A stretch of 64,000 nt of DNA from Pseudogymnoascus verrucosus (Eukaryota): the NCBI GenBank assembly GCA_001662655.1, contig KV460260.1; one strand, given 5' to 3'. Position 1 is the first letter of the stretch. Every line of letters begins with the position of its first letter. Below, one piece after another: positions 1 to 64,000 of the stretch. Made by a program: the position numbers and the translations under genes. The notes beneath the pieces are model-generated. The model had not been told where the DNA came from. It saw only the letters and a list, made by a program, of their open reading frames with translations, and ran no database searches.

Positions 1-2340
1 ATGACGGACACCTCGCGCGGTTCTCGCCGAGCACGAAGACAAAGACATTATTTCAGTTTGGAGAGCCCGTGAGCCCGCATATTGCCGCGAGGGGCGCTAC
101 TGTGAGATGCCGAGATGAAGAATTTATGAGTCAGTCAATATCAAAGTTGCTAATCACTTTCTAGCCGCTCTCTGATTCGTCAATTCGAGAAAAGATCCAG
201 GCGCACGTGACATCGTGTTCTCAGGATGGAAAGGGGACGCTGCTTGTCGAGACAGCTGGCGGGGTGCATTCTCCTACGCCGTCTGGGAGCTCACAGGCGG
301 ATCTATACAGGCCTCTGCGCCTGCCCGTCTTGTTAGTAGGTGACCACCGCCTTGGAGGCATCTCGTCATCCATATCGGCCTTCGAGTCCCTCCATATCAG
401 GGGCTACGACCTCAACTCCGTTCTACTATTCGAGGATGAGCAATATCAGAATCATGAGTATCTTCGCGACTACTTCGGCGAGCGCGGCATCTCCGTGCTC
501 TCGCTCCCCCCACCCCCGCCACAGGAGAGCAGCAAAGAGACCGATCAGGCGCGTATGGCAGACTACTACCTAGAAATGAGCGAGCGCAAATCCGTCATAG
601 ACATGGCAACCTCCCTCTCCACCTCTCACACCTCCCGCCTCGACAGGCTCGACTCAATGGCCGACAAAGCCCACAAACACATCTGGTACCCTTTCACACA
701 GCACCGCGGCATCACCCCTGACAAACTCATGACCGTCGACTCCGCCCACGGCGACTTCTTCCAGACCGTCTCACCACCATCCTCCGAGACCGTCCTGCAA
801 CCTACCCTCGACGGCTCCGCATCTTGGTGGACCCAGGGCCTAGGACACGGTAACCCCGCTCTTTCCCTCGCCGCTGCCAACGCCGCTGGTCGCTACGGCC
901 ACGTGATGTTCGCATCAGCGATCCATGAGCCGGCCCTTGCGCTGGCAGAGCTTCTGCTCGAAAACCTACGGAATCCGCGGATGCAGCGGGTGTTCTACTC
1001 CGACAACGGGAGCACGGGCGTCGAGGTAGCGGTTAAGATGGCGTTGACAGCCGCGTCGGTGCGGTATGGGTATGAGGAATCGCAAGAGGTGGGTGTGATT
1101 GGGCTGAAGGGCAGTTACCACGGAGACACGATTGGAGCGATGGATTGCTCCGAGCCGTCGACGTATAATGAGCGTGTGCATTGGTACCGTGGGCGTGGTC
1201 ACTGGTTTGATTTCCCGCAGGTTAAGATGAAGGAGGGGGAGTGGGTGGTTGAGCCGCCTGAGGGGGGCGAGGGAGAGTTTGGGCCGGCAATGAGGTTTAA
1301 GTCGCTGGATGAGGTGTTTGATATGGAGGCTCGAGATGAGTCGCTTGCTGCGGAGACGTATAAGAAGCACATCCTCGAAACACTGGACAGGCTCGTACGC
1401 GTGGAAGGAAAGACTTTCGGCGCGCTTGTCATGGAGCCTATCATGCTCGGCGCCGGTGGCATGCTCCTTGTGTAAGTTCTCGTTAGCCCCTCCCTTTTCA
1501 CACACCAACTAATCCTTCCTAGCGACCCCCTCTTCCAACGCACTCTCATAAACACCATCCGGGACTCACACTCCCTATTCTCCGCCTCCCCTGCCCCAAC
1601 CGACCCAAACAACTGGACCGGTCTACCCATCCTCTTCGACGAAGTCTTCACAGGCATCACCCGCCTCGGCCCCTTCAGCCCATCCACCCTCCTTGGCACC
1701 CAACCCGACATCTCGGTGCACGCCAAGCTCTTAACCGGTGGGCTTGTCCCACTCGCCGCCACCGTCGCGAGTGAGTCTATCTACGACGTCTTCCTGGGAG
1801 ATGAGAAACGCGATGCCCTTCTACATGGACACAGTTACACAGCCCATGCGGTTGGGTGTGCAGTTGCCGAGGCATCGGTGAAGGAGTTGTTGCGGATTGA
1901 GAGCGGTGAGGAGTGGGAGGCATTCAGGGCGCCGTGGGGGAAGACGAAGGTGGATAGTGCATCCGGTGGGAAGGACGGGGTGTGGAGTATGTGGTCCCCA
2001 ACGTTCTTAGACAGTGTATCACGCCATACAGAGGTAGAGAGTGTGGTTGCGCTTGGGTCTGTGCTTGCTATTAAGTTACGGGATGAAAACCCTGGTATGT
2101 CTTCCTTTCTGTTTTTTACCCCCTCCCATTTATATGCTTTAATTGGGAACATGCTTACATGCGTTTGCAGGGTACACATCCACCGCAGCGATAGGGCTGC
2201 AATCTGCGCTCTCCCGCGTCGAGGGCGGGTTTGGGATCCACTCGCGCGTGCTGGGGAATGTATTCTATGTGATGGCGAGCCAAACCACAACGGTGGATGT
2301 TGTGAGGGGGATTGAGGAGCGTGTGATCCAGGCGCTGTAG
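1..2340 (+). CDS. bioDA: Bifunctional dethiobiotin synthetase / 7,8-diaminopelargonic acid aminotransferase (5'-partial)
   Basis: BioD motifs (EPVSPHIAA, LVETAGGVHSP, GDHRLGGIS) followed by BioA motifs (IWYPFTQH, DGSASWWTQGLGH, SYHGDTIGAM, FDEVFTG, PLP lysine in HAKLLTGG, HGHSYTAH). Introns at 102-164, 1472-1522 and 2095-2170; stop TAG at 2338-2340. Confidence 0.95.
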
Positions 2341-2803
2341 ACATATTGAAAATTTTAGATTTATCAAGAGGCATGAGCCGTGTACGTATTCATACGATAC
2401 TGTGTCGTCGTTGCACGACCCGGTGTGATGTCGTTCTTATTGTGATTCGTGCGAGCTGAAATCTGGGTGGAGCCTGCACGGGAGAGAAACGGGAACAATA
2501 AGCAAACGGTGACATGAGAATTCTCGTTGTTTATCCTATCATAAATATTGTGGTCTCCTCATCTATCCAAGATGTTATGTGGAGAAATGCCACAATGGGG
2601 TATAACTTTTCGTCAGAGGCCATAACTCGTGAGTGGGACCGCTGTGCTCGCTCGCTTGAATTGCAGATTAAAATCAAAGTGCTGATCAAAAACAACTTTT
2701 GGGTCGAAGGCGAAATGAAGGTGGCGTAGAGAGGTTGGTGTTGTACGTTCCCTCGTCTCGCACACCCTATATCGTTAGATGGGATTTGGCGCAAGGAAGA
2801 CGT

Positions 2804-4825
2804 TTAGTTCGCAACGGGCCGGCAGAAAGCTTGTAAATGCCGTCCCTGAAAGTGTGGCAAGAAGCATTCCCTCCAGGTCAGATCATCGACGCTAAAAGGA
2901 AACGTGTTAGTTACACACTTCGGTTTTATGGATCATGTCTTACCTGGTCCCATCTAGCTCCAGATCAAAGCGTCGAAAGAGAGCGGCAAATACGAGGTAC
3001 ATTTCACAGTTTGCAAGACTATCATTACATTAGTGGTACATCCTGGAATAAGTCAAAGGTATACAGCGCCGAGCTTACTTCTGTCCCATGCACATCCTCG
3101 GTCCCTTGGAGAACGCAACGAGCCACTTCTCGAGAGATGCCGAATCCTTTTTGAGCCAACGCTCGGGATCAAAGGTTTCGGGGTTCTTGAAGATTGCTTT
3201 GGAACTGTGGACGAAAGTACCGCTCATGCCCACAATGGTCTGCGAAACGTCAACGATTGAATACTCGCCCAGGGAAAAGCGTGACTCACATTTGGAGGAA
3301 TGTAGGCACCTGTGACGGTTGCGCCAGTGGCAGGAACCACGCGGAGTAAGGGAGAGGCGACGCCGGGGCTGATACGGAGGGATTCTTTGATCACAGCGGT
3401 CTTGCTTCGTTAGCCAGACAGATCAACAAAATAAGATAGAACATTCTCACCAGGAATGGCAACTTCTCCAATTCCTCCAATTTGGGCGGTTCGTCAAGAA
3501 CCGGCCAGGCGCTGTACAACTCTTCCTTCAACCTGTCTACGTAACCAGGGGATCCGAGCAAGTGGAATGTCCCTAGCATGAGAGCGTTACCAGTCGTGTC
3601 AGCACCACCAAACATCAACGCCTGGGCCTCTTCGTACAGGCTACCTGCAGACGGAAGCGGTTCCCCCTTGCTGGCTTTGGTACTGAGCAGCTCATGGTAA
3701 ATAATCCGATGTGGTGAATCTTTTAAGGCCTCGGGATTTTTCACAACCTCATTCACCTGTGCACCAAGCAGTTGCTGGAGGTGTATTAACCCCGCAGTCT
3801 GTGGGCTGGTGAGAACGCTAAGCCATGGTGGCATACCAAATACTGCTTTACGGATAAGGCTAAAGTGCTTAAACACGACGAATGCGGGCAGGGACGCCTC
3901 CATGGCTTCAATAATAGGGGCCTTGAAGTCTGGTTCAGCGAGGGCATCTACAGACTTTGCAAAGCAGAAGTAGGTGATGGTATCCATAGTGAAACACCGG
4001 AGCCCAAAGAAAAGATCGGACGATTTCCCAGCTGCGTTGTTAATAGCGAGGATTTTGCATAATCGGTCAACCTGCATGCAAATTAGTCTCTAATAAGCTA
4101 TCGATGTTAATAACGTGGTGAGAGCGGTCGTACATTGCCCTGCACCAGGCCCTGGAGTTCACAGATAGCTCGACGTGAGAACAGGGGGGCCATGATATCC
4201 TTCCGCTGTTTGGATTCCGCATATGTCAGAAATCCAAACGACGAGCGGTCCTCCCCAAAGCTATGATAGAGGTCCGCCTCCTTATTCCATCGATTATTAT
4301 TGCTGTATATCTCACTATATGCGGCTGGATCTGAGAAGTGGAGCTAGAATGCCGTTAGAACAGGTACCCACAAGGGACATGACTCGTGGGAATCCGGGGA
4401 AGGGTTCCAATCTCTTGGCGCCAGTTATGGAAATGCAAATAAATGAAACACAAATAAGGAAGCAAGGGAAAGCGTAAGACACGAAAAAGAGAAGCCGTGT
4501 ACCTCGTTGGGACCAACACGAACGATTTTGCCTTAATTGCCAGTCAGCCAGCATCCCAGCAGCACCAGGCAAGCCCACGATCCATTCCCTACCTACCATA
4601 CTTGGTATGCAACTCCTGGAGCACATCAATCCAAGATCTGCCAAGATAAAGCTCCTGATATGTCTTGTACCAGGCTGTAAAGGCTGCAGCCTTTGGGCCT
4701 GGAAAGGCAGCGAGTGGGTGGCAAAACAGATTGGACAGGCCAGTGACAGCTCTCTGGATCAGCCAGGCTGAAACCAGACCAATAACGACGACCGCCACTT
4801 TGCCTGGGATGTCTAACCCGGACAT
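2804..4825 (-). CDS. Cytochrome P450 (trichodiene-oxygenase-like clan), multi-exon
   Basis: N-terminal membrane anchor plus HPLAAFPGP; micro-exon KIVRVGPNE (4503-4531); I-helix GGADTT; K-helix IKESLR; PERW; heme motif FSKGPRMCMG. The last exon ends ...FCRPVAN-TAA at 2804. GT-AG introns join the exons in frame. Confidence 0.92.
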
Positions 4826-5125
4826 GATGAGTGGAATACCGAGAATACCGAGAGGTGAGCTCAAAGCTGTGTGATGAGTGTGATCAGTGCGATCAGTGTG
4901 ATATGTGATATAAGGTGGATATATTTGTGATTGGTGTTATTGCACGGTGTGTGACTGGTAGTGGGATCCCTTGCGTTGGGACCACACCACGAGTCGATCA
5001 GACTTAGTTCTTAAGCGAGATATTGGGTACGACCTCAAAGAAAGGTCACAATTATATCTCTGCTCATCCAGTACTGACCTTCCCCGACGTCTCCGAATAT
5101 ATTTGCGATCACAGTCGTCAACGTC

Positions 5126-6508
5126 ATGGTCGAGGATTCCATCGGAACGTCGATCACGGCGGCCGAATCCACGCCACCAACAGCCACGGCTTCGATAGAC
5201 CCTGAGCTAGCTACGGGTAAGCTACCGGAACCTTCTTTCGAGACAATAAATAGCGCTGCGCCTCCTGTGGAGCACCAACCAGGCCGTCCGTCGTCATATC
5301 AAGGAGCACCATCCCCTCAGCCATCAGTAGGATCAGATGAAGAGATCACCATCGACGATACATTCGAAGAAGATGGCGATTCTGCCTACGACAGCGGTTC
5401 TCTCCAGAGCGATACAACATCGCTGCTTTCGCATATCACAAAGTACCGATACGAGAATAACCGGCGGTACCATGCATACAAAGACGGGGAATATTGGGGT
5501 CCAAACGACGAGCAGCAGAGTAACCAGCTCGATATTGCACATCACCTGTTCCTGTTGACAATGGGCGACAGGCTATTCCTCGCGCCCATTGGCGACAATC
5601 CCCAAAATGTCCTCGACATTGGCACAGGCACCGGTATCTGGGCCATGGATTTCGCAGATCAATACCCCTCCGCACGGGTGACTGGGTTCGACCTCTCGCC
5701 CATACAGCCGCAGTGGGTGGCGCCGAACTTGCGCTTCGAGATCAATGATGCCTGCGATCCGGATTGGGGTTACTCGAAGAATTCGTTCGACTTCATTCAC
5801 GTCCGCGCTATGTATGGAAGTGTTGCGGATTGGCCAGCATTCTACCAGCAGGTTCTAGAGTGAGCAGCAGCCCTTCTTCCTGTTATAGCTTCATGTGCTG
5901 ACATGATATAGCAACCTTGTCCCTGGAGGCTGGTATCAGCAGCTTGAGATGTCCGTGGTTCTGAAGTCAGATGATGGTAGCGTCAAGGAAGGCAGCATCT
6001 TTGACCAGTGGGGAAAGGTATCACTTGAGGCTGGCGACAAGTTTGGGAAGGATCTCAGGATTCACGAGCAGATCAAAGGATATGTTACAGATGCTGGCTT
6101 CGTAGATATTGTCGAGACAGTATACAGGTATCCTGTTGGACCGTGGGCTAAAGACCCGTTCACAAAGAGTGTCGGGGAATGGAATCGCATACATTGGCAG
6201 GAGGGTATCGAGGGCTGGTCAATGGCCTTGTTGACGAGAGTACTAAACGTTAGTCTCCACACCTACATTATCATGCAACTAAAAGCTTACCGTGTGTCTG
6301 CAGTGGTCGTATACTGAAGTACAAGCATACCTCGGGAAGATGAGAGAGGCGCTGAAGGACAACAGCATCCATGCGTACCATATTGTGTAAGTTTTGTCTC
6401 TAATTTTATCCTTCCAGCTCCGGCTAAGGTGCACGACCGATACTTGGTGTTTGGTTGCTAACAGTGGCACGAAGAAACGTCGTATACGGACGGAAACCGC
6501 CGAGATGA
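5126..6508 (+). CDS. SAM-dependent methyltransferase, LaeA-like family
   Basis: YRYENNRRYHAY, YWGPNDE, SAM motif VLDIGTGTGIWA, DLSPIQPQWV, FDFIHVR. Three introns; the last exon reads NVVYGRKPPR-TGA (6506-6508). Confidence 0.9.
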
Positions 6509-7053
6509 GGCGATACAAAGCGCACAGGCACAAGCACAGGCAGCTGAAGTCATCACCAAGAAGTGAAATCCGCTGGTATCACAGTACAGAGGAAATAGAG
6601 CGAGAGCGGCACAAGTCACGATTCAACGAAACATTTCGGTTGAGGGTAGGTTGGTTGATTACGGGCATGTACTATATACCACGGGCCGGTCTTGAACCCA
6701 TATCGAATGCCTGTTAACGGCTCTCTTTATTCATTGTGGGCTAGGCGCCCATGACGGAGTTGGGGGATCCAACGAGGAAAGACATCGCCCAGCTTCGAGA
6801 CTGTGCGACTTTATGAGATACCACAGAGGCGACTCTGGGCAGGCATTTTTATTGCCTGCCTTAATTATGTCGAGGATTGCACATCTGATCGCTTCTACCA
6901 GGCGTCGGATAATCTCTGCTCGAAATGTAAGAGATTTAGTAGGTACGATGGTCTGTCTTCATATAGTATGTCTGCCACAGGGCTAGCCTTCCTGTATTAA
7001 TGCAAAAACCATTGACAGAACCACATTCAAGTCTTTCGTAGTGGCATCCTCAG

Positions 7054-9333
7054 CTACATTCCCTGTGCAGACAGCAAACGCTCCCATTGCGCCCATTCGT
7101 TTGGTTCCAAATCAAAAGACAAAATACTTGAGAAATCATACGACTCAATAGGCTCGAAACCAGCGCTATAGTTGCCATCATGCCTTTGAGATTGGGGTTT
7201 GTCATTTCCAACAGAGCTCCCCATTGCTCCCTCGAGGTTTTTTATGGCGTCTGGCTTCGATGCAGGTGTTCGACAGCGACGAAGCGCTTCAATATAATAC
7301 GGCGTCAGTGGTTCCGGAATCCCCTCCGCATTCCTCGCCGCGACGCAGTCGTCCCATACTTGCAGAGTCCAGTTACCCAGCGCAGCATACAGCGCCTCTG
7401 TGGCCTGAGCAAAAATGAGTGGATAATTTTCGAAAGCTTCGCCTATCAGCTTCCACGCACGATCGACATCTGGCCCTATCTTGCGGTTGCGCGCTTCGAT
7501 GAGCACGTAGAGCAGCGTGTCCCATATATAACCCGAGCTTGTTTGTGTTGAAAATTTCCGCAGATTCGGATCTCTGTGTAATAGGTTGCCGTATTCGAGG
7601 AGTTTCATTCCGTTGGTGAATATTATGTCTCGTGCTCTTTGTGGGACTTTGGCGCCGCAGTTGGCGAATTGGCGGGGGTTGTAGGCGTATAGGTTCATCT
7701 TGCATATTGCTGACCTAGCAAGAACCGATGAGAAATAATGGAGAGGATTCGATGGATCAAAATAGCGAAGATATTTTGTCTCTAAGATGCCCTCGACCTG
7801 CTTGATCAGGTTGTCCCTCTCAGCGGGTGTGACGGCCTGGCCGGTAAGATTCTCCCACCCAACATCGTACGAATGCTGCGATTTGACTTTGCGCAAGAAA
7901 TCAATAATATCAAATCTTATCAAAGAAAGCACAATGGATGTGATACCGGTCCGTTCTGGCGGTGGCTCGACCATGTCGGGCGTGAGGTCTTCATCTTCGA
8001 CATTGAGAGGTTTCTTGGTGTCACTGAGAAAAAGATCCATAGACGGCCTCGTGCCTGAGAAATCAGATGTGCGACAGTCGATGAAGACAATCATCCACCA
8101 AAGACGCCTTCGGATTTCTGTGTCGAATGGAGAGAGATTAAGGGATGTCCCGTCGCGGTGAAGGCCCATGCGCCGGGCAAGCCGGACGGCAACTCCTGAT
8201 AGGATGAACATCGTATCACTCTGGTAACATCCTTTCATGCCCATCTATGTCGGTTAGCCAAAACCTAAAATCAACTCCGAGCAGCGAAACTTACAAGGAA
8301 CATCATAAATGCTTGCAGGGTCACTAGGCTAGTTGTTTTGAGAAATCCCGCGTTCATCAACGTCTGGCGAGCTGCGATTCTATATCGTGTAAAAACGATC
8401 GATTTGTCCTCTCCAAAAAGTGAGCGGCATTCATCTTCATCCAAAGAGGAGATTGTCATGAGATAGAATCCGAAAATGAGTGCTTCGACGCTTTTCAACA
8501 CGTCATGTGGGTTCTCAACCGCATTTGTGAGGGTGGTCCAAAATGTAGGGAGATGCAAGAGTTTCACCAAGGGATCCACTCTATCGACAAAAATATCGAA
8601 GACCCTTTTCAGTATATGAGAAGAAAGGTGGAGGCTTGTGATATTGTCGATTTTTGAGTAGGTGCCCAGCAAAAGACCATTCTCGTCAGCTGTATCGACA
8701 AAGACGTCCGATATCCGAACAGTCATTTCGCCAACGCACTCAACGAACCCTGCTTCATCGGGATGGTGGAACTATCAATAATAAGTAAAACGTCCTTTAG
8801 AGTGTAAGATGGAGTCAGGATTACCTCGTCTCCTATGTTGGACCATATTTCACTGGCAAAGGTCAGTAATGTGTGTGCATGGCTTCAGGATAAGAACAGA
8901 CGCACTTATCAAAATACCTCGACGAGCCATTCTTACTTACAAGCCTTGACTTGGATTTGTCAAACGTAAAAGGTTCGTCAGGGCCCTCTTTATGAGACTT
9001 GGCTCCTTCGGCTTCGGTCATCTCAACATCAGGCTCCGATGCCACGTCCGCGTCTGACAAATTCTCGTAGTCGGATTGCTCTATGTTTGCTCCGTACGCT
9101 TTTAACATCTCCTCGTATCGTTTTAATTTACTGTGAAGCCCCTCCTTGGGCGGTTTTGTCAACTTCCGCTTGCCGCGCACGGGGGCAATAAAGCTGCATT
9201 GCGTTGCTGCCTTTACACAGTGAGAACATGGGTTGTGCCGATCACACCTGACCTTGCGCTGTCGGCACGTCAAGCAGGAGAATTTCTTTAGGTCTTCACC
9301 CGGTCTGAGTCGTCCTTCTGAAGTCTGAGGCAT
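7054..9333 (-). CDS. Zn(II)2Cys6 transcription factor with fungal-specific TF domain
   Basis: CLTCRQRKVRCDRHNPCSHCVKAATQC cluster; middle homology region (VDPLVKLLHLPT, ARRMGLHRDG, EIRRRLWW); several introns. Confidence 0.92.
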
Positions 9334-9620
9334 TGCTGGATTTAATTATTTCCGGTGTTGTACGAAGGATTGTTGGTGACGGAGTTTATTGTGGTCGTCG
9401 TTCTCGGGGCCCGGAGAAGGAAAATCATTTTTGAGCACCGAGAAGCGACATCAGTCTCACTTATGGAGCGAGCTCCGTCGCCCTCGCCTTGGAAAATCGA
9501 CCCCGACAACCCCGAGCACCGCTGAATATTTTACCTATATATAATGGTGCCACAAACGTGATATTAAGATGGCAGTTAATTCTTTATTCGCTTTGACAAG
9601 CTTGCCTTGTGCTTCCAACA

Positions 9621-11335
9621 ATGTCTCAACACACCACCCCACGTGACGATGAGAAACCGACTGAAGACGCCCCTTTACCAGAGGCAAAGAAGGAGGAAAT
9701 TATAGAATATCCAAGCATTCATAAGCGCATTCTTATTATGACAGCGCTTCTTCTGTCTATTTTTTTGGTCACCTTGGTAATTATTTCCTTTCCCACGAAA
9801 AGATCTTTTCATTTGGCGAGATGGCTAACCATAGATGCAGGATCAAAACATTATATCAACCGCAATCCCTCGAATCACTGACGAGTTTCACTCTCTGGAT
9901 GACATCGGATGGTATGGCAGCGCATATTTGCTTACCACATGCAGCTTCCAGCTGCTCATGGGAAGAATATACAAATTTTACCCGGCTAAACCAGTCTTTC
10001 TCATCGGCATTATACTCTTTGAGATTGGCTCGGCGGTCTGTGGTGCGGCGCCAAACTCAAATGCATTCATTGTTGGCCGCGCTATTGCAGGAACTGGCAC
10101 TTCGGGGATGTTTTCAGGCTTGATGGTGATCATGTTCCACACCATCCCCCTGCAGCATCGGCCAATATTCCAAGGGTTCTTCGGCGCGATCTTTGCTCTG
10201 GGATCTGTCATCGGTCCTCTAGTCGGAGGCACTTTTACAGACAAAGTCACATGGAGATGGTGCTTTTACTTGAACTTGCCGATTGGCGCCGTTACAATCA
10301 TTGTCGCCATCCTCATTTTACACCTCCCCAACCAGAAGCTTGATGAGCAGGCGACCGGATGGATTGGGCGGCTGAAACAGCTTGACCCTATTGGCAATCT
10401 CATATTCCTACCAGGGGTTGTTTGCCTAATACTGGCCCTTCAATGGGGTGGAGCACAGTACTCCTGGAAAAACGCTCGCATCATAGTCCTTCTCATTCTT
10501 TGCGGCATCCTCTGCTTCGCCTTTATCAGCGTCCAGATTTGGAAAGATGAGAGTGCAATGGTCCCCCCACGTCTTGTCAGGCAACGGAGCATTGGCGCTT
10601 CGATGTGGTGCAGCTTTTTCAACGGCGCTGGCATGATGGTCGTGATGTATTATCTTCCCATCTATTTCCAGGCTATCAAAGGTGCAACAGCTCTCAACTC
10701 TGGGATTATGCTACTCCCAATGATACTCTCGACTGTTGTGGGCTCTCTTTTCTCTGGGTTCTTGGTCGCCAAACTCGGTTACTATACTCCATTCTTCATT
10801 CTCAGCTCGATCATTACCACCATCGGGGCTGGTCTCTTCACGACATTCACACCAAGCACAGGCCACGACAAGGATTGGATACCAAGTCCTGTACGGTATT
10901 GGTCTCGGCTTTGGGGTTCAACAGCCGATGAACGTTGTGCAGACGGTTCTTGACAGATCCGACATCGCAACCGGAACCGCTGTTGTCACGTTCATGCGCT
11001 TTCTTGGCCCCGCCATATTCCTACCTGTCGCCCAAAACATTTTCCTCAGCCGGCTTATCTCGAAGTTGGCCAACATCCCGGGCATCAGCGCGAAAACGGT
11101 TCTGGATGGCGGTGCCACTGATATCAAGAGTCTTGCTACCGGCGACAATCTAGAGAGGCTTATTTCGGACTACAACGACTCAATAGTTAGTGTGTTCTAT
11201 ATCGTGGTTGCTACCTGCAGTGTCACCATCTTTGGGAGTGTCCTTGTGGAATGGCGCAGCCTCAAAGCTCGTGCAGCCGAGCAATCTGGTGAGACTGCTA
11301 AAAAGGAGGCCAGCTTGACAGAAGAATCGGTTTAG
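9621..11335 (+). pseudogene. DHA2-type (14-TMS) MFS efflux transporter with an apparent 2-nt frameshift near 10872
   Basis: LDQNIISTAIPRIT, WYGSAYLLT, WRWCFYLNLPIG, LDPIG motifs; intron 9777-9840. The family motif 'KWIGYQ' appears as AAG-GATT-GGA-TAC-CAA (TG missing) and the C-terminal helices continue in another frame to 11335. A sequencing error is possible. Confidence 0.8.
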
Positions 11336-11849
11336 GATGGTTTATTCACCTCCACTAAACTTCTCGGACCAAAATTTGTATTATAGGGTATACTTGACTA
11401 AAATATCTTAAGGTTGTCGAGGATGCATGGTACCAACTACAAAGACAGTGGGAGGAAATGGCAAGCACTGCTTATAAGGAAGAATGAGCTTTACTAGATA
11501 GATGCAATGTAAGAAATAAAACTATTTAATTGATCTAAGACTATTAAAGGCAGATAGGCGTTGTCAATACTACAACAGCCTATCTCCTCCATTGACACCA
11601 CAAGCAGCCAGAAAAACGCCCCTATTTCAGTTAAGCCACGGTGCTTTTGATCCCATGCAAAAACGGCCATCTCAACCTCTGCAAAATTTGCTGGGGCGAA
11701 AGAACCCATTCTCATGGCCAAGAAACCGTCGCCCATCATTGACAAGCCTGATAAGCGTAGGGTTCTACATTTAGGTGCTGTACCGCAACTCGAAGTACTT
11801 CATTGCTGCATTGGAGATGGAAAATTTCCTTAATTGGATAACGGCACAA

Positions 11850-13118
11850 GTATTATCATCGTTAGCCGCCGGAAATGATGGGGAGCTGGTGTTTTACTTA
11901 GCTATGAATAGTGTGCATTAGCGATGCCAATGCTGGGCTCACAGGTCTTAACGGACCCCCGAGGGATATTACGCAGCATACAGCAACATACTCAGACGAA
12001 TTGACTTTACTGTCTCTCAATCTAGGGCGTGAAGATGATCTTAATGCATCAGTATGGAATAGCCGATGTTGGACATATCAAGAGTACACTCTCTCTCGAA
12101 GAAATCTAATCTTTAATAAAGACAGCGTGTACTTTCAATGCGGCCACGTTTGCTGGGATGAGGATATGAACAAGCTCAGGCCTGATATATACAGAAGCGC
12201 GTCGGATCAGACTATCGTCCCTAGCCGCGGAGAAGAAGCACCAACTGTAACCACTGAGATTACATATTCACTTAGCATAGCTCATCATTTTTACTTCAAT
12301 ATGGTCAATGAGTATACTCTAAGGGGCATGACCTACCCACGCGACCGGCTAAGTGGGTTTCAAGGTATTCTCAACTTTTATAACATGAAGTACGGCCCGG
12401 TTTTTATATGAGAATGTGGTCAGAGGAAATGCTTGTCCACTCTCTCCTATGGCAGCCACAGCAAGAGCTTCCAAGGGTTCCGATCTATGAGGAAACCAAC
12501 GCACTGATATATCCTAGCTGGTCGTGGGCAGGCTGGAGCGGGCCAGTTAAATACTGTAACTATCTAGACTGGAACGGCCTCCCTGCCTTGCACGATCCTT
12601 GGAAGCGAGCTTTACAATCCGAGTATGGCGAGACCGTTGATATCAAGAAGGATGGCGCCCTAGTCCCTATGTATCACCTACAGCTTCATACCCGGGTAGC
12701 AAGCTTTGGACTCACACTGGATGATAGAAGTGGAACTCCGAAGCCAAAGTCTTTATCGAAGGCCCATGGGAAGCTTTCAACCCGATTCGGAATCACCACA
12801 GTACGTTCGGCGGACCTTGACACCGAGGAAGAATGGCTGGGGACCATTTTACTACCAGCATCCTACCAGCAAAAACTCTCGGATGAGCACGAGTTTGTTG
12901 TTCTCTCGAGCGCTTACTGTTTTGTGGCCGATGAGCTGTCTTTGGATGCCTCAAGCGCTCTGAAGTCTTACTCTGTTATTAATGTTATGTTAATAACAAG
13001 GCAAGGCACCACTGCACATGACGGCCAGCCGGTTGTGGTACGAGCTGGAGTTGGTAGGATGTTGAAGAAGGCTTGGGATATGGCCGAAGTCTGTTGGGAG
13101 GATATGTTGGTTGCATGA
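11850..13118 (+). pseudogene. Degenerate heterokaryon-incompatibility (HET)-domain gene, C-terminal portion
   Basis: DANAGLTGL, WNSRCWTYQE...RRNLIF...VYFQC, R.MTYPRDRL, LLWQP and YPSWSWAGW motifs typical of HET-domain proteins. Frameshift at ~12408; no intact N-terminal HET core found upstream. 5' limit is approximate. Confidence 0.7.
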
Positions 13119-13298
13119 CGAGATGTGTTGGTGCTTCAGTTCAGTGATTTATGTGTATACGACTTATGATAGAGAGACATGCCCGCCAATGATAAATTTC
13201 AAATCAGATGTCTAATTTCTAGATAATCTAATATGTACGCAGCATCGAGTAATCTCAAGATGCTAAACCAACCCCCCATTCCTCATTCCCACCTCACA

Positions 13299-14572
13299 TC
13301 ACCTCCCCAACTCAACCTGGCTCTTCTTCTTCTCCGCCCCCTCCCTCATCGGTGCCGACGCGCCCTCCTCCTTCCCAGCCTGGAAGCTCTGCATCGGCCT
13401 CAAGCCCCACTTCGCAAAGATCTTGTTATCTTCCTCCCACCCGTTACACGCGGTCGTCAACATCTTCTCACCGGTGAACACCGCATTCGCTCCAGCCATG
13501 AAACACAGAACCTGCTGCTCCTCGCTCAGAATCGTACGGCCGGCCGCAAGACGGATGATGGTCTTTGGCATGATCAGGCGCGCTGCAGCGATGGTGCGCA
13601 GCGTGACGTCGAAGGGGGACTGCTCGCGGTCGCCCAGCGGCGTACCCTTGATTGGTACGAGGGTGTTGACTGGGAACGACTCGGGGTGAGTCGGCATCGT
13701 CGCGACGGTAAAGAGTAATCCGACATGATCCTTTGCCTCCTCACCCAGTCCCAGAATACCGCCAGTGCACACGCTCAAGCCAGCCTCGTTGGCATTCGCG
13801 ATAGTCTGGAGTCTCTCGTCGTACGTGCGAGTAGAGATAACACTCGGGTAGAACTCGCGCGACGTATCGACATTGTGGTTGTACGCTGTCAGCCCAGCCT
13901 CCTTCAGCTCCTTGGCCTGCGCCAGATCGATCATGCCGAGGGTGACACAGCTCTCCATTCCCAGGTCCTTGACGCCCTTGACCATCTCCTTAATATTGCG
14001 TAGGTTTGTTTTGCGCCCGCGCATGTCTCTCCACGCAGCACCCATACAGAAGCGTGTGCTTCCGTTCTCCTTGGCGACGCGGGCAGCGGCGAGCACCGTC
14101 CCGACTTGGATCATTTTCGAGGCCTCGAGGCCGGTATTGTGGCGCGAGGATTGCGCGCAGTAGGAGCAGTCCTCACTGCAGCCGCCGGTCTTGATGTTGA
14201 TCAGCGTGCACATCTGGATTTCGGCTGGGTCGTGGAATTTTTGGTGGACGGCGCCCTGTAGTGGGGGTCAGTAGCTGTTGTGCGGTTTGGGGGGCGGGGG
14301 GTGTATGAGGGACATACAGCAGCGTGGGCAAGCTTCATGAGAGGCGTGTCGTAGATCTCTTTGATCTCCTGCTTTGTCCAGTTGTGCCTGGGAGCCGTCG
14401 CCGTGAGCGCCTTTTCAAACGTGGAAGCTTGACTCGACTGGGCGACTGGGCCGTCAACGACAGTGCCGTAAGCTCTCTGAGCAACCCATTGTGGCTTCGC
14501 AGATGGGATCACAGCTCTGCTTCCATGAGACAATCTCAAAGGTATGCGGACACGAGGCATGGTGGGCGGCAT
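13299..14572 (-). CDS. bioB: Biotin synthase (radical SAM), mitochondrial presequence-like N-terminus
   Basis: CSEDCSYC radical-SAM motif, RFCMGAAWRD, YNHNVDTS, HPESFPVN, IIRLAAGR, FTGEKMLTT; intron 14256-14317; Arg-rich N-terminus. Start ATG is at 14572 or 14560. Confidence 0.96.
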
Positions 14573-15232
14573 CGTCGTTGTTGTTGTTGTTGTTGGTTGT
14601 GATGTGACTCTCACATCTGTTGAGGCGGGTCGTCAAGGCTTATAACAAGCACCCCGCCGTTCCTGGCCGAGGGTGGGGGCTCAGTGTGGGCTCAGGGTGT
14701 AATCAAGCGGGGAGCTCCTGTTGGGCCAATCGGGTTGGGCACGGCTAGTCGGCGGATATCGCAGGGACGGGTGGGAATCGGAAATCTCAAGTCATCAACA
14801 AATCTTGAGATATATCGGAGTTGCACGTGCACCGAGCCAATCATCAGGCGTGTATTACCACATTAAATAACAATTTCGAGTTTTGAATTTTGTCAATTTA
14901 CGCTTTTCTAAACCCACACCAGGCGCTGAAATCATTAATCACGTGTGTCTATGCTCACCACTTTTCCCATACTATTCTCCGAAACTGTTAACCTTAAACT
15001 GAGCCATCAAGCTATGTAAGTTTGTTGTTTCCCATGGTTAGACAGGAGGCTAAAGTCTAGCCTTCTGCGTTGACAACGAGCTACCATCGTGGTAGCTTCT
15101 TAGCCCTGTCCTAAAAGTGTTAGCCCACAACGCCCCCTTTTCGCCGATTTATATGCTGCACAAGACGGCACACCAGATTTATCAAAGGTCCACTGAGGAT
15201 TACTTTATCATATTACCCCCATCGTACCTCGT

Positions 15233-16792
15233 TTAGTAGTCCGAATGATAAACGAAGGAATTCGTATCTATGACCGTTTCTTCGCGGAAGCGATATCGTT
15301 CTGGGCCGAGATTATACAGGTCGTGTCGATCCTGGTCGTAGCTGTAGTTACGGCATTTATCCAGTTCCACATCATAGATGCATATGTGAATCCAAAACCC
15401 TTTCCTCCTCCCTTCAACTCCCGAATCTAATACTCCATCGGATACATCCTCAATTCTCCCTGGCGTGTTTCTCCAACATTTCAGTCCCTCAACATCTGCG
15501 CGATGCATTCTTGTCTCCTCCTTTCCCTGTTTCTCCATCAGGAAGCAGTCAATCGCCACATACCAATCCCACTGCGGGCACGTTAGAGTGACATCTGTGG
15601 TAGGTGGCGCAATTTTCTCCAGGAGCGTATCCACTTTAGGTAGAAAGTGGTGATGCAGTCTATGACCGAGGATTTTCTGGTCCTCATAGGGCCAAACTAT
15701 TCCGAGCGAGCAGTCTTCTTCACCGCTTACTAACTCTTCAAAGGAAATGCGCAAAAATTGCAGACACGGGAATATTGGCCTGGTTGGAGATTTGTGTTGA
15801 GAATTGTTGCTGCTGGTGAACCCAAGCTCAAGTGGTAATATTTTCGGCTCCCAAACTAATTCAAGTGATGTGATGTCTTCCAGCCTCTGCCGAGAAACAA
15901 CATCCTGGATGCTCCGCATGAGGACCGGCGATGCGATATGGATGGTATTAGTTCTGTAGAGGATATCTATACCTTCAAGATAACTAAATCATATGCAATT
16001 AGTTACTAGGCCAAACGGGATATGGACGACCCGGCTGTCTCCAGGCCATGGGCTCGGAGGTCTACTCACGCCTGTTTGCAAGACAACAGCCAACCCGTAA
16101 TACCAATCTGGCATTTACCTGGCCACTGCCCTGGCCATGTTTTACATGTCCCTGACCCCTTAAGACAACTTTCCTTCAGGATTGAAAAAGGGACTCCCCA
16201 GATAGGTACGTCTCCTTCCAAGTGGCAAATGGGTTGCATAAGGAGGAAACCTGTGGCAGACGCAGCTAAACCATCTCCAATCCTTCTTTTCCCCTTTAGT
16301 TATTTCTCTAACTGGGTTCATGGAAGTGCCTTCAATCCTGGCATGATAGTCATAAAACAAACACTCGTCGGCGAGCTCAAGTGGGTACCGGAACTGAAGG
16401 TCCATATGGACCGTCTGATCGCCAAAGGCCTGCATCAGAATTTGGCGACGGATCTCGAACGGAATGCGATGGAACAAGATATTTTCGCTTTTTCTAGTAA
16501 TGTCCTGGTTCTGTTCCTGATGCGGAACGACTGAAATGGTATTCCCCGCCCGGAAAGCAAACTGCTGGAGCCCATTTGTCTTCCTGTTGCGAGACGACCA
16601 GGGCCAGATAAAACTCAACAAGTAGGCAGAAATCAGGTAGCCCTTGACAACCACAGCTAGTAGAAAACAAAGAATGAATAAGAAACTAGCCCAGATGTTA
16701 TTTAAACAAGACTGTATGCGATTGTCCGCGGGAGTGGCCCAGTCTGACCAGGTGTCGAGCAGCTCCCGCATCTCGGCTCGGATGGACATCAT
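15233..16792 (-). pseudogene. Conserved fungal hypothetical protein (DUF7730/F-box-like), frameshifted near 16170-16210
   Basis: FHRIPFEIRRQIL...FGDQTVHMDL and WRWFSCVCHR. After a frame change it reads CLKG...WPGQWPGKCQIGITGWLLSCKQA, then an intron, then YLEGIDILYRTNTIHI, which joins the 15233-15919 ORF. Confidence 0.6.
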
Positions 16793-17188
16793 CGTGAAAA
16801 TGGCTATAACTCATGGCAATATGCCTTGGTTGTGGATGAGTTGAGTCTCCTTACATGTTGACATCGTGATTCTCAGCTCGATTTTCAAAAGTGCACAGGC
16901 GCATCGGGCTTTGTATTTTCCCGGAAGGAGTATGCATGGCGGTGGGGTGCTATGCTCGACGGATGCCTAGACTTGATGGATGCCAGTACTGGATCGATGG
17001 ATGCAATGGGCCCCCAAAGTAAATACAATAATATAGTCGATGGTTACTCATAAGTCCATTAGTTATTAATCCGAGGTGTATTTTCCAACCTTTTCCAGTA
17101 ATTCAATATAATATGTACTTTCTTGTATAAATAGCCCATAATTTTTTATTTAATTTAATTCATCTAAATTAGTGACAGGCCTAAGAGC

Positions 17189-19069
17189 TTATGCTATATA
17201 ATTATACCTTTTCCCTTCAACAATCAAACCCCGCTCTTTTAACTCCATTGTCTTTCTATTATATGCCGTATAAATCCAAACCTGAACACCAGCTAGCACA
17301 AGTCCAGCTACTGAGACACCAATCATAATCTCCAATCCACGCGAGTATAGGGGCAGGTCCTTTTCCTGAAAGTACTGTGTTCCATACATCAAGCCTGAGA
17401 TGGCAGACATCACCCAGAGCCTGTAAAATCAAATTAGCCTTCGGTTCGCGCTGCGAATCTCTGACAACTGCCCCCATAATATACAGCGGATTTTTAAACT
17501 TACGCAATACTGATACTCCTCTCCGCTGGATCGTGGCAGTTCAGCTGCAACCACGTATTCTGCACTGGGTGATACCCGACTGCAAACGCGTTCACAGCTG
17601 TCCATAGTCCCCAACGACTCCATTTTCCCACGTGTGGCTGTGTCGCACGAGCTACTACTAAAGTGGTAATATAGCAGCTTATGGCGATCATGACCATGAG
17701 ACCGCGTCGGTTCGTGTAATCACTTAGACGCGCGAAGAGAAAAACAATTCCAAGGGCGATGACGGGCCCAATGCAAGCAAGTGCGTTGGCGCTGGTGCGG
17801 TCAAAACCCAGTGACCTAGAATAAGTCAGCAAATTATGGTGATTTTTGCAACTAGAGAGAAGAATGAGAGTTGGCATACATGATAATTGTTGGAGTGTAA
17901 GTTGTTAGCGAGCTCCATGTCGAGAATACAAGACTCGTAGACACAAGATGCGGCCAGCGGCGCCAGTGTGATAATGTTTTCCAGACTTTAGCTGGTGTGA
18001 TACGTATATGCTGGGGCTCGTAAGACTTGTTTGGAAGATCGGCTGCGATTCGTTCTTGAAGGAGCGCGCCATCGGACTCTGAGATGCGCACAAGGCCCTC
18101 GAAAAAGAGAGGACGGGGACGTTCGGGTGAACCAGGGAGAAGTAATCCCATGAGGAGGCCAACGGTAATAGTGAAGATACCCTCAACTATGTTCGGAGTC
18201 AGTACAATATATGGATATGGGTCCATTAGTCCTGGAGGAGAATACAACATACGGAGAAAAATCCACTGCCAACCCGGCCGTCCATGTGTACCTCCGAGCT
18301 TCAAAATACCAGACGCGAGTAGGGGGCTCAATGCATTCCCTCCGAACATGCCGAAGAAAAATATTGCTACTCGCGTGGCCAATTCTTTATGTCGGTACCA
18401 GGTAGAGAGGGTGTATATGGCACCTGGTATGTATCCAGCTTCGGCCAACCCCAGGAAGCTCCTTATGATAAGAAACCCAGTTCTGTCGCGTACAAATATC
18501 TGTAGAGTCGCTATCAAACCAAAGATAACAACTTGGATACTGATGTATATTCGAGGCCCGATCTAGAACCCATGAGTATGCTGTTCCGTTTTTGATCGGA
18601 CCTTGATAGGATTGGAGCGTAACTAACCCGTTGGAGCAGCATGTTCGAGGGAATTTCAAGGACTACAATACCAAGAAACATCATCTGGTTCCCGAGATTG
18701 ACGTCGGCTTGGGTGATTTTAATGTCGGCTTTGAGGCCGGCTGTGAGAGCGCTGGCGAGATTCATACGGTCAAGCTGGAAGACGAATAAACCAAGAAATA
18801 GAAGTGGGAGGACGGAGAGATCAACTCTGTAGGGAAGTTAGCCAGGCCTGCGGATTTCCGATTTCTTGAGAATAGTCTGACCTCGATCGAGCGTGCAATG
18901 AAGCTGCTGTGTCTACATTGTCGCTGGCAGCCTGGATTGATGGGGGGCCGCTCGTAGATTCCGTAATACCTGAAGACTTCTCCAAGTCCCGAATTGAAGC
19001 TGATGCAGTGCCTGGAGAGTCTATGATTACTGAGGACTTCAAGTCTGCGGAATCTGGAGTGGCGACCAT
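17189..19069 (-). CDS. MFS transporter, anion:cation symporter (Dal5/allantoate permease) family, alternative-sulfate-transporter-like
   Basis: VDLSVLPLLFLG...FQLDRMNLASAL, LEIPSNMLLQRIGP, GLAEAGYIPG, GRPGWQWIFL.EG; five introns that splice in frame. Confidence 0.85.
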
Positions 19070-19612
19070 AATTACACAGGTTGAAGGGGCGTATACAGTA
19101 AGTCAGGGAGACAAGAAAAAGACAAGAACTCAAACACGGAAAGGGAGTGGGGTAAGATATCTATCAACCTTCAATATCCTGATCACACAATCCTATAACT
19201 AACTGCGTACGTACTTCCACATGGCAGCAAGGATGCAAGGTATTCCATGCCCCAACGAAGATAAAGCGCCTCCTAATGGGCGATACAGAATAAACTCCCA
19301 GCCCACATGCACCCCATGTATTCAGTGTCAATTAACGGCAATTCAAATTACTCTATTGTGCGGTTTGTTCTTGTATGCGATAAGAAAGCTCATAATCACG
19401 CCTTACACCCACTCCATTACGCACTTCGAGTCTTGCCCCACATCTAACACTAAAATCCAAACCCCGACGGCCTTAATGATGGCCCATAAGTTTTCCGTCT
19501 GCTAAATAAAATCGACGGCTTTTGGCGGTTTTGGAGATTTTATATCAAAATCTTTTCTATTTTCTTGTCCTTCGGTATTTTATATTCTCCGTTATCTCAG
19601 AACCAAGACATT

Positions 19613-21327
19613 ATGCCTGGAATCAAAAGGGTAGCTGTTATTGGCGCGGGCCCTGCCGGTGCTATCGCTGTAGACGCATTAGCGCAGGAACAGGCGTTTG
19701 ACGTCATTCGCGTCTTTGAGCGTCGGGAGAAGGTCGGTGGATGTTGGTATGTAGGCAACTGAGACTCACTGCACGCCCTCTTTTTGGTTATAGATCTTTA
19801 TAGATTTTATAATCCTATACCACAACAGCATAATGGATTTGGAAATGCTAACCTTCTTATTTCAGGGTCCAAGACCCGGCCCACAGATCCCCTCAGCTCC
19901 CCGATTTCAAAACACTCGCCAGTCGCACCGCAGACAAACCACATGATATACCTTCCTCTCTCCCAACATATGTTCCGCGCTCAACCCAGTACCGCCATGA
20001 TGAAACATCCGTGTATCCGCTGCTCGAGACAAATATCGACTATCATACGATGGAGTTCTCACAAGAGCCCATCCCCGTGAAACAGACGTCACGGTCGATC
20101 CAACGGCACGGCCCCAGTACCCCTTTCCGCCATCACACAGTGGTTCAAGAGTATATCGAAGGACTGCTGGATAGAAAAGGGTACAAGGATTTTGTGGAAT
20201 GCGGAGTGACTGTGGAGAGGGTTGAGAAGGTCAATGGAAGTTGGAAGCTGACGCTGAGAAAGGCGGGGTCGGAGCGTGATTACTGGTGGGCGGAGGAGTT
20301 TGATGCGGTGGTGGTGGCGAGTGGACATTATACGGTTCCGCATGTTCCCTATATTGACGGGTTAGAAGAATTCGCCAGTGCATATCCGGGGTCGGTGGAG
20401 CATAGTAAGGGATACAGGGGAGCGGAGAAATATCGACAAAAGGTACGTTTGACTGACAAGAAAACATCGTTGAGCTTTGTTTTGGCATGTCTATATACTA
20501 AAGCCGAAGTAGAATGTTGTTGTGATTGGCGCATCAGTCTCCGGGATGGACATTGCCCGAGACCTCATTGGAGTTGCCCAGCACCCGGTAAATGCTGTCG
20601 TGCGAGGAAAATGGCATCCTTATTTCGGCAAGTCTGCTTTCGACCATACCGACATCAAGACGCGGTCAGCTATCAAAAGGATCGAAAGCACAGGGGGGCG
20701 CAGGACCATCTTTTTCGAAGACGGGTCGCACATTGACAATGTCGACAATATTATCTTTGGCACGGGTTACTCGTGGACCCTGCCTTTTCTTCCTGACTTC
20801 CCGGTCATAAATAATCGCCTGCCAGGTCTCTACCTACATATTTTTCAGCGACAGGATCCCACCCTCGCATTCGTTGGCGCTGTGAGTAGTACCCCCCGAA
20901 ATCTAATCTCCCTGCATATTCAAAAGAACAAACGACTAATTTTCATTCAACTCTATAGATTGCTGCTGGCTTTACATTTAAAGCTTTTGAGTGGCAAGCT
21001 GTGCTTGCAGCCCGATATTTTGCTGGCCGCGTAGAGCTCCCGTCAATCGCAGAGCAGGAGAAGTGGGAGACGGACCGCATCGCAGTCAAGGGCGACGGCG
21101 TTCCCTTTACCGCGCTGTACCCTAACTTCGAGGAATATTTCGAGACTGTGAGGCAGCTTGCCGGTGAACCTGCGCCGGGGCAGCCTGGAAGGAGACTTCC
21201 CAAGTTTGGGAAGGGCTGGAGGGAGTTGTTCGACGGGGGTCACCAGAGAAGGATTGAAGCGTGGAAGAAGGAAAATGAGGCGCGATCTGGGGCAGGAAAT
21301 TCTATAGCTGTAAAAGCTAGATTGTGA
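19613..21327 (+). CDS. Flavin-containing monooxygenase (FMO-like), C-terminal PTS1 (-ARL)
   Basis: VAVIGAGPAG (FAD), FERREKVGGCW, FDAVVVASGHY, FMO motif YPGSVEHSKGYR, IGASVSG (NADPH), IIFGTGY; three introns; ends AVKARL*. Confidence 0.9.
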
Positions 21328-21878
21328 TATACTATCCAACCAAAGAAGTAACTACATGAAAGCAATAACGGAAATCGCGTGAAATGGCGCCTGTAGTGGT
21401 TGAGGTTCAAATACAGTAGTGTGGAGGCGGGGTAGATGAGATTAGATTGGCGTGCATTAAATTTGGCACGGGCCACAATGTGTCCCATTTGGCAGTCGCC
21501 ACCTATGAGGCCTCCACTCCTGCCGCTGGTGGAGAAAGGTTGGTGGAGGCGACCGGCATATATATTTAGGTACAGCCCACACACATCACAAAGCCAGACA
21601 TCACTTCTTTCACATTCGCACCTTACATGCTTTGCTGACTGTTCATAGAGCCTCACATTGTTCTAGTCCGCGACACTCCCATGTCTGGGCCTACCCATTC
21701 CCCGCCGTTTTGCTCCTGTGGCTATCGAGGTCTTCAAGAGCGATAATAGTAAACTACAAAGGTACTGTTGTATGAACGACAGTTGATTTTTATACTGTAC
21801 ACTCGATTTTTGGTATAAAGAAAAGAGCTCTATCAGTACGGCTTTAAACGCTCTATCATAACATCCTATCATCTAATT

Positions 21879-23374
21879 CTAGAGTTTAGATGGCTCCCCA
21901 AGTGCGGCTGTCTGTTGCTTATAAAGCTTCACCAGCTGGCGAACCGCAAGATCAAACATCACGTCCTCGCTGCCACCAGGGATACGGGCACCGGGCACTT
22001 CACGGTAAATTTCTGGCATACGTTAGTACTGGGCACTGGGAGACAATATAAGTGGGATATCCTTACTCTCGACAAGCTCTCCTTGGCCCGTTCTGGTGTA
22101 ACCGTTTCCTCCGAATAATAGAACAGCGCATCTCGCGCATTCGTCGAATACCCTTCCGGCTTGTGCTTTCACCATTGCTGTGAGACCGCCCAATTTGAGA
22201 TCCGCCTCAGCCTTGCTCAGCTTGGTCATCTGGTACACAAACTGATCGACCCAAGCAGACTGACTCTCGAGCTCAGCGCCGCATTTTGCAAGGCGGTTTC
22301 TTACAACGGGTTGATCCATCAAAGTCTTTCCGAAGGCCTCTCTCTTCAAGCAGTACTCGAATGCAGCAGCCAGCGCCACGCGAGATTGGCGGGTGACACC
22401 AATTGCAATGGTCAGGCGCTCGTGGTTGAAGTTCGTCATCACGTACTTCATACCCAGACCCTCCTCACCAATCAGATTCTCAACGGGAACCTTGACATCG
22501 TCAAGCTCGATGTAAGTGGTACCAGCGCAGATTTGACCAGCGACCTTGAGTCTCCGCATGGTGACTCCTGGGTAACCCTTCAATGGCACCTGGATCATGG
22601 AGATGCCAGCGGGTCCAGGGCCGCCAGTTCGGACAGCCATAGCCGAGTAGTCGGCCCAGATACCATTGGTGATCCTATACAGATTAGCCAATTGCGCTTA
22701 CAGGTAAAAAAATTGTTAGCATACCATTTCTTAGTTCCGTTGATAATGTAATGCTTGCCATCCTTGGTCTTGATAGCGGTGGTTGTGATGTTAGCGACAT
22801 CAGAACCAGCATCAGGCTCCGTAATAGCAATGCAAGTACGCTTTCTCCCTGTGAGAAGGTCGGGAAGAAAGCGTTCTTGGAGCTGTTGATTTCCAAACTT
22901 GATGACGGGGGCAACACCAAAAGCCATGCCCACAGTGACCGAGGCGGATGGACCAGCAAGACCAGAACGTGCCATCTTCACGGGAAAAAATCATGTCAGC
23001 TGATGTTATTAATCGGAATCGTAAAATAGAGTAAATACCTCATCAACGTAGATTGCGGTGTGCAAATAATCCCAGTCCTCAACCTTGATTCCTCCAGGCA
23101 TCTCGTGGATCCCCAGCTTCTTCAACCATGCCACGGGTAGCGGCGCGGGAAGGTTGGGAATCAGAAAGTTGTTGTCCGCAAACTTCTTGAAGACATGCTC
23201 GGGGACAGTTTCTTCACGCTCCCACTCCATCGCATGCTTGAGAAGGTTCTCCTCCATGAACGCGCGGCAGGTCTTTTGCCATTTCAGATGCGACGGGCTG
23301 TAGTACGGAGATGGGAACCCGCTCAGGTACGGCGGCTCCGAGAAAGGGATTACGGCGCGATCGGTGGTAGACAT
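21879..23374 (-). CDS. Acyl-CoA dehydrogenase, C-terminal PTS1 (-SKL)
   Basis: IAITEPDAGSDV, INGTKKWITNG, NFNHERL, REAFGKTL.DQPVVR, LFGGNGY, IPGGSEDVM. The last exon ends GEPSKL-TAG (21879-21881). Confidence 0.92.
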
Positions 23375-23826
23375 GGTGAATTATTTGATTTTGATGTTCT
23401 AGATGGTTGATTGTAAGTTGTGGCGTGAAGATATGCTTCATATATATCTGTTGGCTGAGAGGCACCCGAGGCTTGAGTCGGTTAACCCGAACCCCTCTCC
23501 AGTGAGTGGTCGATTTGGATGCAGGTAGTCACATGCCGCCATGGGTCTAATTAACCGTTCTGTTTGTGCTGTGCATAACAGGAGTCTACATTGCCGAATT
23601 TACTAAAATAGACTTTTGATACACTTTTGGCACAGTTCGTGCAGAAAGAGCTCATATCTGCCAAGAATGGACAGGGGAGCTTCCTGAAGAGGTGCAGGTG
23701 AGAGATGAGAAAGATCCAAATCACGTGTAGACACATTGAGGAAGCTGATGCTATTTATCCAATTAAATAATAGCCAGGAAAATTTACAATCTATCATTCT
23801 ATGGAAACACTATCTGCTAGGAGATA

Positions 23827-25682
23827 TTACAGCTTCGCTGTGGTCTTCTTTGAAACATCTCTCAGTTCTCGGCGTAGAATTTTTCCGGACGCATTTTTGG
23901 GAATTGCATCCACAAAAACGACGCCGCCTCTTAGCTGCTTGTAGCTTGCCACTTTAGACTTTACAAAGGACTTGATCTCTTCCTCGGAGATTTTCTTGCC
24001 CACAACTACGAATGCGCGGGGCACTTCTGTTCCGTCCTGCTCGACACCAATCACGGCGGCATCTAGAATGATCGGATGCGAGAGAAGGATAGCTTCTAGT
24101 TCAGCTGGAGCAACCTGAAGACCCTTGTATTTGATAAGTTCCTGCGAATGTCAGTACATGAACTTTGCGGAGAAAATTGGTTGATATGCTTTACCTTCTT
24201 TCGGTCCACAATGTAGACTAAACCATTACGTATCTCCGCAATGTCTCCGGTCAAGAACCATCCGTTAACGAAAGCTTCCTCTGTCACCTTGGGGCTATTA
24301 TGGTATCCTCTGGTGACCACAGGGCCTTTGACGAGAACTTCTCCACGTTGCCCCGCAGCAACATCCTTTCCATCGTCATCGACAAGTCTAAGAGTTCAGA
24401 GTTAACACCGAAATATATAAAGTGATCAAAATACTAACCTCAACTGCATATTAGGAAGTACCGGGCTGACACTGCCGGTATCGTCATTCATACCCCAAGG
24501 CATTGCTGTAACACTACCAGTCGTCTCACTCAATCCCCAAGTCTGACTTATAAACGTCGTCCCCCTGCCCAGTTTCTGACTCGCCGCGTACTGAAGCTCT
24601 TTTCCGAGGGGTGCAGCTCCACTAACTGCAATCTCCAGGTGTTCGAATTGGTCTGTTACTGCTGGAGATTTGGCAATCAAGAGGTAGATAGGAGGGACGC
24701 TGAAGAAAAAGGTGATTCGGTAGCGCTTGTTGAAGTCCAAAAACTTTTGGAAGTCAAACTTGGGCATCCAGTATACTGGGCCACCCATGTAGAATGGGTT
24801 GATGAAATACCCCTGAACTCCAGCTATGTGGGCGGCTGGCAGATGGGCGAGGGTCCTGTATTCGAATGGGGTGCCGCGCTGCGCTGTATACTCTCTACCG
24901 AGCTCGCCGGTAATGAAGGCCGCTGATACTATATTCGAATGGGACAAAAGAACTCCTGTTGTATGGCTGATTAGCTCAAGTATCAAGGGGCGGATATATG
25001 GGGGAGACAACCCTTTGGAGGCCCAGTGGTTCCGGACGAGTAAAGAAGGCATACAAGGCTATTTTCAAGCTCCTCTTTGTTTGTGATCCTCTTCCAATCG
25101 AGTTTCTCGTTAGAAATGCAGTTTTGATTGTTCCCAAGTGACGTCAAGCCCCATTCCGGGCTGGATTTCAGACACAACACCCGGTTGAGAGGAATGCCAC
25201 ACTGCTTCGCTGCTGCCACGGCAACTTCCTGGGTGTCAGGGCTGCAAACTAACAAGTTGCTGCCTCCTTGAGTAACTTGACGCGCCAATTCGGGTGTCGT
25301 AAAGGATGAACTCGCAGCAGAGTACACGCCACCTGCAGCGACAACTCCGTAAAAGAAAACCGGTAGAAGAGGCTGGCCAGATGATATACACACGACAACA
25401 TCTTTACCAGGGCCCGACGCACCAATGTTGAAGTTGCGTCTTAGTCCATGGGCGATTCTCTGGGTCAAGTCTCGTGCTTGCGATTTAGTGACGGAGTTGG
25501 CATCGTTGCCGGCTTCAATATGAATCTTGGTGTCCTCAGCCGCGTCACAATGTTTCGAGTCTATAATATAAATTAATTGGTTTGGTTTCCAGGTGGCAAA
25601 CAGAGCTCAGGTACGAACCGAACAGGAGGGACAAGACATCTACGTCAGGCACGGTGTAGTTTTGGTCTGCTTGGTAAACCAT
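23827..25682 (-). CDS. AMP-dependent CoA ligase (4-coumarate/phenylacetate-CoA ligase-like), C-terminal PTS1 (-AKL)
   Basis: [62 protein letters not shown]; starts MVYQADQ at 25682; ends KTTAKL*. Confidence 0.92.
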
Positions 25683-26334
25683 AGTGACGATTTGAATGAT
25701 AACTCTACGCTGATTTGAAGATAATCTACGTGTAACTTGCTTTGATATCGAATAATTATGTCCTAAAAATGGGTCAATGAGCTGGTAATCAGGAACAACA
25801 TTATGAAAGTTGAGTGGATTTGGGTGGATATCACAGGTCCTTCGGTTGCCATGGCCGAGGTTTTTGACGGTAAACTGATAGGGTAAAGCACGACAGCGGT
25901 GCGGGGTGGTGGCTGGGTCTGGGGAAGAAAACGAGGGGAACCCTGCAAGGATGATTGCCGAGGGTGAGCATTACAGATTTAGTACGGGCATAAAATAATT
26001 ATGTTTAAGGTTGCATAGAAGAAGCTATGGCGTTAACTGCACGATGACTTTTTGGCAGTACCTTGGGGGATATTACTACTCTGGTGCACTGACGTATCTG
26101 AGGCAATTGGTCAACATCCTCTCCCTGATGATAAGCTCACGCACGACATCCATGGCATACATAGGACTGGTTTCATCCGAAGTGCTCGATGCAACAGTAA
26201 CCTAACATTGCGATAACTAAATCATGAAATATGTCATGTCGTGTCGTGATGAAGCTATCCAATAGCTCACTTGCTTTAGCGCATAAAATAAACGCCAGAC
26301 GCCGAAAAAACTCCCAACCCATGCTACCCCAACC

Positions 26335-28263
26335 CTAAGTAATGGTTACAAGTTCACGATCCACATCTTCCTGGATATAGCCTGCAGCATCGTGAAGAAG
26401 AGATAATAGTCGCCCAGGTTCGTTGTCATCGCCCCCATGAACCACGCGCTTGATAACAGCATCAATGACATTGGAAACAAACTGCCCACCACTAAAGCGG
26501 CTCTTGAGAATGTAGAGCACTCTCATGAGACTGCGCATCTCTTGCAGATCTATTGCCGAGTCGCTGGGCTTCCTTGTATCTCCCAGCAGGGTAAGTTTGA
26601 GGACAATCGGGAATGTGATATACGCCCCACTGTTAATATTAGCATTTGCCCCATCTTCGGTTATGATAAAATGATTGCTCACAGTGCTAGTGGGATGCTA
26701 TTATTATCGCTCTGGGATAGCAAATCCTCCGCGCTTCTGGCTATACGTGAAGCCGAGTCCATGACCTCCTGCACCGCACCTTCAATAAACTTGCTGGCCG
26801 GAAGGGTATAGTTATAAGGGTTCAGGTGTGTGTATGGGAAGTACAGCACCGCAATGACCGAACTGCCAAAAAGCTGAAGTCAGCCATATTCGACCAAAGT
26901 TGGGACCGCCTCAACACATCAACTTACTCTGCAATTATCTTGGATAGTTGGCATGGCACGTCACACCTGTCCATGGACATCTTCCGAGATATATCAAGGG
27001 AGAATTCAAAGTCCTCCCTCAAAGCTGTGACCTCGGAATGAAACGATATTACCTCCATGATCTCGTTGACATCGACGTTACGACGCCTATCATTGTATTT
27101 CGCATATCCCAGTCTTCCTTGGAACATCATAATCCTCGCCATAACCCGACTAAGCTCGCACTGCTTGATGAAGTTGTCGATTGACAGAGTTTTGGAAATA
27201 GGGCTCATAAAACATGGCTCTGCTGACTCCATACCGAAATCTTCTGGGGTCACAATAATCTGAGTCAACGGTTCTGTATGCAGGCGATTGATCCTCCGAA
27301 GAGCAAATGCCAGCATGGAGTCGCGAAGCTGGCAGCACCACCAGATAATCTTCCTTCGCCCAGGACTGACGGATATATGTGCATAATCTAGCTCTTGCAG
27401 AATGGCTACCCGAGCATGTATAAATGCCTGGTCGACCCAGTAGCAATTCGACTGCTCCTCGGCACTGAAAGGACTCCAGAAGCTAAGTAAGATGGCTGCT
27501 CTGGCACGACTAATTGGCGATTCTTTGGCGGATGAATGATAGGTTTTCTAGCGGGATATTGTTATTATTTTGGTATTTTATCGAGATTGGAAAACTGAAC
27601 TTACTCTGGCCGCTTCAAAAAGGTCGCTATGGCACTCAATTATCGAGGCGTATTTTGTTTTGCATATCTGCTCGTAGTCGAGATGCTAATATGGCTATTA
27701 GAATCCGCTAATAGAGCTTTATAATCCCTCAAATATGAGCTTACCATCGCGCCCGCAAATAATAGAGCCTTAAACTCCACCAAGGTAATGCTTTTCAGGA
27801 ATCCCATGTCGCCTCTACGATAATAGGCGTTATGGAATTCAACTTCGTCAAAGACTGGGCATAGGGGGTGCACATGCTTGAAGTAGAGGATGACAAGCTC
27901 GTCGCGAAAGGATTTGGGGGGAAGGTCAAAAGGGTTATCTTGGCTCAAACCTTCCATTTCGTCGATGCCTGGCCTGCTCTCCATAACTAGCTGTTCCTGA
28001 CCTGAGCCATATCCCATCCCTTGAGATATAGACTCGGTTGTTGCTGAGCTGCCACTATCAATGTTGTGCTCGGTGTTGTACATCGTATTGTGCTGTGTTC
28101 CATGACCATATTGGCCATCCGGCGAGATGGTGCTGCCGAGCTCATCCCATAAACCCCAATACCAGGACGCAAGTTCGTCCCACGGGCCTCTCTTTCCAGC
28201 ATTTTCACCTTCTGCGAATCTCTCCGCTGCCGCGAGGGCCTCCTCAAAAGACTTACTAGCCAT
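26335..28263 (-). CDS. Fungal-specific transcription factor domain protein (no Zn2Cys6 cluster visible)
   Basis: LYFKHVHPLCPVFDEVEF, LLSFWSP, RRKIIWWCCQLRDSMLAFALRR middle-homology motifs; exons splice in frame. Confidence 0.75.
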
Positions 28264-28869
28264 GAAGAGCTCCTATTTCCAAAAAAAAAAGACAAGAAAT
28301 CGAGAGACACGTTGCGTAAGATGTGAAGTGAGCATCATTAGAATTCATTTTGCGGGGTTTAGCCTGATACATGCGGGGACCGCTAATGGCACGGACCCTC
28401 TAACCACTAGCTCGGTAGGACCGCAGCGGCTAGGGCGTGGTCACGTGATATGTCAAGTTCCCGCATTTAGGGCCATAACCAACGGTTCTTCTTGGACTAG
28501 TTTACTAGAACATGTGATAAATGGTAAAAGGAAGACTTAGCCAGAGTTTCAAAGATCTAGAATATTAGAACAAAGCTAGACAAGAGGTCTAGTCGCTATA
28601 TCAAGTACTGTGTCGCCGCTGACTTACTCGACAACGTCGAGTCAGTGCGGGTCCCGTCGGTTGGCATTACCCCGCCGATCCCTGTGCCTCACGAACCCCC
28701 TATAGCTTGGCACGTTATTATGTACACCAACGAGCCTCAAGCAAAGCAAAGCCAGGCCTTGTTTCGCCCACGGAAACCACGTCCACGGAAGATCAGGAGA
28801 TAATCCGAAATTACAGCGTTCTAGGCCAGCCGGGGTTTGTATGGGACACTTCACAATGCATAAACGCAT

Positions 28870-28953
28870 ACTGCAAATCACTAATTATAGGTACAGTTCG
28901 CAGCGACGAAGACTGCAAATCATTAATTATAGGTACAGTTCGCAGCGACGGAG
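28870..28953. repeat. Tandem duplication, 2 x 42 bp
   Basis: ACTGCAAATCACTAATTATAGGTACAGTTCGCAGCGACGAAG followed by ACTGCAAATCATTAATTATAGGTACAGTTCGCAGCGACGGAG (2 mismatches). Confidence 0.95.
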
Positions 28954-29228
28954 GATGCACGTGGAGGTAAAGTCTGATTTATCGATATCTAGGAGCGGCA
29001 ATATGCTCATGTGGGTTTCAGCCTAGCCAAGGGTCCATATGGGTCCATGTGTCATCTAGTGGCCCTAGTCCCGTTCCTAATGCCCCTAACATTACGCTTG
29101 TGCAGTACTATCACCATACCCCTGGTTTTACAGATTTTGATCTTTCTCCATTTCTCAACAGACGCCGATCAAATGCTATGCCTCCCAACTCATTCGTTAC
29201 CCATTACACACCACATATCGCCGCTACG

Positions 29229-29996
29229 TCATAGGGCAAGCATCAGCCCCAGCATACCCAGAGCACCAGAAAGTCCAACAATGGCCGCTGTCGGCCGAGA
29301 AGCCAGGGCTTCTGAAGTGCTGGTGCCACCCTTATCACCTGCTACTTTTGCGTTTGCTCCCGCAGCACCGCCGGTTCCAGTACCGTCGTCGGTTTGGCGA
29401 GGGGTGCATCCGGTAGTGGCGTGCGTTTGAACGCTCAGGACGTAGTTCTTGATTTCGGGAGACAAGTCATTGTACCATGATGGGGTCTGGCCGGCCTTGA
29501 ATGCGCTGGCAATCGAGCTACGAGCGCCAGCATTTCCAAGCTGACCAAGGATGCTGCCAGGAATAGCAGTGAGCATTTGCCGGGCAAGTGTGGCATCCGG
29601 CGGGTCGAATCCTCCGATGCATGTCGGCATGGTAGTTGCAATTGGAACGTTTCCAGTGATACCTGCCTTGGATGATAATGCGGCCCTTGAGGAATTGTCA
29701 GTCGATTTCTTCTGAAGTGCATAGAGTACATACACTAATTGTGACATGGCATCGGGAGCATCAGACGCGGAGCCTTCGTCTTGTCTCTTTTTATTCTTGG
29801 CTATCTCATCAGTGATGAGAGATACTTTGGATGATAATTTAGCACTTAGGTGATTGTCAGTCGATTTCTTCGCAAGTGGGGAGAGTACATACACTAATTG
29901 TGCCATGGCATCACGAGCCTCATGAATTGCTTCATTCTGAGCCACCACGGCGGCGATGAGCGTGAATAGCAAGAGGCACAGTGCCTTAGACCACAT
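29229..29996 (-). CDS. Secreted, probably GPI-anchored cell-surface protein with an internal duplication
   Basis: Signal peptide MWSKALCLLLFTLIAAVVA; Kex2-like KR; PSWYNDLSPEIKNY motif; Gly/Thr-rich linker; hydrophobic C-terminus. Two candidate 48-nt in-frame introns at 29845-29892 and 29686-29733. Confidence 0.8.
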   Translation of the reverse strand: MWSKALCLLLFTLIAAVVAQNEAIHEARDAMAQLVYVLSPLAKKSTDNHLSAKLSSKVSLITDEIAKNKKRQDEGSASDAPDAMSQLVYVLYALQKKSTDNSSRAALSSKAGITGNVPIATTMPTCIGGFDPPDATLARQMLTAIPGSILGQLGNAGARSSIASAFKAGQTPSWYNDLSPEIKNYVLSVQTHATTGCTPRQTDDGTGTGGAAGANAKVAGDKGGTSTSEALASRPTAAIVGLSGALGMLGLMLAL

Positions 29997-30267
29997 GATG
30001 GGCGATGTTGATAAAGATCGAGTAGGCGGGCCAAAAGGATATTTACAACAATGTATAGTCCACCGACTTCAAAAAATAGAAGGTAAGAAAAGTCGATGTT
30101 ACGGTCGCCAACATGATCGACGGAGGTGTGGATTATGTGTGCATTATTAACGTACAGCAATCTTCAGTTTCAAGGGTAATTGCCACCAATTCGGCTCTCC
30201 AGAGATTTTCCATGTGAATCCCAGTTTAGCAACTAAGCCTACCCGAGGTTATAAGACTAAGAGATCA

Positions 30268-30492
30268 GGCGGGGTATGCAAGTGTTCTTGTTTTTAGTTG
30301 TATTACTTGGATCATGCCTTTGATGTTAATTAGGCGCCGGGTAGCAATAAGCATCATTCAATAAGTTGGCAGTGGGGGTTCCAGGCACAGTTCCTTGTGC
30401 AGCTGTCAGTGCACGGCTACCCTGTGGGGTTCCCCCGTGGGGAACCCCTCGTGTTGGTACCCCGCCTGCAGCAATACATCGGCTAACCCCGC
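30268..30492. promoter_or_regulatory. Cluster of SYGGRG (CreA/Mig1-type) boxes and a 10-bp-stem hairpin in a divergent promoter
   Basis: GCGGGG/GTGGGG or the reverse complement CCCCGC near 30268, 30371, 30424, 30437, 30460 and 30487; GGGGTTCCCC-CGT-GGGGAACCCC at 30426-30448. Confidence 0.4.
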
Positions 30493-30701
30493 AGTTCTTA
30501 CCCGAACCCCCTGTTCATGCGGAGTCAAGGTCATCGAGATCGCGTGCTAGTGGACAATTGGGTGTTATCACAATTGCTCCTAAATGCTATAAGTAATCCA
30601 AGTGTATCCATAGGAAAATAGAGTTTCACGATCAGCTCAACTTAGGCACAATCCAGTCCATCAATCGCAAAACAGCCTCGTAGACAAGCCAAACCGCCAA
30701 T

Positions 30702-31252
30702 ATGCGCTTCTTCAGCTTCGTTCCTTTCCTCGTTCTGGCTCCTTTTGCCTTTGCGTCTCCAGCAGTCCAAGGTTCCCAAGCGGAGGCTGCTGCTCCCTTG
30801 GATTTGACCAACAGGGCCGTTGATCTCAGTGGCCTGCTCGGAACTCTCACTCAGGACCTTGGTGCCATTACTTCGCTGCTGAAGCCAGCAACCTTCACGA
30901 ACATCGAATCTGTTATCACCCATCTGGCGCTACTCCTCGATGACAAGACCACCAACCAGACCAAGTCGCTGCTGAACACGGCCAGCACTCTCCTCGCTGG
31001 CCCTCTCCTCCCATCGCTCACCAGCCTCATTACACCCGACTTTATCACTAAGATCAGCGGACTTATCAACAACGCAAACAACCTATTGACTCCGACATTC
31101 GTCAAGCAGACGACCGGGTTGATCAACGATGTTGCTCCTGTAAGTCTCAAGCGTTAGTTCTCGGTGCATAGTTTATTGCTAACATTTCGCAGTTGATCTC
31201 GGCCGTCGCTCAACTGATAGGTGGTCTTCTCTCCGCTATCCTTGGCGGATAG
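30702..31252 (+). CDS. Small secreted Leu/Thr-rich protein of unknown function
   Basis: Signal peptide MRFFSFVPFLVLAPFAFA; repeated amphipathic motif (LLxPxF..QTxxLIN); intron 31140-31192; ends LLSAILGG-TAG. Confidence 0.85.
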
Positions 31253-31786
31253 AGTACGAACGAGCTGGTTTGTGGGAAGTTTATGATGAGATGAATGGTC
31301 GCCATGGGCCATGGTATCATGCGAGATGTCGGGGCCCATTCTATTTGGAGGAGCATACTCCATAGTATATAAGTCAATAATTCGGGAAGATACAACTAGC
31401 TATATAATACGAGCCCTGTCACATTGATAATACGCTTTATGATCTTGAGATGAATATGTAATAACAGAATTAGTTTTTTATTGGGAATAAAGGCAGAACT
31501 TAACATATCGTAGTAATAAAGTGCTATTTTTTGATAAGGAGCGCAAGATTTGACATATTGTAATCACGAAAGACGGTTATCACTCATCAAGTTTTACTAC
31601 AATAACAATTAAGACTCTTCAATTCACCTGCGTTGTACAGAAAGAATCGGGTATCATTTTATCATCAAAAGGTTTCTATATACTACTATGTATGCATTCC
31701 CATTCCCACGCAATAAAAACAAAAACAAAAGATATACAATTTGAAATAATACCAAAATAAGGAAAGAGGGGCAGAAGTGCCCATGA

Positions 31787-32767
31787 CTAAGCCATATTCT
31801 TCATCCTTCGGCGCATATCCTTCAAGTAGAACTTCATCGGGTATGTTCGAATGAACATAGGTAATTGAGGGTAAACCGTCTTGGTGACCCCCAACAAGAC
31901 CTTGTAAGCCCTCTTGCGGGATTTTGAAGTCTTGAGACCATACGCGTCTCGCATGTGCGGTGGCAACCATTCTGCCGTCATCAGACGCAGCGCAGGCATG
32001 TTAATCTTAGCCCACAATGGGAGCTCCTTGTTCCAGAGAAGATCCTTGCCGACACTGATAGCGTGAGCTGAAATTTCAAAGCTTGCAATACTGCGGTCCC
32101 AGTACTCCCAGAACGCTTTCCGGTCTACGGGCCACATCTCCGGGGGCACTCGCAGTGTCGTGGCCAGAACAGCGTACTCCTGGTAGATTTCGTCGGCCTT
32201 AGCGTCGTCAAATTTTCCAAAAATCTTTTCGGTGATATCGAGCCCTACCGCGTACAGAGTCGATGCAACCCACAGCTGAAGGTCGACATCGTTTGCGGAA
32301 TAAGTTGCCCCCTGGACAGGGGCATGAGCCCGGTGGACCATATCAATAATGGTTTTCTTCTCGTCCACAGAACCAAACGCCATGCAGTAAACATACGTCA
32401 TGGTGGTCCGCAGGCGATCCACAGGCCTGTACGCGAAGTTGCTGTGTTCATTGACTCCCCGACCCACACCGGGGTTGGCGACCTGGAGCAGGATTGCGAC
32501 CGCGCCACCCGCAAGAAGAATGGCCTCTTGGACCACTTTTTGCATCTCCTTGGGCTGGAATGACGGATCCAATGGGTCTAACCTCTTGCGGGTCTTCCCA
32601 ATTGCCAGACTTTGCTTCTCGGGGCTCCCTGGGGTCATTGTTCTGCTGTCCAAGGCATCCGTAGCCGCCAAGGCGCCTTTCTCGTTGATGGTGTCAGCCG
32701 GGCCTGACATTTCTGGGGCAACGAACACGTCGGTCGTCATAGCGTGGTAGGTAGTTTGTGCTTGCAT
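31787..32767 (-). CDS. Oxygenase MpaB/rubber-oxygenase-like (DUF2236) domain protein
   Basis: Intronless 326-aa ORF with GGAVAILLQVANPGVGRGVNEHS, RLRTTMTYVY, VHRAHAPV, YSANDVDLQLWVASTL, LRVPPEMWP. Confidence 0.85.
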   Translation of the reverse strand: MQAQTTYHAMTTDVFVAPEMSGPADTINEKGALAATDALDSRTMTPGSPEKQSLAIGKTRKRLDPLDPSFQPKEMQKVVQEAILLAGGAVAILLQVANPGVGRGVNEHSNFAYRPVDRLRTTMTYVYCMAFGSVDEKKTIIDMVHRAHAPVQGATYSANDVDLQLWVASTLYAVGLDITEKIFGKFDDAKADEIYQEYAVLATTLRVPPEMWPVDRKAFWEYWDRSIASFEISAHAISVGKDLLWNKELPLWAKINMPALRLMTAEWLPPHMRDAYGLKTSKSRKRAYKVLLGVTKTVYPQLPMFIRTYPMKFYLKDMRRRMKNMA

Positions 32768-33466
32768 AGAAATGTATAACTGTGAAATAAGGGTCGTTGC
32801 ACTAAATTACGAAACAGGCTGGATGTTGAGAGGGAGGTAAGCACGGCAGTATTTACAGGAACACTTTCACAACAGTTATATATTCAGAGCAACTTGAAAT
32901 TACCTTTGTCACAAGGCTACGAAACGCCTATCGCGGCAGCATTCGGTAGGCGCCGGCAAATTCTAGTTGGGATGGGATCTTTTCCATTCTGAGAGCGCAT
33001 GTGGCCAAGGCGTCCCGTACATAGCGCACCCTGTCAACGGCCCCTCAGGGTGTTAACCGGACCCCGCCTTACATGTGGATGGGATGTGGATAGCGAGTCT
33101 TGTTCAAGGAGTTTGTAACCGAACCCCGCACTATTGGTACGTACCAATTATGGGGTAAATTGTGTCTAAAGGCATAATGCTAATGTTGATCCCTCCATGC
33201 CGAAGTAGGTGTCCGTGCATGCGTGGGGGAGGCGGCATGGGGTGGGGGGAACTGGCATTATCAAAATGTATCAAAACGGGGCTGTGTCACGACATGGTTA
33301 CAGGGTTTTGCAATTTTACTTTCATCCCATCCTATATTTTGTGTAAATTTGCTCCTGTGCTTATCAGCTCTTGTGCAAATTTCATGGAAGCTGGAGCTCC
33401 CGGATCGTAGTCTCAAGCTAAGACGGGCCTCTTGGATTGCAGTCTGAAGCTGGAAAAGTTCCCACA

Positions 33467-34950
33467 ATGGGTAACACTGGAAAAGACTCGATTGAGGAGA
33501 AGACTAGTCATGTCATTGGCGCCAACCGACCAGACTTCACTGCCGGTCGCCGTTCTGGCAAAGAGAAGACCAGTAGAGGAAGCGTTCAGCAGATTGAGAA
33601 TGCCGGTGTGATGGAAGAGGATTCTCATCCTGCCAAGAAACGAGGATGCTTTGCGAGATTCTGGGCTCACTATAAGCGGCATTGGTGCTTATATGGCCTT
33701 GGTGGTGTTATCTTTTTGGCAATCTTCCTCCCAATATTGTGAGTTCTATGACGTTGCCATCTTTTGCATCAAGCAATGGGGCATATTTATCTTTCTCTGG
33801 CTACATATTCCTTCCGCCCCCTTAACAAATGACCCAGGACTAACGACGAAACAGTTTCCTAATCGTGTTCCCTGCGATTGCCCAGAGGATGGTCGACGAT
33901 GCTTCTCTCCCCATTTACTCAGCGAGCATCACCAATCCAACTCCAGATAGCGTTCAGTATTCCCTCTTCGCTGGCTTGAATGTTCCGAAACCATTCTCAG
34001 TCAAGCTCAAACCCATTGCGCTCAACTTGCTGGTGGATCAAAATCCACCAAACCGCAATCCGTATATCACAGTCCAGCTACCAGAACAAAATCTGAAGGG
34101 TAATGCAACTATAACCGTCACAAACCAGACAACCAATATTCTAGACAAAGAAATATTCGGAACCTTTTTGCACAGTGCGGTTTATCAAGAAACCTTCATT
34201 CTATCAGCTTCAGGCGCAACAGATGCTTATGTGGGCAAACTCAAGGCACATATCAGCCTCGACAAAAAGGTGGAACTAAAAGGTAAGAGCTCCCAATTCA
34301 TAATCCTTGAAATGTGGCACAATATGAAAGTTTGCTAAGACCCTAATTAGGTCTTAACAAGTTGAAGGGCTTTGGCATTGCGAGTGCTCGTGCTGTCTTA
34401 CCTGCTGAGGCAGACGGAACAAACCTTATTGCCGAACTAACCATTCCTAACGCATCTCTGGTGTCTTTTGAACTTGTAAGCCATCCTGTTCCCCTCTGCC
34501 GCGTCGTTTGACTAACCGTTTTTCTAGGGGAATGTGACACTGAACATTATCGTTGGCGGGATTCTCCTTGGAAACGCCACGATGAAAAATGTTTACCTTG
34601 TTCCTGGAAACAACACTGTTTCAGCTCGGGGAGTAGTCAATCTCAAGACGGCTATTATGAATCTACCTGCGATTCTGTCATCCCAGGTGGGCGCTCTCAC
34701 AAGCGGAAACATCGAAATGTCGGCGTCAGGAAACTCGACCATCTACAATGGTCACCACATCGACTATTACGAGAAGGTTTTGAATGCACTCGTGTTGACC
34801 ACACAGTTTCCATTGTTGTCCATTCTAATGGACAGCTTGACAGGAGTGTTAGGTGGCAACGGTGGCACAGCCATACCTTTTGCATCTGGGTACAATGTGA
34901 CCAATATCATTCCGCTCCTGCAGAATCTGACCGCGATAGCCGGGTTCTAA
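33467..34950 (+). CDS. Single-pass membrane protein, DUF3712 family
   Basis: N-terminal KKRGC.ARFWAHYKRHW followed by a TM helix; beta-rich luminal part (ITNPTPDSV, LDKKVELKGLN, IPNAS.VSFELGNVT, LVPGNNT); three introns. Confidence 0.8.
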
Positions 34951-35448
34951 ATCATGAAACCATAGCATTTTAATTTGTTTTGTCGTCAAGCTGGATACCC
35001 GGTTTAATGAGTTGGCCATGGGAAATACCCGCAGTTCGAACTGCGTATGTACATAGCTTTCATAGCGAAATTACGAAATCCTGATCTTTCCATCGTGTGT
35101 ATAACTGATCGAGAAAATGGATCCGGGAATACATTTCTATTTATTTGGGCAAATTCTGCCTGGTCTGCAATTGCCGAGGTTATGCTTTGAAATAATACTA
35201 TGCCTACAAATTATGAACCGAGAGCAAGGGTTGAGCCAACGTGACACTTGGCAAAGTATAATGAAGGATTCGACAACAAAGGGTCCAACATGCACATGCG
35301 CGCGTAATGATTCCTCCGCGGAACGATGCCTGTTTATACTATATTTATTCTTTGTCCCCGTCTTTAAATTTGTACTTACACCAGCACAGCATATCACTGC
35401 ATTCGGATATATCTCTCGACCCATCAAGAGCAGGCTCGGCAATCTACC

Positions 35449-35798
35449 ATGTCCAAAGTATTTTCTCAGAGTGATGTTGCATCGCATAACAAGGCTGATG
35501 ACATTTGGATTATTATTAACAACGACGTCTTTGACGTGACAAAATTCCAAGACACGCATCCAGGCGGTAAAAAGGGTATGAAGACTTCCTCATATTTTCT
35601 AAAGTCAGATAAAACATCTGCTGATTCTGTTTAGTCATGCAAACTGTTAGTGGCAAAGATGCCACAAAGAAATTCCAGAAGTATCACAGAGATGCAATCT
35701 TGAATAAGCACAGGGAAGAACTACAGATCGGTAGCCTTGAAGTTGTTGAGACGAAACCCAAATCTTCGTCCTTATTCTCATTTTTGAAGAAGAGCTAG
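35449..35798 (+). CDS. Small cytochrome b5-like heme-binding protein
   Basis: DVASHN..DDIWIII..DVFDVTKF..THPGG, then an intron, then GKDATKKFQKYH; stop TAG at 35796-35798. Confidence 0.88.
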
Positions 35799-36294
35799 CT
35801 ACATGCTACGGCAGAAGCACCACAGCCAGTATAAACGTGCTGGACGGTTTCAACTTGTGTCAGGCCTTTGCAGGAGTTTATCTTCGGGATCACTGTGCTC
35901 TTTTCTCAGTACCACTTCCTACAGAGGCTCATCAACGGATGATGAATAGCTGCCTGCCTTGTTTCACCGGCGAAGAGGTCATGACTGTTGCCTGCAATCT
36001 TGGATCCTGGACTAAGTTCTGCGTTTGAGGGTGAACATGCTTTGCTGCACAGTGAGGCCAGATAGTTTCTAGAGCCAGTTGCGCCAGCAGCTCTGATCTC
36101 TTGTGTGAATCGAGGAGTTGTGCGTGGAATGTGGGCTGCTGAAGGTGAACACGGGTCAGATAAACATTAGTCATGACTCAAACTAGTGCGCTATAAACCG
36201 AGAATGTGCCCAGCATGTCCCACAATGCTGATTTCTTGAGTTGAGTCTTCGATGTAGGACAGTAACTTATATAACCTATCCATCGTCTGGCTGA

Positions 36295-38050
36295 TTAGCC
36301 TGACATCATTTCAGCTTCAGCGTCTCCCGTAGAAATAGGCCCTAAATTTAGATAGAATGGATCATTCGGAAAGAGCGTATTATTCTCAAGCCATTCGTCG
36401 TCCAAGTCCTCTATGAGAGAGCTTGGTTCCACGAGCATCAACAGATTACCCTGAACGCAAGCTGTCTTGCTATACAGCATCCGTTCAAGTGCTTCGTTTC
36501 CACCCCTTATCGACGCAAGTATCCGTTGAAGCTGGGCGAGTATGTCTATTGGCCGATAAGGCGAAATCCACGAGACTGTGTCATTGTTGGCAACTGCATC
36601 CGCCACTGTACTTGCGATCTCGTAAATTTTCGTTTCCTATTTCAATATTAGCGAAGGTAAATATGTGATAGGCATGTCCACGTACCATAGTTGGTCCATG
36701 AGCTTCAAGTGCTGTACTGGGAAGCTGCGATATAAAGCCCAGGAACTCCCTCGCGATCTGAATTGGATGGTCCAGAGAGGTTATTCTGCTCCCTTTGTTT
36801 AGCCTCTCATAATTATTTGATGCTTTCCACAGAACAGCACGCATCCATTGACGCGTGACACATATATCGGCGCGTTGGACTTCGCTGCTAGAGTCCCAGT
36901 CAAGAGAGACCTCTTGTAGCTTTTTGTGAAGAGCGTAGAGAGAGTTTTGGCGGGCTGACTCCATGTCGCCTGTTTCGAACACGTCTGCACTCGAGCCCTC
37001 AAGTATTTCGAAGGCACGCGACTGATCAAATGTCCAGAAGAGATCCACAAGTTTCTGGAAAGCAGGCAGGATCTGTGTCTCGTCGTCGCCATCCATTGCT
37101 GGGAAGAGCACATTAGGTTTTAAGATAACTGGAAGTTTGTAGAGTATTCCTACGCCCCTGTTTAATGTTAAAGGGTTGATTCTAAAAACGAAACAAGAAA
37201 GGGTACCTTTCTGTTACAAACAGCAACCAAAGAATGCGTCGTCGTAGCTGTTGCTCTGACGGAGGGAGTGATAGATAGGATGACTCTCGGTGCAACCCCA
37301 TAATCTGCGCAATCGTAATCGCTTCCCTCAAAAATAGCAGAGACTTGACTCCACCCTGGTCCTGGTTTTCATAATAGATATGAAGAAAAAACGCTATTCG
37401 CAGGATGTTTAGGTTTGCACTCTGTCCGTTCTTACCCATAAGCTTCGTTCGCTGACATTCTTCTGCCATTGAACTTCCGGTAGCTGTGCTTATTCCCGTC
37501 TGGTTTAGCTTCAGCTGGGCAATAGTTGCCGCCCCTATTGCGTTTGCGAGAGCATACATCTCCATGTCTTGCACGTCTCCCTGCAACGACCCCATTATCT
37601 CTTCTACCGCCACGATCGGCCATATTGGGTATAAACGAAGTCGATATACACATAGTTGCACTATAAGGGACGAACTCGGAGTCTTAAGCGGAACCTCGGG
37701 AGGTATGGACGACGGTACACTATGCCATCAGTCGGCGACGTTTAGTAGTGGCTTTGCGGAGCATACATTGAGGGACCCGGCGAAGCAGGAACATCCATCC
37801 GACTTTCCGGAGACTCATCTGCGAAAGAACCCTCATCTTCCACACTAGGATAGCCTTTCTGCTGTGTTTGAGCAATCGATATCAGCGTTTTTGGCCTCAA
37901 AGCTTTTGGTCCGCGGTTTCCCCGGCGCTCCGTGAAGGTGCATTCGATGCGAGCGCTAATGCAGCTTTTACATGGTGGGACCTCTGAGCATTTGACCTTG
38001 CGGATCTTGCACCCATTGCAGGCGCGTCTGCCGATCTTTCGCTCCCCCAT
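36295..38050 (-). CDS. Zn(II)2Cys6 transcription factor (Mal-activator/sugar-regulator-like)
   Basis: ACNGCKIRKVKCSEVPPCKSCISARIEC, RGPK, YPIWPIV, AQIMGLHRESSY, RRRILWLLFVTER, QRADICVTRQW, LEAHGP; three introns. Confidence 0.9.
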
Positions 38051-38398
38051 CGCGCTGAGGCATTATGACTTGCATATTCCAAACCTCATGAAAAAACGCC
38101 GATGTCGTGATGGTGGCACAATGTCGTGCTTTTGGCCATTGACGCGGAGTGCGGGGTTGAACCAGGGGTCTAGTCTAGAACAGGGGCTGGAACTAAAGTT
38201 GGGGATTGGCCACATTACTGGTGGAGCCAGGGTCTTTACCGCTTGTCAAGTCACTCAAGCTTCTAAACTCCGACGTCATATCTATCGGCGCCGCGTAACT
38301 ATTCGGGCCCAACCGTAACTGAGCCATTTGATAAAATGGGCGGTCTACCTATGGATTTTAAAGTTCAACGTTGGGCCGGCCATTCGTGAAATAAATCC

Positions 38399-38497
38399 GG
38401 CACTTTGGCGGAGTGGTTAACGCGATGCCCTGCTATTTCCACGGGAAGTATTTAGGCATTTCCCTCGGGAGCGAGTGTTCGAATCACTCAGGTGTCG
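38399..38497 (+). tRNA. tRNA-Ser(GCT) with an 18-nt intron
   Basis: Acceptor stem GGCACTT/AGGTGTC plus discriminator G; A-box TGGCGGAGTGG; anticodon stem ATGCC/GGCAT with CT-GCT-A; intron 38436-38453; long variable arm TCCC-TC-GGGA; B-box GTTCGAATC; downstream T-run terminator. Confidence 0.93.
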
Positions 38498-38906
38498 ATT
38501 TTTTTTGCATTTTTGCCAGTTAACTGTCCTAAACAGGAATCTCAGCGAGCTTGACAATATAATTTATACGGAAAAGGTATTTATTTTAAGAAGTTAATTA
38601 TTCTCAATACCAATTAATATTTTCATTGCCAGTGCATTTACACATTGTATATATGTTCTATCGATTCTTGTTTTTTTTGAAACCTATACAAAGGCTAATT
38701 AATAAAATATGCTCTCTCTACTAATTTATGTGGTAATTAACACGTAGAAGAATTGTATTGAGAACAAGTACCTTTTATGTATAAATTATACTATAAAGAT
38801 ACCTTTAGGTCACAGTTGCGCTCGAACATATCTTATTCATAGCTCATCTTATATATTAGATTTCTGCTACACCATTATTATTTCAATCTCCGACTACTTT
38901 AACTAC

Positions 38907-40808
38907 CTAATACTGGAACCTAAAATCAAGCCTCTTATTCCCATCTGCCTCTCTCGCTGTAGCGTCTGCCTGATAAATTGATCGCTCCTCAACAGTCATC
39001 TCGTCCCAAACTGCCGCCTTCCTCTTGTTCAGAGTCTGCAAATACAGTCTCTGTGCAACAAACGTTAACAACGAAAGAGCGCAAATAGATATCAGGACTT
39101 TGTTTCCCTGCTTGTAGTACGGCGAGTCGTATTTTCGATATATCTGAGATCCGATAAGTGACCCCACCTGGACAATGACATTGTAAGTCGCAGCGGTAAT
39201 GGCGCGCTTCTTCACGTCAAATGTATTTTCCGAGATCCACGCTGAGACGATGGGGTGAAAGTAGGGATCTATAAGTACGTTAGAAAGAAAAATCAGATGT
39301 AGGACGAGGGATAAATACAGCCAGAGATCAACGTGATCAGTGAGAATCTAGACCACTCTCTTCCGCCATCAGGAAGAGTTAAAAGAGCAGCAAGAAGCGG
39401 CAGGATCCAAAATTCGCCGAAAAAACAATGGAAAGTTCTCTCGTTGAAAAATTCGCTGCTGTATGATAGAGTTAACATGGTGATAATTTGGATGACTGCC
39501 GATGGCACGGTGAGCATGTTGGAGTTGAATGTGGTGAAGTTGAGGCGTTTCAGAGTAAGTGTGAGATATGCCTGGACTGGTGTTGCCGGAATATAAGCTA
39601 CAAGTCCGACGAAGTAGAGTCCCCACATTGACTTGTCGCTCCAAGCTCTCTTGATATCCGCAAATGTGGCTGGTTCTTTTAGAGCTGTGAGGCCCTTGGC
39701 TGGATCATCTCGTAAGATGCGCTACGAATGTTAGAAACGGTTACCACTACATTCTGTTGAACTTACGTTAATCATGATAATTTCTTCTCGTTCAGTATAC
39801 CATGGCTTTCTCCAAATAACACCGGAAGTTGACGTCGGTGAACTGGGGAGATAGAAGAAACTCTTAATAAAAGTTAGCTCATGGCCCATCGAAAAAGTGA
39901 GCGCATGGGATTTCTCACGATAATACCAATCACGAAAGTTAAAATGCCCTCAATCAGGAACAGCCAAAACCATCCGGGCTTTCCACTGGTTCCACGCAGT
40001 TCGAGAATCCCAGCGGCCAGGAGTGCCGAAATAACTCTCGCAACGTTAAGAGTCGACCAAAATGCGGCGAGGCGAATAGATAACTCCTTGGACGTATAGA
40101 AGTACGTCGCGAAGAGAATAGTACCAGGAATAAAACCACCCTCAAATGCTCCGATAAGGGCCCGGGTAATGTAGAACGACGTTCTATTGGTCATCCACGA
40201 TTGAGCCCATGCTGTGGAGTATTAGCTGTCGTTAAAGCTTTTATTAGTTCAGAAGGCCTTACAAACTAAGCTCCAGCAAATCATCATGGATGGTAAGATA
40301 CGTTTAAATCCGTATCTCTTGGTCAGAATTTGGACAGGGAATTCGCAAACCATGAAGGCAAGAAGCTGAATCGTTGTGCCCTAAGGTTTTGTGAGAATTT
40401 TGAAACTTAATTCCTCAGAAAGGCAACTTACATTATTATAATCATCACTGGTGAGGTTCAAATCATCGAGGATATTATCTGCTGTTGCATTTGACAGATT
40501 TCCGCGATCAAGTTGGAGGCCCGCGAACTAAGCCAGTTAGTTACTGGGGACGCAGTGGGGATTAATTATCACCATACCATGACACAAATCCACGACAAAA
40601 GATAAAGGTCTGTTTTCAAGATTACCCTTCTCTCCTCAGCCGGAGTCCACGTGGCACCCGGATCATATCTGTGACGTCCCTCATAGTCCTCGTGGGGAGG
40701 TAGAGCATCTGAAAGATTCTCACGCCCAACTCGAACTGCCGATATCTTAGACGTATATGGCTCCCCGTTGTCTGAGATTGTCCTCTGAATAGCAATATCC
40801 TTCTCCAT
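38907..40808 (-). CDS. MFS transporter, allantoate permease (anion:cation symporter) family
   Basis: WTPAEERRVILKTDLYLLSW, GLQLDRGNLSNA, GAFEGGFIPG, KPGWFWLFLIEG, RLDFRFQY*; multiple introns. Confidence 0.9.
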
Positions 40809-41535
40809 TTGATAAATGGGCTGAAAAACCGAAGTAAAACCGCGCTATCAAAACTCTCTCAAATATTTAAGGTTCACCGTTGGATGTCAACGTCAGCGAT
40901 AGGTCAATGATATGTGGAGGCATTTGTTCAAACTATATACAAAGTCGCAACACGCGGTGCGTCGACGAACCAACACACCTCGGCACCAAATCGTTAGCAA
41001 ATGAGAATATACGCCATGTTTGTCCACAATCGCGTGATACCTCCATCCCTTGCAAAGACACGGAGCTTGTTCAAGAACGCTGGGATAATACAAAGTGCGA
41101 AGCCTGTTCGATAGAGGTTAGAAAGCGGAGGGGGAGCCAGTCGGGCCCCATGCTCCCGAGCCGCGATTCCCGATTCGCTTCAACTCCGAGAATTTCTCCG
41201 GGGGGGGTCAGCGATACCACTTCGCTGTCAATGAGGAGAAAATTTATACCCATTTCGTGGTAAAGCTATTTCAAATGTGTCTATGCACTCCGCAAGTTTC
41301 GCCGGAGAAGCTGTCGCTTCTGAATATTATAATTTGGCGCGGGTGATTCGTAATGTGGTTGATATCGTCAAGAACGACCCTTGACACCACCATTCTCTCG
41401 ACTCAACACATGAACAGCTCAAACCACAGTGAAAGCCACGCATTGAGCACGTTTCTCTTATCTGTCATTTAGTATTTCCACGAGTTATATCGCATTTGAT
41501 CCAGAGCATCTCTTGTAGAAAGCTATTTCGTCACA

Positions 41536-42812
41536 ATGCCTTCCCAAGAGGCCATCGTTCCAGCCGGAATTACTGCTACCATTCGCGGAGGCAATACTGA
41601 GGCTCAGACTAGATGTCTCAAGCCTCTCGTTAACTCTGGTTCCCTTGACAAATTTAACCATGCGGATCTAACACCAGTTATTGGCAGAGAGTTCACTGGC
41701 GTTCAGGTTGTAGACTTCCTTGGAGCTGACCAGCAGCTCATCGATGATTTGGCTATCACAAGTAAGACAGGCTTGGATCAATACACATATAACCCCTACT
41801 AACGTGGTTTTGATATCAAGTCTCAGAACGTGGCGTCGTCGTTTTCCGGGCCCAAGATATTACCCCGCAGCAAATGAAAGAGCTTGCTGAGAGGATTACC
41901 CAAGCCGGAGGGGCAGTAAGTCTTTCCAAAGACTATAGATCCATTCCCAAGTTAATCCTTCTACAGCCTGAATCATCTGGCCTCCATATTCATCCGTTAA
42001 CAGAGGCTGGTAGCGAGCTCGGTGACCAGATCAGTGTCATTAGCAGCGAGAAGCAAAAGAAGGGCGGCGGACTAACTCATCAGCTGAGCGACGTATCTCG
42101 CTTTGCCAGTGCTGGATGGCATTCGGATATTACCTTTGAACCCGTGTCATCTGATTATGCTATGCTTAAAATCCACACCCTGCCCGCCTCAGGTGGTGAC
42201 ACGGTACGCCTTTCACGTGTCAACTTGAAGATCTGTAACTAATAAGACCACAGCTTTGGGCCTCTGGATACGAAATCTATGACCGCCTATCACCAGCAAT
42301 GCAGACATTCCTAGAGGGCTTGACTGCAACCCACGATGCGAGGTTCTTCCTTGATGAAGCAGAGCGGCTTGGGAATCCTCTTCGAGATGGCATCCGTGGC
42401 TCGCCGCTGAACTTTGGTTCCAAGCTCCAAGCCGAGCATCCCGTTATTCGTACCAACCGTAAGTGTGTTCAAAGAATTTATGGAACTCGCCAACTCACTC
42501 TTTACAGCTGTCACGGGGTGGAAGTCAGTATTCGTAAATAAAGGGTTCACAACTCGCCTTAACGGCGTAACAAAAGACGAGTCAGATCTGCTCCTGGGCT
42601 ATCTTTTCAACATTGTTACACAGAATCACGATGCGCAAGTGCGAGTGAAATGGAACAAAAACGACCTCGCGATTTGGGACAACAGATCTAACTGGCACTG
42701 TGCGACGTATGATTACGAAGCTGCCAGAGCTGGTGATCGAGTCTGTTCCTTGGGCGAAGCACCGTATCTGGATCTAAACAGCAAAAGTAGGAGGGAGGCT
42801 TTATCTTTGTAG
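41536..42812 (+). CDS. TauD/TfdA-family Fe(II)/2-oxoglutarate dioxygenase (sulfonate/sulfate-ester dioxygenase-like)
   Basis: DLTPVIGREFTGVQ, RGVVVFRAQ, metal motif GWHSDITFE, GGDTLWASG, HPVIRTNP, WDNRSNWH; four introns. Confidence 0.92.
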
Positions 42813-43032
42813 ATACAAAGATGGTGGGAATCAAGTTATGCGACAAACGAACGACCATGCGGAAATTTCATCATTCGAGTAAGTATTGTTACGAGCTTTG
42901 GGGCTCATTTGAAGGCCAGAAACATAGTATATAACTTATTACAATAATCAATTAACAGTCTATCTACTCAATCATAAATACTATATCCAAACACCGATGC
43001 AATGCAAACCATTCTCTCCAACCATCCATCGC

Positions 43033-43770
43033 CTAAGCACTAGCGCTCCTCTTCGCAATCTTACAAGTGATCAAACACTGCTCCACCCCCTTTGCAATGC
43101 TCGCTGGAATCTTCCCCTTGAAATCATCAACCTGCGCTCCATCCACCGCCTGTCCAAAAGCAGCGCTGACCACATCCTCGCTTAACGCGAACAGCTCCTC
43201 CGCCACCTGCCCGGTGCCCGGGTCCTCCGAGTTGAAACTCGCCACAAATGTAGCCGGCTCGCACCCGGTGTTGAACTGTGTGTGCACACTGCCCTGGTAG
43301 AAGATCGTCATCTGGTTGGCGTTGACATCGTTCTGGATCAGGCGGCGCCCGCTCTTGGCGTCGCCGGCGGTCGTGAAGACGCCGTTCTCGACGATCATCT
43401 CGGTGTGGATTGTGCCTTGTGTTACGACTTGCAGCTCGGTACCGCGGAGATGAACGTGAGGGGTGTTGAATCCGCATGGACCGAGGAATCCAACAGCCAT
43501 CGCAGATTGTGTGCCTACAAGGGCTGGGAATGTCTTGCGGTTTGCGAGGGTGATGTCGCCCCCAAGGCCGCCTTTGCCACGGTTAACATCGAAGTTGAAG
43601 AGGAAGGAGGCGTGATCGGGAAGAAGGGCGATGCGGTCTGCGGAGGTGTCGGCGAGCGAGAGCTGAGCAGAGAGGGAGAGGGTGGAGTAGTCCCTCTGGG
43701 AGATGGGCGTGGCGATGGTGGTGGATGTGAGGGAGAGTATGGCTGCGGCGAGGAATGGTGTGAGTTGCAT
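43033..43770 (-). CDS. Secreted germin/spherulin-1-like cupin
   Basis: Signal peptide from ATG 43770 (MQLTPFLAAAILSL); ANRKTFPAL; germin box PCGFNTPHVHLRGTE; GSVHTQFN; FNSEDPG. Confidence 0.88.
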   Translation of the reverse strand: MQLTPFLAAAILSLTSTTIATPISQRDYSTLSLSAQLSLADTSADRIALLPDHASFLFNFDVNRGKGGLGGDITLANRKTFPALVGTQSAMAVGFLGPCGFNTPHVHLRGTELQVVTQGTIHTEMIVENGVFTTAGDAKSGRRLIQNDVNANQMTIFYQGSVHTQFNTGCEPATFVASFNSEDPGTGQVAEELFALSEDVVSAAFGQAVDGAQVDDFKGKIPASIAKGVEQCLITCKIAKRSASA

Positions 43771-45225
43771 TTTGGCGGTTTGTGGTGGTGATTGGTGAGG
43801 TGAGACGAGAATAAGAATCAAATGATTGAATTCAGGAAATGATGCGCTGTAGAAAAGCTGAGAAGACTGAGAGAGTAGATGAAGAAGCTGATGATGATGA
43901 AACAAAAAGATACGATACCGGCGGACCAACAGGAGAGTTATATACTCAACACCTACTTACTTACCACTGTCAATATACGCTGACCGCGCCTCCGCCCAGG
44001 CCAGCGCGACAACAACCGAATCTATTCTCATCCCATCTCGCAAAAACTCACCAACGGTTTACATCAAATCTTCGACCCATCAGCCCATCCCACGTCAAAG
44101 GTAAATCTCCCATTCGTCCAGCACCCGCTGACGTGAGAAAAGCCCCAATCCAAAAATATCCCAGCCGCCAGCACAAGCGCAAGCGAGCCAACGGCAGCCG
44201 TTTTGTTTACCGTTCCCCTGTCCGGATCGTGACGCGCCCGAGGGGCCAGAATGCGCCACACCGCCCGCGGCTGTGCATTGTTTCGTTTCGACCCGGGAGA
44301 TTGCTGATCCGCGCACGGTGTTGGACGGATGGGGAGATTTTGGCTCTTAGGCATATAATCAATTATTCCCTCTTTGGTATGAGTGGATCAGATGGCGGGT
44401 AGTGTAGGATTCCGGGATTTGATGGGTGGTCGTGATAGCACAAAGCTAAGCTTGGGATGAGGTACCAGGGGTGTGCAAGATGAGCTGTACGTACATTATC
44501 CACAACGGTAAGCAGCCACTGTATTGTTCACTCAACAAGATGTCCAAAATTAAGCCCGAGGTTTTAGCATGTATACTCATCGATGAGTAATTATCGCTGC
44601 GATAGCTCGAATTAGCATATGAGTTCAGTCAGAATACACAGAAGTATTGCATCTATGAGTACTTACTAATTAGGACTAGCGTGGTTTAGTCATCAACATA
44701 TTAACGAAATGTCGGTGACGACTTATGAGAACAACTCTTTCATACTTACAAGTGTAAACGCTTGAGTTTAAGCACTCAATACTATTCCAAGTATATTTTA
44801 GTTATGTCTCTTATCTTTCATTTCATTCTACTCATACTCGTGTTGTTTTATTTTTTATCTGCAGTAGTTCACAGCGAGAGAGTGAACTATACACTACTCT
44901 CCCTTATTCATAATATACTCCGTTCTTTGTTTCTTTGTTCTTTGTTTGCCAATAGTAGATTAATTAAATTTATCGAGCATGGAAGGGGCCACAAATTCTA
45001 CGATCTCTGTATTGGTTGTGAACTGTGAGGATCTTGTTATGTACTCTTTTAGCACCAACTTTTTCACACATTGCCCTCGTGTTGCCATTTGTACCATCGG
45101 CTTCATTCACTATTGAACTTTCTCTTACCTTACATATCTCCTGAAACTTTGTTAGTATGAAACTAACAGCAATTTGACCACCGGTTCCTGCGGTGTACTA
45201 ATATGAGCCAGGATGAATCTCAACA

Positions 45226-47217
45226 ATGGGAAACTTGGAGATTGCCCAGGGCGCCGAAGCAAATGATCCTCCTAACTCAAAGACATGCGACGTTCAGGCT
45301 GTCAACACCCCGGAGATTGCCGAGGAAAATACAGATATAGATCAGTTTGGAACAGAGTTAGGAGGAGTTGAGGCCAACGATGCCTCACAGATCGCTATCG
45401 TTTCCCGAGAGATTACCCCTCCAGGCGACACTAAAAACAAGTTGTCAAACCCGGAATCACAAGCAATTGAAGTTATGGGCGCCACAGAGGGTTTCCAGGG
45501 TGAAACATGTACAAATGGTGGCTCTGGTCCAGGATCACAAGGAGCTGGACAGTTGGATGGGAATAAACAAGAACTGGTCCTTTGGGAAAATAAGTCGCCG
45601 AAGGAGCGACTATTAAGCCGAGAATACTGTACCCAGGCATGCCTCTTGGGACTCAAGAGAGGATCAAACCTCGATGAGAGTTGTCCAAACACAGCATCAC
45701 ACCGCGTATCTGAGGGCAGCATCCACCACCCTATCGACGAGAAAGCCTTCACCCGATTAGCTCGAGAAGATCTTGCCCAAGATCTTGCGAAGTCCACAGG
45801 TGTTTATTCTGTACGTTTAAACATGAATGGCACCACAGGAACCCTCTTCAAACTCATGTTGCCACGCTACGAGTATGTTTTTGTGGGTAAAGGGACCACG
45901 TCAGAGTTCGTTTTGAATCTTCAACATGAAGCTTTAGTCTATGAACACAGACTCAAGAGTCTCCAGGGCCAGTCAGTGCCTGTATACTTAGGAAGCATCG
46001 ACGTTGACTTGGTCATAAGATGGGCCATAGGCGCAGACCAGATTGTGCACATGATGTTGATGTCGTGGTCTGGTGATACGATTCCTGAAACGGAGGTGCC
46101 AATTCTCGAGGTGAACCGGACTCTGCAAGAAGTGATCCTTAGGGGTGTCATTCACAACGACGTGTTCAAAGACAGTAGGGACTGGGCTTCTGTGCGCAAG
46201 AACATTTACATCTGGTCGACCGACAATGTGAAAAAGCACCTGTTAAGTCAGATGCGAAAAGCTGTCTGCTACCCCAACGTCCGTAGGCGCAATATGCTTT
46301 GGAATTCTGAGAGGAAGCGCGTCATGTTGATAGACTTTGAGCGTTCTATCATCCTTGATGATGAATTGGATGGGCCAGACCAAGCTGACCAACCGAAGAA
46401 ATCCGAGCAATTGGAGCATCCAGAGCATCCTAGGAACCCTGGTCATCCCGAGGAACACGGGCAACCTGGACAATTGAGTCCAAAGCGAAAGGCCAATCCA
46501 CAAGATGCGCTTTCATGGAAGAAGACCAAGGTTTATGGCGCAAACTTCCCAGGTCGTAGTCTTGGTTAGTGGCCACAAATCTAACGGGTGCGGCTTTTTA
46601 TATTTAAGCTAACTCAACGGTGCGGTTTTATAGGGGTTTTGGGTACTTTGCCAAAAGAGTTGCGCAAGATCATATATGAATATGCCATCTCTGTCGAGCC
46701 TTGTTCTCATGGGGAGCCGAACTCAGGATTGGGATTATTGGCCACATCGGCTTTGATCTACAAGGAGGTTATTCCTCTGATCTACCAGTCTCAACTATTT
46801 GGCATCGAAATTGATACGGAATCTCGAGATTTTGCATACAAACATATCAAACCCGGCCGTGAAGATATTTCTTGGGGCGTTTCTATTGAACATCTATCAA
46901 CTGATCTGGTTGACTTTGTTCAAAATCTACATGTTCGAGTCAAGCCTGGGGACGAGCCTTTTCACACATCTCTTCATGTTGCAATGGTAAAGTTTTGCCA
47001 CGAACTACAGAACAATACTCATCTCCAGTCTCTTCATATCAGCATAGAATTCCCCACGAGCAGCAAAAAAGATGAACCCTGGGCTATGTTTTACCTTTTG
47101 GAGCCGATGAAGATGCTACTCCGGGGGGGGGAGTTTGAGATTACTATGACTTCAGATATAAGTGAGGACAACGCTAGGAACACTCGGCTTATATTTGCCT
47201 ACAACAAGCGCCAATAA
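45226..47217 (+). CDS. Protein-kinase-like domain protein spliced in frame to an F-box-like C-terminal domain
   Basis: YCTQACLLGLKRG..LDESCPN, GTTGTLFK, FVGKG, HEALVY, VPVYLG, GVIHND and VMLIDFERS. Intron 46565-46633 (GTTAGT...GCTAAC...TAG) joins SL-G-VLGTLPKELRKIIYEY in frame. Confidence 0.65.
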
Positions 47218-48124
47218 AATCCCCATGATGTATCGATTTACCACGGGCAGCAAGGTGGGAAAAGAACGAGAGGCTCTGGCGTTTTGGCAGCCGTGAATGA
47301 CATTAGTACATGGCATATGTCCCCCTACAATGTATAACCGCACTTTCAAGCCGTCCCCTTGAAATGTGACAGTTAGTAATATATTCCTTCTATCCATTTA
47401 CTTTAGTTTGTCATAGTATCCCATGAGCTTTTGGCCTTAACATCAGATGTTAGCGTCTATGGAACGCTTCAGGACCATAACAAGGAAAGCACTGCCTCAT
47501 AAAGACATAAAAAAATGAACAAAGGCTCGGGCACTGATGATTTACTCCGCCATTACGAGCGTCACACAATTTTTGTACAGGTAAGTAAAATAGGGGTAGA
47601 TCGTAAGCTAGCTGTGGCACAAAGTGTAACCACATCGTCCATAGAACTGCACACAACGACGGGGGCTCCCCGCATCGTCTGTAAATGAGACATTGTCTCC
47701 AGCTCTACCAACGCCTCGATTTAATGCGGTTACGCAAGTACTTCAAACATACTTCTATTTACTAACTTATAATCTAGTATCTAGTCAGATTTGTGTTGCC
47801 ATGACTGCCGCTCGGGTTGTAATAAACGCAGAGCTACGATTATCATCCCCCTTCCAGAAGTCCACAAAGTGTCTCGCGATCATGACCGCATAAAGTAGTA
47901 ACTGTTTCACTGCATTCCAATGAACTAATAAAAAAATGCAGCAAAGTCCTTGGCAGTTCTCAGGTGAACTGAAACCACGTCCGATTTCGTAGCGAGTGAA
48001 GAGGGTCATATGGTATATAAAGGGGTTTCTTCCCATACCCCTTATAGTCGACTACCATCTCGTGCAGAGCCATAACCAACCAACTGTTCAAATTTGAATA
48101 CTTCGTAGAACCAAAAACTCCAAA

Positions 48125-48587
48125 ATGCATCTAAAGACCTGTGCCCTCTCTGTCGCACTCCTATCCGGACTCGCCTCAGCATATGTTCCGATCGGATACG
48201 GCCAACAGCTCCAGAACAACGACCAAGCCAACCATTGGGTCGTCTGGGTGGAGGGAAAATCAGCATGCCCAAACAGTCGCACCCTTGGCCTGTTGGTTAA
48301 AAGTCCATGCGGTCAGAAATTCAAGTATGATGGTGTCGAATAGTAAGTACACCCCCTTTACCCGCGGTGGCAAACCTTGAGTTCCATATGACCAATTATC
48401 TGCCCACAATTGAGCAATTCGTGCTAACCATCATTTCTTCGGTAGCAAATTGGCGGATTGTGATCAGAGCAACGAACCAAAATCACTTGTTAGCGGCGGC
48501 GTAAGTTGGAGCTGCAAACTCGACCACGATAAGATCAACTGCCATAGCGGTACTCACGACATTGTCAAGCATGGATATTGCAAATAA
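48125..48587 (+). CDS. Small secreted Cys-rich protein (119 aa, 6 Cys in the mature part)
   Basis: Signal peptide MHLKTCALSVALLSGLASA; intron 48343-48445; second exon ends HDIVKHGYCK-TAA. Confidence 0.85.
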
Positions 48588-48909
48588 ATGCAGTTTCTGC
48601 GCCTGGAGGAGGGGCAAAAGTGAGCTAGGAAATATAAAGCCTACCGTCGTCTTGGTTGGGGGTACTGAGAAACTTTGTAACTCCTGCACCAAAATCCATC
48701 GATGGTACTTGGGACATTCGGCATATCATTCCAGTTGCACTCAATCAGCTTTTAAGCCAGAAAATCTGACAGTCGTTACCGCCCGTGATAGTGCACAATA
48801 AATTTGATCTGTATGTTGACGATAACCTATATACAGAACGTCTTAAGCTCCAGCAACTTTCATCACACCAGTCAACTCACTACATCCATCCATTCCCCAG
48901 TGACACCTT

Positions 48910-49200
48910 TTAGACACCAGAGCCCTCCGCGCATCTCGCACTCGTTTTCCCACAATCAGTTGCAGCCCCATAATCGCAGCATGCTCCGCCGGCGCCACAC
49001 TGGAATGCATGTGATGCCACGCGCTTCGTCTTGACGGCGTACGTACCGGCGCCGACGACGCAGTTGCCGCAGTATATGCCTGCCTTGATGCCGGTTACGC
49101 ACGCGCACCCGTTGGAGCTGCAGGCGCGTGGCTCGAGGCTGGCCGCGTTTACGGTAGCAATGGAGGCGATGAGGAGGAGGACGGCGGATTTGAGTTGCAT
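48910..49200 (-). CDS. Small secreted Cys-rich peptide (96 aa, 10 Cys)
   Basis: Signal peptide [19 protein letters not shown]; pro-segment ending in PR; C-x4-CxC...YCGNC...[10 protein letters not shown]...C...C; GC-rich coding bias; TATA-like element upstream. Confidence 0.88.
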
Positions 49201-49884
49201 CGTGACGAGTGGCTGGTGGTTTTGGTTAGCTTCAGGGCTGTGAGGTCAGGAAGGGGGTCGTACTTGGTTGGACTTTGGGACTGGTAGATACTGTTCGTTG
49301 GGTGTTATTTATGCGTTGATTTTAAGAATCAGCGAGTTTAATGTGGCGTTGCTGCATATTTATACCCCGCCGTTGATATTAACTTACCTTTATCTACGCA
49401 GCAATGAAATGCCCGTCTGACATGTTAACTCTAATATAAAGGTAGAGCTAAGCAACCCTAGAGTAAGAGCAGTCGAGAATTCTAGCCTAAAACAGAATGA
49501 TTTTCCGGCTTGGACGGCAAGGATAGGTCCTTGGCCGTGGGCAAAGCGGTGAGAAGCGGGGAGATCATCGACCAGATTCGTTGACAGATTGAGCACATGG
49601 CAAGTTGCCTGAGTAGGATTATCCCACTACTGCACCATGCTTCACAACACTTTGTTGTAACATAACTACGTAGGCTTGAACAAACAGCAGATAGGAGGCG
49701 TAAGCATGGAACGTTACAGTTCGTTTAGTCGGTATAAGCTTCCTAAAAGGACTATTGAAGCAGTAAGATGTGCAATTGTTTCCCCGACTTTCTTATCGGG
49801 GCGTGGTGGTTGAGACCCCTGTAAATGCGGGGTAGCAAATCATTTGAAAAGCTTTAAACTCAATCTCAAGCCACTCACTGTATT

Positions 49885-50076
49885 TACGGAGGTGTTGTTC
49901 ATAAGTTTTGTCAGTGGGGCCAACTATAAAAGCCACTCGCATGGCTACTTCCAAATCGCTGGTGTATCTTCCCTTATATTTTATATGTGATCGATACATG
50001 AGTTTATGCTCCTGTGCACAAATTCTGGGGTCCCATGCTTGCTCCACTGACAAAACGTTTGAACAGCACCTCCGTA
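49885..50076. mobile_element. MITE-like element (Tc1/mariner type) with ~34-bp TIRs and flanking TA
   Basis: TACGGAGGTGTTGTTCATAAGTTTTGTCAGTGGGGC (49885-49920) is the reverse complement of GCTCCACTGACAAAACGTTTGAACAGCACCTCCGTA (50041-50076) at 32/36 positions; TA at both outer ends. Confidence 0.7.
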
Positions 50077-50586
50077 GTAATTTAGTAATGGCAAAGAGGG
50101 CGTAGATTTGACTGCAACCAGCCTAAAACCCTGGTTTTAAGTGTGGCGCACATCGTTGGATGACGGGGAGGAACAGAGATATATTCATAGTTCCCCACAC
50201 TCTGCCATTAACATAATCCTCTTGTGGAATGCAGTACAGCCGAGATTTGACTATAGGATTTAGTTGTGTTTCTCCTGCCACAATGTTTTTTTTATAGGCG
50301 ATCTCTAGCCAACTCCTCTATATTGGTACAGGTGAGGCTGGTAGGGTAATGTACGTGCTGCGAAGGGAGGCTATCAGCGCACGCGCGCCTATAATACCCT
50401 TGCGTAGAGCTGCAAGGGAAACATAATTAGAGCTCCAATCGCTGTCCTTATGAGGGCCAACCTGCGCATTCACTAAGACTGCAAGGCACTGGAAGCAGAT
50501 CCTATTGCTAACCCTAAACTGACCAAGAACCAACACCTTACACTGCGACTCATAGTTGCTCCTGTACATATTAAAGGATGTACATA

Positions 50587-52662
50587 TTAAAGGATAAGAA
50601 AAGGCAAATTTGCAGCCCTAGAAACTCCTGGACTTCCCATCAACGACCGAATTGCTTCATTGTAGTCACCATGCGTGAAAAGACATATCCACTCGTCTGG
50701 TGTAGATCCAGGATCATTGCAAGGCAAGGCAAGAGGGCAGCCATTATAGAGAACAATTTTAAAATCGTCCCTATCTTCATGATGCCACTCTATTGCTGCC
50801 CCAATTACCCTAGGTGCACCATTCTCTTCTGTCGATTTCTTAACCACATACGGGTCATGAGGATTGGTGAAAAGATTAATCTCATCCGACCTGTGTATCG
50901 TGAGATTTGGGGAAGCTATCATAAGTGTTTGAATCAAAGCATTGCGCTGGCCATCTTCGTGGTAACTCGCGAGATAGGGAGAAAGCCTATCCCGAGACCA
51001 CGAAAGTGAACTGAAGCCTAGTCCACAAGAGACTATTGCCGCTAGGTGTAACAAAGATGTTCTCCAAAACGGAGTATCGTGCTCTTTAGCCAATTCTACA
51101 ATCTGGTCCCACGATGCCTTTGCAACCCTTGGAACCTGTGTTCTTTCATCGAGTTCCCGATTAAGTCGAACATACATCCCTATAATTGCCGTGAAGCATT
51201 TTGCGGCTCCTTTATCCCCTAGTACTGCAAGCTCGTATTCCAGTCTCCTTATTGTGTCGTCGGATTCATCAGAGGCCTTGTCGCCGCGCCCTGCAACAGC
51301 ACGAGCCATCCTTTTAAGTCGTAGCTTGAAGAGCAGCTGCTCGTCGCTTGACTTTTGCTGTGTGGCCCATACAGAATATTGAGATATCCATTCGTTGAAA
51401 ATAAAAATCCGCGTACGGTATACCGTTTCACTGACAATGGCTAGAATATCGTTTAAATCGTCAAGCTCTGTCATCTTTTGTATTCTCCAGGTGCCCCGTC
51501 GAGATGCGTCTAGATATGGCTCGCGATTGCCAAGAAAATAAGCCAATCTTGCAAAATCACCCAAACACCTTGGATAAGGTATATCTGCAGAAGGCTTCTG
51601 AGATTCCTCCGCACTAATTTCGGTATGTCCCAGGATTCCCAGGGTCAATTTAGGTTTCACACTCAAATTTAGAAATGGCTGCTCGTGAAAGGTTTGGAAC
51701 TGTGTTACACAATCGACCCACAATTCTCCGAATTCCATGTCTCTGACATTAGGAGGAATAGTGTACCACGAATATGATGGAAAGAGTGCCAAGACAAAAT
51801 CTCTGGCTTTAGTGGTCTCTCGGGAGCTGGTTAAAGAACCAACTAAGGTATGAAAGACAGATGCTTTCCCTTCCGGTACTGGCTCCGAGGAGCGAGTGAC
51901 TGTGCCGTTGTTTAGCATAGCGCGCATGAACTCTTTCTTCAGTACCATGGTTTGTTCTTGTTCATCAGGATTTTCCTCTTCCCCAACAGGCCAAATGAAC
52001 TGCCCGCGCTCGACCCATGCCTCAGCGGCCTTATCAAGCTCAGTAAGTTCCAAATATGCCTTCTCCCACGTGACGGAAGATTTGGCCCGCTTGGCGTTTT
52101 CACAGACAGTGAATTGAATTGTCTGGGAGAGATTTGTCTCTTGTAGAGGCCATAGTCGATGTGACCAGATTTCATCAAGGCCATGTTGATGATGAGATTT
52201 GAGATGTTTAGCTGCGTTGCTGGCTATGTCATAATCTTCGAGTTGCCCATTTGCCCCACGGACGCGATTGACGTTCCACTTCTCATCGTCTATCAGGTCT
52301 AGCAAACTCTCACAGCATGGACCGAAGCCACCGTCTTCTCTTACAACAATGGTTTTCGTTGCATTCATGTAGACAGCGGGAATATGCTCGACAACGGCTA
52401 ATCTAGCGTCCTTGTTAGACTGGTCCACGACCAAGACGTCCATCCAAAATAGTAAATGGCCAACCAAAGCTGGCAATCTGTCCTGGATAAATCTAGCTTT
52501 CTGTGGAGACACGAGAACCTTTTCCGCTATTCCTGGGATTTTCGTCCACGAGGCTTGAGCCCATATGTGTGATATGGCAATATATGAAGACGACTCGAGA
52601 GTTACCTCATGCAGAGACAGTTGTTTATCAACGCCAAAGCGACAGAGAGTTATTGTAGGCAT
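50587..52662 (-). CDS. HET (heterokaryon incompatibility) domain protein, intronless, 691 aa
   Basis: YIAISHIW, FWMDVLVVDQ, IPAVYMNATKTIV, WSHRLWPLQE and RETTKARDFV motifs. Confidence 0.85.
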   Translation of the reverse strand: MPTITLCRFGVDKQLSLHEVTLESSSYIAISHIWAQASWTKIPGIAEKVLVSPQKARFIQDRLPALVGHLLFWMDVLVVDQSNKDARLAVVEHIPAVYMNATKTIVVREDGGFGPCCESLLDLIDDEKWNVNRVRGANGQLEDYDIASNAAKHLKSHHQHGLDEIWSHRLWPLQETNLSQTIQFTVCENAKRAKSSVTWEKAYLELTELDKAAEAWVERGQFIWPVGEEENPDEQEQTMVLKKEFMRAMLNNGTVTRSSEPVPEGKASVFHTLVGSLTSSRETTKARDFVLALFPSYSWYTIPPNVRDMEFGELWVDCVTQFQTFHEQPFLNLSVKPKLTLGILGHTEISAEESQKPSADIPYPRCLGDFARLAYFLGNREPYLDASRRGTWRIQKMTELDDLNDILAIVSETVYRTRIFIFNEWISQYSVWATQQKSSDEQLLFKLRLKRMARAVAGRGDKASDESDDTIRRLEYELAVLGDKGAAKCFTAIIGMYVRLNRELDERTQVPRVAKASWDQIVELAKEHDTPFWRTSLLHLAAIVSCGLGFSSLSWSRDRLSPYLASYHEDGQRNALIQTLMIASPNLTIHRSDEINLFTNPHDPYVVKKSTEENGAPRVIGAAIEWHHEDRDDFKIVLYNGCPLALPCNDPGSTPDEWICLFTHGDYNEAIRSLMGSPGVSRAANLPFLIL

Positions 52663-53803
52663 ACTTGGGATGGTGATAGCTGCGTTTCAAATTTGATGGG
52701 CAGTACTCGGAGCAAAGAAGAGAAAGACAGAGCAAGAAAAGCAAATCGCGCTGAAGGCAAGGCTTAAGCCACAATCTACAAGCACCACTTCAACACAACA
52801 CACCATTGGCTTATTAGGCAGCAAGCTTCGTCGAGCCGTGCTGATTCGTTTGCCCAGTGTATTTCGATTTGGATGCGCTGCGCCTTTACAAGATTCTTCT
52901 TCTCAAACATGTAAGGGAAGGGCTTCCGCTCAAACCACTCTGTGTCTAGTTGCTTGCCAAACTTCTGCTAACGACAACAGTCGAGTACTGCCAGCAAACC
53001 CGTACTTTTCGCGCTCGCCATTTCTTCAATATCGGCCATGTAAGCAGACCCTCTTGTCGCACCAAGAGAAGTTTGAATATCGTTGGTTTAATTTTGGAGG
53101 TTTGGTTCCGTCGTTAATGTTGAGGGAACCGGACATTCCCATGGGGATACTGCAGGATTTTGCGCCCAAAATGACGGGTTTTCCTCAAGGGGTTGTCCAG
53201 CTCCCCGGTTGGTCCACGCACTAGCCGGTGGCGCCAGCCAAATGTCTCGGCTTCAGCTTGGGCTGAAAAGACCCAATTCTTCTTGGTTCGAGGGTTTCCC
53301 TGGACCTACAAATAACATATGGGCAAAAGATCATATACATAGACCCGTAGATTAGTGAGTAATTCAATTGATCATATTATTATATTTTACTTTATTCTAC
53401 TGTGAAGCTTCTGCTCTGTTGCCTGAAGGGATTGATTACAGTGACTAGAGATTCTCACACGATTTTGGGTGTGGTTCTCCGTACTTGTAATTCCCTCCAA
53501 CAGCTAAATCACTTCGCCCCACTCACCCCGCCTACCCCACTCCCCCTGGTCACCCTTCAGTTGGCAAGGGCCCACGATTCCGCGCTATGTCTATTAGTAC
53601 GATTGAGACTATTATCCAGAGGATACGCCAGCTTGTGTATGGCAGAGCGGACGGGATGCTGAATTCTCTTGAGTCTCTAGTCGTATGTGGGAGTTACTTG
53701 GATATTGTAATATAAAACGCCCTTTAACACAGGCCATCATAACCGACATATTGTAAAGACGATTACTCAAGGTTCTTTCAAAGTATTATTATTCTTGCCC
53801 TTC

Positions 53804-55713
53804 CTAAGCACCTACGTAATAGATGTTAGGCTTTGGTGGGGTTTTCATACGGTCACCGAGAAAGTAATCAACGTGATGAGACTGCATGTATCCCTTGAGT
53901 GTCATGGCGTTGCGGTAGGCCGGGTTGTGCGGCAGCGTATAAAGGCGGATGTCCGACGGGATGTTCGTGCTGAAGATGAGAAGCTCATCGTAATTGGCAT
54001 TTGTAACAACAACCTCCTCGCGCCAGTCGCCCAAAATGTCGCCGAGGAAGAGTGGGTTTCGGGTCGACACGCTGCCACCGTAGTCGCTGATCTTGAGAAA
54101 TCGTGGCATCTTTCCAGACACACTTGGTTTCAACCAGTCCCACTGCTCGAATTTCCCGTCGTTGTAGAGTTCCATGAGCGCGTCGCCATCCCACCATAGA
54201 CCTAGCTGTGGCCATGGTGCTAAAGTGGTGTCTTCTTCGGTGAGCTTGTTGGTTGCCGCATTGTAGACGCCGTCGAAAGCCCAGACCTCCATGCCCGGGC
54301 TCCGTGGGTCAATGTCACCAGCCATACCGCGTGCGACATCGCCTACCTCGGTGCCAAAGTGCTCCCAGATAAGCTTTCCGGTGGAGGCGTCGTATAAGTA
54401 CTCCATAAGGAGACTGGGGTTATCCTGCTGGATGCCATAGCCTTGAAGACCTGCGCGCGATGGATCCATCTTGGAAATATGGAACCGGTCGCCATGGCCA
54501 ATACCCTGACCTGCCAACGAATACCGCAAGGTGCCATCGCCGTTGAGCGCGAAGCCAATCTCGCAGACTTCGTCCTTTCCATCGCCGTTAAGATCAATAA
54601 TGCGCGTATTATGCCCATCTGAGGCATCCTGGTCACCTCGTACCCATCTCCACGCCAATTTTACAGCCTTGCCGTCAAATTTCCAGGCGGCCATGATAAG
54701 GTTGAACGCACCCTGACCCGGTTGGCGGTTCTTCATATAAGTTACAAGATGCGGCGTGACACCGTCTAGGTAGCCGACACCAAACCGGGCTGCAAGAGGG
54801 CCATCAGACAGGTACTCGTTTTCAATATGAGCAGTGGCACGTAGCGCTCCTGTCTCGCCGTTGATAATGGCGATATATTGGTCGTCATCACCATTTCCAC
54901 CACTGAAAGTTTTCCCATCTCCAAACACGACGCCGTTTGCGATTCGGACACTTGCATATCGTTAGCTACATGAGAATTTAGGGGGTTAAGGTGTAGCCTA
55001 CGCAACCTCAGCCTTTCCATCGCTATCGAAGTCATAGACAGTAATTCCATCCCAATGGCCGACGTTCAAAGCTGATGAGCCAGGCTCAATGTTGTTTTGA
55101 TTCACACTGTTTGGTCCCATGTTGATCTCCCATAAAAACTTACCATCACTGCGGTAAGCTTCAAGAGTACTGGGCGCTGTCTGCCGGTCGATCACATAGT
55201 CATACTCCTTTAAACACGTCAGGCATCTGAAATCCGCCCTGGGGGACCACATAAATAACTTACTCCGTCTCCATCCAGATCGCCAACCCACAGGTATTTG
55301 ATAACGCCACCCGATTTGATCGGGATCCTGACGACTGGCTCTGCAGCATTGTTGGCCGCCAAGGTGAACTTGCCGCTGTCGGCCGCTTCCTTGCCGTTAA
55401 GCACTGGTCTCACATGGTACGTGTTGCTTTCTGCCAAGTTGGGATTTAGGTCGTGGAAATTGGTGCCGCCAGTCAAGACCTTGGAGTTGAGAAGCTTTGG
55501 GTTGCCGGAGCCGGTGGCTCTGTAGACGTTGAAGCCAATGCTTTCATCGTCAAGCCCTAGCAGCCGCCAGCCTACCAAAACGGCTGTCTCGTTTGAACGG
55601 ACTGCGACGACACCACGACCAAGGTTCTCCATGGGCCTCTGGGCCAATGCGGCAGGTGCGAAGACTGCAGTGGTAGCGGCAACCGCAATTACGATCTTGG
55701 ATAAAACGCCCAT
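53804..55713 (-). CDS. Secreted rhamnogalacturonan lyase, polysaccharide lyase family 11 (YesW/YesX-like)
   Basis: Signal peptide followed by QRPMENLGRGVVAV, VGWRLLG, FNVYR, VGDLDGDGEYD, VYDFDSDGKAE, GHGDRFH, DILGDWREE, RLYTLPHNPAYR; introns 55208-55263 and 54951-55001. Confidence 0.92.
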
Positions 55714-56304
55714 GGTTTCTAATGAAAGCTGAGTCGCCGTGAATCGAATGGACAAAGTTCGATGAGGATAAACGATTTAAAATCCGACATGATAACATTA
55801 TTATATACTTCAAGCTCCCTTGCACTCTCAATCGGCCAATATATGAGAACGGAGTTTCGGTGTATTTGCAGCGGACAGTTGTCCGGATGCGGATCCCCTG
55901 AATGAAACGAAGAATAACCCTCATTGGAGGGAAATAAACAATTGCCTATGCCATTAGTATCTCGGACAGAGACTCTCTCCGCACTATGGGATGGCCAAGT
56001 TCATGCATACTCTTTTCATCCAATATTTCAACATATTGTCCAAGCAATGGGAACTTAAAACACGAGCCGCCCTATATGTGGAGTAAGCAGGTCAGTTCAT
56101 TTAATCTCATCCGAGCACCTACGACACAAATTAGCCGTTTTCTAGCATCCTCCAGTTAGTTGATAGTGAAAACATGACTTCTGCCAACTTTTCTGACATT
56201 CGTATCTGTTCCGGCCCAACCGCGAATATACCGTATTCGTGGATATGCTGGCCCATTCGCGAATNNNNNNNNNNNNNNNNNNNNNNNNNNNNNNNNNNNN
56301 NNNN

Positions 56305-56851
56305 CGAATAGTAGTAGAAATAGAAGTAATCAATTGATCTATATAGCTACGTTTCCAGCTGTGTCTGCCCGTGCTCGTTTCTGATGAGGCCTCTCAACTA
56401 GAGCTATTTCTGTACGAGAAGTAAGGCCTGATAAATTACCACAGTCATGGTCATCATTCTGGTAGTGTACACTACACTGCTTTGCTTCCTTATAACACCA
56501 GCACCTCTTTATACTACAGTACCCCTTACATTAACAGGATATTCCAACCCGAGCAGTTGTAGAAGCCTCTCTAGCTGCAAGCCCTAGGCTTACTTCCTTA
56601 GTAGAAGTAGGAATTACTATATCACTCCATAGAGCTTGCTCTATAACTCCGAGTGATTTTGTAGGAATAAGGCGTTGTATAATACTAGAAGCAGTAAGAA
56701 TCTGATACCTATGAGGGTAAGGCTCCTCTAGAATCCTTACAAATAGCCTATTACTATCAGTTGAAGTTCTATCCTCTCGAGGAACCTTAGCAGAGGCTAT
56801 AGCTCCTATATCAAAGTGTTGAATATCGTGCGCCTGATAGCTGCATGTCAA
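56305..56851 (-). pseudogene. Decayed integrase-type transposase C-terminus (KRBA2/SCAND3-like)
   Basis: FDIGAIASAKVPREDRTSTD...YQILT...VSLGLAAREAST...ISC*CKGYCSIKRCWCYK...CSVHY; premature stop; TpA-rich composition consistent with RIP. Confidence 0.7.
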
Positions 56852-58134
56852 GACGTCTTTCAGCTGCCCACGTTGTCATTGTAGAATCTAAACCCAGTGC
56901 TAATAATTTTGAGTAATGCTTCAATGTGCCCATATTTTTGGTCCATGTTGACATTGAAACGATCTCGGTTGATGTAATCGTCTGCAGCTGCCTGTATGTG
57001 ATACCTGTCAGAAATTAGAGCTAAGACCTCTAATCTGCAGACAATAATTCATGCAATTGCCACCTCTGGAGTTTGGCTGGCTAATAGTAACCGTGTAGTT
57101 ACTAAGCTACGGAATACCAAGAGCCATAGCTCCAGCTACTTTTGCAACGCACTCCGTGAATGCTCTTCCGCTGGATCCACCACTAGGTCCTTGCTCCCAT
57201 GAGCGCAAATCAGCTCTTGCCGTGAAATTTTCAAGGCTACTAGTGGTGTCTCGCCTATAGAGATAGATTGCGTTCTTGTAGACTCATTAATATTGAAGCC
57301 CGCCGTAGTAAAAGTCAACAAGCCATGGCGTCTCTGAGGAGTATGTACCCGAGTCCAGTATAGCCCAAACTCATCAGTCAGAGCGTGACGACAATCATAC
57401 TTGCTTGTCTGGTGCTTGAGACTTGGTAGGCGGCGTTATGAAGAGTAGCAACGTGGTATTTTTGAAACATCTTTGCGTCCATTGTGGAGGTGGGCATCCG
57501 CTCTAAGAGACGACCTTCGTCATCTTGATTCGTGGGTCTGTCCCCCGTTGCGTTCGGATGATGGTCGAGAGTCGTAAAGCAAATTTATGGGCAGCAGCCG
57601 TCACTTTGCCAGTGTAAAAGTTTACTGAGACAGACAAGGCTAGACCAGCTTTTGAGGCTCTTACACGAACAACGCGGAGTCGAACTCTTTCGATGCTCAT
57701 TTTCTGAATCGTCTGACGTCACCTGAACAAAGCCGCATCAGATCACCAGACTCCTCTTCCCTTACAGGGTAGCAGGAAAGCGGAGGGGTGAGATGGTCCG
57801 TACCTAATGAAGGGTATGGTGTGCATGCAAGTATGCCATTTCTCCTAATACAGCTTTCAAAGCATGAATGACCTTGAAAGTGCATCCGTGTTTTTTGTGG
57901 AGACAAGAACAGAGACTAGGGTCTCCGGATCAGTATATGAAAAATGCTTGTGGATGCTAGGAGTGGTGATGCTGGGAGTGGTCATCGACAAAAAGTGACT
58001 GCAATACGACAAACGATTCAATACGACCATCTTTCATTTCGACTAACTATCCGCTTTAAGCCTGTCTCGACCAGACACAATCAACCATCGCGAGAATACT
58101 TGTTCTCTTAAATGAATCATGCCCTTGAATACTT

Positions 58135-58794
58135 TCATAAGCCACACAAAGACAAGATAACACTATCAGATGCATCCCCCGGATTGACGTCCCCACAATA
58201 GACCAGGTATCCATTTCCCACGTTTGCTGCAACCACTGCGGCCTGCGCTTGATCCACATATTCTGTGGGGAAGACAGACGATTGAGTCTTAGCGCCACTA
58301 ACTGGAATGAAGACCTTTTCATGGGGTTGAGCGTTTTTGACGTGAAGCACCTTCATGCTATATGGCGCAGGAAGCGAGTCTGACGCGGCTCCCAAGGGAA
58401 GGGAGCAGGTGGGGTTAAGCTTGAAGTCGGACCTATGATAGTCGCCGTGCTTCCAAGGAATGCCAAAAGCCCTGTTGAAGAAATTGTCGAAGTCATCCAT
58501 CCTCGTAAAGTTTGGGAAATGTAAACCAAAGATGACCAGGCCGCCATTACGAACGTATAACACCACTTTATCCAGCACTACTCTATTCTCCGTCTTCGTC
58601 AAGCCTTCGTCGGTGACCAGGATCGCTCTTGGGCTGCTCTCTTCAAGGTATTGAATCGCCTCACTTGCCACTTTGGCACGCCTCAATTGGGTGGATTCAT
58701 TGAGTCTATTGAATAGGGACGAATACGATTCATCTAGAAATTCTCGAAACATAAGACTAAGAACAAAAATTACCGGGCGGTTCACAGACTCCAT
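58135..58794 (-). CDS. Conserved fungal hypothetical protein (219 aa, possibly class I glutamine-amidotransferase-like fold), inside the transposon
   Basis: Intact intronless ATG-to-TGA ORF with PRAILVTDEGL, YVRNGG.VIFG, FG.PW..GDYHR, YSMK.LHV, GYLVYCGDVN; no RIP-like composition. Confidence 0.75.
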   Translation of the reverse strand: MESVNRPVIFVLSLMFREFLDESYSSLFNRLNESTQLRRAKVASEAIQYLEESSPRAILVTDEGLTKTENRVVLDKVVLYVRNGGLVIFGLHFPNFTRMDDFDNFFNRAFGIPWKHGDYHRSDFKLNPTCSLPLGAASDSLPAPYSMKVLHVKNAQPHEKVFIPVSGAKTQSSVFPTEYVDQAQAAVVAANVGNGYLVYCGDVNPGDASDSVILSLCGL

Positions 58795-59179
58795 CGTGAG
58801 TAATGAGGTAGCAAGAGCGTCAAGAGGGTGAGGATGAAAGCAACGACCTTAGCATCTCGGTTATCCTCAGGTTTGTTACAAGACCGATCAGAACGTTTCT
58901 GGTTGGTTCGTTCAAGGCAGAGCCACATTGCAGTGCAGCAATTGTGTACCCGTATTGTACTGGCTTTTACGTCATCATCTGTCACACCAATGGCACCGCT
59001 ACATGGGTATGAATTTTGCGCCTGGCCAAAGAAAGAACCAAAGCTCCTAGCAGCTGCGTTAACTACACGAATCCGTGGGAAAAGAACTATGATAAAATTC
59101 TTCGTGTTTCAGAGATGACGAAGAAAATGGGTCAGTTCATATCATCAAACCACCTAATAAGCCATACCGATCTTATATA

Positions 59180-59517
59180 TGTTCCGGTCCAACCGCGAGT
59201 TTGGCCCATTACTGAATGGGCCAGCCCATTCGTGACCTAGCCGGCCCAACCACAAGTTTTGCGATTAACGATTGGGCTGGCCTATTCACCTATGGACCGG
59301 CCGAACCACAAGTAATTAGAAATAGGAGTAATTAATTAATCTATATCTACGCTTCCTGTGCTCGTTTCTAACGAGGGCATCATATTTTTAGTTAGGCAAG
59401 CCCATTCGCGAATAGGCCGGCCTAGTCGTAGAGACTCATATTCGTGGTTGGGCCGGCCCATTCGCGAATGGGCCAGCATATCCACGAATACGGTACATTC
59501 GCGGTTAGGCCGGAACA
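59180..59517. repeat. Short (338 bp) internally deleted copy/terminus of the same element, with palindromic subterminal repeats
   Basis: Begins TGTTCCGGTCCAACCGCGA. Segment 59310-59380 resembles 56305-56390. Repeated GGCCCATTCGCGAATGGGCC-like units, with a perfect 20-bp palindrome at 59455-59474. Confidence 0.7.
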
Positions 59518-60790
59518 TATCTTTTCGAGACGCGAATATAGCTTACAGCAGCCTCTGCATAACTTTTTCAGTCGGGTATTTACATTGAAATGTGCCGGTT
59601 TAAACATCTGTGCCGATCCCATGAGGCACCTCACACTGCGCCCCGCAAATACTCTAACTTAAACCCCAGATACTTCGGTCCCTCGGCAAACTCATCCATA
59701 ACGGTCCAATGGAATGGCCTCCTCCTCGGATGACCCCAACGCGGCCCGTCCGCATCAACGGCCGAGGATAGCGTACCAAAGAGAAGAATCAGCACGTCAG
59801 ACCCCAAGATTAACAAGTCGCTTCCTCGAACGGCTTATCTCGCGCGAAATCAAACCTTCGCAGTAGTCGTGGCAGGTGACTTGTATGTGGTTTATGACTG
59901 CACACCGCTTGCGACTCGGCCTGACGGGGGAAAGGCCGCCGCACCTCATTAATGCCTGGATTCTACAGGCTATGCTATTTCCGTAATATCTATGCAATCT
60001 ACTACGCAAATCTGATATACAACTCAAACTTGATCTACGCGCATAACGTGCTACGCCACAGCATGCCCCGTTCTCCGCGGAGGACATTCTTCTTCCGCAA
60101 CGCGTTGGTGGCGGGGTTATACGAGTAGCACTGCCTGCAGCTTCCCCCTTTTGTTCTCATAGCGCGACTGTGGGGCGCCGGGGCGCGGAGAAGATGGTCA
60201 CCGTTAGACTTCCCTGGTTGATAGTTTTAGTTAGTGTCGCACGGGATATAGGGAAAGGTAGGTGACTTACCGTGTCAAGGAAGCTGAATATTTGGTGGCC
60301 CGTTGGTATGGCATCCATGTCTAGTGTTGGTCCAACGTATTTCCGTGTGAGGGTGTCGCGAGAGCAGAGTAAACCGCTGGAAGCGGTGTAGCTTGGGCGC
60401 CTTGCATGGTTCCCAAATACTAAGTTTTCGAGTTGTTCGATGGCTGTATTTCCTTGGAATCCAGCAAGCTCTGGCTAGATTTCTCGACTTCTGCTTCAAA
60501 AGTAAACAGAAGGCAGAACGGTGTAAAAAAGAGTAAAAAAGCCGGTCGTTAAAAAGACCAGAGGTGTGTGACATAGATCCGCCGCCATATCAAGAAGAGT
60601 AGAACGCCCAACTTCCCACCGATTACCAGTAAAAATGGTGGTGATTTGCACCAACACCACTGACACCAAGAATTCTAGGGATAATGGCATAAAAACGTTA
60701 TATGTCAAGGGCCGAGCCGCTTCGGTCGCAAGTAGTGCAGGAAACACCCACAAAGCTTCCATCCTCAGGAGCATCCCATAATCATAGCTC

Positions 60791-63010
60791 TTAAGTTGGA
60801 ACCACAAGCATTTCTAATGGTTTCACAACGAAACCATACACTTTTTGTGTAAAAGTTGTATCTTTCCAATTTAGTGTCCCGTTCAAGGGACAAGATATGC
60901 ACCACCTGATGATTGGTTCCATCTTTGGTTCCTCTTCCGCGACCATCTCTAACCAGTCAATCGCACAGAGGTAATCGGTACCATCGAGTGCTTTTCCGTC
61001 AGAAGATAAATGGGCCTTTCGCAGCGACTGCTGGTTTTCGATCGCTTCACCGAAACAAAGCTCAAGCAGTAACATACCAAGACAGCGGAGAGTTTTGCGT
61101 GGATCTATGGGAAGAATCCCAGTAGTATTTGGCTCTTGGGAAACAGAATCGCCTGGCTTTGAGGCGACGAATTTATGACTGATATATGGTTCCTCTGCAA
61201 GTATATCAGGCCCTTGGTGGTAGAAGAAAATGTTTTTCTTTTCTAGTTTCTCAGCGAGCCAGGGAGTAGCGTGTAGTTGTAACAGGGAGGAGGCTACAAT
61301 ACTTGCTAACTTGTATCGCTTTTGTCTGCTCAGTTTCAAGTGGCCGTTGCTTGTGAGTAACTTTTCGAGGCTGATTTCCCCTAGACTCGGAGGGGCTTGC
61401 CGTGTATCTTTAATCCACCGCACTTCGTGCTCCTGATGCACGTTATCTGAGAGACAACCAAAGAATTCCACATCCGGATCAAGGCCTTTCATGGCCGAGC
61501 ACAAGTCTTTGATCTTGATATTGACAAGGGGCTCCTCTTTAGTCAAAGGCGGCGCTGGTGGTGGTGGCGGCGGTGTGACTAGGCAGCTTTGTTGCGAGGC
61601 ATCTAGACAAGGTTTCGCACCCTGGGCATTTCTAGGTTCTGTTGGCAGGTCGGGTACAAAACGAAGAGTTTTCTTGGGTTTGAATTTTGGCATTGATATC
61701 AATTTGCTAGAAAGTGTTAGTATCTGATTCCGAAAATATATATAAAGGTTTCCGCAAAATAACTTGCCTTGAGTGTTTATCTACCAAAGTTCCTGTTCCA
61801 TCTAGAATCTCGCTCTTTGGAAATATGCTTCTCAAGCTAAAGCTAGATGAGACAGAAGAGGATGATGAACGCAGACCGGGCCGAACTAGAAGGGTCGGAC
61901 TGCTGACATCAGGAGGCGATTTTGGCTGAAAGTGGGTCCTCAGTTGAGTTATATATGTCTCTTCAACTAGAACAGGCTGTGTACTCTCTGGTGTTGGGGT
62001 ATCTTGTGAATCTTTGGCATAGATGAGTAATTTGCGCCTCGAATTTGCTGAAGTTGGTTCTCGTTGTGGCAGTGCTAAGTTTATGATAAACCTCGGCGGG
62101 CAATCGCTTGCTTGTCGTTTTTGCAATTGAAGGTTAGCCAAGTGGCTCACTTCGCAATTGCAGTTCCAGCTGTTTTTGATTACAGAGTGTAGAGTAGCTG
62201 CATGGCGTCTGATATTCTCAAACAATTCCCCCCAACTTGTACCGTTTGGAACAGGCTTCATGCCTTCAAAGGTGTCGTTGGTGCCGTCAAGGAGACGCAA
62301 GAGTCTCTCCAAATCCTTGATCTTCTTCTCGAGTGACTGGACGGTCCTTTTCCCATTCTCACTAAAACTAAGCTCGATTCTCTTTAACTGATATTTCCAT
62401 TGGTTCTTCCCAGAAACCGCCCAATCGACCTATGAGTCTCGAGTTAGTTGTGTAGTCACTTAGGTGGCCTTGTACTAATACATACAGTTCCATCTTTTAA
62501 AGACATCATAGCCTGTAGATCTACCATGTCCTCATTCATTGTTCTTAGAATATCTGCCGCCACATTAGTACAGCAAAAATCCAATTGTAAAGAGAGAGAT
62601 AAGGAGCTGTAGGCTGTCTCAGAAGCCTGTATACGACTACCAGGGCATCCTAAAACAAGAGAACAACTTTTAGTACGAGAATAAGACGTACCCATGCAAG
62701 CATCATGCGCGTTCCCGAGCCGCGACCTCAAGGCCTCAACAACGTCACTCCGGTGCCAGCCTTCATAATTCGCTATCGTTAGCAGCCTCTGCTTTTCTTC
62801 TGGCTCGAGTTGTACTGGGGCCAAAAGATTTATCAGCACCAGCCTGAACATTTGCTTCTGGGTATCAACGGCGGTGATGAACTCCCGGAAGACGAGTTTA
62901 AATAGTTTCCATCTACGCAATGGCTCAAATCCCTTCTTGTAATGCTCTCCGACGGAGATAATGAGGGGCAATCCTCCTAGGACCAGGCCGATGACCTCAA
63001 CTCCAGACAT
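60791..63010 (-). CDS. Hypothetical protein with an N-terminal MSGxExxGLVLG helical domain and a C-terminal DUF7580-like domain
   Basis: MSGVEVIGLVLGGLPLIISVGEHY; WNCNC..H; RYKLASIVASSLLQLHATPWL; LGMLLLELCFG. Introns 62554-62691, ~62430-62483 and GC-AG 61707-61767. Confidence 0.8.
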
Positions 63011-63461
63011 CGCGAGGTTAAATTAGCCTACTTCTTGATAATTTAACGTATTCTTTATATTAAGGCTGAAGAGGCTGAAGAAGAGTTCGCCTCGATTATC
63101 GCGACACTGTATTTCTATCCCTGTCTGCATGCGCCTAATACCGCAGGTGTCACACCACCATTGGTTAAGCACGCGCGAGGCGCCTCATCTCTTCGAGTTT
63201 CTCTCAGCCTTGACAAAGGCTTCTTTGTGAATGCAAATCAAATTTATCTTATCATTCCACAATCCATACCTTCTACATGAGTTGGGGGACATACCCGCTT
63301 TCCGTCCAACAGAATCCTACGGGACACCTTTAGCGGATCAGTGATCTATACAACCTTCGAGACTAGCGCTGAATGCACTAGCTGGGAGCCTCTAAACTAT
63401 TAAAAGGTACTAAAGGTAACCAGCTACCAAACTCGGATTTAAATAAGTGGTCTCTGCCAGG

Positions 63462-64000
63462 ATGGTGGACCAAGATTCTCCTGCTGGCCCGTCCCATCCA
63501 CCGGCGCCTAGTCCCATTTCCTCACAGGCACGGTACTGCCTGAAGCGTTTTGAAACGATATGCGATGAACTACAAAATCTTAAAGAAGAAATAGCTATTC
63601 AAAATGGATATAACCGGAACGTTGTACTCCTGACGATGCAAGATTCCTGTGCGAAGTTCAAGGCTTGGGGTACTTCCATCGCCGCGTTCCGAAACGTGCA
63701 TGTTCCAACTTCTCTCGATTTCCGTCTCAGAGACGCCCTTGAGATTCGCAGCACGCTTTTGGGGGTATTGGAATATCTTGGAGAATATCTAGACGATGGT
63801 TAGTCACACTTGAAAAGACGATATTAGGTTTGACTGATAGGTTTTAGCATATGAGATCATGTTAGGAAACAGTCCCAACCAAGCCGATGACGAGTCCATT
63901 AGCAGCGATTCGGAGAATGAACCAGAACAAAACGCTAGCAGTAAGGCTCTAAACCCAGCTCAAGAAACCTCGTACCTTCAAGAACTATGCATGGCTATCA
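63462..64000 (+). CDS. Hypothetical protein, 3'-partial
   Basis: ATG 63462; CLKRF...KFKAWGTSIAAF...SLDFRLRDA motif seen at the N-termini of large fungal accessory proteins; intron from ~63799; runs off the window end. Confidence 0.65.

Follow-up and report, generated by a model that had tools for sequence, protein, structure and literature searches.

A composite unit in the genome of Pseudogymnoascus verrucosus is built from two defective copies of one DNA transposon family, which enclose ordinary single-copy DNA carrying an intact 219-aa gene, and is not one element with filler DNA. The unit proper occupies positions 56207-59517 of the window, the 64,000-nucleotide stretch of contig KV460260.1 (assembly GCA_001662655.1) that was analyzed. 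An earlier note on this DNA had given the span 56203..59521, which takes in both copies of the flanking tetranucleotide TATC; the unit itself exists but its boundaries shrink accordingly. It is likely, with a probability that we place at roughly 0.6, that the two outer ends worked together and that the unit moved by cut-and-paste in the manner of a macrotransposon.

Termini, target site, and the assembly gap

The left terminal inverted repeat (TIR), TGTTCCGGCCCAACC..., lies at 56207-56264 on the plus strand, where it is cut short by a run of N, and the right TIR of the whole unit lies at 59460-59517 on the minus strand. The two agree at 56 of 58 nt (56207-56264 against 59517-59460, 96.6%), and a direct reading finds TATC immediately outside both of them, at 56203-56206 and 59518-59521, just as had been reported; a repeat search of the window returned arms of 61 nt with a 95% match. 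The sole yield of a metagenome scan was L009, an independent, one-ended copy of the family with a different flank, which matches the left TIR at 51 of 58 nt and the right end at 88.9% of 81 nt. Since this match runs over 59439-59519 and the N run interrupts the left arm, the left repeat is in truth at least 81 nt long. On the right side the conserved repeat reaches inward to about 59437: the stretch 59437-59517 is common to other family copies in three related genomes (X2, X3, and X19) and is followed by divergence, with loose ends at 59437. L009 has the same terminus as the unit, including TGTTC, and carries TCTA as its four flanking nucleotides, which places TATC outside the element.

When the 21-nt terminus was searched in the window with up to three mismatches, four matches were found against none expected from 100 shuffles, and all four are inside the unit, at 56207(+), 59180(+), 59440(-), and 59497(-). 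The one at 59180, TGTTCCGGTCC... with 2 mismatches in 21 nt, is a second, inner left terminus that is absent from the earlier note. Because of this inner copy, 59180-59517 (plus strand) is a complete short element, a MITE-like internal-deletion derivative of 338 bp that belongs to the same family and has TATA before it. It consists of a left portion of 197 bp, which starts at the terminus and reaches into the final codons of the transposase, and of 141 bp on the right that constitute the right end; 59317-59376 resembles 56315-56389 (repeat families D3 and D4). The left repeat of this short element agrees with the outer left repeat at 41 of 58 positions.

The flanks of the four termini are TATC, TATA, TATC, and TCTA, the last being that of L009. 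Ginger2 elements have been described as preferring the target RTATAY and as producing target-site duplications (TSDs) of 4 bp, or 5 bp in TDD-4/5 (PMC2836005). The target in the window, GTATCT, fits this motif at 5 of 6 positions in one two-ended case, and judging from such flanks the family appears to favor TA-rich targets. Three contigs of a fourth related genome (X20) with other flanks start aligning at 56202/56203, a hint that TATC-like flanks may be common. The match of the 4-bp TSD, taken alone, is weak.

The 40 N at 56265-56304 are the sole N run in the window and break the left repeat; what is really missing amounts to some 18 nt of the subterminal repeat. If scaffolding had falsely joined the left repeat at this run, there would be no unit at all, and the gap does directly adjoin the repeat. 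However, record 23 of the related genome X3 (54700-56379) bridges the N run, omitting 22 of its 40 letters: this one contig connects the left flank with the repeat and, beyond the gap, with the transposase remnant. The sequence after the gap is also the one that follows the repeat in the short element and in L009, where this part of the copy is intact. The gap is therefore not the mis-join against which the earlier note had cautioned, and we regard a scaffolding artefact as extremely improbable.

The transposase remnant and its family

The truncated Ginger2 copy extends over 56207-56831, and similarity to other copies of the family stops at 56831. Its coding remnant, the decayed C-terminal portion of a Ginger2-type transposase (56351-56836, minus strand), corresponds to residues 566-727 of a 729-aa relative. 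The stop-containing ORF fragment noticed previously is real, with 9 stops in 300 codons and a CXC-like Cys cluster, C*CKGYCSIKRCWCYKEAKQC, and its composition is RIP-like (TpA/ApT 1.54; (CpA+TpG)/(ApC+GpT) 0.90). In tblastn all four full-length relatives match the window only here, by their last 162-175 residues. The remnant is up to 83% identical to the C-terminal 162 residues of Pseudogymnoascus proteins of 550-730 aa that have H2C2 and rve domains, which bears out the suggestion of a Ginger-type, LTR-integrase-like transposase. The same search with four relatives against the window finds neither the H2C2 nor the rve/DDE part in the unit, which is thus non-autonomous, as was proposed from its first inspection.

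Twenty-five proteins are matched by the remnant, 22 of them with rve (PF00665). Pfam places Integrase_H2C2 at residues ~95-150 and rve at residues ~164-259 in all four full-length relatives, and detects no OTU or Ulp1 domain in them. The best solved relative of the transposase is the PFV integrase, and one of the matched proteins is named SCAN domain-containing protein 3 at NCBI; SCAND3 is described as derived from Ginger2 (PMC3575427). The termini of the unit, TGTTC...GAACA, have the TGT of the Ginger2 consensus TGTNR, with C and not R as the fifth base. YP[YF]Y and GP[YF] each occur in 0 of the 25 relatives, according to a pattern search made without alignment to reference Ginger1. The transposase family fits Ginger2, and neither Ginger1 nor GingerRoot.

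Ginger1, which is marked by CCGG or CCGT duplications, YPYY and GPY/F motifs, and OTU or Ulp1 domains, was rejected on the TATC duplication and on the lack of both motifs in the 25 relatives. The label GingerRoot-like given earlier has to be dropped as well: GingerRoot elements make TSDs of 6-8 bp, mostly 6, at GC-rich targets and have TIRs of 100-150 bp, whereas the six-nucleotide flanks here (left CGTATC, right TATCTT) have just 4 bp in common and the target is AT-rich. An LTR retrotransposon remnant was also discarded, as the repeats are inverted and not direct and the relatives of 550-730 aa hold only H2C2 and rve domains. In relatives of the window's genome the family is highly repeated, the summed depth over 56388-56809 being 14-150 times the flank value, and intact transposase ORFs of 596-729 aa occur in Pseudogymnoascus, so that a source of transposase is plausible.

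The single-copy cargo and its site in relatives

Between the two transposon copies lie 2.35 kb of DNA (56832-59179) that are single-copy and unrelated to the transposon family by depth, RIP indices, and similarity. Depth over this cargo in X2, X3, and X19 (36.8, 23.2, and 16.8) equals that of the flanks (40.5, 20.2, and 18.2), and among the matches listed for three well-covered related genomes no contig carries it with other flanks over 57021-59130. It has no RIP signature (indices 0.76 and 1.24) and no transposase similarity in tblastn with the four full-length relatives. The 219-aa gene (58135-58794, minus strand) is open and complete, in agreement with the first reading, and the passenger is also conserved: it has 103 colinear homologues of about 219 aa, and it retains 18 of 18 columns that are invariant among 42 aligned family members. 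An AlphaFold2 model (pLDDT 95) gives Foldseek matches to ThuA-like proteins and to a GH42 trimerisation domain at TM 0.5-0.6. The predicted fold is ThuA-like, or class-I glutamine-amidotransferase-like.

The earlier note had regarded the unit as a Pack-type element. On that model the interior of a single Ginger element would have been lost and then filled with a copy of host DNA during faulty gap repair, with the parent gene retained elsewhere. In length the unit is comparable to a full-length element (3.3-5 kb in contigs of relatives), the transposase ends sharply at 56831, and gene fragments are known in 22 of 77 GingerRoot elements (PMC6839031). Against this, there is no second copy of the cargo, its depth being that of the flanks in X2, X3, and X19, and the cargo shows no RIP beside a RIP-like remnant. 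It also consists of a whole gene and its surroundings and not of a fragment, and capture of this kind would leave unexplained why a complete inner terminus, with TATA before it, lies at 59180. With no parental copy in three related genomes, duplicative capture of this type is disfavored and we consider it quite improbable.

The same filled structure is present at about 99% identity in X2, X3, and X19, while X20 is too fragmentary to tell; none of these four genomes shows, at the nucleotide level, an empty site that has TATC once. The unit is flanked by a gene for a PL11 rhamnogalacturonan lyase and by a DUF7580 gene. In strain VKM F-103 these two genes bear consecutive locus tags, V499_09533 and V499_09534, with a contig of 29,788 for both, and in WSF 3629 they are VE00_08630 and VE00_08629, again consecutive, where a contig of 111,627 holds the two. 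The PL11 protein of the window shares 98.7% identity with that of VKM F-103 and 96.2% with that of WSF 3629. A protein homologue search named no 219-aa homologue from either strain. Based on locus-tag order and on the lack of an annotated homologue, both therefore appear to show the empty state at the gene level. The earlier note had proposed that synteny of the gene in relatives without the TIRs would contradict insertion; in these two relatives the flanking genes adjoin and no homologue is named. An unannotated gene in VKM F-103 or WSF 3629 would mimic the empty state, and so would recombination between the two direct copies if it had left the short element on its own. Among Pseudogymnoascus named at NCBI, the gene is found only in the window's genome, in sp. 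24MN13 (99%), and in VKM F-3808 (95%), and in two relatives the homologue is annotated as a gene. Beyond these, the best homologues are just 73-76% identical.

Origin of the unit and comparison with known systems

The unit has three parts, and we infer that it moved in one piece. The first part is a 5'-truncated Ginger2 copy that kept its 3' end, namely the left TIR and the last 162 codons, and is decayed by RIP; the second is the unrelated single-copy DNA of 2.35 kb in which the intact 219-aa gene lies; and the third, the 338-bp derivative that arose in this family by deletion, provides the right TIR. A transposase from one of many full-length genomic copies would have bound the two outward-facing, near-identical ends, and the whole stretch would have been excised and inserted between the PL11 and DUF7580 genes, with duplication of the 4-bp target TATC. 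The two outer ends form a well-matched pair, at 56/58 as against 41/58 for the inner terminus with the outer left one. A composite would give the order TATC, unit, TATC with an inner TATA provided that half of an earlier duplication had stayed with the short element, and the single-copy, non-RIPped cargo fits conservative movement. The features of a macrotransposon seen here are direct orientation, matched outer ends, and an outer TSD; an apparent empty state is seen in two relatives, at the gene level only.

It may instead be supposed that two independent Ginger2 insertions bracket resident DNA: a full-length copy at 56207 later lost its right two thirds, a short derivative hit 59180-59517 separately, and the gene was always here and was lost in the relatives without it. 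Such a history saves one event relative to the composite model. The short element has both of its termini and its own flanks, TATA and TATC, differ by one base, the cargo is single-copy as resident DNA would be, occasional close neighbors are expected in so abundant a family, and a TA-rich target preference makes a 4-bp flank match likelier (PMC2836005). However, the outer flanks match at four of four positions and the short element's own flanks do not, and the outer ends agree at 56/58 while those of the short element are poorly matched (its left against the outer left, 41/58). The flanking genes also adjoin in two close relatives with no 219-aa homologue named in either proteome, and since the other NCBI-named Pseudogymnoascus lack the gene too, it would have to have been lost several times. 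We consider this history rather unlikely.

Some observations count against the composite model itself. The TSD is only 4 bp in a family with a TA-rich target preference, and only one copy of the composite is known. Relatives in which this site has no such gene do not have it elsewhere either, a distribution for which simple cut-and-paste from a donor locus within the genome does not account by itself. The composite might have brought the 219-aa gene into this Pseudogymnoascus lineage from outside the genus by horizontal transfer, given that the gene is named in only three Pseudogymnoascus genomes and that the next homologues are 73-76% identical, although we find this doubtful.

Current discussion of how genes move in filamentous fungi centers mostly on giant Starships, with ToxhAT as the one well-studied small case. 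ToxhAT is a TIR-bounded hAT transposon of 14 kb that carries ToxA between wheat pathogens; like the unit described here, it is a class II fungal element with TIRs, intact non-transposon genes, and a patchy presence among species (PMC6737239). It differs in being hAT and not Ginger2, in being four times larger, and in its documented horizontal transfer, which is a conjecture for our unit, whose cargo is without a known role (PMC6737239).

Among described elements, Ginger2/Tdd shares with the family a transposase that combines an H2C2 finger with an rve/DDE core and has neither YPYY nor GPY/F, TIRs within 50-180 bp, TGT termini, in the one two-ended case a 4-bp TSD at an AT-rich, near-RTATAY target, and short non-autonomous derivatives such as the 252-bp Ginger2-1N1_NV (PMC2836005, Table 2). 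The unit departs from that description in its fifth terminal base (C in TGTTC, not R), in a C-terminal CXC-like Cys cluster outside the motifs named there, in carrying a whole foreign gene, and in its filamentous ascomycete host, the sole fungal case presented in 2010 being a TIR-less vestige in Malassezia (PMC2836005). Maize Ac/Ds macrotransposons likewise consist of two direct copies of the same family whose outer ends are jointly used and render the intervening DNA mobile (PMC3260210). They belong to the hAT superfamily, have 8-bp TSDs, and were demonstrated genetically, whereas the present case is deduced from sequence and one of its partners is truncated and retains just one end (PMC3260210). 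GingerRoot and Pack-MULEs are bounded by TIRs and belong to families whose transposase is integrase-related or of the MULE type, and their non-autonomous members also carry host sequence, usually without the DDE region (PMC6839031). Their cargo comprises gene fragments 79-98% identical to retained parents, unlike the whole gene with no parental copy found here, and GingerRoot, known in plants and animals, makes TSDs of 6-8 bp (PMC6839031).

Fungal surveys describe Ginger elements as 'ubiquitous, expansions in Dikarya' (PMC5751038). In the searchable literature we found no ascomycete Ginger with described anatomy, TSD, or cargo, and on non-autonomous fungal Ginger2 only the founding paper of 2010 (PMC2836005). 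Close relatives appear to hold the filled as well as the empty state of the site. If the composite reading is true, two defective integrase-type copies would make about 2 kb of ordinary DNA and a working gene mobile, and this would be a simple, small-scale route to gene presence/absence variation among closely related fungi.

Ends and family of the unit

The unit is bounded by two inverted repeats (56207-56264 and 59517-59460) identical at 56 of 58 nucleotides, with a copy of TATC directly outside each end (56203-56206 and 59518-59521). The earlier note had described both features, and direct reading together with an alignment of the arms confirms them; a repeat search of the window gives the arms as 61 nt at 95%. 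The region as described there (56203-59521) also stands and only its bounds are corrected, since TATC outside both ends leaves 56207-59517 as the element proper. An independent copy of the family on a metagenome contig, L009, which is one-ended and the sole copy found when metagenomes were scanned with a gapped pattern of the TIR, has the same terminus next to another flank (...GATCTA, then TGTTCC), and thus TATC does not belong to the element. The L009 repeat continues via GGCCCATTCGCGAATGGGCCGGCCCAACCACGAATA like the right end in the window (81 nt at 88.9%), with which it has a 37-nt stretch in common, and its transposase frame runs beyond 56831, the breakpoint of the window's copy. Four matches to the 21-nt terminus TGTTCCGGCCCAACCGCGAAT with three or fewer mismatches lie in the 64-kb window, all inside 56203-59521, and 100 shuffles gave none. 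Viral contigs scanned with the terminus gave eight loci, each agreeing at 23-28 of 58 positions and attributable to chance, and prokaryote genome contigs scanned with a 29-nt TIR piece gave no match, as expected. Just beyond the right end, the 9-nt GCGAATATA hinted that the flanks hold an older relic of the family, which was not upheld; a short-word BLAST of the transposon family against the window found nothing above chance outside the unit.

The minus-strand frame 56306-57205, read through with X at its nine stops, matches 25 proteins of 538-732 aa by BLASTP, mostly from Pseudogymnoascus and at no more than 78% identity. The rve domain (PF00665) is present in 22 of them, a relative from Metarhizium bears the name SCAN domain-containing protein 3, and YPYY and GPY/F motifs are absent from all 25. 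Full-length relatives carry Integrase_H2C2 at residues ~95-150 and rve at ~164-259, and their best solved relative is the prototype foamy virus integrase. When four of these relatives were compared with the window by tblastn, they matched only at 56342-56875 with their last 162-175 residues; the window's copy has lost its H2C2 and DDE parts, and no second transposase copy was found in the window. The stop-containing ORF fragment with a Cys cluster seen earlier is a remnant that matches C-terminal transposase residues only. The cluster itself, C-x-C-x3-C-x4-C-x-C-x6-C (56420-56485, minus strand), is conserved in 18 of the 25 relatives, and the sole Pfam match of the remnant is a sub-threshold preSET_CXC (E 0.59). 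Possibly an additional DNA-binding module, the cluster is absent from the Ginger2 motif list as excerpted from PMC2836005.

Ginger2 is defined, in the relevant passages of that paper, by H2C2 and DDE parts without YPYY and GPY/F motifs, with TIRs of 50-180 bp, TGTNR termini, a 4-bp target-site duplication (TSD) and the target RTATAY (PMC2836005, Bao et al. 2010). Judged from its sequence, the family in the window fits Ginger2 by these published features, save that its fifth terminal base is C, in contrast to TGTNR. The target G-TATC-T agrees with RTATAY at five of six positions. Ginger1 does not fit, with CCGG/CCGT duplications against TATC here, nor does GingerRoot, with duplications given as 6-8 bp in the sections consulted of PMC6839031, against 4 bp here, so that from the initial Ginger/GingerRoot-like assignment the Ginger-type integrase-like transposase stands and GingerRoot does not. 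A subterminal palindromic motif around GGCCCATTCGCGAATGGGCC has three matches at three or fewer mismatches (59203-59474 and 56250-56264), and a repeat family with 56-nt spacing (D1) matches it; these are likely candidate transposase-binding sites.

A second left terminus and the anatomy of the unit

A further left terminus, overlooked in the earlier note, lies at 59180 with two mismatches in 21 and TATA before it. The 197 bp from this point are colinear with the outer left end and reach the last transposase codons, after which the 141-bp right end follows; in the repeat search, 59317-59376 aligns with 56315-56389. With a terminus of its own and these two parts, the stretch 59180-59517 forms a complete 338-bp deletion derivative. 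The unit then consists of a truncated copy (56207-56831), a cargo (56832-59179) and this short element in the same orientation as the truncated copy. The outer ends are the well-matched pair, and the left repeat of the short element agrees with the outer left repeat at only 41 of 58 positions. This left-half divergence was considered as an argument on age and dropped, as both main models must explain it equally. Relatives have contigs in which 15-22 nt from the start of the left end run into the final 15-115 nt of the right end, with 6-12 other letters in between (e.g., 56221 to 59503 in X20 and 56228 to 59404 in X2); such joints may represent very short derivatives or footprints of excision.

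The inner terminus is left unexplained by Pack-type duplicative capture of a host gene, the model first proposed for this unit, and the three well-covered related genomes (X2, X3 and X19) show no parental copy; that model is not borne out and we consider it improbable.

The cargo and its gene

The clean 219-aa gene of the earlier note (58135-58794, minus strand) is indeed open and conserved. It has 103 homologues, most of them colinear at ~219 aa, in Leotiomycetes and Eurotiomycetes, and retains all 18 columns that are invariant over 42 aligned family members. The predicted structure (pLDDT 95) suggests a ThuA-like or class-I glutamine-amidotransferase-like fold resembling the GH42 trimerisation domain (TM 0.5-0.6), with which the sole, sub-threshold Pfam match (Glyco_hydro_42M, E 0.15) is concordant. 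The RIP indices contrast sharply between the two parts, at 1.54 and 0.90 for the remnant and 0.76 and 1.24 for the cargo, the usual thresholds being about 0.89 and 1.03. In three sequence runs of related genomes (X2, X3 and X19) the depth over 57021-59130 equals that of the flanks, and hence the cargo is single copy in them.

The site in relatives and the proposed origin of the unit

Five runs contained at least half of the sampled words of 54200-61500, and four (X2, X3, X19 and X20) were aligned over 54700-61000; X5-X18, with 0.06-0.20 of the words, were left out. Contigs of X2, X3 and X19 connect the left flank with the left repeat, the remnant with the right repeat by way of the cargo, and the right repeat with its flank, showing a filled site at ~99% identity in three of the four; contigs of X20 are too short to place its copy at the same site, and it counts as neither filled nor empty. 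The only gap in the window, 40 N at 56265-56304, shortens the left repeat. A mis-join there is contradicted by a bridging contig (X3, record 23) and is highly improbable: this contig spans the run with 22 of its 40 letters omitted, so that the gap is ~18 nt and the join genuine. Over 56388-56809 the summed depth reaches 14-150 times that of the flanks, which is not a copy number, and the Ginger2 family is clearly repeated in the relatives. No joint skipping the whole unit was found in the four aligned runs. In the right flank, the 76 nt at 59689-59764 are missing from X2, X3 and X19, which share one joint (59688 to 59765); here an indel separates the window's genome from its close relatives.

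On the left the unit is flanked by a PL11 rhamnogalacturonan lyase gene (53804-55713, minus strand; best match 99%, VE01_08954 of P. verrucosus), whose 90% cluster includes VKM F-103 (98.7%, V499_09533), WSF 3629 (96.2%, VE00_08630), VKM F-4519 (98.7%) and 24MN13 (99.0%). On the right lies a DUF7580 gene (60794-63010, minus strand); a search of 50% representatives, followed by identification of the top matches, gave V499_09534 of VKM F-103, colinear with it, and VE00_08629 of WSF 3629. In both strains the two flank genes thus bear consecutive locus tags, on contigs of equal length (29,788 for both genes in VKM F-103 and 111,627 in WSF 3629), without an annotated gene between them, and the homologue search named no 219-aa homologue from either. 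Among NCBI-named Pseudogymnoascus the gene is found in just three genomes, the window's own, 24MN13 (99%) and VKM F-3808 (95%, O988_04948), the next matches being at 76% and 73%. Annotation order, as opposed to nucleotide alignment, therefore points to a gene-level empty state in VKM F-103 and WSF 3629, the opposite of the synteny in relatives lacking the TIRs that the earlier note had named as evidence against its reading. Divergence across the site is uneven, the DUF7580 gene being 73-97% identical to its VKM F-103 orthologue exon by exon and PL11 98.7%. PL11 homologues are 64-66% identical in actinobacteria against 66-71% in other fungal classes, and the family has the look of an ancient transfer from bacteria to fungi.

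Two independent insertions around resident DNA would need one event fewer and are helped by the target preference of the family; they require, however, loss of the gene in close relatives and throughout the remaining genus, and we regard them as a rather unlikely origin. We favor movement of the composite as one piece, at a probability of about 0.6; the chief weakness of this reading is an empty state taken from annotation order, and the second is that a 4-bp TSD in a family that appears to favor TA-rich targets is weak evidence. This model accounts for the matched outer ends and the TATC...TATA...TATC flank pattern, as well as for a cargo that is single copy and un-RIPped and for the empty state at gene level. 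A known analogue, in the portion of PMC3260210 drawn on here, is macrotransposition by two linked Ac/Ds elements. According to the passages cited, Ginger elements are reckoned widespread in fungi (PMC5751038), GingerRoot elements carry gene fragments (PMC6839031) and ToxhAT is a fungal TIR-bounded transposon with intact cargo (PMC6737239). Our literature search, papers' supplements aside, found no published case of such a Ginger2 composite. The novelty is that, in an ascomycete, two defective copies of the Ginger2 family form a composite that encloses an intact gene and is apparently polymorphic among closely related genomes.
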